From Adineta vaga (taxonomy: Eukaryota > Animalia > Rotifera): 64,000 nt of DNA. Shown piece after piece: positions 1-64,000 of the stretch. A model generated the notes under the pieces. The model was not told where the DNA came from and did not search any database. It saw only the letters and a program-made list of their open reading frames with translations. Made by a program: the position numbers and the translations under genes. Positions within the stretch are counted from its first letter, which is position 1. Every line of letters starts with the position of its first letter. The stretch is taken from positions 5,890,001 to 5,954,000 of the forward strand of contig CP075497.1 of NCBI GenBank assembly GCA_021613535.1. The letters run 5' to 3'.

Positions 1-228
1 AAGTTATGCATCGACATATATGTCGAGAAAACACTTCTAATGTTTTTTCGTTACTAGCAAAACAGTTTTTCTTTCTCTCATAAAATCTTGATTAGATTTC
101 TACTTGTTAAAAATAAGAAAATCATAGAATAACAATAACATTGACATGTCAAATGTCATTTTCACTATCATAAATATATTTTATATTTTTTTCTCTGGGG
201 TTCCATCTCTATTATTTCTTATAGATTT

Positions 229-252
229 GTATATATATATATATATATATAT
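229..252. repeat. (TA)n microsatellite
   Basis: Visible tatatata run; similar runs at ~1132-1168 and ~57806-57823. Confidence 0.85.
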
Positions 253-1699
253 TGTTATGTCAAAACTAAATCTCTCAATCATAATCATTATCTATGATGA
301 ATTTGGTCGAAAAAATTTTCTTCTTGAACGATCTTTGTCGTCTGAATTTGTTTGCTAATATTCCAATCGGAAGTCAATCAGTATGAAGCTAAGAACGAAA
401 GGAAAAAATGGCATAGAACAGATGTTTGATCTATCGTTAGTTTTGTCACAAGTCCAGACTGTAATATATAGACAAATTTTTCTGCAAGGTAATCTCATCC
501 TAATATACACATCTGTATGCATGTGTTTTCTCTGTGCACGATATCCACAGAAAAGAAAAATCTATCTTGTCATGTACACATTTATTCCAGTTGTTGATGA
601 AATATGCATGTGAAATTAGACGAATGACATAGTAGAGAAGGTAGTAGTTATTCCTTCTTCTTCTTTTTTTCTTTTCTTTCGTTAGTTCCCGGTGAAGATG
701 ATGATGTTACTCAGACGTTATTTTACTAGTACGCTAGATGGAAGAGATAGGAAACAACAACGAATCAACATACAGCCTTTTCATTAGTACTATCAAGCGT
801 GCACGACAACTCTTCCTCTTGCCGTTAGTTCAAATCCTTTTTCTTTCTCTACACTAGCAATAACATCGATGGTTCGTCGTTTGTATTCGTCTTCTCTTCT
901 CACGTCCTTTTCTTTACTTCTCTTTCTCTCTTTTTGCACTACAGTTCCAAACATGTATGCGTTCTAAATTTCTGTCAATCAGTACATCATATTCTTCTAG
1001 CTATCCTGTACATCATTTCTTTGTTTATGATGACGAGATCATTTTTTTTCTGTTTTGTTAATGTGTCAATGTTAGTTTGTGTTGTTTTCAAGACACTTTT
1101 TTAGGAAGTAGATACGATTATGTTGAGAGAAATATAGATATAGATATAGATATATATATATATATATACAAATATTAAAAATAAAAGATGCAGAAGAACA
1201 AGAAGAAAAAAAAATAAGATGTCACTCTTTCTCTTGCGCTCTACTGACGCGTGCGGTGAAACAAAAGAACAGAGGTAACTTTGAGAAAAAAAAAGAAGAA
1301 GAATGAGAGAGAACGTCCTTCGTACTTTCACAACTTTTCTTTTTCTACTATCAAACATGCGCTATCTACAACCTAGGGAGTGGATCCATGCAGATTTATC
1401 TCGCAAGTATCCCCGTCGATCTATTCCGAGCTCAATATTTTGATTAAAAAAGTGTCACGTTTCCGAATAAGAACAAAACTGTAAATACATTAGACACATC
1501 GACAGATATACAATGACAAAATGCAGAACTTGTCTTCGACTAAAGGAACCTTTTTTTATTCGTTCTTTTCTGACTCTCAAGCGTATGTGAATGACAAGAA
1601 AAATATCAAAATAAGACATAGAACACAAACAACAATGCATTTCTATAAAATAAAAAATCTTTCTTATACTTTCAGATGATTTCTTTTTATGATTAAATA

Positions 1700-4600
1700 A
1701 TGGCATCATCAAACAATAAACTTGAAAATAGTTATTTCTTCTATGGTACTCATCCTGTAAAAGTACCACATACACTTACACATGCCAGTTCAACAACTAG
1801 TTTATCAACATCATCTACAGATCAAAATTCCAATCATTTATCACTTAATTCAACCAATAGTAATCAAAATCATTTTCGTCATGGATTTCTTTCGACAACA
1901 GCACATTCATTAAATAATCTTACAACATCTAATGAAACTTCTGAAGACAACAATACTGAGGTAAAACATAAGAGAAGTTTTTATTTCATAAATTAGTTGT
2001 TCTCACATATATATGTCATTGTCCAAATAATATCACTGTCCGTATGAACATCAACATATGAAGTTTCTTCGGATTCATATGTATTCGATGAACTAACAAG
2101 TTTAGTAAAACTTAATTCTTGTGTAGGATTTAAATTCCATTTAAGACCTTCAGTTCGAACATGAGCAATTTGTCCAAATGGTAATAAACTACAAATTTTT
2201 CCATTATATTTCGATTGAGTATGTATTCGATTGAGTCCATTTGAATGTAATAAAAAAGTAAGATCACATTCAGTCATAATATAAATTTGTAGTTTGGGAT
2301 AAATTGTATTAAGAATATAAAGTGAATGAATTATTCCTGTTGTGTGGTCAAATCGACCACCTAAAGAACAGTAAACGAGAAGATGATTTAAAGTGGAATG
2401 TTTGTCCATCATCACACGAACACATTTTGTAAAATCTGTTGCATTTTGATCATGAGTTTTAACAAAATCAATTGTTGATATTGATTGATAGTAGTCATAA
2501 GTTTTCGCATCAATTGAATCAAAATCACCACTGATATAATCTGGAAGAAAGTTGTTATTTTGTTCCTCAGAATAACTTTTAAGCATATTTGATCCACCAT
2601 CAGCACATCCACGAATGATTGCCTTTTCCCAAATATCTTTTGTTAATAAATTTCGAAGACTAGCCAAAGAATAATTCAGAATAATAATTCCATATTTTAC
2701 CGAATGATTTGTTTCAAAAAATGTATAAGGTTTATAATCATAGCGAAGCATTTTCTTCTCCTTCAGTTAGCAAACCAAAATCATATAAAATAAATAAAAT
2801 TTTCTATGTCATATGGACGTACATTAGATTTATTATTTCTCTAGGCAAAATAACTTGTTTTTTCAATGTCATAGATAATGTAACTTGCGTCTAAGAAGAA
2901 CACATGCGGAAGAAAAAAATCTATATGATCACAGATGTTTTTAGAAAAACGAGCGTAGAAGAAGAAGAAGAAGCGCGTGTATGTTGCTGATGCAGTATGA
3001 CTGAAAAATAATAATAGGTTATCAGTTCTCGATTTTCATTCATTTAGCGACATCCAGACTAAAATGAAAGAAGGGATAGGAAGAAAAGAAAGAAAGAAAA
3101 GAAGAAAATGTATTGATGATGCTGTATGAAATCGAAGGCATATTTATATAATAACATGATCGAATTAATTCCAAGCGAGATTTACTTATCGCAAATGTAA
3201 TAAATAATTTCATCAAGGATTAAATTCTAGTCAATCATTGTAACACGACGCAAAGAGAAAAGAAATAATAATATGTTTTGCCCTTGAAAATCTTATGAAA
3301 AGATTATTGAATTTTGATTTTGATTTAGATTTTTGAAGATGCATTAGAAAGCTTCGATGATGATAAACAAAACACACATTCAAATAAGTTTGTTGACTTT
3401 TGAAAGATATTTTTTTATATTCATTTCATTCATGATGTTCATAGACCATCATCGAAATCTTATAATGAATCACCAGTCGATCTCGGTCAAGCATTAGTTG
3501 AATGTCAACAAATCACACAATTAATATTCGAAAATCGTTTGAATGAAGCTTTACGAAGAACGAAAGAACAGTAAATATCATGATTGATTAAATCATCATT
3601 TCTACTTTTATATTTAATAGAGAAAATCGATCATTATATCATAGTTTATGCCATAGTTCAATAAGTTTCATGCAAGCTGGTATGACCTTCAATCAAGTAA
3701 ATCAACTGAGAGAATATTTCATTCGATACTATGAATACAAATTTTGTAGGATGATATTGAAGCAACAATTCAAGCTTTACGTCATACAACAGCAATGGCA
3801 AAAAAAAGTGAATCATATCGTTCATGGATATCGTTTAGTTTAACTGGAAAAGCTGCAATGACCGAATGTAAGTTTAGTTCATCAGAGAGTAATACGATTG
3901 AATTGATTTAACTTAAACTGTTCCAATGGAATTCGTGGTGTTATAAATGAAGAAGATTTTTGATTTGTTGATCGTCAGTTATCACAGTTCGAGTTGATTA
4001 TGATAAAAAACTAGAAGAAATAATGTACAAGATGTCATTAAACCGGAACATTATCTGAGCAATAAGATAATCAAATTTATTTTTGAAATTAAATGAACAA
4101 AACAATCGCGCATTGTTTATATTTCTAGATGAATTACATGCGAAATTAGTCTATGCCGAAGCATTATTGATTCGAGCTTTGTTAACATTTATTCAAGATC
4201 AAGGTTTATTTAATTTTATCAGTGGTGCTTTGAAAATTAAAGAATGCCATGATCTATTTGCGTAAGTATGATGAAATTCGAACACGAGATATAATAGACT
4301 TTTATCTGTAGAAAATTAGCAAAGAATAATGATCCGTCCAGATTTTCATCGACTTTATCATACGAACATTTTGATAGTGGTGTACGAATGGGAAATGGAG
4401 CATTTAATCTAGTATGAAAACACACAACGAGATATATTTAATGTAATCTTGATCTTTAGATGATTGCTAATCTACCACAACGAATCATTCGATATTTAGA
4501 ATTTGCTGGTTTTTCTGGAGATAAAGTATTTTAAAGAAATATGTTTATTGAAGATATATATCTTTGAAATGATCTTTAGGATTTTGGTTTGAACGAGTTA

Positions 4601-6502
4601 GAAAAAAGTGCGACGAGTAAAGGTTTACGTGCGCCCTTAGCAGCATTATTACTTCTTGGTTATCATGCATATGTTGCTCACATATTTGGTAAATGTCTTT
4701 ACCTTTTTAAGTATATGAAATCAATTCTTTTTGTAGGAAATGGCGATGGTGACCTTGACAAAGCACATTCATTAGTTGAACAATACTTAAAATCAAGTCC
4801 TACAGTACGTATAGTCGTCCTTCTATACTATAGAAATATAATAAAACAGACATGAAGGAACCCTTTTGTCATTTCTATGTTTTGTAATTTATTGATCAAT
4901 CAACATAATTAGCTTTTAAATAGACATAGACCAGATGTATTGTTAAGATGGGAAGAAAACTGTAATATGGTTATTGTCTTTCGTTCAGTTTGACATTCTT
5001 GATTGATAAGATTAGTTGATCGAGTATTTCTTTTTCAAAGTCATATACAAGTTTTATAAAAAGAATTAAAATCTCTGTTTATTTTCTAGTCATATTTATT
5101 TCTGGTATTTCGAGCAAGACTTCAAACATTACATTGTCGTCTTAATGAAGTAATTTGAATAAACAAATAAATGAGTCATATAAATCTGTATTCTTGTTTT
5201 ATAAGGCTATTCAGACATATAAATATGCCATTCAATGTCAAAGTGATTGGAAAAATCTTCATCATGTAAGTTGTTTTTATGACAAATCAATTGAAACCAA
5301 ATTTGTTACTTTCAGATTGCCTATTGGGAAATTCTTTGGTGTCATGTGTAAGTCTAAAACGAAAGAAACTCATTTATATAATTGATTTGTTTATCAAAGA
5401 TTTCTACGTGAATGGAAACATGCAGCTACGACGGCAGAACTTCTTTTGAAAGAAAATAATTGGAGTAAAGCAACATCGTGTTATTTGTTAGCTACATTTC
5501 AATTTGAAGAGAATAATACAGTAGCTACCGATGAAATTATTCAATTATATAAGTAAAGAAGTTTTTGAGATCGAAGATTAATTTTAAACGAAAAGAATTT
5601 TTGTTATTTAGACGTGTTCCAGATTTGAAAATTCGACTAGCGGGTAAATCCATTCCGTTAGAAAAATATGCGATCAAACAATGTGAACATTTTCTCGCAC
5701 AAAAATGGCTTTTCCTTCCATCATTGGTAAATAAGGACATCTAGAATAGATTTTTAGTTGAAATAACTTAAAAATTATTTTCTAATGAATTTTCCTGAAA
5801 AACTCGAATTTCTAACACAAAATTCTTTATTCTTCTATTTTTCCTAGGAATTAGTCTATCTTATGAATGGTTTTTATATTCTTGCTCATGATCATAGTAA
5901 ATTACAACAAACCCTTGATATTGTTAATAACGCATTAAAAGATTGCGAAGTTAATCATCAAGGTAATTCGAGATTTTTTTTCGATTTTATATTTCATATT
6001 TCTCTTTAATAGATGATAAATTCTATGCCGATAGTTATGGTTCCGGTTTATTACTTCGTGGAGTTCTACTCCATTTTCTTCGACGATACGACGAAGCTCT
6101 TCAAGCATTTGATCAATTAATTGATATGTTCGTCTTTGCTTCATCGAATGTATTACTTTTATGATAAAATCGTTTTTTCTTAATTATTTAAGATCAAAAG
6201 AATTTGATGAAAAATCTTTGTTAACACCGAATGCTTTATTCGAAAAAGCAATGGTTTATATTGACATAGAACAAAAACAAAAAGCAACTGAATATTTACA
6301 AAAATCAATGTAAAAAAATGAAAACCTACTTTTTTTCAAAGGTGTTTGTTTGTCTATTTTTTTTAGTGAATGTAAAGATTATCAGCTTGAGTCTCGTCTT
6401 CATTTTCGTATCAATGCAGCGATGCAAAAAACCAAACGAATGGAAAATGATTCCAATAAAACGACCGATTCGTATAAAGAAAGAAAAAGTAATGAAACTT
6501 AG
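1700..6502 (+). CDS. TTC39: Tetratricopeptide repeat protein 39 family (multi-exon)
   Basis: Exon 1 1700-1960 (donor gtaaaa at 1961) joins in phase to 3329 (IFEDALES). Later exons read ELHAKLVYAEALL, HFDSGVRMGNGAFNL, RYLEFAGFSGDK, AGKSIPLEKYA and the C-terminal YQLESRLHFRINAA, all TTC39-family motifs. Stop TAG at 6500-6502. Confidence 0.9.
1993..2751 (-). CDS. TPK1: Thiamine pyrophosphokinase, intronless, nested antisense in TTC39 intron 1
   Basis: 252-aa ORF with CADGGSN, PDYISGDFDSI, DQNATDFTKC, LGGRFDH, TEGLKWNL and LVSSSN motifs. Confidence 0.95.
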   Translation of the reverse strand: MLRYDYKPYTFFETNHSVKYGIIILNYSLASLRNLLTKDIWEKAIIRGCADGGSNMLKSYSEEQNNNFLPDYISGDFDSIDAKTYDYYQSISTIDFVKTHDQNATDFTKCVRVMMDKHSTLNHLLVYCSLGGRFDHTTGIIHSLYILNTIYPKLQIYIMTECDLTFLLHSNGLNRIHTQSKYNGKICSLLPFGQIAHVRTEGLKWNLNPTQELSFTKLVSSSNTYESEETSYVDVHTDSDIIWTMTYICENN

Positions 6503-6945
6503 TCGTGATAAATTTTGGTATTACAGAATTTCTTAACATGATCAGATGTTTCCAGATTGATTTTTTTGTCACTTTTTTTTTCTGGTCATTTTATCCGGTG
6601 TGTACTTTTTGATTAATAAATATATCTATTTATTCTTTCTATTGGTTTGATTTCTTTTCAAATTCTTTATTGAATAAAAAAGTATTTTATACAAGAGTGA
6701 TTCGAACGTAAAGAATTGTCGGTATTTGTGTACGATTATTTTGATCAAAGAATGTGGATTACTTATTGTTTTTGATAGAATTTTCTGATCAATTGATAGA
6801 ATGATGGAAATGTATTATTCAATAAATATGTTTTGAAAGTTTTAGATTCTTCACTATTTATTTTTTCCATTCCTAACCGGCAACTGCCGGTTTTTCAAAA
6901 AATCAAATTTACTGATCTCATTTATCAATAGTAAAACAGCGAAGA

Positions 6946-8376
6946 ATGTTTTTAAATCAAGCTTTGTATTATCTTTTAACATTACTTGAACGTTCCAATT
7001 TTGATTTAATCTATTTGGCATGGTTATGGGCTTTATTTAAACCATTGTGTCTTTTATTATTATCTTTATTTCTATTACCAGCAACTATACTTTTATTTAT
7101 TTATGGTTCATCTTTGTTTTGTTTATTCTATAAACATTGGAATCGGTTAAAAGTAGGTGAGTTTTTCTTAAAAACAAACATCAAATAAATCGTTTGGTTT
7201 TCTTTTCATCGCATAGGCTGCCTATTCAGATGATTTGTGGTATGGTGCATTGAAAACATTAGCTATCTTATGGGAATTACAAGGAAGTATTTGGCATGGT
7301 AAGATTTGAATGATTGTAGAATCAGAAATCATATTTCATTGTTATTGAATTTTGAATTCTAGGCTATGAAGTCGAAGGTTTAGAACATATTCCAACGGAA
7401 GGACCAGTTTTAATTGTTTTCTATCATGGTGCATTACCCATTGATTTCTATTATCTATTTGCTAAGATTTGGCTTTATCGAAATCGACGTGTACGTGTTG
7501 TTGCTGATAAATTTGTTTTTAAAATACCTGGTAGAATAATCGTATAGAAGTTTTTATTCCTGAACGAAACAGTGCATTTATTTTCTTAGGCCTTGGAACA
7601 CTTCTTGAAGCATTGGAAATTCAACCATCGACATCGGCCATGTGTAAGTCAATGTTGGAAGAAGGTCATGTTCTTGCTGTTTCACCTGGTAAATTGAAAT
7701 TTTAATAAACTTTTTGAAATCTTTGTGTTTTAGGTGGCGTTCGAGAAGCACTCTTTGGTGATCATAATTATCAATTAATTTGGAAAGAAAGACGAGGTTT
7801 TGCTAAAGTAGCTATTGAGGCAAAAACTGTAAGTAGATTATTTTGTTCTCGGTTGAAAATTTCGATTGATTTGTTAGACAATTATTCCAATGTTTACGAA
7901 AAATTGTCGAGAAGCTGTTCGTGCAATGACAATTGGTCGTCGTAAGTCTTTGTCAACATAGAAACAAATTCATTTTTATCAAAGACACTTTTCTTATTTT
8001 AGGATTTTTAAGTTATATCTATGAAAAAACTCGATTACCACTTGTACCAATCTATGGCATGTTTCCAGTCAAAATGATGTAAGTTATCTTTCAAGATATC
8101 TGTTGAAAAGTTTCATTAATTTGTTTAGTACTTATCTCGGTGAACCTATTCCATATGATCCAAATGTGACAACGGAAATGCTTGTTGCTCGAGTAAAGAT
8201 TTGATTAGAAATGAAAGACAAGAAACGATGGATAATTGAAATTGTTTGTTTAGGTAAAGAAAGACATTGAAAATCTAATAGATACTCATCAACGTCGTCC
8301 GGGTAGTATAACACGAGCATGTCTAGATCGATTTAGTTGTTTTTCAACGAAACGAATGGAAATAAAGAATGAATAA
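6946..8376 (+). CDS. TMEM68: TMEM68-like acyltransferase (multi-exon)
   Basis: Exons read WHGYEVEGLEHIPTEGPVLIVFYHGALPIDFYY, VADKFVFKIPG, SPGGVREALF, RRGFAKVA, TYLGEPIPYDP. Stop at 8374-8376. Confidence 0.9.
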
Positions 8377-8719
8377 ATAAGAAGTGAACTTTGATATTTT
8401 TCTAAACTTATTTAAACAGAAGATATTTCACTCTCGATAATGATCTTTCATTCTTGTTTGTTTTGTTATTATTTTCTCTTTTGTTATGCATGCAATGTTC
8501 AATATCTTTTCATTCTCTGCACTTACGATTGTATCGGCAATCTTTACTTTGAGATGAAAAGATGATTGATCGTTATTTTGTTTTTTTTCTAGTTTACAAA
8601 AAAAAGAAAAATTTTTAACGAACATATTATCTTCGTATTTATTCGTATCCATGGAGATGAGCAGATTAAAATGAAATTGATTGTTTAAAAAAATTTATTT
8701 TCATATCGCTGCTAACTAA

Positions 8720-11700
8720 TTACAAAGATTGAATATCAATAGTTAAATTCGGATGTGAGAAAGGTATAAGCCAAAGAGTGACAAAATAGGAAACAAATGT
8801 TGCTGTAAAATAGATATAAAAAAATAAACGATCAATAATTAAACCAATAGCAAGCCATTGAAGACGATATTGAAATCCAGTATTTGAAGATTTTGATGGA
8901 TCTTGTTTTTCACGATTTCGTTTGACAAGTAGATCAAGTAAATTCTGATCAAATTGTGTATATTGACCTTTACATTGATTATAATGATGGAGAATATTTT
9001 CAATTAATGTACTCGGTCTGTTTTGATTTGGTTCAACAACACAAATATTTGATTCTTCGTCCGATTGATTTTTATATTTAGATGATGTTAGCACCAATTG
9101 TTCGTTGTCATGCTCGTCAGAATATCGTGTTTGTTGTCGAATCATCAATGAATTTCCAGTTGCTGTTGTTGTTGTTGTTGTTGAACGTGAATGTGAATGA
9201 TGAGTACGAGAATAATGTGATTGATTGGATCGTTCACGTGTATAGAGTAAAACTTGTTGTAAAAGTAGATTTTCTATCATATTTTCATAATTAGTATCGA
9301 GTTCATTTTTATTTGTAGATAATGGCAAAGGATTTGGTTCACATGAAAGGCCATGTGCTGCGGTTGAATCTTCCTAAATCAAATAAAATTGTTAAGTTAA
9401 ACAGAGAAAAATAGAAATTGTAAAAAATCAGTAGAGTCTAAATATAAATGCAACACAATAAATATAATCACATTTATTTCTACACATGTTATTGCAATGA
9501 TTATGATTTGAAGAGAAAAAAAAACAGATATGTTCGAATATAATAATTAATAAGCTCTTCGAGGTAATGGCGTTTTTGGTATACGTATTACATCGTCATT
9601 TTTGACACCTTTTCGTACCCAAAGTGCGATAGCTCGACCTGCAAAGATAGCTGTTAAGATACTAGCTATCATATTTACTAATGCAATGGATAATTGTGTA
9701 CCAGCAAGCCCATAAGAAACGGATTCTTCTTGTGTACGATTATTTGAATTATCTTTTCCATTCGTTCGATAAAGTGAAATAATAAATGAAAAGTATACAG
9801 TCAAATAAATAGCAAACAATGCTGATACAACACTCATAGTAAATAATCCATAAATCGATGTATAAGATCGACGCATTGCAGCTAAAAGGCCCATAACACC
9901 AGTTAAAAGTGTAAAAAGACCAAATAAACTAGCTGGATATGTCCATGGCCACCAATGTTGATAATAATTCGTACTTCTATAAATATCATCAGTAGCATTA
10001 TTTGCTATATCGAAATTTGTTGCACCATTATATACGCGTGGAAATTCCAATATTTGTGTTAATAGACCGACAATTGTAAGAATAATCCCAAATATAAATC
10101 CATGTAAACCCCAATTTTCCCATAAATAATTTTCAGTAAACTTGACTTGTGCTTGCATTATCAATGTCTGTTGAAAAGTACTTTTGCTGTTTTGTACAAA
10201 CACGTCAGTAAAAGTAATGGCGATGAATATATCTTTCAATCATTCGTTCGTGATTTCTTCGCTTCACTGAATTACTTCCGTTCTTTTCCTCGCTTTACAT
10301 ATCAAAATATCAGATATACGTTATTTACGCATATATCTATTACTTTCTCTCGTCATGTTTTTCGAAGAAATATACTCACTTTTTGACTAAGAACAGTTTC
10401 AACTTTATTTTTCATACAAAGAATTGGTGGCAAATATTTCAATGCTAATTTAGTTAACCAACGTGGTGCACGATGTTTATCCGTTGTACACATAGCAGCT
10501 TGTTGATAAAGATTGGCAACAATAACTGCCATTATAACGGATATTGACTAAAATGTAAAAAAGTATTTTCAACATTCTTTGTTTTATTGAATAACTCACT
10601 GTTAGACTCATTACAATTGTTAAATAGATTCCTAAGAATAAACAAAAGGAATAATTTATGATGATATGAAAATTTTATCTACCTATAATTGGTACTGTAT
10701 CAGAAGTTGCGGGTACTTTCTCAGCAACCATCAACATAAACACAGAAAATGCAACAAAACATGTTAAACCAAGCGTTACTTTTTCACCCGAAGATGTGGG
10801 CAACCTATGAGTCAATGAACAAAATCATCGCATCTTTTTGAATAAAAATTCTATTATTCTTCATACCAGAATGACATACAAGTTAAACAAGAAAGCATAG
10901 CACATGGAATTATCACATTAAATATATAATACAAAGGACGCCGACGAATATGAACACCATAAACTAATTCTCCATAGGTTTTATTATTCTTCGTTCTGAA
11001 TGGAAAGCAAAATTCTAATAAATATTCTGAATATTTATAACAGCGAAGTCATTTGATATTAATCGTCAACAATGACTTGTTATTTTTTATAAATATAACA
11101 GAAAAATAAGATATTTGAAGAACTCATTTCTTTTTTTTTCATTCTATTAGAAATCTGATTAATCAGTCAATTGAAAAACATTCTACATCGCCGAATTCGC
11201 GTTCAACTGAAAACCAATTTAGAATATTTATCGTTTCTTTCTTCTAATAAAACGCTTCTATATTTACCGCCATACAAGACCTTGTTTAACATCGAGAATA
11301 GCCCAACCACTATTTCGTATATTTTCTGATTGTTGTTGATCATTTGTATTTGCAACAAGTTCATATTTTATCGATGAAATATCATAGATCCATGATGCAA
11401 ATTTCAAACCACATACTTGACGATCGAATGGAAAATATTGAATATTTACTTTACATGTCGTACGTAATTTCATCAACACAGGAAAGACAACTTCTCCTGT
11501 ATGATATACCATTACATATGGACCTAAAAAATAATAAAAGAAGACGAATGATTCAATGAAAACATCTTTCTTCTTACCATTAACGACACCTTGTGTTGGT
11601 GATTCACTTGTAAGATCAAATGCCGAATTATAGATATAACTATCAGGCAACCATATTCGATGTGATGGTAATCGAATACCTCGAATACCTACATGTTCTG

Positions 11701-12072
11701 ATTGATTCCAACCAAGATTTTCATCTTTCCACTTTTGTTCTATACGTACGTTGGTTGTTAATATTTGAGTTTTTTCTTCCTGAATTAAAAATTATACATA
11801 AAAATGAAGAATTTCTTCCGTGAAAGATTCTTACAAGTTCAAATAATTGTGTAATTTCCATTCGAAATGAAATGGTCACGACTGCATCAGAGTGTCTAAC
11901 TGGTCTTACACTTGGTTCATAATATTGTAATAATTTTCTTATTAATTGTTGTTCAGTCGTACAGTCTAATTTCGTAGAAAGATATGAGAGATAAATAATA
12001 ATTAAAAAATTACTCACCGGCATAGGAAATAATGAACATGAAAAATAAGAATACGTCGAAAGTTTTACTCAT
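8720..12072 (-). CDS. Cys-loop ligand-gated ion channel subunit, nicotinic-receptor-like, non-alpha type (multi-exon)
   Basis: Signal peptide, YEPSVRPV, WLPDSYIYNSA, Cys-loop CKVNIQYFPFDRQVC, RRRPLYYIFNVIIPC (M1), SGEKVTLGLT (cation-type M2), VPATSDTVPIIG, M3, and last exon 9373-8720 with WLAIGLIIDRLFF (M4). No vicinal CC in loop C. Start could be 12072 or 12039. Confidence 0.9.
9547..10158 (-). CDS. Four-transmembrane protein, MS4A/CD20-like, intronless, nested same-strand in the nAChR-like intron 9374-10379
   Basis: Open frame 10239-9547. Likely ATG at 10158 follows the acceptor ttttcaacag (AG at 10169-10168). Four hydrophobic segments; TYPASLFGLFTLLTGVMGLLAA..SVVSALFA resembles MS4A TM2-TM3. 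Family call is tentative. Confidence 0.7.
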   Translation of the reverse strand: MQAQVKFTENYLWENWGLHGFIFGIILTIVGLLTQILEFPRVYNGATNFDIANNATDDIYRSTNYYQHWWPWTYPASLFGLFTLLTGVMGLLAAMRRSYTSIYGLFTMSVVSALFAIYLTVYFSFIISLYRTNGKDNSNNRTQEESVSYGLAGTQLSIALVNMIASILTAIFAGRAIALWVRKGVKNDDVIRIPKTPLPRRAY

Positions 12073-13621
12073 ATAACTACACTGTATCAATAATGAATAA
12101 TGAGAATAGAAATGACAAATAGCATGACTTAATATGATTCTGATTGAGAAGAATATGTTGTTACTTTTTCCCTTGTCGACTGATGATGTGCTCTCATCAA
12201 AATCTATAGTAGACATATATATTTTCTTCTTCTCCTTCTTCTTCTTTTTTCTTTGTTCTTTCTTAGATTGTAAGAGAAAGAAAAAAAAGAATGTTAGTTC
12301 TCTTTTTCTGTACGTACTAAGAGCGTGATCGTCTTCTGTTTTCTTTCATCATCATCATCATCATTTGTCATTTGACGTTAGAATCCTATTCATCTACTCC
12401 ATTATAAGTCTACTCTATATTCTTCATTCGATACATAGTAAAAGCTAAAAGAAACGATCATCTAAACATCTGTCTGTACCTCGCGGGAAACTTGCAATGA
12501 GATGGAAATAAGTAGTCAACAAAATTTATCATTCGACACCATCAACAATCTTATTTATTATCTTTCTTTCTAAATGAGTAGCAAAGAAGAAGGGCAAAAA
12601 TGCTTGTCATATTTCTCAATCATTTGTTCTTCTCAACAACGTCTCTCAGAACGACGACTTAACATACATATATACACGCATGACACTTCCATTGACTCGA
12701 TACATGCATTTCCATATACATGTGTAGATGTATTGGGATTACTTATTGATAATAAATACAAGGCTATCATGGAATAGTCATGAAGAAAAAAAGAGAAGAA
12801 AATACTTCTCGCGACTTTGTTAGAGGACGAGCAATAGAAGAATTTGACATTATTATAAGCTATTTTCACACAGCATGTTTTTTATCGATAATTGTAACAC
12901 TTAAAAGAACAGATGTATATTCACTGTTGGATCATTTCTTATTGGAATTAAAAGATGAAATATATGTGAAGATAGGTTAGCAATTATTCGATGTTCTGAA
13001 AAGAATCTAACAACAAATAACAATTGTCTTGTCTTTCGACTAAATAAAAATTTTAATCGTGTGATTATCACTGTATACTCAGTTCTTTGAAATTATATTA
13101 TCACATACATAATTTCTGTAAAGTGTGCCAATCGATTTCAATGACATTCTCACCCTGAATGTCAAACAATTCTTATATAATTAACATTTCTAAACGATTT
13201 CATGAATAATAATAATATATATATATTGAAAATATCGAATTTATTCGTAATTATACTTGTAAACTCGTATATATAACAAAAACTGCTATGATCATTTATA
13301 TACAAAAGTTTCTATAACAATAATAATGTATCTGATCCATAAATTTGAGTGATATTTCGAAAGTTTATTCGATGTATTGCTTGATCACGATTTTCACTCG
13401 AATTGTTTTTTATTTTCAATTGTTGCTTTCTCTAATCGTCATGATTTGAAAGGCGTATTTTTGCTTTTCTTCTTCAATTTTTTGTGGCCGATAATGTTTT
13501 TAATGTTGAATAAACACTTCACCTCCTTTTTTCTCTCTTCTGGTATTTAAAAAAAAATTTAAAGCGAAGAGAAACAAACGAAAACTGTACATTCACATTG
13601 AAGAAATTATAAAATCTACTG

Positions 13622-14095
13622 ATGATAAAATTTTTGTTTATCGCCACATTTTTCGGTATGTTCTCAAATCTTTTCAAATCAACAGAAATCATTTATATTC
13701 TATCTTTATTTAGTTCTACTGAACTATGCTACTTCGTTCGACTGTTATGATTGTCAAAATTGTCAAATACCATTTAATAATCAAGCAAATACGGCCACAT
13801 GTACTACTGGAGTAAATCAATGTATAGTAAGTTTCGATGATGATATATTAGATTTATATAGAATTATTTGTTTTTATAGAAAATCACTGCAAAATTAGGT
13901 ACAGTTTATACATATGTTGCTAAACAATGTGGACCATGTTTGAATGAAACATTTTTATTTGGTGTAACTTATTTAAAAGTAGATTGTTGTTATGGATCAA
14001 CTTGTAATGGAACGACTACGTTATCAATATCGAAATTTTCAATCATTCTTTTTCTTGCTTTTTTATACATTTTAAATGTAAAATTGAATAAATAA
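13622..14095 (+). CDS. Ly6/uPAR three-finger protein, probably GPI-anchored (3 exons; absent from the ORF track)
   Basis: Spliced product MIKFLFIATFFVLLNYATSFDCYDCQNC...TCTTGVNQCIKIT...QCGPC...VDCCYGSTCNGTTTLSISKFSIILFLAFLYILNVKLNK*. It has a signal peptide, 10 Cys, a CCxxxxCN end motif and a hydrophobic tail. Confidence 0.88.
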
Positions 14096-14133
14096 ACGAA
14101 TAAGTAACTAAGGAATCATGCTTTTTAATTTAT

Positions 14134-14892
14134 ATGAAAAAAATCAATGCCGCTTGGATCATTCTTATTGGATTTTGTTGTCTTATTGTTATCGGTGAAG
14201 TTTTCTATCTAATCTATAGATTTTATATTAACTATATTTACAAAGGAAAACGAGCTTGGCATGAAATAACATCTCTATCAACGACGAAATCGGAAAAGAT
14301 AGATAGAAATGATTCAATTTCTCTGACACCAAGAGCATCGATAATACCACTCATTCAAGAATATCTTCCACATCATGTAAAAAAACAACCAAAACAAAGA
14401 AAAATGATAACTAAACTTCAATTTTCTGATCCACCTTTGAATGATAAAAATCTTAAATTAGAATGGGATGAAATGAATACAAAAAGTATTCATTATTTGA
14501 TCTTCTAAAAATTTATTCGATTCGATAATCTTCTAGGTCTATTTTCATTACAAATGCCATCTACTCAAACATTATTTTATACAATGACCGATCAATGTGA
14601 TTGTCAAGAATCTATACCAGATGAATCATCACGTAGCAAATTTTATTCAATTACATCTTCTGATGAACTTCTCACACCACCTTCATCTATCGAACAATTA
14701 TTATCTTTAGAAAATACTTCACATAAACAATTGTCCTTACGAACTCTTCTAAATCCATTAATCAATCTATCGAAACAATTGCTTACTAATGACAAATCTT
14801 CTGTAAAAAGCAATCTTTCTTCAAATCATACAATACTTGATATGGAACCAATGGAAATAATAAATATGACAAATGATGTTTTACAACCGTAA
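14134..14892 (+). CDS. Single-pass membrane protein of unknown function (2 exons)
   Basis: N-terminal hydrophobic helix. Intron 14486-14536 (gt..ag) joins the 14134 and 14554 ORFs in frame; Ser-rich tail. Confidence 0.65.
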
Positions 14893-15403
14893 GAATCTAT
14901 ATTTTTGTACATCATCCATTTCTCACGATATCTAATAAATGACTATTAAACGAAAATATCATTCTAATGCTTACAAATGAACAATGAAAAACAAATATAT
15001 ATTTTTAGTACGATCATCGTCGAAAATAAAAAGATCTTTTCAGCATTTTAATTCATTAGTTAGATTAACTTATGTCGTCCATTCTTGGACTAATATTCTA
15101 CATTTAACTATCTTTTTTCGCTTGTAATCTTTCTCTCTATAATGAAAAAATTGAAATATTTTCAAAATAAAAGATTACGATCTAGAGTAACAAACGGTAT
15201 AAACGAGTGCATATTTATTTTCGTTTACGAATCATATGAAACGAAAACGAATCTGTGACGTAATGTGTACATCATATAAAGCATCGAATAAAATAAGAAG
15301 AAACAAAAAAAATAACCTTCGACACGTTTCTTCTTCACTATCAACACGTATATACATTTTAACTTAAACTAAGAAATATATCTTTTCAATTATTCGAACA
15401 ACT

Positions 15404-16573
15404 ATGAATCAATCTTTATTGAATAGACTTTTATTACATTCATTTAAAAATTATCAAACACTCTTCAATGAATTAACATTTCATAATCATAATGCTCATC
15501 ATTTGGGTTCAATTTATTATATGGGTGCTTCCGACAGTAAACTAGAAAAAGCCTATGAAACTATGTGTAAAGAACTGGATCCATATGAAATATCACCAGA
15601 AAAGATAACTCTTTCTAATTGGCGAAACTTTCTTGGAAATAAACATTTTTGCAAAAGTTATGCTGATTTTTTTTATGAACAATTAACAACAAATGGAAAT
15701 AATTGGCAAAAGAAATTCAATGAATTTTTATTAGATAATAAACAACAACCATTAATTAATGGCGCTATTAGTGGAGTAGCACATCCGCTTATTCATATTG
15801 GTTATGCATATGAATTAAATAATGAAATTGTCGGTGCCGAAGCATTAACAATGGCAGCTGTTTGTTATAATTATCTTCATGAAATTGTAGATCAATTACA
15901 ACCACCCAATTCACCTTCGAAAACTACATTAGAAATCTTGCATGATGTTCGTTCGGATACTCATCTACCAATTTATGATAAACCTGGCGTAGGTAATCTT
16001 GAAAAGACAGTGAAAAATTGCCATGATCTTATTTTATCACATTATAATCAATGGAAAATAAACAAGGAAGATATTGATAAAACAATCGAAGAATTATTTG
16101 ATTTATCCGTCTATATTTATGGTGCAACACATAAATCTGATCAAATTGAATTTGATTTCTTTTTACTTCATTTATTAACATCAATGCATGCTATTCGCAT
16201 GATTCGTCCACATATTGATGATTTACAAATCTTACAACATATACTTTTTCAATATTTCTATTTTACTCTTGCTATTTATATCTCACAAGTACGACCGGAA
16301 ATTAATGAAAAACTCATTTGTGATTATAGTATTGATAATTCAACAAAGAATTGGAATTATGTTATCGATCGATCATTGAATACGGAATTAATTGATGATG
16401 CTCATCTTGTTAAAACAATCCGAGCATTACGAGATGCAGAACAAGTTTATGGAAATAAGAATGATTTTTATTTGAAAACTGCAGTTAAAACAGTCGATAA
16501 TATGAATTTAGAAAATCTTTGGGTTGGAGGACCAGATAATTCTCGACAATTGAATATACTTAAAAGTTCATAA
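15404..16573 (+). CDS. Questin oxidase-like / DUF4243 (AflY/HypA-type) oxidoreductase, intronless, HGT candidate
   Basis: 389-aa ORF with FHNHNAHHLGS, GVAHPLIHIGYAYE, EALTMAA, DFFLLHLLTSMHA and DAHLVKTIRAL His-rich motifs typical of this family. Confidence 0.85.
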   Translation: MNQSLLNRLLLHSFKNYQTLFNELTFHNHNAHHLGSIYYMGASDSKLEKAYETMCKELDPYEISPEKITLSNWRNFLGNKHFCKSYADFFYEQLTTNGNNWQKKFNEFLLDNKQQPLINGAISGVAHPLIHIGYAYELNNEIVGAEALTMAAVCYNYLHEIVDQLQPPNSPSKTTLEILHDVRSDTHLPIYDKPGVGNLEKTVKNCHDLILSHYNQWKINKEDIDKTIEELFDLSVYIYGATHKSDQIEFDFFLLHLLTSMHAIRMIRPHIDDLQILQHILFQYFYFTLAIYISQVRPEINEKLICDYSIDNSTKNWNYVIDRSLNTELIDDAHLVKTIRALRDAEQVYGNKNDFYLKTAVKTVDNMNLENLWVGGPDNSRQLNILKSS

Positions 16574-17197
16574 ATTGTTTACTTTGAAGATTCAAGTGAA
16601 TAAACAAAAGAAAAATCATATTCATATTTTTTCATCTGATGTAATTTGACGAAGTGTTCACATTGATAACTTAAAAAAGTTCTTTTAAATTTTGTTTTAA
16701 ATAAATATCATCAGAAGCCAATAAACCTTTCATTTATTTACAATGATTTTCTTCTCGAACTAAATTCTTACGACTGATTTATAATCAGATCTTAATTGAT
16801 AAACTGAAGTCTATCATAGACATTTTTTCTTAACTTTTCGTACAGGTGATTATGATAGGTTTTTTTTTTGTAATATTTATAGAACGAAATGAAATACATT
16901 ATGAAATCAAACTATTCATTGTTTACATTTGAGGAGCATTTTTTGTTTTTGTTTTATTTTCACCATTACCATGCCTCTCGTTGTTCATTCATAGTGAATA
17001 TGTCTTCACGAATAGAACAAAAGAGACCAGTTACAATTTCATTGCCATTTCTTTCAGCGTCTTTCGTTTTCTTTTTTCGTTTAATGTTGATTTAAAACTT
17101 TCTTTTGTTGCATTCACGACAACCATCACTGTTTTTTTAACTAAATGCCAACGTCACATACTTTGATTTCACTGTTCTTCATCTTTTCTCAATAGCA

Positions 17198-20132
17198 ATG
17201 GCTGCAGCAACTTATCCAACACATCCGGACAATGCATATGCTGGCTTTGATGTACAAGGAGATCCTTACAATACAAATAATCCTGGTATGATACTGTTAT
17301 TCGATAGTTTTCTTTAGTTATTTTCTCGTTATTTTGTAGGTACCTATGATTCTGGTTTTGGAGCAATAGCTTCAAACGAATACGAATACCCACCCGATGC
17401 TTATAATAATGATTATCATGTTGATCAACATCAGCAACAGCAACAACAACAACCTTATTACTCGAATGACTATCAACAAGTTCCATATTCAAATGAAGAT
17501 TATACTACACAACAACCTCAACATAACCCATTGAATACATACGATCAACAACAGCAAGCTGTGCTACCAAATGCATACGGCCAACAACCTCAGAATGGTC
17601 ATGCAAATTCATATCCACAACAACAAACTCAAAATCATCCTTCAAATACATATGGTCAACAATCTCAGAACATCCCTTCGAATGCATACTCTCAACAACA
17701 TCCAAACGTTCCATCGAATATACATGGACAACAACCTCCAAATATTTATCCAAATTCACATACTCATCAACCACCAGTCAATAATCAGCAGCAACAACAA
17801 CATCAACAGCAACCTTTTTACCCAAATGACTATGAGCAATCTCCACATTCAAATAGTGGATATCATACACAACCAGTTCCGAATGTTCCTCTAAATACGT
17901 ATGCACAACCACAACCACAACCACCAATAAATAATCAACAAACTTATTATCCAAATCAATTTGAACAGTCTCCGTACGATAATAACGATTCTCTCTCACA
18001 ACAGCCTCCAAATCCATATGCACAACAACAACAATTTAATGGCTATCCAAATCCACAAGTACCTAGAATTCATCAGAGACCGATGCTCAATAATAATAAT
18101 AACGATGATTTCAATAATATGAATTCAATGCAACCTGCCTATAATCAGAATATGGACAATCAACATCCTGAATCAAGAAACTATCAAAAGGTATATCAGT
18201 TCAGATCTATACTCTTACCAGAAAATGTTTCTTTTTCATTTTTTTACAAATATGCAACTTTATTCAATTAGACATTTGTGGCAACAACACAACGACATCC
18301 GACATCTCCAGTTGATCATCAATATCATCCATCTGAAAATCAAACAAATAATCGTCCACCTAAACAAGAACAACAACGACATTATCCAACATCACCATCA
18401 CCTGCTGACTCTAATCATCAAATTTCAAAACCTCGTATATCTGTTGCTTCTATTCACCGTTCTTCAGTATCAAATAATAATGAGAATTATCAATTTGAAC
18501 CAATTGTTAAATCAAACAACACTCGACAAGAAACAAAAATTTTAAAACCAAATGGTTCACGAGATCAAATGACAAAGAAAAAAGATAATATTCGTGGAGA
18601 TAAATCGAAAGATCAAAATAAACCTGATGCAAAAAAATCAAAACTGAGCAATGTAAGTTCGCAAACTGAAGGACCAAGTGATTTGGAGAAAATGAAACGG
18701 AATCAGAAGCCAACAACAAGTAAAAACCATCGAGACAATGATTCACGTAGTGATGATGAACGACACGATCGAGATAAAACAAATCGAAATAAAAAACAAT
18801 CACATTCGCAATCAAAATCACAGAAAAGTCGTCGTGATCATTATCGTTCTGACGATGATTATAGTAGTGATGATGATGATGATGAAGGATGTCGACGATG
18901 TCGTTCACGAAAAACAACAACATATTCTGATACAAATCTTAATAGACATTCTCGTCTGCCTCCACTTCGTCGTCTAGGAAAATCATCTCATTATGATTCT
19001 CGTCAAGATCAACGATTACCTTCGAAACATACATCGCAAAGACGATTTTCACAATTTGATGAGTCTTTATCATTTGGATTACAATCTACTCGACGTGATC
19101 GTCATCAAATGACGAGAAATGCGAGTAATCATCGTGATACGCGCGATTTATCTCACGATCGTAATCGAATATCAAAACGAAAACAGGTAGAACAAAAACG
19201 TAGTACAACTAGACATGATAACGAACGTCGAGATGGCCATAAAAGTCATCGATCTCAATTAGGTCCGCTTAAAAGTACTCGAAATGATCATACGCATCGA
19301 AGACATCGTGGTACATGTGATAAATGTGGAAGATCATCACCGGAATCAGATGAGCATTCTTCAATCTTAGATGGAAGAGGCCGTATTAGACCAAACGAAA
19401 TACCTTTCTCACATCCACCAGTCCGATCAGGTTTGATTCTTTATCTTTCACTGATTTTATTAAAATTCTCTTTCTTTCTCTAGATACTTATGTAGAAACT
19501 GAACGAATACGTGCAGTCCGTGATGCTCAAGGTTATTATATTCCATATAAACCATATACTCTTAAAGATTATAATGTATTAAAGAAAAATTTTAAAGTTA
19601 ATCCATATTCTCAGCGAAACGAATCTCCAGTTGATCGAGTAAAGATATTATTACGTCTATTCATACTTCAAATCAATCAATCCATTCTGTTCTATTTTTA
19701 TTTAGAAAGAACTTCTAAAAAAAGGTCAAGAATATGGAACTTTCATCGAAAAGCAAGTCATCGATAGTTCTGATTCACGACCTGCTTTTTCAAAAGAGAA
19801 TCTACCCGTCAGACCTTGGCATGGTGGTATTAGCGTGTTACCAGATCCCGAAGATGCAGCTAAACGAGAACGAGTAGAGTCGATCCATTGATAAACTTTT
19901 GAATTAACAAAGCAATTCTTTGAATTTATTCTAGGCTATTGGATATGCTAAAATACAAGTGAGAAAATATCAGGAAACAGGCACAGCAAGAAGTCGTTCT
20001 CATAAATCCGATCGTGATCATTATGGTCACAACACTTTGCCAAGAATGAATGGTAATGAATCACATTTACGTATTTGCAGTATTTGCAATGGTATATGTA
20101 CAAAACCAAAGCAAAATCTTCGTCACACCTGA
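17198..20132 (+). CDS. Low-complexity Q/N/P/Y-rich then R/S/H/D-rich protein, possibly Jhy-like (multi-exon)
   Basis: ATG at 17198 after an acceptor-like tctcaatag. Large exons match ORFs 17531-18271 and 18278-19483; C-terminal exons read YIPYKPYTLKDYNVLK, KGQEYG and ALGYAK; stop at 20130-20132. The Jhy call is weak. Confidence 0.7.
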
Positions 20133-20671
20133 TATAAATGACTTATCCATTTGATTTTTATTGCTGAATATACATTTCGCTTTGATTTTTTGTTACAAAA
20201 TCCATTAATTTGATTAAAACTCTTTCTTTTGTTTATATATAGAATGGATCGACCAAACTAATCAAGTGCCCAATGATGATGATGATGACTAGTGTGAACG
20301 TGATCAGTTCTTTTTCTTTCTTCTTCTTTTTTTTATAACATATATATATATATTGTTAAAAGAGCATGAGATTGAACAGAATAAAAAACGAAGGTCTCTA
20401 GCATACAAAAAAATCAATGAATATACGTTGATTAAACCGTCTTCACAATTGATTTTTTTACCCCGGACATCATATCATAATCAATTTCTCAGTTGGATCA
20501 TTTCCGATCTCTTTTTTCCGTATCGATACATTTATAATCAGAGAACGGAAAAAAAGTTCCACTTGAATTAGATTGAGTAGTAGTGAGTAGAAAGAGAATG
20601 GGTAACCACATCGCCTTTTTTTTTATTCTTTTACAATAACTAATATTCATCGTAAGCCGTAGTTGTATACA

Positions 20672-21598
20672 ATGGCGTGGAAATTATGGATTATCAATGT
20701 TTGTTTAATACTAAATTGGATTCAAATCGTATCAATGACTAAAAAGAATAAAAATACGCGTGGATGTTTTGCAGAATTGAGATGTGGCGGTAAGATGAAA
20801 CGAATCATTTTTCAATGAATAAAATCCGTATATTTTTCGCTTCTATACGTATAGAAAGATCGGAAAATCTTTCAATTGCTGTTCAAGGTTTACCAGGTTT
20901 AATGGGAGTACAAGGACCCACAGGTAAATTTTAACTCCAGAAATACTATTTAATAAATGTCGCTTTTTAAGGTTTACCGGGACCCATGGGTTTACCAGGT
21001 TTAACAGGACCACCTGGTATGATCTATTTTTTGTTTTTCTTCTTTTCGTTTTATTATGACGATTACTTTTAGGACGTGATGGTTTTGTTGAACGTCCTCC
21101 TTCATTCTATGCAGAATTACGACGTTTATTCATTACAAAAAATACTGATAGTACACTTGCACCATGGACAATAAGTGAAACTGCCAATGCACCCGATATA
21201 TTGAATTATTTTTCTCCAGAAACTGGAATATTTACTGTGCCTATGGATGGTCTGTATCAATTCTTTTTAACAATTTCTGTTTCCAAAGCTAAAGTAAACA
21301 AAATATTAACAACAATTGGATTTAATAATAATTTTTTTTTCCTAATATGAAGGCATCGGTATTTATTTCTCGAAATGGAAAACGTGCATGTACTGTTTGG
21401 ATAGAATCAGTTGCTTCAATACAGAATGAAACACTAGCATGGGGTTGGGCAAGTGGTTCAATTGATTGTCTGTTACATTGTCATACAGGTGATCAAATAT
21501 CAACTGTTGCGTCTTATCGTCCAAATGAAAATTTCAATTCACAAGTTTACGGTTATTCATATTCAACATTTTCGGGCTATATGTTATTCAACAGTTAG
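20672..21598 (+). CDS. Secreted short-collagen / C1q-domain protein (C1qTNF-like, multi-exon)
   Basis: Signal peptide, Gly-X-Y run GLPGLMGVQGPTGLPGPMGLPGLTGPPGRDG, and C1q motifs FSPETGIFTVPMDGLYQF and YSTFSGYMLF. Confidence 0.88.
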
Positions 21599-21687
21599 AA
21601 TATTTTATTATGTATAAATAAAACTTCACCAAGAAAAGACTGAAAGAAAAAGAACCTTTTGTCTTTGTTTTTTCTTCTTCTACTCTT

Positions 21688-22691
21688 CTAATCTTTTAAA
21701 TATGGAATTATATTATCAATAAACCATTGATCACTAAATCGTAAATGATCAGTGTCTAATTCAATAAATTTAATACGTGATTGTTGATCCATAACTTTCA
21801 AACCTAATAGATCTTTTAGATATAATTCACTTTCTCGTAATGGCACTATTTTTGATATATCATTTTCAGCATAAAAACCAAAATGTTCACTTTCATGAGG
21901 ATATACCATTGTATCGCGTAAGAATTTTACCAAAACGAAATTACGAATCTTCAATAAATTTGTTCTATATTCTTCATTGAATGTTCGTTCTTGATTAATA
22001 TCAGCAAGAAAGACACTTACTTTACGATATAATGCCTCTTGATGAGCTAAATTATATATTATTATTGAGAAATAATTCTACTATTTAAAAAACAACTAAT
22101 ACATACGATCTTGCCAATATTGTGCTTGAACAAGATGTTTTTGTACGAATGATTCATAGACACCAAAACGTAATAAGTCGCGAATAAAATTACAGATAGT
22201 TATATTATCTCCGGGACATCGTGGAAATCCAAAAACGCCTTGATGTTGACCACCTATTGAAATCAAATTCAGCATTGGTGGATTAGGACAACGCTGAGCA
22301 ATAGCACGAAGAAATTGTCCACCTTGTGAAAAACTAACAAATGAATAAAAATTTCAAAAATTGTAAATCTTTCAATATTTCATTACCCAACTGCGTGATA
22401 ACCATTAGTTAGATTTTTGTCAGCTTTCAATAATTGACAAGCATAATCAATTTGATGATTAACATTCATAAAAAATCCATTTGCTGTATCTTCTTCAACA
22501 TTAGAACCAATTCGAACAGAATGAATGTATGGACTTGGTGTAATTTCTTTTTCAATCAATTTTATTATTGTTCCAAGACTCAAAGGATTACAACAACTAT
22601 CACCCATACCATGCCATAAAACAACTGGTGGTGAACCAGATGCGATAAAACCATGGCTAAGACAAAAAATAATACTGACAACGAACAACAT
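21688..22691 (-). CDS. PPT1: Palmitoyl-protein thioesterase 1 (3 exons)
   Basis: [28 protein letters not shown] split by an intron, [41 protein letters not shown]. Confidence 0.95.
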
Positions 22692-22929
22692 TGAAATGAA
22701 GGTTTGTTGTTTTTTTATCGAAATGTTTATCTACTTCGGAAGATATCTGATATGAAACAAAAATGACTCAATATTCTCAAACAACACCTGCAAAAAAAAA
22801 GTCTATGTGTTTGAGTATTAAATCTAAATGGTTAGAATGTCAAACATTTTATTCAAGTTGACAATTTCACATACAGTAGCAACAACAGTTTTTTTTAATT
22901 ATTTATACAAGTGCATAATGATCAAAACT

Positions 22930-24291
22930 TTAATCTCGACGACGTTTTTCTTTTCCACGGTCGCGATCTCGATCTTTTTTCTCTCGATGTTCATGACGAC
23001 TTGAATGCTTCTTGCGATTTTCACGTGAACGGGAACGTGATCTTGATTTTGATCGACTTCTTGATCGGCTAAAACAAATAAATAGAATATATAAAAGAAT
23101 ATCATTCTTTCTTCTTACTGTCTTTTCTTTGAACCTTTTTCTCGTGGTGATGGTGATCGAGCATAACGTGGTGATGGCGATCTTTCAGGTTTATCATAAT
23201 CTTTCCATTTTTTCTTTGGTTTATCCGATGTTTCTTGTTTCTTTTGTGTTTTCTTTTCTTCTTCTTTTTCATCAGCACCATCATCACTGGACTCATTATC
23301 ATCAATATCTTCATCAAGAACAGATTGACGAGGTTCTAGTTGATTATTTTCTTCAAGAACGTTTCGTTTTTGTAAACGCGGTAATTGAACATCTAATACA
23401 CGTTCTTCACGTAACAATTCATCGATAAATTCATCCATATGAACTAATTCATATTCTACAAAACAAAATCAATAAAATATCAAAAGAAAACAAAGATGTC
23501 TTACTATCATTTCGATTCAATCGTTTCATTTTACGAAAATCATTATAGAGTGGTTCTAGATATTTATAAATTTCCACTGAAGTTCCCGCTAATCGCATAT
23601 AGAAGGCACCGAGTGCGCGAACATATCTAAATAAAAATAAAAAATTGTCTATAAAGCTTCAATTGTAAGTAGAAAAGATTATATGAAGAATTGAGTATTA
23701 TTTTCTGCTTTTACAACCTTGTTATCTTGTCTTGAAAAGCGAGATGTTTTTGCTTAGTTATATCAATGATTGAAATATCCTATCTATTTCCTAAATAACC
23801 TTGGACAATGATCAGATTACAAATAACTTCTATTCTTTAATATCTAATATCTCAATACTTCGATCATATATCAAACATAGTTCTTTTATAATCAAGAAGT
23901 GTCTTTATTCTATGTGATATGGATTCGTAAAGAAGACTTACTTGAATTCTTCGTTTTTGATAAATTCGACAATAATATCTTTTTCTGGACAAATTTGTAA
24001 CATTTTCAAAATTAAACATAGAAATGGTGATGGTCGAATATTTCCACCGGATACTCCACCAATATATTTCAATTCTACTGCTTTATCAACCACTAATTCC
24101 GCTAGAAAATTCAACGAAAATATAACATTGTTTCAAATTAAATTATAAGAGATTTCCTTACCTGTCAAAGCAAAACAATCTTCCTTCCAATATCGACAAT
24201 CATAGATTCGAGATCGGATAATTTTTTCAATTAAATATTGTGGATTTGTACCTTTAATTGTTGGTGCTTCCTTAACCGTTCGATTCGCCAT
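22930..24291 (-). CDS. PRPF38A: Pre-mRNA splicing factor 38A (multi-exon)
   Basis: MANRTVKEAPTIKGTNPQYLIEKIIRSRIY, PSPFLCLILKMLQI, YVRALGAFYMRL, HMDEFIDELLREERV and an RS-rich tail. Confidence 0.95.
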
Positions 24292-25244
24292 GTCTAATCA
24301 AGTGAAATTTTCAAAGAAAAAGAGAAAAGCGACGAATTAGTTTAGAATTCTTAAGTAAGAAAGAAAGAAAATTACCTCGCTATCTTATTAGACAATACAC
24401 ATCCACCAATGAAATCATTTTCTTCAGATGGAAGCAGTATCATTGTTAATAAATAAAATCAAATTTCATTCATTCGAAATTTTTTTTTCTTACATCGACT
24501 CTTGTTTATCGTCAATAGTATGTTTAAACAAAGCACAGTTTTCATCTCTATCAGATCGATTGAGAATTATTCTAATAAAGATCTATTCGATAATTCAATT
24601 CTTGTGAGTATTTTTTTGACATATGTCACCTGAATCTGTTGTTTTTTTAAATGGCGATGAGGAGAAAAAAACGTTAACAAAGGTTTTGTCTAAATGTCAT
24701 TAATACTCTTGAATTTTCGCTGTGTGTGTGTGTTTGATCTTTGTTTAAATGTAGATACAATAAGCTCTCGCCTTCTCTTTCCTGGTGTCGTCTAATCTTG
24801 ATTTGACAAGACAATATCGCCGCTGGTCATAATGAGACACGCGTGAACAAAAATTGTTCATTGTAATTGATTTTTTCTCTCTTTGAACAGTAACATTGAA
24901 CATACATTCTATTGAAATTTTTGTGTCTACCATCATTATTGCTACTTTCTTTTTCTTTTTTTTCCTGCTCTCCTGGTGCCATACTCTTTAATAGTTTTGA
25001 GGACCATTGGGATAGAATCGTTTCTTTTTTTCTTCGTTATAAAGCATTTAAATGACGACGAACCACATTGTGCGTTGGGTGTCAATGTTCGATTCCTTTT
25101 TTTACATTCTAGATTATATATATATATATATAAATAAAAAGTGACACGCTTTTCTCTAACTATTGAACACACACCATTGAGAATAAATCGTGACAAACAA
25201 GAAAAATGGTTGTATTTTTTTAGTAACAGTAATGAACGTTGCTC

Positions 25245-28200
25245 ATGTCAATGATGAATAATCAAGGTAAGATGAAAAATTCAATTGATTTCATTGATGT
25301 TTTTTTTTTCGATTAAAGATAATTTAATAGACGATGATTACAAAGGTAAATATATTTTAAAGTTTTACTTTTCTTTCGTATTAATCGTAATTTTTTTTTA
25401 CTAGAACAACAAGAAGAAGAAGAAAAGAAAGTAATAACAAGTGCAAATCAAGGAGGTAAATTTGCATTTACCTTGAATGCACCTACTAAATTCCTTTTTT
25501 TTCTAAAGAAACTTATCCGATCTCAGATAATGAATCAACAACTGATTCAACATCTTTAATCAATACCAATATTATGAAAAATGAAGATCAAGGTAAGTAC
25601 AAAATATGTATATGATTACTAAAGAAAAAACAATCAGATCTTCTGTTACTTGTTCTATTATATAACTATTCTCATCAGAATATAGAATGTTTTATGTTAT
25701 GTATACGCGAATATATTTTAACGTAGTTTCTTACTCACGATTAGCTAACTTTTATTTACTTCTTCTTTCTTCTAATGCTCATCTATTTGTCAATAAACCT
25801 ATTTCGTCCCGACGTCGACTCTCGGTAAATGACAAACATAACTTGTTGTCGTTGTCTATCGTAACTTACATAGTTTTGAACTATTATTCAACGATGGTTG
25901 TGTGCATGTTTCAAACAATAGTTTATCTCTATCTACTGAATTTGATAAATGCACATGTTGAAACATTACATTTTGAAAGTGGCTGTTTGAAAGATTCCAA
26001 TATCATTCAATTACATCTTCGTTGTTCACTTTATGAACATATAAAAATTATTCGTGTTATCTATGGTTATTCAAAACAACGATCTATACATCAATGTCAA
26101 TTTAGTATCTATGATTGTATACAAGAAGGTGCCAGTCGAGATATTCTATCATGTCATGGCAAGCAAACATGTATTATTAATTTGACGAAAAAAGAAATTC
26201 TTTCAACAACAGTAACAACAAAAGGTGTACCTGTTTGTTCAGATTTTAATTATGTACAAGTCAATTTTGGTTGTATACCTGATGCAAATGATATTTGTGA
26301 TAGTTGGAAAGATGTTGGAGCTATTGTTCATTTAAGTCATACACGTTCACGTGATAAACAATTCAATGAATGTCAATGTAAAGTACGATCATCTCTATCC
26401 AATGGACAAGTTCTACTTCAAGCTAAAGAAATCAATCGACAATTTGAAAATTCGGAAGAGTCACGTTCATCGAAATCATCGAATACAGATTGTAAAAAGA
26501 CAACTTATTTAGAAATAGCAACAGATCGTTCCGAACGTAAATGTATGGATAATTTACCATCGAATGGAAATGCTTTATTTGGTTCTGGTTCTCATAATTT
26601 TACTTTAACTTACATTCGAAATGATCCATTTTCAGAATTATTCTTTTTCTTTGAATTAAAAGCAAGTCCTGTAAAAAAAGATCATCATGTTCAAATTGTT
26701 TGTAATTGGGCTAGACGTACAACAACAACAACAATACGTACGACATTACCTATGGCACGTCGACGGAAATTGACAACCATTAGTATGTTACGTGGTGGAC
26801 GATTAAGTCGACTTGATCTCATTCGACATCCATTAGTATCAGAAAATGAAGTCGATAATGTAGAAAATGATCAAGAAACAAATGAATCAACACATGATGC
26901 TGATGACAATTCCATGATGAATAAGGAAGAAGAAGAAGAAAAAGAAAAAGAAAAAGAGGAAGAAGAAAATACAATAGAATCATCAAACAAAAGAAAATTA
27001 TCAACAAAAAAAATCTTACTCGAACTCGTCACAACAACACCAATTTTATCTTTTCCATCGGAAGATGATAATGATGAATGGTCTCGTATTTCATCCATAA
27101 CTGATATTGAATCTCCCGCATCTTCGGAACACTTATTTTCGTCAGATAATCAAACATTACTTAGTTCTGCTCAAGCTTTACTTACACCAGTAGATCAAAC
27201 TTCTCGACAAAAAATCACTACAAAGAAATTTCTTCTTATTCTTATTTTTACTATATTTACAACTCTATTTCTTTTCACTCTCTATTGTCTTAAAGTTAAA
27301 CAACCTACTTTTATTCAACGGTTAAAACTTCATTTCAATGTTGCTTTTCTCTTCTGTTGTGAAGCGAGTAAACTCTTATTTTCTGCACCATCGCATAGTT
27401 CACCTTCAATGTCACGTACATCATCAGGTACAATAACACATCATCACCATCACTCATCACCATTACCAATTGTTGACTATCAATCAAGTGCATATTATAT
27501 GAATGGTACAGCCAATAATTGTCCTACCATACAAAGTATTTATGATTATGATAGTTATGGTGAAAAATCAATTTATAGTATCTATACTGATAATAACATA
27601 TCCGAAGGATCAGAATATACGACGAGATATGATCGATATCAAAGTGGCGATACTTGTTAGGAAAAGAAAATAAAGCATTTTTATTCTTCTTTGTTCATTT
27701 TTACCTTTTATTGTTGCATCTCTTTTCTCTTGTTCATTTCATTCATAATGATAAAAACATTTTGTGTCTTGAGATTTGTTTTTATTTCTATAAGTGCGTG
27801 ATTCATATCAGCAATAAAACGAGTACTATAAATCAATAATTAAACTATTTTGTTTTTATTTTCTTAGACACCATGTCTCAAGATTCGTTGATTAATGATG
27901 ATGATGAACAAAACGATCATAATAATAAGAATGATATTAATGATCCATTACAACAAATCTCTTCAATAATAAGTACTGTTAATTCGAGAATGACTAGTAA
28001 TTATAATTGAAATGAAGTTTCGATTTTGTTATTCTTGAATTTGTTTTTTGTAGTAGGTGCTCGATCTGTTAATCTTGATGAACATATCAAATTCGTAAAA
28101 CAAAAAAAAGAAGAAGCAGATGAATTACGTTTGCAACGTTTCCAAGAACAACTGCGAAAGAAGGAACAAAAATGGTAAGTTATTATTCATAACAACAAAT

Positions 28201-31200
28201 CATCGTATCTGACACCCGAGATGTCTGTTAATAAATTGATTCCTAGTCCGATGATTCACAAAGTAAGAACGCAAAAAAAAACATACAGACAACGAGACAG
28301 AAAGTGCGAACAAAAAACATTCTTGCAAATCATTCATTTTGCGTAGGTTAAAAACGTTGCACACTTGTTGTATTTATTTTTTTTCTCTCCCTCTTTTCAT
28401 ATTGTTGTTATTTTGTTGCTCATTTTCGTATGATTGATTCATTCTCAATACAATCTGTTCTCGCATAGTTATAAGTTTATTCATCGATCGCATACTGTGG
28501 TTATTCCATACATTAGTATGATCTTGACATTTTCTCTTATTTCTTTCTTGGAATTAGACAACGGCACGAAAATACGACTCTTTTTTTTTACATCCAACAG
28601 ACATGTATAATCAAGCGTTAGAGAAAGAGAGAGAAAAAAAACGAGAAAGTGACGATTATCGAAAGCATGTATAAGATGCGTGAGATAGAGAGTATTTTCT
28701 TTTCTTGTTTTGGGTAGGTAGAGTCAGCTGGCTAAGAAAAACACTGTCGTCGTCGTCCTCTCTTTTTTTCAATGATCGATGTCTATTAAATAGAAAGAAG
28801 AAAAAAACCGAGAAGAAGAGGAAAGTTGGATATTGTTGATATGCAAATGGCAGAAGCGAAGAGAAACAAAAAAAACTAGAAGCTTCTCCATTTGCTTATC
28901 GATGAACTGAAATCTCGAATAGAATTTGCTTTGTTTTGTTTTTATCAAGGTTATTCTTTGTGTATTATTAGGCAGCAACAGCAATTAGATCGTGTTAGAA
29001 AGTGGCTACAATTACGCAATCGTGATACTGATCATCGATTACAAGTTGAAGAAAGACGAAAAAAACGTGAAGAGGAAGCCAAAGTATGTTATTTTTTGTT
29101 CTAAAACAATGGGGAATGTTCACTTTTTTCTCTCTCTTTTAAGGCTAAAATTGACGAAATATTACGACGAGAAAAAGAACGAGAACAAAGAACTAATTCA
29201 CAAACAACGGGCAATTTAAGGTAGAGGAAAAGTCGATACTATTCGGTCAATAAAGATGAATGAGATTTACTTCTTTTTTTTCTTTATAGAGGAAATGCAT
29301 CGCACAAATCGGATTCTCTTATGAGTTTGTCTACAGATGTATTATTAACTCGACGAGCTATTTCTGCACCACGCATACGTTCAAAACCAACATATAGTTT
29401 GTTGAAGAAATAAAAAAAGAAGAGTTCGTCTTAAATAGCATTTATTTATTTAATTAGATATGACAAATCGACGGAGATCAAATGATTCTCCAATTACGAC
29501 TTCATCAGAAGAAACCGCTGATAATGCAGCTAGTAAGTTAATCTTATTTTGTTTCTGTTTTGATTATTTTTAAGAAAAAAATATATCCATGTATTATTTT
29601 CGAGAAGATATTTATAAACATTGAATACATCACATTTTTTTTTCTTTTCTCTTCGTGTTTCTTTCTTTCACACACATACACAGACACACTCTCTGTCTCT
29701 CTTTCTGTTCACTTATAGCTGCCATCAGTTCTCATCAGGTTCATGCAGTTGACGGAAATCGATATCATCGATCGCGTCATTCGCATGATGTATCAATGGC
29801 AAATGAAGATAATTCTTTGTCAGGTACACCTCGTTCATCTGCATATACACGAACACGACCGATGCCAGCATCATATGTTTATTGGTTGAATACCGGTGAT
29901 AACAATAATAATCATTCAAATGCCAGTTTTATGCGTTCGACATATGCGGCTACATGTCGATCTCGTCTCAGTCGGAGTGTGGAACGATGTCCTCGAGCTT
30001 GTAGAGGTATTCGCTCGCATTTTCTAAGCTTATTGATATAGTACATGTGTGTATATGACCTTCTTTGTATTGTTTCTGTGCGTGTGTATGTTTACTGCTT
30101 TGCTTTGGTTTGAAGAATGATTTAATCCTCGAAAATTTTTTTTATGCAAATGAATAATCAATATTTCTCTTTATCATTTAGCTCATGAAGAATCCTCAAA
30201 TATTGTCACAACAGGAGCAGGATCAACTAATACAACAGTGACGACGAATGGTGATCATCAACGTCGAGGACAAAGTATTAATCGACAACATTTAGATGAA
30301 ACAATTCGGCGACTTTCCAAACCGAAAAATATTAATATGGTTCAATCAGTTCATGTTGCTACAACAGCATCATCGTCAACGAATGGACTACCTTCTTCAC
30401 ACTCCAGTCATCAAATTCGTCTCGCTACTCCACTTATTACTCCTACAAATAATCATTCAGCGTCATCGCGTGCTTCTTCCAGTACTCGAAAAGTAAGTTT
30501 ATTAACAATTCATCATTCTGCTCTGAAAAAGATCCGTAACTATCAACCATTTATTCTTTTTTCGCAGCATATTTCTTCTCGTCCAGTCACTGCTCCAGCT
30601 CATCCGGTTTCTTCAGTGACTGATTCTGGTACATCAGAAACAGATGATTCTACTGTTCGACAACCATCAAATCGTACTGGTTCTCAGGCAAAACTTCCAC
30701 TTCCTCCATCATCAAAACCTCCAACATCCTTAACTTCATCTTCTTCTCGTTCTAAACCGCCTGTACCACGTTCTGTAATGACAACATCACATTCATCGTC
30801 TACACTATCGTCAGTAACGACAACAAACACTAGTAAACAGAATGTTCGTCGTGTAAATGGTAAATCACCATCGAAACCAAAAACTGAAATTGAACCATCA
30901 TCATCAGCATCATCACCAACTGAACAAAATTCTCAAGCCGATCTAATACCATCTGAACAAATATCTGATGAACAAGTGTTACCAAAAGAAAACATAACTT
31001 CGACTAACGGAGACACTTCAGTCAAGTCCGATGAAGATAATGAACAAACACTGATTGAAATTGAATCGTCAACTCCCTCCATTCTCCCGATAACTAATAA
31101 TACTGTCGTTGAAATAAATAATCCTCCAACAGTTTCTTTAACGAAAAAAGAACAACAAAATCTCGATGAACAAGAATATCAACGTAAATTAAGTCAGAAA

Positions 31201-32221
31201 ATTCGCGAAGCACAACAACGTATGGAACTTGAAAGGCAACGCGAAGAAGAACGAAAACGTCAATTAGAATTCGAAGAATATGAGCGTGAACAAGAACAAA
31301 TACGTATTGCTGAAGAACAACGTCGTGTTGAACAAGAACGTCTGCAACGTGCTATTGAAGAACGTGAACGTGAAAATGAATTAAAACGTCAAGAAGAACA
31401 ACGTTTACAACAACAGCGTGAAGAATTAGAACGAAAACAAGCTGAAGAAGCCGAACGTCTTCAACGTGAAAGACAAGAAAGAGCGAAAAAAGAAGAAGAA
31501 GAACGAAACGAACGAAAAAAACGTTTAGATTTAATTATGCGACGAACAAGACAAGTTTCACCAACTCCAAAAGTAAATATTATTTTGATTTTAATGAATT
31601 ATTTCGTATTTTTGTTATTCATTGTAGCCTGATATTTGTATTAGTAAGACTAATATTGATGAAACAAATGATCAAGATCAACTACAATCAACAATATCTC
31701 ATTCCATTTCTGATAATCGTATTCCAACATCAGTATCAACCGATAATTTTCTTAGTTCTACTACAAACAATAATGAATTAATAACATCTGAAACTCCTAA
31801 GTATAAATTTAACTATCAACGTTCAAACGAATACATTCTTCTTTGCTTTTGTCTATGTCTAGATTCAAATCTCCTTTGATTCAAAGTCTTCTTAATAAAG
31901 CTCGAAATACTCGATCAACAGATAATCTTGCTCAATCAACTATGACAACATCACAGTTGATGACTGAAAGTATGATTGATACAAATCAATCAACACTAGT
32001 GCGAACAGATCTATCTGACAACGATGATGGTGATGATGATGGTACTGAACAACATGATTCAGATATTAACAATACAGTCAATGGTCATAGTGATTCACCG
32101 TAAGTATTCTATATTGATCTTTATATTTATTATTGATTAATATCATAGTTTATCTGCATCGCCCAATCTTAATTCTTATCATGAACATTCAATAGAAACA
32201 GCAACTACTGCTGCTCAGTAA
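25245..32221 (+). CDS. MAP7: MAP7/ensconsin-like microtubule-associated protein (multi-exon)
   Basis: Four small phase-1 exons (25245-25592) splice in frame to 27868. N-terminal coiled coil, S/T/P-rich middle and C-terminal E/R coiled coil ending ERNERKKRLDLIMRRTR (MAP7 signature). Stop at 32219-32221. The 5' exons are less certain. Confidence 0.8.
25894..27660 (+). CDS. Type I membrane protein with SUEL/rhamnose-binding-lectin-like Cys-rich ectodomain, intronless, nested same-strand in the MAP7 intron 25593-27867
   Basis: Signal peptide from Met 25894; LRCSLYEHIKIIRVIYGY...CHGKQTC...YVQVNFGC lectin-like pattern; second Cys-rich domain, T-rich and acidic stalk, TM helix FLLILIFTIFTTLFLFTLYCL and a Tyr-rich tail. 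Confidence 0.8.
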   Translation: MVVCMFQTIVYLYLLNLINAHVETLHFESGCLKDSNIIQLHLRCSLYEHIKIIRVIYGYSKQRSIHQCQFSIYDCIQEGASRDILSCHGKQTCIINLTKKEILSTTVTTKGVPVCSDFNYVQVNFGCIPDANDICDSWKDVGAIVHLSHTRSRDKQFNECQCKVRSSLSNGQVLLQAKEINRQFENSEESRSSKSSNTDCKKTTYLEIATDRSERKCMDNLPSNGNALFGSGSHNFTLTYIRNDPFSELFFFFELKASPVKKDHHVQIVCNWARRTTTTTIRTTLPMARRRKLTTISMLRGGRLSRLDLIRHPLVSENEVDNVENDQETNESTHDADDNSMMNKEEEEEKEKEKEEEENTIESSNKRKLSTKKILLELVTTTPILSFPSEDDNDEWSRISSITDIESPASSEHLFSSDNQTLLSSAQALLTPVDQTSRQKITTKKFLLILIFTIFTTLFLFTLYCLKVKQPTFIQRLKLHFNVAFLFCCEASKLLFSAPSHSSPSMSRTSSGTITHHHHHSSPLPIVDYQSSAYYMNGTANNCPTIQSIYDYDSYGEKSIYSIYTDNNISEGSEYTTRYDRYQSGDTC

Positions 32222-32897
32222 TGATTTCTGTAAGTTTTATTCAAAAGTAAAACTATTATTTGAAGAAAAAATGATTTTCTTATTCAAAGAGTAGCAATAT
32301 AAAGTAGAAAATACAGCAAAACTTCCACTGGCAGAAGAAAATCTAGTCTTATCTGATGAATATCAATTTACTATTTGTTTTTCTTATTTATATCGCTCAA
32401 TAATCTTGCACAGACTGCAACTAATTTGTTTTCTACTATTACAACAAAAGCCATATACTATTTGCAAAATCGATTATCCTATTCTGACATTCTTATAATT
32501 ATTGCTCTTACATTTGTTTTGCTCATATGGCGTTTGTATGTGTGCATGTGTGTGTGTGTTTGCTCGCTCGCTCTTTGTTGTTTTTTCTTTCTCCATGCTT
32601 GATGCCCGTTGTTCTTATTTTTTTTTCTAAATAAAACTTTAAAATACAGAGCAAAATCAGTCAGAAGGAAATTAATTTCATACATCAATATCAATCATAA
32701 ATATATGTGACTTGTATAGACATCTGTCTCTCATGTTTTCTATTACTCATAATCGAGACCATTGAGAAGAATTGCTCGTGATGATGATTCAACAAAATGG
32801 CGACCTGTAGTGATCAATCTCTCGCTCTCGCTCTCTCTCTTTCTCTTTTTTACGAATGAAATATTTTGCTTAGAAACAACACATTATCATTAGATAG

Positions 32898-33642
32898 ATG
32901 GCTACAGCTTTGCGTCGACCTTTACCAACATTGAAAGTTAAAAATGTACCTCCACCTCGATTACCATCTCCAGAAAAAACATCAACAAAATCGAAAGATA
33001 ATCAAAAAAATTTGAATCCATTAGAAAAACGTCTTCTAAATATTCGTTTACATCTTTTACAGAATACAACACGTCGAACACAACCACCGAGTGAACCAAC
33101 ACTCGTCTTTGATACGTTTCTTTATTTAGGCGGTCTGAAATCTCTTAGTAATAAAGTATGTTTGATTTCCCTTATGATAATGCATTCATTTCTTTATCAA
33201 TTAGACTCGTCTGAAACGTCTGAAAATAACTCACATACTTTCTGTGGTATTTATTCCGCCCGCAAAAAATCTCATTCCACCAAATACTAAACATCTGTTT
33301 TTAAAAGCAGATGATAGTGCAGTATTCAAAATGACACCATATTTTGAACAAGCCTGTCAATTTATTGAAGAAGCACGTATAGAAAAAGGTGCTGTACTTG
33401 TTCATTGTGTTTGTGGTGTATCTCGTTCGACAACATTATGTTGTGCTTATCTAATGAAACATCATTCTATGACAATTGAACAAGCATTAGTTCGATTACG
33501 TTCTCAACGACATATAATTCAACCAAATCCTGGTTTTCTGCGACAATTAGTTTTATACGGTGAACGATTATTAGAAGCTGAACAAGCTAATCGTGATAAA
33601 ACAAAAATTGATACAATTACAGAAGAATTAAAGAATATTTAA
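32898..33642 (+). CDS. Atypical dual-specificity phosphatase (2 exons)
   Basis: FLYLGG, VLVHCVCGVSRS (HCx5R), AYLM and IQPNPGFLRQL; intron ~33156-33203. Confidence 0.92.
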
Positions 33643-33733
33643 TTTTATTTCTATTTTTATGTGTCTGCACGAATTGTTTTAGTCAGATTTTGAAGTTTCA
33701 CAATTTATTTTTAGATATTTTTTTTATTGGATT

Positions 33734-35224
33734 ATGGCTTCAGCATCATCAAGTAATAATATTCGATCAGGTTTTCTTGGTAAAACTGGTACTGATGAAG
33801 CACCATTAGATAAAACATTTTATAATATTCTAAACGTATCACCAACAGCAAATGCCACAGAAATCAAACGTGCCTATTATACACTTTCATTACAATATCA
33901 TCCTGATCGAACACAAAATCTTGATGATTTTACACGACGAGAATATGCCGAACGATTTAAACTTATTTCACAAGCATATTGTAGGATAATGATAGAAGAT
34001 TTAAAGATAGCGATAAGATTTTTTTATAGCTATTTTAAGTGATCCAGAAAAACGAATACTCTATAACAGGTAAGTTCACTGTGCTAGTGATTAACTCTTG
34101 ATTTGATCAAATAAAGTTTTGTTTTAATCATCAAGTATACTTAAATCGATTTCTTCTAACTTAGATATGGTAAAGATGAACGTTTAATGAATGATGATTC
34201 AACTGGAATATCCTTAGAAGATTTTGATACAGAAGAATTCTTTCGATTTATGTTTGGTGGTGAAGAATTTCATAGTATTATTGGTGATTTTGAATTAGCC
34301 AAATCATTTAAAAATATAATTAGTGAAATGTTAAAAGATAATGAACAAACACCTGAACAACGAGAAGAACAAAAACTTCAACATTTATTACACAATGAAG
34401 AACGTATTCAAGCACAAGAAGAACGTATTAAACAATTATCAGCTAATCTTATATTAAAATTATCAGTTTTTACTGATAATTATGTTCCTACAAAAAAGGA
34501 ACATCAGAATAGTGAAGCATTGAATCATTTCATAGAAGTAAACCGTGCAGATATACCTAATTTAATACAAGCATCATATGGCGAACATTTATTACAGGCA
34601 GTTGGTTATATTTATTCATCAAGAGCACGTTTTTGGTTAAGTAAAATGGATTCTCAAGAAGGTCATATTGGTAAACGTATATTAGGTTATAGTAGACATG
34701 TTCATTCGTCTTGGAAAGATCGTGCACATACGGTGAAAGAAGCTGTTAAAACAGTGAAATGCGCTGTTCAATGGGGACAATCCATGTCTAAATTGGCAGA
34801 AATTGAAAATAAGGAAGTGGAAAATTTACAAGATGGAGAGAATTCTCAATATCCATTTCGACATCATTCTGGCTATTTAGAATATAATAAATCTACGCCA
34901 TCTGAACCGACTGTAATAGCTTTCGTGTCAGTGAAAGATCAACAACAACAACAACAACAACAACAACTACGTAAATCTTCTGCACAATCAGTTGTACCAT
35001 TAACAGATGAAGAAAAACGCCGACTTGAAGTGAATGCTGCAACAAAATCGATGGAAACTCTTTGGCGTGTAATCAAACTTGAGATTGAAAGTACTGAACG
35101 CGATGTATGCGATCGTGTTTTGAATGATATATCATGTTCACGTGATATTCGTCGATCACGCTGCATTGCTCTTTCAAAACTAGGTGACTTATGGCAAACA
35201 GTGTCTTTAGAAGATTCATCGTAA
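33734..35224 (+). CDS. J-domain protein with DnaJ-X domain (Djp1/Caj1/ATJ10-like; 3 exons), HGT candidate
   Basis: J domain with HPD and FKLISQAY.ILSDPEKR; FFRFMFGGEEF..IIGD; SYGEHLLQAVGYIY; LEIESTERDVCDRVLND..RCIALSKLG. Confidence 0.85.
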
Positions 35225-35369
35225 AGAAAACATTTATTTTTGAATATTTGCGAGAATTTAATGATAAAAGAAATCGAATGCTTTTGATATAAAAGTTTTG
35301 TTTTTAAGAAGGAGAATACAAATGAAATTTTCTCTTTCTTTTCTATATGAAATTCTAGATGCTTTTCCA

Positions 35370-37794
35370 ATGGAGCATCTATCATCAATTGAATTAAATG
35401 ATTTTATAGATTATTCATCATTTGATGAATCAATCAATTTAGAAGAATTTTTCTCCAATAAAAATGATAATCAATTAACATTAACAAAATTATTTGCACT
35501 TTTAAGAACATGGAATAAAACTGTACATAATCATTTTACTAGACTTATTTCCACAGTAAGTAAAAAATCAATATTTGATCACACATCAACAATTTCGTTT
35601 TGTTTCATTTAAGATATTAGGTGCAGAAATTAATATAAACGAATATGATGTAGTAACTGGTATGACTTTACTTCATTTTACATGTAAATTCGGAGCAAAA
35701 CAAATTGGTCATGAAAAAGAAGCAGTACAAATTATGAATGCATTAATAAAAAAAGGTATTGATTTGTCTAGAGAATAATATTTCGGAAGAAAAAACTATT
35801 CATTCATGGCAAAAATTTATTGTAATATATCTTAGGTATTAATCTTTCTGCAAAATGTTTATGGATGCAAATGAATTGTCTTCATTATTGTGCTTTTTTC
35901 GATTCATCATCAATTTGTGAGCTTCTTTTAAAACAACCAGATATCTCACCATGTAAAACTAATTACTATACGTTTCTTCATTGATAATCACATTAAACTT
36001 TTTAGTATTAAATCAAACATGTTCTTCCTTTAAAAATGATACTCCATTACATCTAGCATGTGCTACTTTATCTTTGCCTACGGCACAAATTTTAGTACGA
36101 GCTGGAGCAAATCGACAAATACGTGATGATCAAAAACGAACTGCTGCTGGTTTGTTAATTGGATTTATCTTTCTAATCGAAAATTATTATTGTTTAATTA
36201 GATTGTATTCCCATAGTGAATACGGAGGAACAACAGAAATTAGTAAATACATTACGAATGTTGTTTGATGATCCAATGTCAGAACAACAACAGACACTTC
36301 TACTTGATTCAACAATAAGTAATGAGAAATTCTAATTATTAGTCTTAGATAATAATATGCTCTTCTAGGTTCAGACCATCCAGCAACGAAACAATTTCAA
36401 ATTGGTGAACGAGTGCGTGTTACTAATAATAAAGTAAAAGAAAAGAAAAGAGAAGAGAAGTTCATTTTTATTATTCGTAATATCATTATTGAAATAGATT
36501 GGAACAGTAAAATATTTTGGTGCTGTTCCTTTTGGTGTTAATCTTTGGTATGGAATTGAACTTGATGAACCGACAGGTAAACATGATGGTTGCGTTGGAG
36601 GTACACGTTTCTTCACATGTCCACCGAATAAAGGTAAAATGATCATTGGCAATGTACACATCTTTTCTTACTAAATTACTCATTAGGTATTTTTGTCCAA
36701 CCGGCATTTTTACGAAAATTAACACCAGTACAGCATTCACCGGAACGTGAACGTAAATTTCGTCCAATTAATTTTCCAATACCTGATACCAGTAGTATTT
36801 CAAGTCGTGTTGATACTGGTATAACTATTGTTCATTGAAGAAAAAATATTTCCTAATATTTTGCTTCTTTCATAGGTTTAAAACGAGATAGTTCATCAGA
36901 TAGTCGAACGACAGAACAATATCAAGTTAATGATCGAGTATCTTTGTCAAAAAATCGAAGTGGTACAGTCAGATATGCTGGACCTACACTCTTAGGATCA
37001 GGTATAATCCATCGTTGAATATATACATTTCTATTTAGTTTGAATTATTCTAGGCATTTGGTATGGTGTGGAATTAGATACATCTGATGGTTTACATGAT
37101 GGATGTTTAAATATTGAAGGACAACGTTATTTTCAATGTAAACCGCAGCATGGAATATTTGTACGAAGTCAAACTTTAAAAAAGTATTTTCAATTCGTTT
37201 TTCAATTTCTTGAAATAATATTAATTTAATCTCAAATAGATTAAATGATAATGAACAACGACCACAATCAATGACAAATTCATCCGAATTTCCATCAAAA
37301 CATAACTCAAGAATGATCAATTCAGATTATGACTCAACCAGTAAGAATCAATTTTTGTTTACAAATAAATCTTTTCATAGAGATAGTTCTCATTTAATCT
37401 AGCAATGGCTTCAAGTATCGCTGATGCAGATCCATTCAGTAAATCTATTGATGCAAGGTACAGGGCCTCTCTATCTAAGAAACCTTTTATATTTCCTTTT
37501 GTTTTTAGTATTCTCAGTATGTCGTTTCAGATTGGCGATAAAGTCTATTGTCATAATCATGCCGGTAAATTCTTTCTTCTAAGTTTCTCGTTAATATTCA
37601 TTCACATTGATTTAGCTATCGTTCGTTTTATTGGAACTACATTATTCTCGGATGGCATATGGATTGGTATCGAATTTATCTCACGTGCGATTGGCAAAAA
37701 TGATGGAACTGTTAATGGACGTACCTATTTTCAATGTAAACCAAATCATGGTTTATTTGTTCGACCACGTCGTTTATCATTGACAAAAAGATAA
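35370..37794 (+). CDS. Ankyrin-repeat plus three CAP-Gly domain linker protein (CLIP3/CLIP4-like, multi-exon)
   Basis: MTLLHFTCK, NCLHYCAFF and TPLHLAC ankyrin repeats; three CAP-Gly units (WYGIELDEPTGKHDG, WYGVELDTSDGLHDG, WIGIEF..GKNDG..YFQCKPNHGLFVRP). Start approximate. Confidence 0.9.
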
Positions 37795-37993
37795 TTTATC
37801 CACCATATTCAATTCTCATCTCTTTATCTTCTCAGGAAATATGTAACTGTGATTTAAAATCATTTGCTTTTCTTTTTATGCGTTTGTTTTCAACTGTGAT
37901 ACAAATTTTAGTTAGAATTTTAGCTTCCAAATCCGAATAATTCCATAGTTTTGTTTTGTTTTATTTGTAGACAAGAAAACGATTTTTTTCTAA

Positions 37994-38728
37994 ATGGCAA
38001 AAACACCAACGAGAAATGTTTCAACAGTATTAAACGATCAATTACCGGACAATGATGATCGATGTAAGAAGAAGTTTTATTGGAAATTCTTTCATATTCA
38101 TTTTTATTTAAAGTTGATGATTATTCATCGGAAAATCCATTAGATTTTACGGCAGGCAGTATTCGACCAAATGAACATGCATTTTTTTCTGATGTAACAA
38201 CCATGAAAGAATTAGAAAACGATTTAACTGATTTATTACAACGATTTCGAGAAGGAACATTATTAGCATTTAGTAAGTCAAAAGATACGTTTCGTTAGTG
38301 TGATTTCATTTTCGAATTTAATAGGTCCACAATTTACTTGTACTAAGATGGATACGATTCGTGAAACTCAAGAACAATTAGCAAGATTACATTTCTCATT
38401 AGATAAAGATCTTTCTACCATAAAGTATGATAGAATATATTGTTGTTTTGATTTCCTTCTATGATCTGTTACTTATTCTAGTATCGAATCTGATGAATGT
38501 CAAAAGAAAGCAAACGAAAATATGTCATGTCTAATGCAAAAGGTAAGAATTTTGAAAAATAAATAATCTTCAAATTCACTTTATTCTTTTCATACTTTAG
38601 TTACAAAAACTAACCGAAGAAATGTAAGTTAAATAAATTCTATAAAATCTTAAATATGTTTTTTTTTTGCTAGTGAAAAATTGCCTCAAATGCCTCCCGA
38701 TCATTCAATGAACAGCGGAACTGAATAA
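37994..38728 (+). CDS. CCDC28: CCDC28-family coiled-coil protein (multi-exon)
   Basis: HAFFSDVTTMKELENDLTDLLQRFREGTLLAF, MDTIRELQEQLARLHFSLD, ANENMSCLMQKLQKL. Confidence 0.8.
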
Positions 38729-38955
38729 CGTGTGGAATTTTTTTTTCTGTTAGCTTTTGTAAAATAAAATCTACTTCTTCAAAATAATAACCATTACGTC
38801 AATGTGAATAACATCATTTCGTCATGTTTAGAAAAATATTTGTTATTACACAATTGCTTGGTAATTTTTCTTCATAATCTACCAACTCCAGCAAATATAT
38901 AAAGAACGTGAATATATTTCAAAAAGAACATCAGAGAATTAATATCTTCTTAATC

Positions 38956-40017
38956 ATGATTTCGTATCCTGAGACAGAACAATTTCGTCATGTGATCACT
39001 GAAGTTACTCGACGAACTCGTCCAACTGAGGAAGATTACCATAAACCTTTACCAGTTTTGAAATTTATTGGAACAGTTAAATTACATGGAACAAATTCAG
39101 GTGTAGGTTATCAAAAAGATGCAGGACATTGGCTTCAATCACGAAACAATGTTCTTACCTTACAAAAAGATAATGCAGGCTTCGCACAATATATGGAACC
39201 AATAGCGGATCGATTTTTCAATGAATTTGTTCTTCCACAAAGTCCAGCTATACAAGAACAATACGAACAAGGACGAAAAATAATTATTTACGGTGAATGG
39301 TGCGGTGGAAATATTCAAAAAGGTGTGGCGATCACTGGTTTACCAAAAATGTTTGTTATTTTTAAAATCCGAGTACGTGATGAAACGAAGTTCACACTTC
39401 AAGAAGCAGCCCAAGCAGAAGATGATGTCCAAGAGAAATCTACTGCACATTCATTTTGGCTTGAACCAAAAGATTGGTCACATATAAAATGGCATGAAAA
39501 ACTCATTTATAACATATTCGACTTTCCAATTTATGAAATTGAAATCGATTTTCAAGAACCTAAACTTTCACAAAATAAACTTGTTGAAATCACTGAAGCG
39601 GTTGAAAAAGAATGTCCTGTTGGTAAATATTTCGAGAAAACAGGTATTGGTGAAGGTGTAGTATGGACTGAATGGGCACAAACTCGTGGTGATTTAAGAT
39701 TTAAAGTTAAAGGCGAAGAACATAGCGTTAGTAAAGTGAAAACGTTAGCACCAGTAGATACAGAAAAATTAGCAACTGTCAATGAATTTATTAATTATGC
39801 ATGTACGGAAAATCGTATGCGTCAAGGTCTCGAATATTTACGTGAACAACAATTAACCACTGAAATGAAAAATATTGGAACATGGATGAAATGGTTAGTC
39901 GGTGATATTTTAAAAGAAGAAAAAGATACAATAGAAGCATCAAATATTGATGTTAAAGATATAACACGAGCAATACCAAACAAAGCAAAACCATGGTATC
40001 AACAACAACTCTCCTAG
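38956..40017 (+). CDS. ATP-dependent RNA ligase, Rnl2 family, intronless, HGT candidate
   Basis: Motif I KLHGTN, Ia QSRN, III YGEWCG, IIIa FVIFKI, IV GEGVV, V FKVK, plus an Rnl2-like C-domain (YACTENR...GDILKEE). First ATG at 38956. Confidence 0.9.
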   Translation: MISYPETEQFRHVITEVTRRTRPTEEDYHKPLPVLKFIGTVKLHGTNSGVGYQKDAGHWLQSRNNVLTLQKDNAGFAQYMEPIADRFFNEFVLPQSPAIQEQYEQGRKIIIYGEWCGGNIQKGVAITGLPKMFVIFKIRVRDETKFTLQEAAQAEDDVQEKSTAHSFWLEPKDWSHIKWHEKLIYNIFDFPIYEIEIDFQEPKLSQNKLVEITEAVEKECPVGKYFEKTGIGEGVVWTEWAQTRGDLRFKVKGEEHSVSKVKTLAPVDTEKLATVNEFINYACTENRMRQGLEYLREQQLTTEMKNIGTWMKWLVGDILKEEKDTIEASNIDVKDITRAIPNKAKPWYQQQLS

Positions 40018-40149
40018 CATAAATACGAACTTTTTCAAAATATTGAAATAATCATTTTATTTTTCTAATTCTATACAATAAATTCTATCGAATAAAAACG
40101 TTTTTTCTAGTAACCTAATTAAGATAATACGCGCGTTGAACATAATGAA

Positions 40150-40335
40150 ATGGATCGAGCTACGAATATTATTGGTGTAACTATTACATCTATTGTTGTA
40201 ATCATTACATTTATCACTGGAATTTTATATTACTTCATTATGTATCATCATTTTAAACAAAAGAAACACGTTCGTAGTGATACTCATATATCACCAACAA
40301 TCAAAGAAGAAAAGATTTCTACAACATCGTTCTAG
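40150..40335 (+). CDS. Small single-pass membrane protein, 61 aa
   Basis: ATG-initiated ORF with one long hydrophobic helix and a basic stop-transfer segment. Preceded by acceptor-like ttttttctag (40101-40110). Confidence 0.5.
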   Translation: MDRATNIIGVTITSIVVIITFITGILYYFIMYHHFKQKKHVRSDTHISPTIKEEKISTTSF

Positions 40336-40395
40336 AAATCAAAAAATAATAGTTTAGTTTTTACCCGCCTACTTAAAAATGATTCTATATTTTCT

Positions 40396-40872
40396 ATGTT
40401 TTTCACTACCAACGATCCATTTTCAAAGAATACAAAAAGACATAATTATATCATCGCTTTTCTTGCTGGTATACTTACTGGTATTGCTTGGTGGATTATA
40501 ATTGATATATTAGTTCGTTCTATGAATAATTTATTTTCTCGTTTTTATATTCTACCTGGTATAGCAATAACACTCGTGATTATTATACTTCATTTCATTC
40601 CAAATTCAACTGTACAAGATGAAATTCATCTAATAAATTCATTTGATAATTCGATCAAATGTGCCAGACTGTTTCTATTTCTTATTTTTCTTATCATATT
40701 TTCAGCTGTTATTGCAAGTATATGGATATTTATTGTTGATTCTATGATAACAAATAATCTTCAAAAGAAATCGAACTATGTACAATGGTTTGGAATTGGA
40801 AATCTAATTTCTACAATATTACTTGCATTAGCTTCATTATTGAGTCGATTCGGACGAAAAGACGACTACTGA
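40396..40872 (+). CDS. TMEM50: TMEM50/Vps68 (UPF0220)-like 4-TM protein, intronless
   Basis: AGILTGIAWWIIID, ARLFLFLIFLIIFSAVIASIWIF and C-terminal RFGRKDD match the TMEM50 pattern, though divergent. Confidence 0.75.
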   Translation: MFFTTNDPFSKNTKRHNYIIAFLAGILTGIAWWIIIDILVRSMNNLFSRFYILPGIAITLVIIILHFIPNSTVQDEIHLINSFDNSIKCARLFLFLIFLIIFSAVIASIWIFIVDSMITNNLQKKSNYVQWFGIGNLISTILLALASLLSRFGRKDDY

Positions 40873-41041
40873 CGACATCTTAAGATTTTTCTGTTCTTTC
40901 ATTTTTTCAGCGAATACTGTTCATCATAATTAACCTTGTGTCGATAGAAGAAGAAGAAAAACAGATGGCAAATAATAATAGTTGTGAGTATATCTCTTGA
41001 ATATTTAGTCGAGATTTTGATTAAATAAAACGAAAAGAATT

Positions 41042-41893
41042 ATGACGGGAGATAATTCTGTAAGAAATGTTCATTCAAAAATAGTTCTTGATTATTCATT
41101 TTGTAACTCAAGTAACATATGGAATTATCTTGGTATAATAACAATTCTATTATTTATTACAATTTTAATATCCTATTTAAAACATCGACAACAACAAAAA
41201 ACTTTACGTCATCATAAGAATAATTCTGATGCAATCTATATTATAACATTAATTATTCTCGGTTTATTTTTTGTCATTCCATTTATGTGTTGGTTATTAA
41301 CATTTGTAGAAATTCTCGTTACATTTCTACGTTATGGACAAATATCCGCATCACCAATACCAATTCTTACATTACCTATTCGAGCAGTAGCATTTATTTA
41401 TATGAAAATTACAACAGCTATTCATATATATCTAACAGCACCTGGAACATTTATTTTTCTTCTATTCTTTATAATACTTGCATGTATTAAATTTGTTTTT
41501 ATTATTATTATTCGTTTTGGTCTACCAGGATTTTTTCTTTGTTCATATATTGGTTTTGCCATGCCATTGTATGCATTGAGTGAAGTTGGAAGTATTGATT
41601 CTTGGATTGATTTAGCATTTAATATTCAATTACCATTGTTTATTATTTATAAATTTCATCCACTTCTTCTTTCAATTACATCGAAACTATTTTGGTTATT
41701 TTTATTTGTTGTCTTTCTTTTTGGATGTTATATGAAATTTGGTTTAACATTATTATTTGTTTGTAAATGTTTACTTGTTCTTGTTCTTATTCGTTTTACA
41801 TATGTTATCGGAAAAGCGTTTATATTATTAATGTTTTTCAAACCGGTGTCAACACCTTCAGGCAGAGATAGTGGAGGGCGTGGCAAAATTTGA
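41042..41893 (+). CDS. Multi-pass membrane protein of unknown function; last six residues supplied by the inserted element
   Basis: 283-aa hydrophobic ORF. Codons after ...GRDS run into the insertion (GGRGKI*). The pre-insertion end DDVQ* lies at 43107-43121. Confidence 0.7.
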   Translation: MTGDNSVRNVHSKIVLDYSFCNSSNIWNYLGIITILLFITILISYLKHRQQQKTLRHHKNNSDAIYIITLIILGLFFVIPFMCWLLTFVEILVTFLRYGQISASPIPILTLPIRAVAFIYMKITTAIHIYLTAPGTFIFLLFFIILACIKFVFIIIIRFGLPGFFLCSYIGFAMPLYALSEVGSIDSWIDLAFNIQLPLFIIYKFHPLLLSITSKLFWLFLFVVFLFGCYMKFGLTLLFVCKCLLVLVLIRFTYVIGKAFILLMFFKPVSTPSGRDSGGRGKI

Positions 41894-41973
41894 AGTGCAA
41901 CCAGTTTTCAGTGAATTTCTGGTTTCTGATTTCTGATTTTCCAGCAGTATTGTATACAAATAAACGGAAAAGA

Positions 41974-42510
41974 AGAAATCAGCAATCCACTTTTCAATGT
42001 AAAAGTTTTAAGATCTTCTTTGATATATAGACTACCCTGTGTCATTCTCAGAGGACTAGAAATCAGAAATCTACTCCTCGATGTAAATGTTTCATGATCT
42101 TCTGTTGTAAACAGACTACCCTGTGTCATTCTCAGAGGACTAGAAATCAGAAATCTACTCTTCAATGTAAATATTTCAAAATATTCTGTAATATATAGAC
42201 TACTCTGCATTATTCTGAGCGAAGTAGAAATCAGAAATCTACTCTTCGATGTAAATGTTTCATGATCTTCTGTTGTAAACAGACTACCCTGTGTCATTCT
42301 CAGAGGACTAGAAATCAGAAATCTTCTCTTCGATGTAAAAGTTTCAAAATGATCTATGATATATAGACTACTCTGTATCATTCTGAGCGAAGTAGAAATC
42401 AGAAATCTACTTTTCAATGTAAAAGTTTTAAGATCTTCTTTGATATACAGACTACCCTTCATTATTCTGAGAGAACTAGAAATCAGAAATCTACTTTTCA
42501 ATGTAAAATT
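41974..42510. repeat. 84-bp tandem repeat array, 6 full units plus a partial unit
   Basis: Core agaaatcag recurs at 41974, 42058, 42142, 42226, 42310, 42394 and 42478. Confidence 0.95.
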
Positions 42511-42534
42511 TGAAGAATTTTTCTATATAATCCG

Positions 42535-42726
42535 TGAAAATTTTATAATTTATACAATAAACCGAATGAATAGCAGAAAAGAGGAGGATTAGCGTGCAAG
42601 TCAAATGGTAAGTAAATGAAAACAAAATAGCTATTTTGTTTTCATTTACTTACCATTTGACTTGCACGCTAATCCTCCTCTTTTCTGCTATTCATTCGGT
42701 TTATTGTATAAATTATAAAATTTTCA
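42535..42726. repeat. Perfect 192-bp palindrome with no spacer; extends imperfectly to ~42461-42800
   Basis: Centre aacaaaatag|ctattttgtt at 42630/42631. The 96-nt arms are exact reverse complements; first mismatch at 42534/42727. Confidence 0.97.
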
Positions 42727-43431
42727 TGGATTATATAGAAAAAATTTCCAAATTTTACATTGAAAAGTAGATTTCTGATTTCTACTTTTCTAAGGATAAT
42801 TCAAATTAGTCTCAAAATGATAATAAAAATATCAACTGATATTACAGAAAAATACTTGAAGTTTTGATTGGAAAGTAGATTTCTGATTTCTGATTATCTG
42901 ATTTGAATCAAACAATATATTTTGAAGTCTTGACTCTTAAATTTAAGCATACTATTTTGCTCATATTTAGTCTACAGAAACAGTACGAAATTTTCGAATT
43001 TCAAAATTTTAAAATTTTCAGTTTTCAAAATTTAAATTTTCAAAAATTTTGCCACGTTTCTTTGAAAAATGGTACCAATTTTAAATTTGCCACTTTATGA
43101 GATAGTGATGATGTTCAATAAAAAAAGAATATATCATAGAAAGAAAGTTTCGTGTTGTTTTTTCTCTTCATTTTATTGGAAAGAATATCACATAATGATC
43201 AATTAAAAAATAGTTTTCACATGTCATTGACAAGTTCATAGATAAGAACGAGTAATCCACTAGTATATGAAATACTTTTCACTATCGAGTAAATATTGAC
43301 TTTATCGAATTAATTCATAACTAATAAAGAGAGAGATCTTAGGAATATTGATTTTAATGCTTATTCCTTTTTCTTCGTCTTAAAAGAAGACATATCTGAC
43401 TAGAAATGTCATGAATAAGAAGAAATTCTCT

Positions 43432-46402
43432 TTAAAAATCTTCGATTTTCACATGTAAAAAGATTGTTCCATGAATATAATCTCCATTTTTTGCTTTCAA
43501 TTTCACATGTCGATAGCCCAATTGAAGTGCATGAAATGGAACACATGCCTGTCCAAGAAATGTCGAACGACCATATCGATCATGATCACGTACTTGAAAA
43601 ATAACTAAACATAATTCTGGACAATAAATATCTGCTGACATTTTATGATCCCAAATTGGATTTAAACCATTATTACGTACAGATGGTGTTCGATGTTCAG
43701 TATAATCACAGTCAATACCGTATGTACAAACTTTCACATAAGGATCAGATATATCTGAATCTTCAACTGAATTATTTTCTTTTGGTAAATGTTGTCCACT
43801 GATAATATGAATTTGTAAACGTTTGCCTTTATCATAGAATTTCTCTTTCGGATCAAATGATCGATCAGTTGCTAATAAACAGGGTGGTTTTAACAGATAA
43901 CCACATCCACCATTATCACTGAAAAATCCATTTTGTAGACACATTGATTCATCATTCGTTTGATAGTTCAGTGCAACCATTTGTATACCTTGATACATAA
44001 AAACAAAAGAAGATGTTTAGGATTTACAAGTAAAGAAAAAAATCATCATACCATATGTCCAATAAAATAATGGATGTAAGTTACTGGAATTTTGTCGAAT
44101 TGTACCAGGATAAACACGTATTAAATGTCGTTGAGTTAAAGTAATTAACTCTTGATGACGTGGTGATTCCATAGCAATCAATTCATTTGCTTTCGATTCT
44201 TTAAATGATATAGAATGATGACATTTTTCTGTGAAAAGAAAATTGAATTTTACTGATTGATTTCGAATGATCAAGATGAATTACTCACGTGTAGATATAG
44301 TATGATTTATATTTGTAAATGAAACAATTTGTGCATAGATAACTAAACGAGCAAAATCAGGATGATAATCCTAGAATGATTTCCGCATAATTTCAATATG
44401 AATTATTGAATTGTTTCGTCATACTTTAAGATTTAGTTCAGTTTCGTCATCAATTTGATTTGATATGGGATCAATTGGAATTTGTCCTTTACGACATCGA
44501 CGAGTCTATTTTAGTAATCGAGTACATCAAAACGAAATGCTTCTTTTTTTTCTCTTCTTCTTCTTACTCGAAGAATCACTTTATATTTCAATTGTTCAGG
44601 TGATGGCAAAGTTTCGAAACTCTCGAGTAATGCTTCACTTAATAAATGATCTATGAAAACATTGAAATATGAATCGAATTAAATTTTATCTAAATTTACC
44701 TTTAAAAATATTTTGTAAATGATGTGCCATTATACCTTGTTGTTGATATGAACAATGATTTTCGATATTTAAAAAAAGTGGATAACTAATTGAAAAGAAA
44801 ATGGATTGTTTTCTGTAAAATTAATTGTCAATCAACTTACGGTGAAGCTGCGAATGCGACTGTTTCAATAGCAATTAGAATATCTCGAAATGAGATCGGT
44901 ACGGTTAATGTATTTCCATGATAAACAATTGGTTCCATATCTTCTCCATCATAACAATCCACTAAAATCACAACCAACGTGAGAGAGAGAGAAAAAAAAC
45001 AAATCTACCGATTGAAATGAAAATCATATCATTTACTTTCAACTGCTCGACAACCAGTTCGTAATGCATGTATATACGTTTCCGGAGTACAATCACCAAA
45101 AATTTGATTATTTCGAAGATATCTTAACAAAAGAAATCATATGGATTTTGTTTGAATTCAGTTCACTTACGTATTATGTGATGTAGCAATAAAATAATCA
45201 GTAATTGGTCGTGTCATATCGTGATAAACTCGATGAGATTTATCTGCATTCATTAAACAAAATTCATCATGAAGTAAAAGTAATCGTAGACCATCAACTC
45301 CCATTTGTTCACATTGCCGACCTTCAATCGATGGTTCAAATCGTGCAATTAATCTTGAACAATCTTCAATCGATAAAGCTGTGATATTTTCTTCTTTTTG
45401 TAAGAAATCTTTTAATTGTTCAATAGTTAAATAATTTTTTCTTTCAATTCTATTCGATGATGTCGTTGGTTCAGGAGTAATCGATGCTGAACGTCGACGA
45501 AAACTTGACGGAAGACTTTTTCGTTTTGTACTTTTAGATTTTCGAAAACTTAACGAATGTGATGGCCGTGCACGATGTATACTTGTTAATCTCGGTAATT
45601 TATGAATAACTGTATATTCAGATAATGTTGCTGCTAATTGTTCAGTAGTACTACTGTTAAATCTAGTAGGAAAAGACTTGATTGAAAAACGAAATCAATG
45701 ATTCAATGAAATGACTTACTGACAAATAATTTTCAATAATTCTGGTCGTTGGGAGACATATTTATAGAAGATTAAGAATTCGTCTTTATCTAAATGATTC
45801 AATTCATGAAAATTTCGTAATCGAATATTTGCTTGATTGAAATAATAATTGATTTCATCTTCATTCAATTGAATATTTAATGTATGTAAAAGACGACGAA
45901 CTTCATGACGATTTAATTGTCCTGAATGATCAAGATCAGCTTGAGAAAATAAATGCCAAATCCATTGATCAGTTATTTCACGATGTGTTCGAATGTGTGA
46001 TCGATAACGATTAATTAAATATTCAATACCTTGAATCCATCGTAAACGAATTTCTTCCGATTCGGCAAGTAAATCCAATGAATGACGATTATTATGATAG
46101 AGAATAGAAAAAGCTAAATGAGCTTTATTATCCGTTATTTTTCGTTTCTTTAAACATTGTTTCCAAACATTCGTTGTAAAACCCGAACGAATTTGATCGA
46201 TATCTTTAATACGACATGCTTCTTGTTTTGATGAACGTTTTGAACCAAAATAATGTATTGCATCTTCAGATAAAACTAAATAATATAAACGTGAGTAAGT
46301 TCGACCATTCGGTTTATATTTAATAAAGGTTGTTCGACGTTTAAGACAATTAAGAAGATCTGTTTGTTCTGTATCGATATTATCTGATGCATCGGTATTC
46401 AT
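43432..46402 (-). CDS. Phosphoinositide phospholipase C, delta-like (paralog 1; PH, EF, X, Y, C2; multi-exon)
   Basis: PH and EF exon 46402-45720; X box YFIATSHNTYL..GCRAVEMDCYDG..PIVYHG, ENHCS; Y box RVYPG..NSSN..GIQMVALNYQT..GGCGYLLKP; C2 domain. Confidence 0.93.
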
Positions 46403-47742
46403 AATTCTAAATGATTACATTTCGAAACAAAGAACTTAATTAACAAACAATCATATGCATACCTTTTCCATTGTATTTCATCCATAATTTCTTCGCTTTT
46501 TTTTCTCGTGTCAATTGACGAAAAGAACTCAGTATGAGTAAGTCTTGCTTTTGATTTTTTGTCTCTATTTATTTATTATTAGATGAAGTATATGAATCAA
46601 TAATGTCCTTTTGATGTCTTTTCTCTCTATTCATTTTTTATATTTAGTATAAAAAAAAGTACGATGGGAAGCCAGGTTGAAAAAGAAATAAAAAACGAGA
46701 CAGAGAGAGAGGGAGAGAGAGTGAAAGGAGAAAAAGGACTTTTAAGCAAACTTGGCAAGAAATGAAAAAGACGTTTCATAGCAACTTTGAGTCATCCAAG
46801 ATTATTTGTTCTATGATAAAAAAAAAGAGAAAACCATAGAAAGATATGTGAATAGATTTCTTTCTAATTGATATAATTCGAAGTAGAATATATCAAGAAT
46901 TTATCCTTGAAATTGGTAATATGTTTTGTTTAATCATAATATTGACATGATACATAGTTGAAGGAGGAGAGTATTCAGTATAAGACAAATTTATCTCTAT
47001 GTTTCGTAGTCGGATCAAAAAGACATTGATTCAAGAACATGTCTTTAAACTTGAACTTTAGTACATCAGATGGATTAATCAAGGTCAACTATTTTTAGAA
47101 AAAATTCTTATCTTTAGATGTTCTAAATTGCATCAATAATAAAGAAAATATTCGATAATCATTTCTCTTTCTTCTATATTTATTTTGTAAGAAAATACAT
47201 TGTATTACCTTTTTCTTCCTTTCATTTTTAAAGTCTTTTGCACATTCATATCCATAACTATATTTAACTACGACATGCAATCACACTTTCCTGTGATTAC
47301 ATATGAAACTTTTTGAAAAAAAAATGCTTTATTTGAAATCACGTAGAACAGAGAAAGTAGTTGTCATTTACCTAGAAAGAATTTCAATGATCATTAATGT
47401 TATTGAATTTTAAAGAGTTTATTTTGTAGGAATAATAAATACGATGAATCGATTGTAGAACATCATAGTTATGTACTCTTTTCATTTTATCGGTTATTTT
47501 TAGCATACTTGTATAAATATTGTGGTCTATTTAAAACTTTGAATGAATAAGTACAGAAAATGAAAAACAAGTTGAATAATCATTTGTAGTTCGTCAAGTT
47601 ATATCGAGTCGTAAAAGTGAATAATGAGAGATTTCTTTTTATTTTACAAAGAAAGAAAAATCGAACTAGACTTTTTCCTATTTTGTTGAATTCTGTATGA
47701 GAAAATAGATACAATACATAGATTCATAAAGAAAGAGAAATA

Positions 47743-50330
47743 TTATCCTTTGATTGTTGTTAATAATTTTTGTTTCATTTCAGTGACACTTTGATGTTGT
47801 TCACGTCTATTTAAGAAAAAGAAAAATGAAGATATTGCTTAAGAAAAGATAAGAAATAGAAACATACGAAGCATTTTGAAGAAAAATTGAAAGAAGATTT
47901 TTTGTTGATTTTGGTAAAACTTGATGAATATCAATGAGTGTTTGATAAATCTTATTATGTTGATTTATTGGACGACGTAAACGTCCTGTTTGTTCATCCT
48001 AATGAGATAAAACTATTCATTTCTGCAGAAGCAAAGCATTGATTTGCCTACTTTAATAAAACCTAAGGAAACAAGTAATCGTTCATTAAAGTTACGTTCA
48101 TTTGATGAGGAAAAATGCAACGCTTTTAAAGTATTTTCTAAATAAAACAAAAGATTCCATTTATGATACAAGATTTATTCCAATATTACCTGCGATTGAT
48201 GAACTCTGTTTTTGTGAGACAGAATTATCATTCCACACATCTTCAAGTAGTTTTATAGCACGTTCAATCGATTGATCATCATTCTATGAATAGATATGTA
48301 AACAATTCTCAAATCCTTTCTCAGAAATATCACTCTCACTTTCAGATGTTCTTCAAGTTTATCAATACTATTAAACGTTGTCCATTTACCGTCTTTAATC
48401 TAATAATGATATGAGAATTTTAAGAAAAGTTATGTTTTTTTTCTCATTTACTTCAGTTGTTGATGATGAACCAAAATTAAATGTTGAGTTAACATTAAAA
48501 TCAAATTTTGACATCATATTTGATAAACCACTGACTGCTTCTGATGGTTTAGTTGATGAAGAATTAGCGAAATGAAAACCATTTGTTTGTTTCATAGGAT
48601 TTGTATTGACAACAAATGATGGTGTTTCTTTTTCGTCTTCTTCGAGATGCTCTTCTTCTGCTTCTTGATATTCTTCATCATCCTCTGCTTCTTCTTCTTC
48701 TTCGTCTTCTTGATCATTATCATAATCATCATCATTATCTTCTTCTTCCTCGTCACTGCCTTCATCATCACTATAGTAAAACGAAAATATGCATGAATTC
48801 GAAATTAAATCAAAGGGACATATGTTCGTTTTAAGATAGAGTTTATCTATTCTTTAAGATTTCCCAATTACCTAAATGCCATTTGATCAAGAAACTGTTT
48901 GTTTTCAAGAACTTGACGAATCTCATCTATTCCATCGAGACCAAAGCAATTTCCTATAAAATCGATTATTGTTCATGAATTAATCCAAAACAAAGCAATA
49001 ACTTTACCATTTAAATCCAACACTTTCAATGATGACATATTCTTCACCGATCGTGCCACTTCTAGACCACCATCAATATGCATATCATTACATCCAAGAT
49101 ATAATTCCTTTAAAAATCAATCATATCATGAATCTTTTCTAATAATATCAAATATTTTTACTTGAAGATTTTTATGTGAAACTATAGAACGAGCAACAGC
49201 AATAGCACCTCGTGTACGAATAAGTGAAGATTCAAGATTAATTATTTCTAATTTTGGTAATTTCTCAATGACTGATGCTAATTTAGGTGCTGCTGTTGTA
49301 ATTGTATTATCATTAAGATCAATAATACGTAAATTTCGATTGTGAAGAAAAGCCGTAGTCAATGCTTCAATACCCGGTGGTCGAATGCCATTTTGTGGCA
49401 TACGAATTACTTCTAATGTACCAATGATCTAAGCAATATAAATATCATCATCTTTATTCTTTAGAAAACAAAAATAAAATCCTTTTTTACTTCAAATGCT
49501 TTTGCTAATGCTTGTGAACCTTCGATTTCCAAACGATTTCGACCAGCAATAAATTGTTTTAATGCAAATCGTTTTCCACCAGCTGCAATACTATTCTTAT
49601 GGCAAGCGATCAATGCTTCTGCTAATAACTAGAAATAATAATAAGATCGAATTAATTGTTTGTAAAAGCAAATGTATCGAAATAATTTTACTTTGCCACC
49701 CATACTACCCATACCACAATTGTTTAAACGAAGTTCTTCAAGTGTATAACATGCTGATGAGGATAAAAATGTCTCGAGACCTTTGACACCAATTGGACCA
49801 AAAGCGTTATCACTAAGATTTATTTCTACTATACGAGAACCATTGGTCAAAAGTCCTTGTGTTAATTTAATCTATCAAAAGCAAAGAGTAATTTATTGAT
49901 GAAAAATTCGAGAAAAATATCGATCATACCAATGAAGGTGGTACTTCTGTTTTAAGTCGAGTTGTAAATAAATCATTCCATATTAGACGCTAAATATTAG
50001 ATCAATAAAAAGAAAAAATAATGATTATTACGTTCTCACTTCAACTTCATTATGTTTTGCTAATGCTTTTCCAATAGCTGTTGCTGCTTCTTCATTAATT
50101 GTATTACCTTCGAGACGTAATGCTTTCAGTGGTTTACATTTTTCGATAGCAATACATAATTCTTTGACTAGAATTTACATCGAAAATGAAAAGAGAACGA
50201 TCTTGAATTATTCAGAGAGGAAAAAAACGAATTGAATACCATCATTTGCATTGTTGCCTTTTAATCCTCGATTTGCCCACGATAATTCATGATCGGTTGA
50301 TTTGATACTTTTTGAAAGATTATCCGTCAT
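47743..50330 (-). CDS. RANGAP1: Ran GTPase-activating protein 1 (multi-exon)
   Basis: [59 protein letters not shown], an acidic tract and a C-terminal domain. Stop at 47745-47743. Confidence 0.93.
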
Positions 50331-52371
50331 TTGAAATTCGAATAAGAATAATGTAAAAAGAATAGATGAACAAAAGAAATCTAAATAGAAAATCAAATTA
50401 AAATGTGAGAATAATTTAGTTGTCCTATGTCTGTTAGTTCTCACTCGCACTCCTCAAATTCGACTACAATGAACACAACTTCGAAATATATCAGAATAGA
50501 TTGGATATCATGTAATTGTTGAAAATATAATTATTAAATAGAAAAAAGATGTCGCTATTTTTCACCTATCATTAGTAAAATGATTCTCTTTACTATGTCT
50601 CAATATTTATTAGCAATAATTGCGTGATTTCATAATGAATTAATCTTCTATTCAATTGAGATATGTCTCGTTCTCATTTAGTTTCTAATAATAAGACAAA
50701 GGCTACGAACTTATCATCCTTACATATAATTGCGTGACAATCATTTCAATGTGAAAATTTTCTTTTTGAATTTCCCATAGAAACATGTTGTTGAAGAAAT
50801 GCGTAGTATTCTTTATTATAACAAAATAAGTAGGTTAACGACATGAATAGTTGATTTTTTGGAAAAGATATTTATGCACAATTATCTTCGACATTACAAT
50901 AATATGACTAAGAGATACATGTTTTTAAATTATTGAGCAGAATAACAACTAGAAATTATGATGTACCAAAACTTGTAAACAACATCTGTAATTTGATCTG
51001 GTTTAAAAGAAAAATCAATCATACAGATACGATTGCTCTATTAATGAAAATATCTTTGAAAAACTGTCACTTTCATCAAAGCGGAAAAGATCTAAGAGAA
51101 TTTTTCTTTTCCAGTACCATCAAATCTTCAGAGGAAGAAAAATTTATCGGAATCATCGTCTATAAACATTCCTTCTGTGTTCTATTTGGATGACAATTGA
51201 TTTGTAATATAAAATGATATTTTGATAGTTATAAACATGCTAATTGAAATTATCATTTACAATCAATCTCCAGCAAATCTATTTTCATTATTAACATTCG
51301 TTATTGCATAAAAAACAGAAATAGATGAAAGATTTGTTTTCTTCATGATCATATGATGATGTCAATGTCACTGTAAAGAGAAAAACAGCAAGACAGTAAC
51401 TGGGAGACTAAAAGAATAAGTGGCAGAGAAAGAGAAATAAGAGAAAACGAAGGACAAAAAACAAAGTATGTTTCGAAATAGTTGAAAGAATAGTTTATTT
51501 TTAGAAATTGCGTTATAGTATGTAAGTAGACGAGAATTAGCGGACGTAAATGTTCGATAATCCCCATACGAAAAAGGTAAAAATAAAATATAAAGGTAGT
51601 GAGTACCATAGCGACATAATATTTTCTCTGTTTCATCACCATTCATAATTAATCTATACTGACTAATCATGACATAGACATAGAATTTTCTGGATTTTTT
51701 TTATAGTTGACACGTTTTTTTCGCCCGAAGAATACAAGTGCCTCTTAAGTTATATTAAGCCATACTGCTATCTTTTGTTTGTTTCTTTGATATATATATA
51801 TATCGATATAAGGTTGAGTGTACCAAGTCATCGGAGACTTTAGCGCACTAATCGAACGTACATTTGACCCCGTATATCTAGTTAAACATTTTTACATATT
51901 TCTATTATGTCTAAATTTAATATACACAATCATATAATTGAATTGTTTTCTTGAAAGTAATTTCGTAATAAGATTTCTTATAAATTTTGTGTTTTTGGAA
52001 GAAAAAAAATAGATTATTGAAATTTCTAGAGTCTCCTGATTTTATCTTTTCCTTTCACGCATCAAAATAAGTTTAAGATTAAAAACAATTCTGAATTGTT
52101 GGGTACAGATTTCATCGAGGACGTATCACGCCGTCTCTGTCTGATGTGTAATGCAATGTTTCTATTGCGCATGTCGTGATCCATACATTTTTCTGTTCTA
52201 TCCAGCCATCTGTCTATGTCGAATGAATAAGGACTCAACGATAGAAAAGGAAAAAAAAGATTGACTATAAAAGAGAAAACAACTCGAAGCAACCATTACT
52301 ATTATCTATTCAGTTCAATTCATCATTCGTTTTTCAGATAATATAAAACAATCTGATTGTTCGATTCTAAG

Positions 52372-53811
52372 ATGGTTTATATTGTTGATAAATTAAAAAA
52401 ATCAAGTACATGTATGCCATACATTCCACAACCATTGGATTTACCAGAAGTACCTTCTGAACAAAATACTTCTCCAGATTTTCCAACTCAATCAAAGATA
52501 AGCAATGAACAACAAGACGAAGAAGAATTTGTTAAGAATAATTATGTAGCAAGAACTTTATTAAATGAACCAGAATTACCAGCTATAACTTGGTCAAATT
52601 GGTATAAAGAAATAAACTGGCCACAAGCAATATTATTATGTATTGAACCTTTTGTGGCAATCTATGGTCTTTTTACTACAGCATTCGTTTGGCAAACATT
52701 TGTTTTTACAATTCTTTGGTATTTTCTTACTGGTTTCGGTATTACAGCTGGCTATCATCGTTTATTTGCTCATCGAGCTTATGAAGCAGCATTACCCTTA
52801 CGTTATTTTTTACTTATTTTCGGTGCCGGTGCTGTTCAAGGATCAGCACAATGGTGGTCACGTGGTCATCGAGCACATCATCGTTATACGGATACTGATC
52901 TCGATCCATATAGTGCACATAAAGGTGTATTTTATTCTCATATTGGTTGGTTAATATTTAAACCTCGTCGACGACCAGGTGTAGCTGATGTGACAGATTT
53001 ACAACGTGATCCAGCAGTTCAATGGCAACATCGAAATTATTTAACTTTATCATTTTTTATTTCATTCGTTCTACCAACACTCATTTGTGGACTTGGCTGG
53101 AATGATTATCGTGGTGGTTACTTTTTTGCCGGTGTTCTTCGTTTAGTTTTTGTTCATCATTCAACATTCTGTGTTAATTCTTTAGCACATTATTTAGGTG
53201 ATGCACCATTTGATGATAGACATACACCACGTGATCATTTTATTACAGCATTAGTAACTCTTGGTGAAGGTTATCATAATTTTCATCATGAATTTCCATC
53301 TGATTATCGAAATGCACTTAAATGGTTTCAATATGATCCAACAAAATTATTGATTTCATTTTTCAAAACAATTGGTCTTGCTACTAATCTTAAAGAATTT
53401 CCACAGAATGAAATCCAAAAAGGTCGTTATACAATGATTAATAAAGAATTAGATAAATTTGGTCGAACTATAGCTTGGCCAAAGGAAAATACTGCATTAC
53501 CTATTGTTACTTATGAAGAATATCAAGATTTATCGAAGAAAGATGATGGCCGTGCTTTAGTTTTAATTGCTGGTTTTATTCATGATGTTAGTAATTTTAT
53601 TGATTCACATCCTGGTGGACGAGCTTTAATTAAAAGTTATATTGGTAAAGATGCTACCGTTGCATTCTATGGTGGTATACATGATCATAATACAGCTGCT
53701 CACAATATGCTTGCTATGATGCGGGTAGCAGTGTGTAGATATGGTGGTGAAGTTGAACATATTAAGAAGCGTTTAGGACATGTTCAAACGGCAACCCCTA
53801 TATTTGCATAA
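52372..53811 (+). CDS. OLE1: Delta-9 acyl-CoA desaturase with C-terminal cytochrome b5 fusion (fungal Ole1 type), intronless CDS, HGT candidate
   Basis: His boxes HRLFAH, HRAHH and HNFHH; STFCVNSLAH; C-terminal b5 domain with HPGG and GKDAT. First ATG at 52372. Confidence 0.95.
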   Translation: MVYIVDKLKKSSTCMPYIPQPLDLPEVPSEQNTSPDFPTQSKISNEQQDEEEFVKNNYVARTLLNEPELPAITWSNWYKEINWPQAILLCIEPFVAIYGLFTTAFVWQTFVFTILWYFLTGFGITAGYHRLFAHRAYEAALPLRYFLLIFGAGAVQGSAQWWSRGHRAHHRYTDTDLDPYSAHKGVFYSHIGWLIFKPRRRPGVADVTDLQRDPAVQWQHRNYLTLSFFISFVLPTLICGLGWNDYRGGYFFAGVLRLVFVHHSTFCVNSLAHYLGDAPFDDRHTPRDHFITALVTLGEGYHNFHHEFPSDYRNALKWFQYDPTKLLISFFKTIGLATNLKEFPQNEIQKGRYTMINKELDKFGRTIAWPKENTALPIVTYEEYQDLSKKDDGRALVLIAGFIHDVSNFIDSHPGGRALIKSYIGKDATVAFYGGIHDHNTAAHNMLAMMRVAVCRYGGEVEHIKKRLGHVQTATPIFA

Positions 53812-53970
53812 TGTTTCTTTTTTGCTTTGTTTATTTTGTAGTTCCGTGTGTTGTACTCGTTTTTATTCACATGATTTAGTGATTATAATATACATGACCG
53901 GAGAGTTTTTGTGATTTTTCACATTAAATCGAAAAAATTTATTTATTTTTAAAACAAATAGCAGATATTT

Positions 53971-56900
53971 TTATAGTCGCGTCGAAATGATTTTATCATG
54001 ACTGTTTTTAATGCCAACATGAACGAAGAGAGTCGAGTGCATTGGATTATTATTAGTAGCTCGTAGATGAATATGTCGATAGCCTAATATGAAAAATATG
54101 CTTCTGGACTATCATTGATTCACAAATAAGTTTCTTACCTGTTTGCATCACTGTCAATGGTAAACAGAAATGTGCTAGTTTATCATCCACAGAAATTGGA
54201 TTGTAATCATTTATCGTAAAATAAATGAGTGCCATTTTTGGATACTTGATTTTGAAAACGAATTTTTCATTCCAAATTGGATCCAAACCATTATTATCAA
54301 TAATTCCTGTTTTTTGTATCTGTTGATCACAAGGTACACCATGAATGGAGACAATAACATATGGATCAGGAATGTCAGTTATTGTTGAGTTTGATCGTGT
54401 TAGGAACTGTGCACTAATGATTTTTAACGTCAAAGTAAGTGGGTAATCAGGATCCGATTGTGAATTTAATGGACTATAGTTTGATTTATGTGCGTTAATA
54501 AGATAATCTGGTTTCAAAATATATCCACAACCACCATTATCAAGAAACTTTCCATAACATAATGGCATAATATCATCTTCATTTTGATAGTTAAGAGCAG
54601 CCATTTGAATTCCATAGTTCCAAGCGTCAACTGGATTTGCATTACTAGAATCTTGTCTTAGACCACCGGGATATGTTCGAAGGATGCGCCATGTCGTTTG
54701 TAGAATCAAATCAGAAGGATTTTCACGAGAGATTTTTTCAAAACGTGTTTCATCCAATGATGATGAATGCAAGGGCGAATCTATTCAAAAACAAATGGTT
54801 AATTTTTGTGATACAATATATAGAAAGTTTACAATGAGCTTTTGCGTATCTATGATCACGAAATGGTACATTTTGTAAATAAACAAATAAATTCATTTCT
54901 TTGTTTTGAATCGCCTAGAATATGTTCGATATCAAAATGAATGAAAACGAAATCGTCATTAACTTGTTAATGAATTGAGTAGACGACTTACTTCACTCAG
55001 TAGATCATCAGCTGCATCGCTATTACTTAATGTATGATCTGATGATGATAACTTTTTTGATTTCGAACGCTTTTTGCTCTAATAAGAACAATGAAATCTT
55101 TTTCTCGGTAAAGTTAGATAACAATAAATTTACGCGAACTAAAACTTTATATTTCAGTTCTTCGGGTGATGGTAATGTTGCTGGATTGTCACCCATTATT
55201 TCTTCAGTGATTAATCGATCTTGTAAAAGACGAGAAAAGTATTGTGTTTAGATATTAACTCAGATAAATTCGTTTTTACCTCCCAATATTTCTTTCAATA
55301 TTCGAGCCATTTCTTTTTGTTGTTCTATCGAACAATGATTTTCAATATTCAATATCACAGGATATCTACAAACTAACAGTTACAACACTTCTCACACAAA
55401 CTTAGATCGACATTTACGGAGATGTCTTGAATAGATTCGGTTCCATATAACGAATGATCGATTCAAATGAACATGGTTTCACCAACGTAAATCCATGTGT
55501 CACTATTGGTTGACCATCACTTCCATCATAACAATCAAGTTCAACTGCTCGACAACCAGTCAACAATGCACGATTGTATGCTTCGGGATTACTTTCACCT
55601 GTCAGTTGACTGTAGAATAGATATCTAAAACAATATCATCATCATCATCACATCTTCATCTTCATTCACAATCAGATCAATTCTCCAATCGCTTACGTAT
55701 TATGTGATGTATTAATATAATAGTCACACAATGGTCTACATAGATAGAGAAAAAGACAAACAAACAATCAATGTGCATGATGATGATGATGATTGTGACT
55801 TACCTTGTCATATCTTGATATATCTGACGAGTGAAGATTGGATTTGTGATGGCAAAGTCATTTGACAATAACATGTTTCGAAAACCTAACAACAACGATG
55901 AGAACACAAATCACATGAACATGTCTGTCTGCAAAAGGACACTGCTTACCATCGAGACTCATCAGTCCTTGTTCTCGCAGATCACTATTGAGCTCAAACT
56001 CATCGATTAACTTTTGTACTTGTTCTGGTCGTTCGATGTATTCACATGTGATCTCAGTTGTGTCATGAAGATTGTTGTCTGTGTTTACAATAACTGATTG
56101 CTAAACAAAGACAATGGAGATGTGATATGAATGTCGAAAGGAGAGAGAGAGAGAGAGAGATGGAGTTACATTTTGAACAGTTTGAAGAAATGTGAGAAGT
56201 TCATTGATATTCATGTGGATGTTTTCGATGGATCGTGAATGACCATGTTTTGTATGTCTAAATGAGATGATTGATGAAAAAGAATGAGATGATGAATGAT
56301 TACTGTTGCATGACAGTGTAGAGATCTTTTCGTCGTGTTAGAAGATGGAAGAAGCCAATAAATTCTTCTGGACTCAATAGACCTTCTTCACTTGTATCTG
56401 CCTTCTACGGAAACAAAGTATAAAATGAATTCTATGGATTGGCATAGATTATTACTTTGAATAATTGTTCGAATGCTTTATCAGGTAGTTGAACATGTAA
56501 AAAGTTCGTTAATAATCGTCGACATTCTTGCTTCGATAGTAAATTTGATTTATCAAGATCAGCCGCACGAAAATATTTCAAAATCCAACTACAAAGTGAA
56601 TTATTGTTTCAATTCAAGATTAAAAAAATGGATAAATTTACCTTTCTTCTTGAATAAGATGATGAAGAGCTTTTTTAGAATGTTTATCAATTAAATTTTG
56701 TATTCCTGTCGTCCATAGATCTCGTATTTGTTCATTAGGTGCCAATAGATGAACTTCACTGCGATGATTATTGTACATAATTGAGAATGCACGATTTTCC
56801 TGCAGAAATGCAAACAAAACATTCGTTGCAACAAAATATTGTCGATTATGAAATGTATTTACATCCTGGGATTTGATACGTCGACGTTTCACCAAATGAT

Positions 56901-57739
56901 CAAATGTATGAGCGCGAAAACCAGATCGAATTTCGTCGATATCATGAATATGATCTGAGAAGAAAAAAAAATGTGAATTGATTTATTTCAATATAAATAC
57001 AGTCATACAGAAACATGACTAAGCGAAAATGTTATTATTTTTCTCTGTATTACACATTCGATTGGTTTACTCAAATGTAGGAAGACATTCTGAACAGTTA
57101 AATGATTTATAAAATATGAAGGAAATTATTGTTTGATAATTTCAAGAAGAAAGATTCTTGACACCTACTAGAATCTAGTTTGATTATAATTTTGTAGTCG
57201 ATGACTAATCTGCTGTATACTGAAAGGAAGACAAAATTAGGTAAGAGAGCATTCTGACATGCTTACGTCAATTTGTGCTTGAAAAATAAGTTTCTACGTG
57301 TCAAAAATAGTTAGAAATCAAGGAAAACAATTTGAAATAGATTATTTATATTTTTTTCAAGATTTGACTGAATATTGTTCTTATTAGTTTCATTTAAATA
57401 TCCGTATCCAACATTTAGCAATTGAAAAATTCTCTCGAATTCGTTTTTTTTTATATACAAATCGACAATAATAGCAACTGCAGTAGATTTAATCATTATT
57501 AAATCTATTGCAATATACAGTCTCTTATTTTAGAGATGTAAAACTTATATTTTCTCGTACTTACATATTCTAGGTTTACCGAAAAGTCGACGGGATTTTC
57601 TATATGATATAAAATCTTCATATTGGTTCAGATAGAATTGTCGAGGATATTTCTTTCCATTTGACTTTCGTTTCACCAAAGTAGCACCGGATTTTAATTG
57701 ATCCAAACGATCATGTACATGTTCTTTGTTATCGTTCAT
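53971..57739 (-). CDS. Phosphoinositide phospholipase C, delta-like (paralog 2; multi-exon)
   Basis: PH exons (57739-57565, ~56955-56863, ~56800-56642), EF region, X box [28 protein letters not shown] box [13 protein letters not shown] and C2. Stop at 53973-53971. Confidence 0.92.
54478..54745. repeat. Near-identical direct repeat of ~59640-59908 (PLC Y-box exon)
   Basis: About 270 nt match with one difference noticed (gaattccatag vs gaataccatag). Confidence 0.9.
55297..56401. repeat. Near-identical direct repeat of ~60550-61664 (exons and introns)
   Basis: Read side by side, the two tracts differ only by scattered substitutions and microsatellite length changes. Confidence 0.93.
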
Positions 57740-59120
57740 TGGTACAAATATTCGTTTTTGATATCAATACTACTTTGCTCTGAAAGGTTAAAAGAAAAAT
57801 ATAATATATATATATATATATATAGTTACTGCTTGTCTGTAGACGATTGCCGATCACCTGTCCCCTGATCAAATGTATTTTTTACTTTCTTTTTTGCGTA
57901 TCATCAAATAAGAATAATTGCAAGTCGTTTTGTGAATACTGTTCGAGCAATAATATGTCTGATTTGTTTCGTATATATATGTACATGAAAAATGACAAAA
58001 GATGAATGTTCATATTATACAGATAGTTGTTGTATCATGTGAATATATATTAAAATTTCGTGAATAAAGATATAAGATTTAAAATTTTTTAAGCCAAATG
58101 AGGTGAATTGACGGTTTACGAATGCTCTTTTCGGATGCATAGATGATTCTATGGTCGCTTATTGTTGTATAGATTAAAAATGATTACAAATCGAATCTTT
58201 AGCGACAATTAACACACTTCGTTCCAGTTCTCAACATGCAGGTACTACAGAAACCATTAGTACTATTATTATGTTACCGATATGCAAAATATAGAATGTT
58301 GTATTATACAAAAAGAAGATTATTAAAACTATAGTCTCTACATTAGCAAAGCTCGAAGATATATCCGAATCTCTATCGGAAAAACAATCTGTATCATTTG
58401 ATTAAAAAATATTCAAATATTATAATCAGATAGTGAATGATAAATAACAAAAATAATATATTTGTATTCTATAACATATAGTGAAGAATTGATTTCAATG
58501 AAACTTTACAGGAATAAAAACAAGAACATTCAGTTGTAATACACAATGATAGATGTAATAGGGCAACAAAAAAAGGTTCAATGGAAATTAATGATTATTA
58601 ATTTGAATATATGATTGGCAAGAATAAGAACCCGAAAAATATGTTTAATATACGTTATTCAAACATATTAAAAACGATAAACATAACCATCTCATTAATT
58701 CATATGTTTGCTTGTTACAGTAATGAATAGAAAAGGCAAAACAAAACCATTCGAGCGTGACACAATAATTTCATCTCATTCACTCAAAATACAACCTATT
58801 AACTTGCCGATGTATAATGGAATAATGTCTATATCATTATAGTATGAATTTTACGAATCAGTTATACAAACTGCTCGATTTGTCTCGTTGATATATTTTA
58901 TGTAATCGAATAGTTAAAAGACATTTTTTTCAAAAAACGTAATATGTCAATACGAGAAAAACATTGACTTTGCAATGTGTAAAAAAACCTATATTCTTCT
59001 CTTCTCTTCGTAATTATATAGAACATATGAATTTCTTCTTGATATGGCAATTTAAATGATTTATCACAATAAGTTAAACTTTATCATTTCGAAAACAAAC
59101 AATAACAAAATATATTATGT

Positions 59121-62100
59121 TTATGTATAGATTATCCTTTTCTCATCATTATCATCATCATCGTCATCATCATTTTTAATATCAACATGAACAAAGAGAG
59201 TCGAATGAATTGGATCATTGTTAGTTGCTCGTAGATGAATATGTCGATAACCTATTTCAGAAAACAACAATAATAAAGCAATATCTATTCTAAACTAATT
59301 CATTTACCTGTTTGCATTGCTGTAAGAGGTAAACAGAAATGTGCTAGTTTATCATCACGAGAAAATGAATCATAATCGTAGATAGTGAAATAAACAAGTG
59401 CCAATTGTGGATACTTGATTTTAAAAATGAATTTCTCATTCCATATTGGATCCAAACCATTATCATCAATAGCTCTAGTCTTTTGTATCTGTTGATCACA
59501 AGGTACACCATGAATGGTTACAGCAACATATGGATCGGGAATGTCATTTGAATTTGCTCGTGATAGAAACTGTGCACTAATAATTGTCAATATGAGAGTT
59601 TCAGGAATATCAGGGTTTAATTCTGAATTTAGTGGATTATAGTTTGATTTATGTGCGTTAATAAGATAATCTGGTTTCAAAATATATCCACAACCACCAT
59701 TATCAAGAAACTTTCCATAACATAATGGCATAATATCATCTTCATTTTGATAGTTAAGAGCAGCCATTTGAATACCATAGTTCCAAGCGTCAACTGGATT
59801 TGCATTACTAGAATCTTGTCTTAGACCACCGGGATATGTTCGAAGGATGCGCCATGTCGTTTGTAGAATCAAATCAGAAGGATTTTCACGAGAGATTTTT
59901 TCAAAACGATTTTCCACTAATGATGATGAATGAAGTGATGAATCTATTTCGAACGAAAGAGAAGGTTGATAATCTTTACTCTTATATAAAGTCTACTATT
60001 TTACAATGAGCTTTTGCATATTTATATTCACGATATGGTACATTTTGTAAATAAACAAATAATTCAGCTAAATCATTTTGTATGTTCTAAAATATTATAT
60101 AGTAAAATAGTTCGTATAAGTATTCAATGGAAAGATAATGACATACTTTACTTAATGGATCGAAAATTGAATCGTCGTCATCTTCGAGTTGGATTAGAGT
60201 GTGTGGTTTAGTTGTTTTTGCACTTCTTCGACTCTAATCGAAGTAGATCAAAAGAAATTATACTAATATCAATTGATCATTTTCAAATATGATCATTATC
60301 TATTTGTCAGTTCACAAATCATTTCAACTTTGATGTACGAAAGAACATTGAAACCTGTACTGTCTCATAAATTCATAAAGGACTTACTCGAACAAGTACT
60401 TTATTTTTCAGTTCTTCGGGTGATGGTAATGTTCTCAAATTTTCGTTTGTCAATTGTTTAGTTACTAATCGATCTGCAAAAAAACAATACAATAATACAT
60501 CCATATACTATTTCTGTAATTTGATTATTTACCACCGAGAATTTCTTTTAATATTCGAGCCATTTCTTTTTGTTGTTCTATCGAACAATGATTTTCAATA
60601 TTCAATATCACAGGATATCTACAAATTAACAATTACAATACTTCTCACACAAACTTAGATCGACATTTACGGAGATGTCTTGAATAGATTCGGTTCCATA
60701 TAACGAATGATCGATTCAAATGAACATGGTTTCACCAACGTAAATCCATGTGTCACTATTGGTTGACCATCACTTCCATCATAACAATCAAGTTCAACTG
60801 CTCGACAACCAGTCAACAATGCACGATTGTATGCTTCGGGATTACTTTCACCTGTCAGTTGACTGTAGAATAGATATCTAAAACAATATCATCATCATCA
60901 TCACATCTTCATCTTCATTCACAATCAGATCAATTCTCCAATCGCTTACGTATTATGTGATGTATTAATATAATAGTCACACAATGGTCTACATAGATAG
61001 AGAAAGAGACAAACAAACAAACAATCAATCAATGTGCATGATGATGATGATGATTGTGACTTACCTTGTCATATCTTGATATATCTGACGAGTGAAGATT
61101 GGATTTGTGATGGCAAAGTCATTTGACAATAACATGTTTCGAAAACCTAACAACAACGATGAGAACACAAATCACATGAACATGTCTGTCTGCAAAAGGA
61201 CACTGCTTACCATCGAGACTCATCAGTCCTTGTTCTCGCAGATCACTATTGAGCTCAAATTCATCGATTAACTTTTGTACTTGTTCTGGTCGTTCGATGT
61301 ATTCACATGTGATCTCAGTTGTGTCATGAAGATTGTTGTCTGTGTTTACAATAACTAATTGCTAAACAAATACAATGCAGGTGTGATATGAATGGTCAAA
61401 GGAGAGAGAGAGAGAGAGAGAGATGGAGTTACATTTTGAACAGTTTGAAGAAATGTGAGAAGTTCATTGATATTCATGTGAATGTTTTCGATGGATCGTG
61501 AATGACCATGTTTTGTATGTCTAAATGAGATGAGTGATGAAAAAGAATGAGATGATGAATGATTACTGTTGCATGACAGTGTAGAGATCTTTTCGTCGTG
61601 TTAGAAGATGGAAGAAGCCAATAAATTCTTCTGGACTCAACAGACCTTCTTCACTTGTATCTGCTTTCTGAGAGATGAAAAATTTTCTTTAACACTTTTT
61701 TAACATTGAATAAAGACTCACTTTGAATAGTTGTTCAAATATATTATCAGGTACTTTTACATTCAAAGTATTAGTTAGCAATCGTCGACATTCTCGTTTT
61801 GTTAGTGAATTCGATCCATCCGTATCCGCAGTACGAAAATATTTCAAAATCCAACTACAAAGTGAATTATAATTGTCATTTGAGATGAAAAAATCATTCT
61901 TTTACTTTTCTTCTCGAATGAGATGACGAAGAGTTTTTTTTGATTGCTGATCAATCAAGTATTGTATTGCCGTCGCCCATAGATCACGTGTATTTTTATC
62001 ATTAGCCATTAAATGAAGTTCATTTCGGTGGTTATTGTACATAATTGAGAATGCACGATTTTCCTGAAAAATATGAAAACGGAACATTCGTGAATAGATT

Positions 62101-63312
62101 GATCAAATTTTTGAATATATACATACATCGGTCTGTTTAATACGACGATTCTTGAGAAGTTGACCAAACGTATTACAACGAAAACCAGATCGTACTTCAT
62201 CAATATCTTTGATGTTGTCTGAACAAAATAATGTAAACAAATCTCAATGTATACGACAATGTAAGACGGTATAAAATTATCTTTTTTCTTTATCAGCAAT
62301 GATTATTTTTCGTAATAACTTATATTCACTGTTTATGGTTTTCGCTACTTCACCTTTCGGATTGTTACTTTTCGTCGATTTTTTTATCGAGACAGTGATT
62401 TCAATTTTACGGCAACTTCTGCTATATCTTCTGAAGATCAGTTTGATCAAAAAAAGAAAAATATAAATCGAGAAGGATCATTTATTGGGTACATTGGGTT
62501 AAATTCAAGTTAGATTGTGTTCGAGACGAAGATGTCATATTTGTTTCTATCCATAAGTTTCTTCTCACGTACGTATTTACAAAAAGACAAACGTGTCTTA
62601 TATCTAGTAGACGGCAATCAAATAAGTACCAAAAATGTCACATACAAATCTTTTCCTTTCTCATGGGTACGAAAGAAAACTTGACAACAATAAATTAACT
62701 GATCAAACAATACCATACACTAATCATTTGCTAGAACATTTAATTCTTAATGATTTTTGCGGAAAAATATATATTAATAACTGACAATTTCAATGAATCT
62801 TTGTTTCTCGCTATAACAGTTGAATAGAACTCATCGATTTGGATCAGAAGAATTGATTGCTTAGCTTTTAGCAAATTAAAAAAATTTGTCTGATTCTATG
62901 AAAACATTTATTTCATCTACAATAGATCTATTTTCATACATGAGAATATTTCATCGAGTGGAAATTATGAACAGCTTGAGGGTTAAAAGAAATTCATTAG
63001 GCAATCCTTCACAATATTTTTCTATTCTCTTCCGAATATTTTATATCTAATATTTATTAGGCTATCATTGAGACAGTTGGAATGTATCTAATACCTACTT
63101 AAACGTTCGACATGTCAAGTTATTCTGTATTACTTACATATATGAGGATGTCCAAAGATTCGACGTGATTTTTCATATGATATAAAGTCTTCATCTTCAC
63201 TGAGGAAAAATCGACGAGAATATTTCTTTCCATTGATTTTTCGTTTAATTAAAATAACGCCCGATTTTAATTGAGTTAAATGATCTACAATGTGCTTTTC
63301 GTCGTTGTTCAT
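59121..63312 (-). CDS. Phosphoinositide phospholipase C, delta-like (paralog 3; tandem duplicate of paralog 2)
   Basis: Same exon order and motifs as 53971-57739. ATG at 63312 (MNNDEKH) is homologous to MNDNKEH; acidic tail; stop at 59123-59121. Confidence 0.92.
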
Positions 63313-64000
63313 AGACGCAGTTGTTCTTTTTCTACAATAATACTCGTATTGTGCTTTCCTGATTAGAGAAAGAATGAGAAGAAAAAAAACAGAACCTATT
63401 GTAATAATCAGTTGATCATCATCGCCAATCACGTATCGTTCGTTAATAAGCTGTACTTTTACCTTTGTATAGATGATTATAAAAAATAGAATCGCGACAA
63501 TCAGAATTTTCTTTGTCAATTTTCTTAAAACAAATGTCTACCAAGCTTTTCTCGTTTATGTTATGGAAAAATAACTGAAGAATAATGTCGCAGAAATGCA
63601 AACTATTCTTCAGAAACAAAAAACCTAATTCTTTTCTTTTCTTTGCTGTTCTCTGTCAATATTACTCGCAAGCATCAATTTATTTAATGAAATTTATTTA
63701 GACAAGATATTTGATATTCTATTCACGAAATTTTACTATGTTAAGAAATTAGAAATACACTAAGGAATTATATATATATATATTTCCATCATGAAATCTT
63801 CCTATATCATCGGATGATTGTTATCTATCTAATAAAAAGAAAGGTATCTTTTATAATGCTTATTATTTGTCATTATTCAGAAAAGATTAGCATATCAATA
63901 GTACAAAACAATGAATTGAGGAATTAATCATTACACAATTGTTTAAATAAATCAGCTTTCAATCTTCAATTGTTAATGAATAGGAAAAAAAATATTTAGG

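Follow-up and report, generated by a model that had tools for sequence, protein, structure and literature searches.

Probable same-strand nesting of an independent CD20-like gene in the final intron of a nicotinic-receptor-like gene of the bdelloid rotifer Adineta vaga

Same-strand nested genes in animal introns are a known kind of gene arrangement. The cholinergic locus is an example, where VAChT lies inside the first intron of ChAT on the same strand. The locus described here is similar to that pair, as in both an intronless gene has long stayed on the sense strand of an intron whose host is functionally suggestive; one difference is that the host intron is the first one in ChAT and the last one here. 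A literature search for genes nested in the introns of nicotinic receptor genes found nothing relevant. On the protein side the nearest described family is CD20-like/MS4A (PF04103), which takes in CD20, Fc-epsilon-RI beta (MS4A2), sarcospan and TMEM176. Several small four-helix proteins are also known as receptor partners: NACHO/TMEM35A for nicotinic receptors, MS4A2 for the IgE receptor and TARP/claudin-like subunits for AMPA receptors. The nested protein is like them in size class and helix count, and a role of this sort is what its position inside a receptor gene would lead one to guess. TARP chains stand far down the list of its Foldseek matches (E about 0.9), and to pair the protein functionally with the host receptor is speculative.

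The sequence studied (further on, the window) is a stretch of 64,000 nucleotides, C6:5890001-5954000, of an assembly of 100.8 Mb in six pieces; its G+C content is 30% and its introns are about 50 nt long, and where relatives of its proteins carry a species name they belong to bdelloid rotifers, Rotaria magnacalcarata for example. We consider it likely, with a probability of roughly 0.85, that an open reading frame with four transmembrane helices (4-TM) found there is an independent CD20-like gene, nested on the same strand within the last intron of a nicotinic-receptor-like gene of non-alpha type, because the host joint is present, no chimeric joint is seen and in-frame entry into the frame is not kept among relatives, and since the nested gene has a conserved start methionine, C-terminal tail, stop and poly(A) signal.

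The host, a Cys-loop receptor gene whose nine exons are confirmed by RNA contigs, lies on the minus strand, as do all the features of the window for which coordinates are given below. Exons 1-4 occupy 12018-12189+, 11834-11965, 11576-11778 and 11268-11521, the last of which carries the Cys-loop CKVNIQYFPFDRQVC (C-x13-C, that is 13 residues between the cysteines, with FPFD). They are followed by exons 5-7 at 10865-10995 (M1), 10682-10802 (M2) and 10600-10631; the frame is open in each exon within 10600..12189 and seven joints are present in the RNA contigs. The RNA comes from four runs of two studies (X1 and X2 from P1, X5 and X6 from P2) in the form of assembled contigs, which lose rare isoforms and in which true 5' and 3' ends are not visible. 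These contigs were judged to be derived from RNA because seven short host introns (51-272 nt, each GT..AG when read on the minus strand) are precisely spliced out and have zero coverage. The host was searched one exon at a time. In such searches Pfam Neur_chan_LBD (PF02931) matches 11264-11650 with 63 bits against a cut-off of 26 (E 3.5e-17), and Neur_chan_memb (PF02932) gives sub-threshold matches on the M3 exon (18.7 bits, E 0.0022) and, weakly, on the M4 exon (17.3 bits, E 0.006). The M1 and M2 motifs were taken directly from the exon translations, the M2 exon reading GEKVTLGLT...VAEKVPATSD. The ligand-binding domain, the Cys-loop, the GEK...VAEK.PATSD pattern of M2 and, apparently, the long M3-M4 loop and M4 are shared with nicotinic acetylcholine receptor subunits. 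The vicinal Cys-Cys pair of loop C, by contrast, which marks alpha subunits, is absent from the exon before M1 (TKNNKTYGELVYGVHIRRRP...), and for this reason the host is assigned to the non-alpha nicotinic-receptor-like subunit type.

The M3 exon (10380..10547), with joints on either side, ends in ...ETVLSQK (GTT GAA ACT GTT CTT AGT CAA AAA, the final codon being 10382-10380 and the last exon base 10380), and its donor gtgagt begins at 10379 (GT 10379-10378) in phase 0. The acceptor ...gatttag (AG 9375-9374) leads, again in phase 0, into the last exon (8677..9373), which starts at 9373 with GAA GAT TCA... (EDSTAAHGLSCEP) and comprises the rest of the M3-M4 cytoplasmic loop, the M4 helix, the stop at 8722-8720 and the 3' UTR. 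The poly(A) site of the host is near 8677, where contigs begin and where a loose end in X6 is a run of T. The last intron between these exons (9374..10379, 1006 nt, GT..AG, phase 0) falls within the M3-M4 loop and contains the nested gene. The joint 10380->9373 was assembled in X2 and X5, from the two studies (9372->10379, skipping 1006 nt, CT..AC on the plus strand), in both cases with 22 nt on its shorter arm, since the contig breaks off at a G/T variant at 9350. The phase-0 donor at 10379 and the acceptor at 9374 leading to the M4 exon, as given in the preliminary description, are therefore borne out by the sequence and by RNA. From host mRNA the whole nested gene is removed inside this 1006-nt intron. 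Among relatives the M3 exon is 67-86% identical, and homologs of the M4 exon were found by tblastn in every relative whose contig extends that far.

The nested gene, a putative CD20/MS4A-like membrane protein gene of four helices, is intronless and occupies 9547..10158, with an ATG at 10158-10156, 203 codons and a stop at 9549-9547. Its frame is already open from 10167, directly after an acceptor-like AG at 10168..10169 (tacttttcaacag, then ACA TTG ATA ATG), so the observation that this AG opens in phase 0 into a same-strand 4-TM frame was right in all its coordinates. It had been suggested from this that the frame could be an alternative last exon: 10380 would be spliced to the AG at 10168 and M4 would be replaced by four helices, giving a Cys-loop protein with seven transmembrane segments. 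Donor and acceptor are indeed both in phase 0, the 9 nt before the ATG are open and the resulting topology would be permissible. Nevertheless, the AG is weak, with 10 pyrimidines in the preceding 20 nt, and the joint 10380->10167 is absent from the contigs of all four runs of the two studies, at the level of contigs, while the normal joint was assembled in two of the runs. The chimera is expected to have about 540 aa, and none that long occurs among the 66 representatives of the nested-protein family which an exhaustive profile search recovered from 1.84 billion proteins. Together with the conservation of the start methionine and the closed frames described below, this makes the chimera very improbable.

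The phase of entry was compared across ten loci, including the second copy in this genome. Host donors are in phase 0 at every locus, and a pyrimidine-rich AG stands 2-46 nt before the ATG in most of them (L009 and L014 excepted), whatever its phase. The best such AG is in phase 0 in the window, 1 or 0 in L001, 1 or 2 in L007, and 2 in L002, L005, L006 and L015. In three of the ten loci an open in-frame AG is impossible: in L006 and L015 an in-frame stop lies 24-36 nt upstream of the ATG and no in-phase AG follows it, and in L009, the sister copy in the same genome, TAA directly abuts the ATG. In-frame entry is thus not kept across loci, so the phase match in the window is best taken as a coincidence of one chance in three; the warning given earlier that the agreement was suggestive only was justified. 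The proposal that conservation in relatives be checked gave a divided answer, since the nesting holds in every bdelloid locus examined and the phase does not (L006, L015 and L009 closed; L002, L005 and L007 out of phase). The in-phase AG at 10168 arose by chance in this copy; at the most it serves as an acceptor in the 5' UTR or for trans-splicing, and it makes no chimera.

The protein itself is well conserved. A word search gave 22 homologs with 54-66% identity, all of them 176-237 aa long except P0021, which align from a common start methionine and share 35 invariant residues, among them H-x-WPWTY (residues 68-74) and T154/Q155. The conserved motifs include PRVYNG, NYYxHWWPWTY, AGRAIA(LC) and a C-terminal P.P.RAY before the stop. 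An exact look-up of the window's own nested protein sequence found no record. The exception, P0021, is a public gene model of Rotaria magnacalcarata that joins ...GVKEQD of the nested protein to the M4 exon. At the corresponding place in the window there is a GT (9590..9591, after ...KNDD, GAT then gtaata) that matches the donor used by the model and is also in phase 0. One could therefore imagine an internal cassette, with joints 10380->10167 and 9592->9373, by which four helices would enter the M3-M4 loop of an eight-segment receptor, the even number of inserted helices keeping the topology. However, no joint 9592->9373 at this GT is present in the contigs of the four runs, and the tail past the GT (P.P.RAY) is kept as protein together with the stop. 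Moreover, P0021 begins at an internal methionine and is without TM1, and the same species has a normal protein of 205 aa, P0006, on which grounds P0021 is regarded as an automatic mis-join. The cassette can be considered extremely improbable.

With regard to identity, the nested protein appears to be a distant CD20/MS4A-like protein, as judged from weak but consistent signals of sequence and predicted fold, in a small family mainly of rotifers and acanthocephalans. An AlphaFold2 model built with the family alignment predicts four long helices (residues 16-44, 73-96, 99-132 and 143-180; mean pLDDT 72.8) and a first extracellular loop of 28 residues, disordered in the model, with N-x-T (N-glycosylation) sequons. 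The window protein scores 14.6 bits against Pfam CD20 (PF04103), under the gathering cut-off of 27.9, and weak matches of this kind occur in 18 of 21 family members (best E 3.4e-6), none passing the cut-off. In a protein-language search CD20-like clusters are its neighbours, at 0.89. Among solved structures Foldseek ranks 8y81_B and 8k7t_B highest, both Fc-epsilon-RI beta (MS4A2), with E 0.013-0.03 and TM scores of 0.55-0.58 by query and 0.69-0.72 by target, no match reaching E <= 0.001; CD20, synaptogyrin and sarcospan rank below the MS4A2 chains, all with E >= 0.013. The profile of alignment A1 reaches P0050 (E 1.5e-12) and P0080 (E 1.8e-4), which pass the Pfam CD20 cut-off with 37.4 and 54.5 bits respectively, and hhalign of A1 against P0050, from the annelid Owenia, gives a probability of 97.1%. 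Named matches of the exhaustive profile search are Brachionus calyciflorus, Didymodactylos carnosus, the acanthocephalans Neoechinorhynchus agilis and Pomphorhynchus laevis, and the annelid Owenia fusiformis. The profile and structure searches that had been advised for the 4-TM protein both give signals, weak ones for the fold, that point to this family. The nested protein resembles CD20-like/MS4A proteins in its length of about 200 aa, its four predicted transmembrane helices and its short loops, and differs from them in its sub-threshold Pfam score, its own motifs (PRVYNG, NYYxHWWPWTY, AGRAIALC) and its 28-residue first loop.

Other identities were considered and rejected. In tetraspanins the second extracellular loop is large and bears a CCG motif besides conserved cysteines; the nested protein has no cysteine in either loop, its first loop is the longer one, and its PF00335 score is 19.8 bits against a cut-off of 32.1. 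MARVEL (PF01284), the name of P0006 in a public database, has no match among 21 bdelloid members, and the Brachionus relative P0026 obtains 27 bits against a cut-off of 32.8. A NACHO/TMEM35-like identity was also considered, and no sequence or fold match to it was found. A sequence-profile search of the PDB gave a chance match only (a glycoside hydrolase, E 0.032), and a shape search of the ESM Atlas gave nothing useful, its best row being a tetraspanin cluster with TM 0.45.

The nesting is old. The bdelloid loci share one order on one strand, namely receptor exons, M3 exon, 4-TM frame and M4 exon, and the order from M3 to M4 is present in every locus with a contig reaching M4 (the window, L001, L002, L005, L006, L009 and L014); the contigs of L007 and L015 stop short of M4 and display the M3 exon followed by the frame. 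The contigs of L007, L014 and L015 are genomic, with introns, so they inform about nesting and not about 5' ends. Neighbouring genes are shared along with the nesting order in L001, L002-L004, L005 and L006. A conserved Ly6-like/three-finger gene adjoins the locus and is transcribed divergently. The diverged second copy in this genome, L009 on C3, is 56% identical and nested in the same way; since both duplicated copies have it, the nesting predates the duplication which gave the paired copies. The genome also has four remote paralogs, of 23-29% identity, around which receptor exons are absent for 1.5 kb. Beyond bdelloids, the Brachionus homolog follows an Ig/EGF gene, and the 8 kb upstream of it are free of receptor exons, while in Pomphorhynchus the homolog is interrupted by introns and no receptor gene is near. 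In Neoechinorhynchus it lacks introns and is a free-standing gene, not nested; a Cys-loop receptor gene is located 7 kb downstream on the same strand, with a claudin-like gene and an opposite-strand gene of no assigned function in between. These monogonont and acanthocephalan homologs may be paralogs. As far as sampled, with one monogonont and two acanthocephalans lacking it, the nesting is a bdelloid feature.

RNA of the nested gene is present in all four runs, with contigs at 9424-10318 (X1), 9351-10281 (X2), 9351-10160 (X5) and 9398-9860 (X6), whose mean depth is at least that of the contigs of host exons, a qualitative comparison as depth is a mean per contig. Contigs continue from the 3' region of the nested gene across the M4 acceptor, and a poly(A) end is visible at about 8677 only. 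The independent same-strand MS4A-like gene, one of the possibilities raised at the outset, has accordingly gained the support of the 22 homologs with a common methionine, of RNA in four runs and of the CD20-like signals. Its mRNA would start within the intron, at about 10160-10320, would be translated from its own methionine at 10158 to its own stop at 9547, and would end either by its own AATAAA or at the 3' end of the host. The candidate poly(A) signal AATAAA lies at 9473..9478, 68 nt past the nested stop. Nine loci were tested for such a signal: in eight AATAAA occurs 11-151 nt past the stop and in the ninth there is ATTAAA, so that in all nine one or the other stands past the nested stop and ahead of the M4 acceptor (or contig end), where shuffling gives an expectation of 0.04-0.33 per locus. 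On the upstream side the distance from the host donor to the nested ATG is kept at 180-234 nt, and the best-conserved stretch of the intron in alignment A2 is the motif CAGTGAAGCG (10260..10269), about 100 nt upstream of the nested ATG, which reads CAGTGATGCG, CAATGATGCG, TAGTGAAGCG and similar in relatives (CAGTGA[AT]GCG-like). It could act as a promoter or enhancer element or belong to the 5' UTR.

How the nested RNA is made is a separate matter from the identity of the gene. In an operon-like arrangement the nested gene would have no promoter and would be produced from the host pre-mRNA by intronic polyadenylation and/or spliced-leader trans-splicing at the AG (10168), so that the receptor and the 4-TM protein would be co-regulated in the manner of VAChT within ChAT. 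Such co-transcription is in keeping with a host contig of X1 (10305-10547) that crosses the M3 donor unspliced and overlaps the contig of the nested gene, so that transcription of part of the nested RNA may begin from the host promoter; the contig itself is either unspliced pre-mRNA or read-through transcription. The recurrence of a pyrimidine-rich AG shortly before the ATG in most loci and the keeping of the same-strand nesting since before the bdelloid genome duplication are likewise in its favour. So is the 23-nt spliced leader of bdelloids, which is found on over half of transcripts according to a passage of PMC1925144 that cites Pouchkina-Stantcheva and Tunnacliffe (2005). On the other hand, no spliced-leader letters were found on any contig end in the four runs, and the contigs of X1 and X2 follow the genome without a break across the AG. 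A loose end at 12189 in X2 was considered as a spliced leader and rejected, being genomic sequence offset by one base. In X2 (10282-10378) and X5 (10161-10378) no contig joins the M3 exon and the nested RNA, and this gap indicates that the nested RNA is a separate unit in those runs. The conserved motif upstream fits an intronic promoter equally well. Co-transcription therefore appears possible and rather unlikely.

The nested pair is an old, neatly conserved case of same-strand nesting, and nothing mechanistically new has been shown by it. For the receptor family it removes a tempting idea of Cys-loop chimeras with seven or eight transmembrane segments, and at least one public Rotaria model (P0021) is flagged as mis-joining two genes. 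A more far-reaching proposal, to which we give a low probability, is that of a module of receptor plus helpers, in which the nested protein would serve the host receptor as auxiliary subunit or assembly factor, possibly with the Ly6/three-finger neighbour, and its RNA would be co-transcribed with the host and freed from the pre-mRNA by trans-splicing or intronic polyadenylation. If that were true, the choice between splicing and polyadenylation of one intron would set the ratio of receptor to helper. The nested gene and its Ly6-like neighbour are in any case candidates for the question whether small membrane and three-finger proteins tune nicotinic receptors of invertebrates, and the independent nested gene in its host offers a way to study how splicing of a host intron may coexist with a gene on the same strand that has a candidate poly(A) signal of its own.

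A short conserved motif, CAGTGA[AT]GCG (CAATGATGCG), is situated at 10260-10269 on the minus strand of the window, roughly 85-110 nt 5' of the ATG of the nested CD20/MS4A-like gene, and is preceded by a purine-rich run. It is aligned in loci of bdelloid relatives (L001, L006, L007 and L015) and in the second copy of the window genome (L009), and the intron around it cannot otherwise be aligned among the loci. This motif may be a promoter element.

When the M3 donor of the nicotinic-receptor-like gene is left unused (10353-10382, minus strand; compare the read-through contig of RNA run X1), the receptor frame gains just eight codons, VSIFLRKT, before a stop is reached, and as read from the sequence the receptor would be cut off after M3. 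The extension was compared with relatives and is not conserved. Comparison of the assembly with the RNA contigs also revealed one-base mismatches at 9350, 9428, 9678, 9913 and 10161, repeated across runs and studies (the C>T at 9678 was seen in all four RNA runs), which look like strain or allele variants and not editing. In the public automatic model P0021 of Rotaria magnacalcarata the receptor M4 exon is joined to the nested protein's final three helices; this fusion is probably an annotation error, which probably arose because the nested gene and the receptor are located on the same strand.

Approximately 1.5 kb off the 5' end of the receptor, in divergent (head-to-head) orientation to it, a small three-exon gene is found on the plus strand (13622-14095). 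Its product has ten cysteines, the last ones in CCYGSTCN, as well as a signal peptide and a hydrophobic tail, features that suggest a three-finger GPI protein of the Ly6/uPAR type; a Pfam search with its single exons gave no match. The gene is kept at the equivalent place in three relatives with 60-71% identity (L001, 2182-2507; L002, 4140-4487; L006, 3201-3541; strand opposite to the receptor), and in these relatives an additional, weaker copy (about 31% identity) is located nearer the receptor.

In the acanthocephalan Neoechinorhynchus agilis the 4-TM homolog (locus L018) is a stand-alone gene, and 7 kb downstream a Cys-loop receptor gene follows on the same strand (17855-20029); the two are separated by a claudin-like gene and by another gene on the opposite strand. 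This proximity could be due to chance or could be the leftover of an old linkage.
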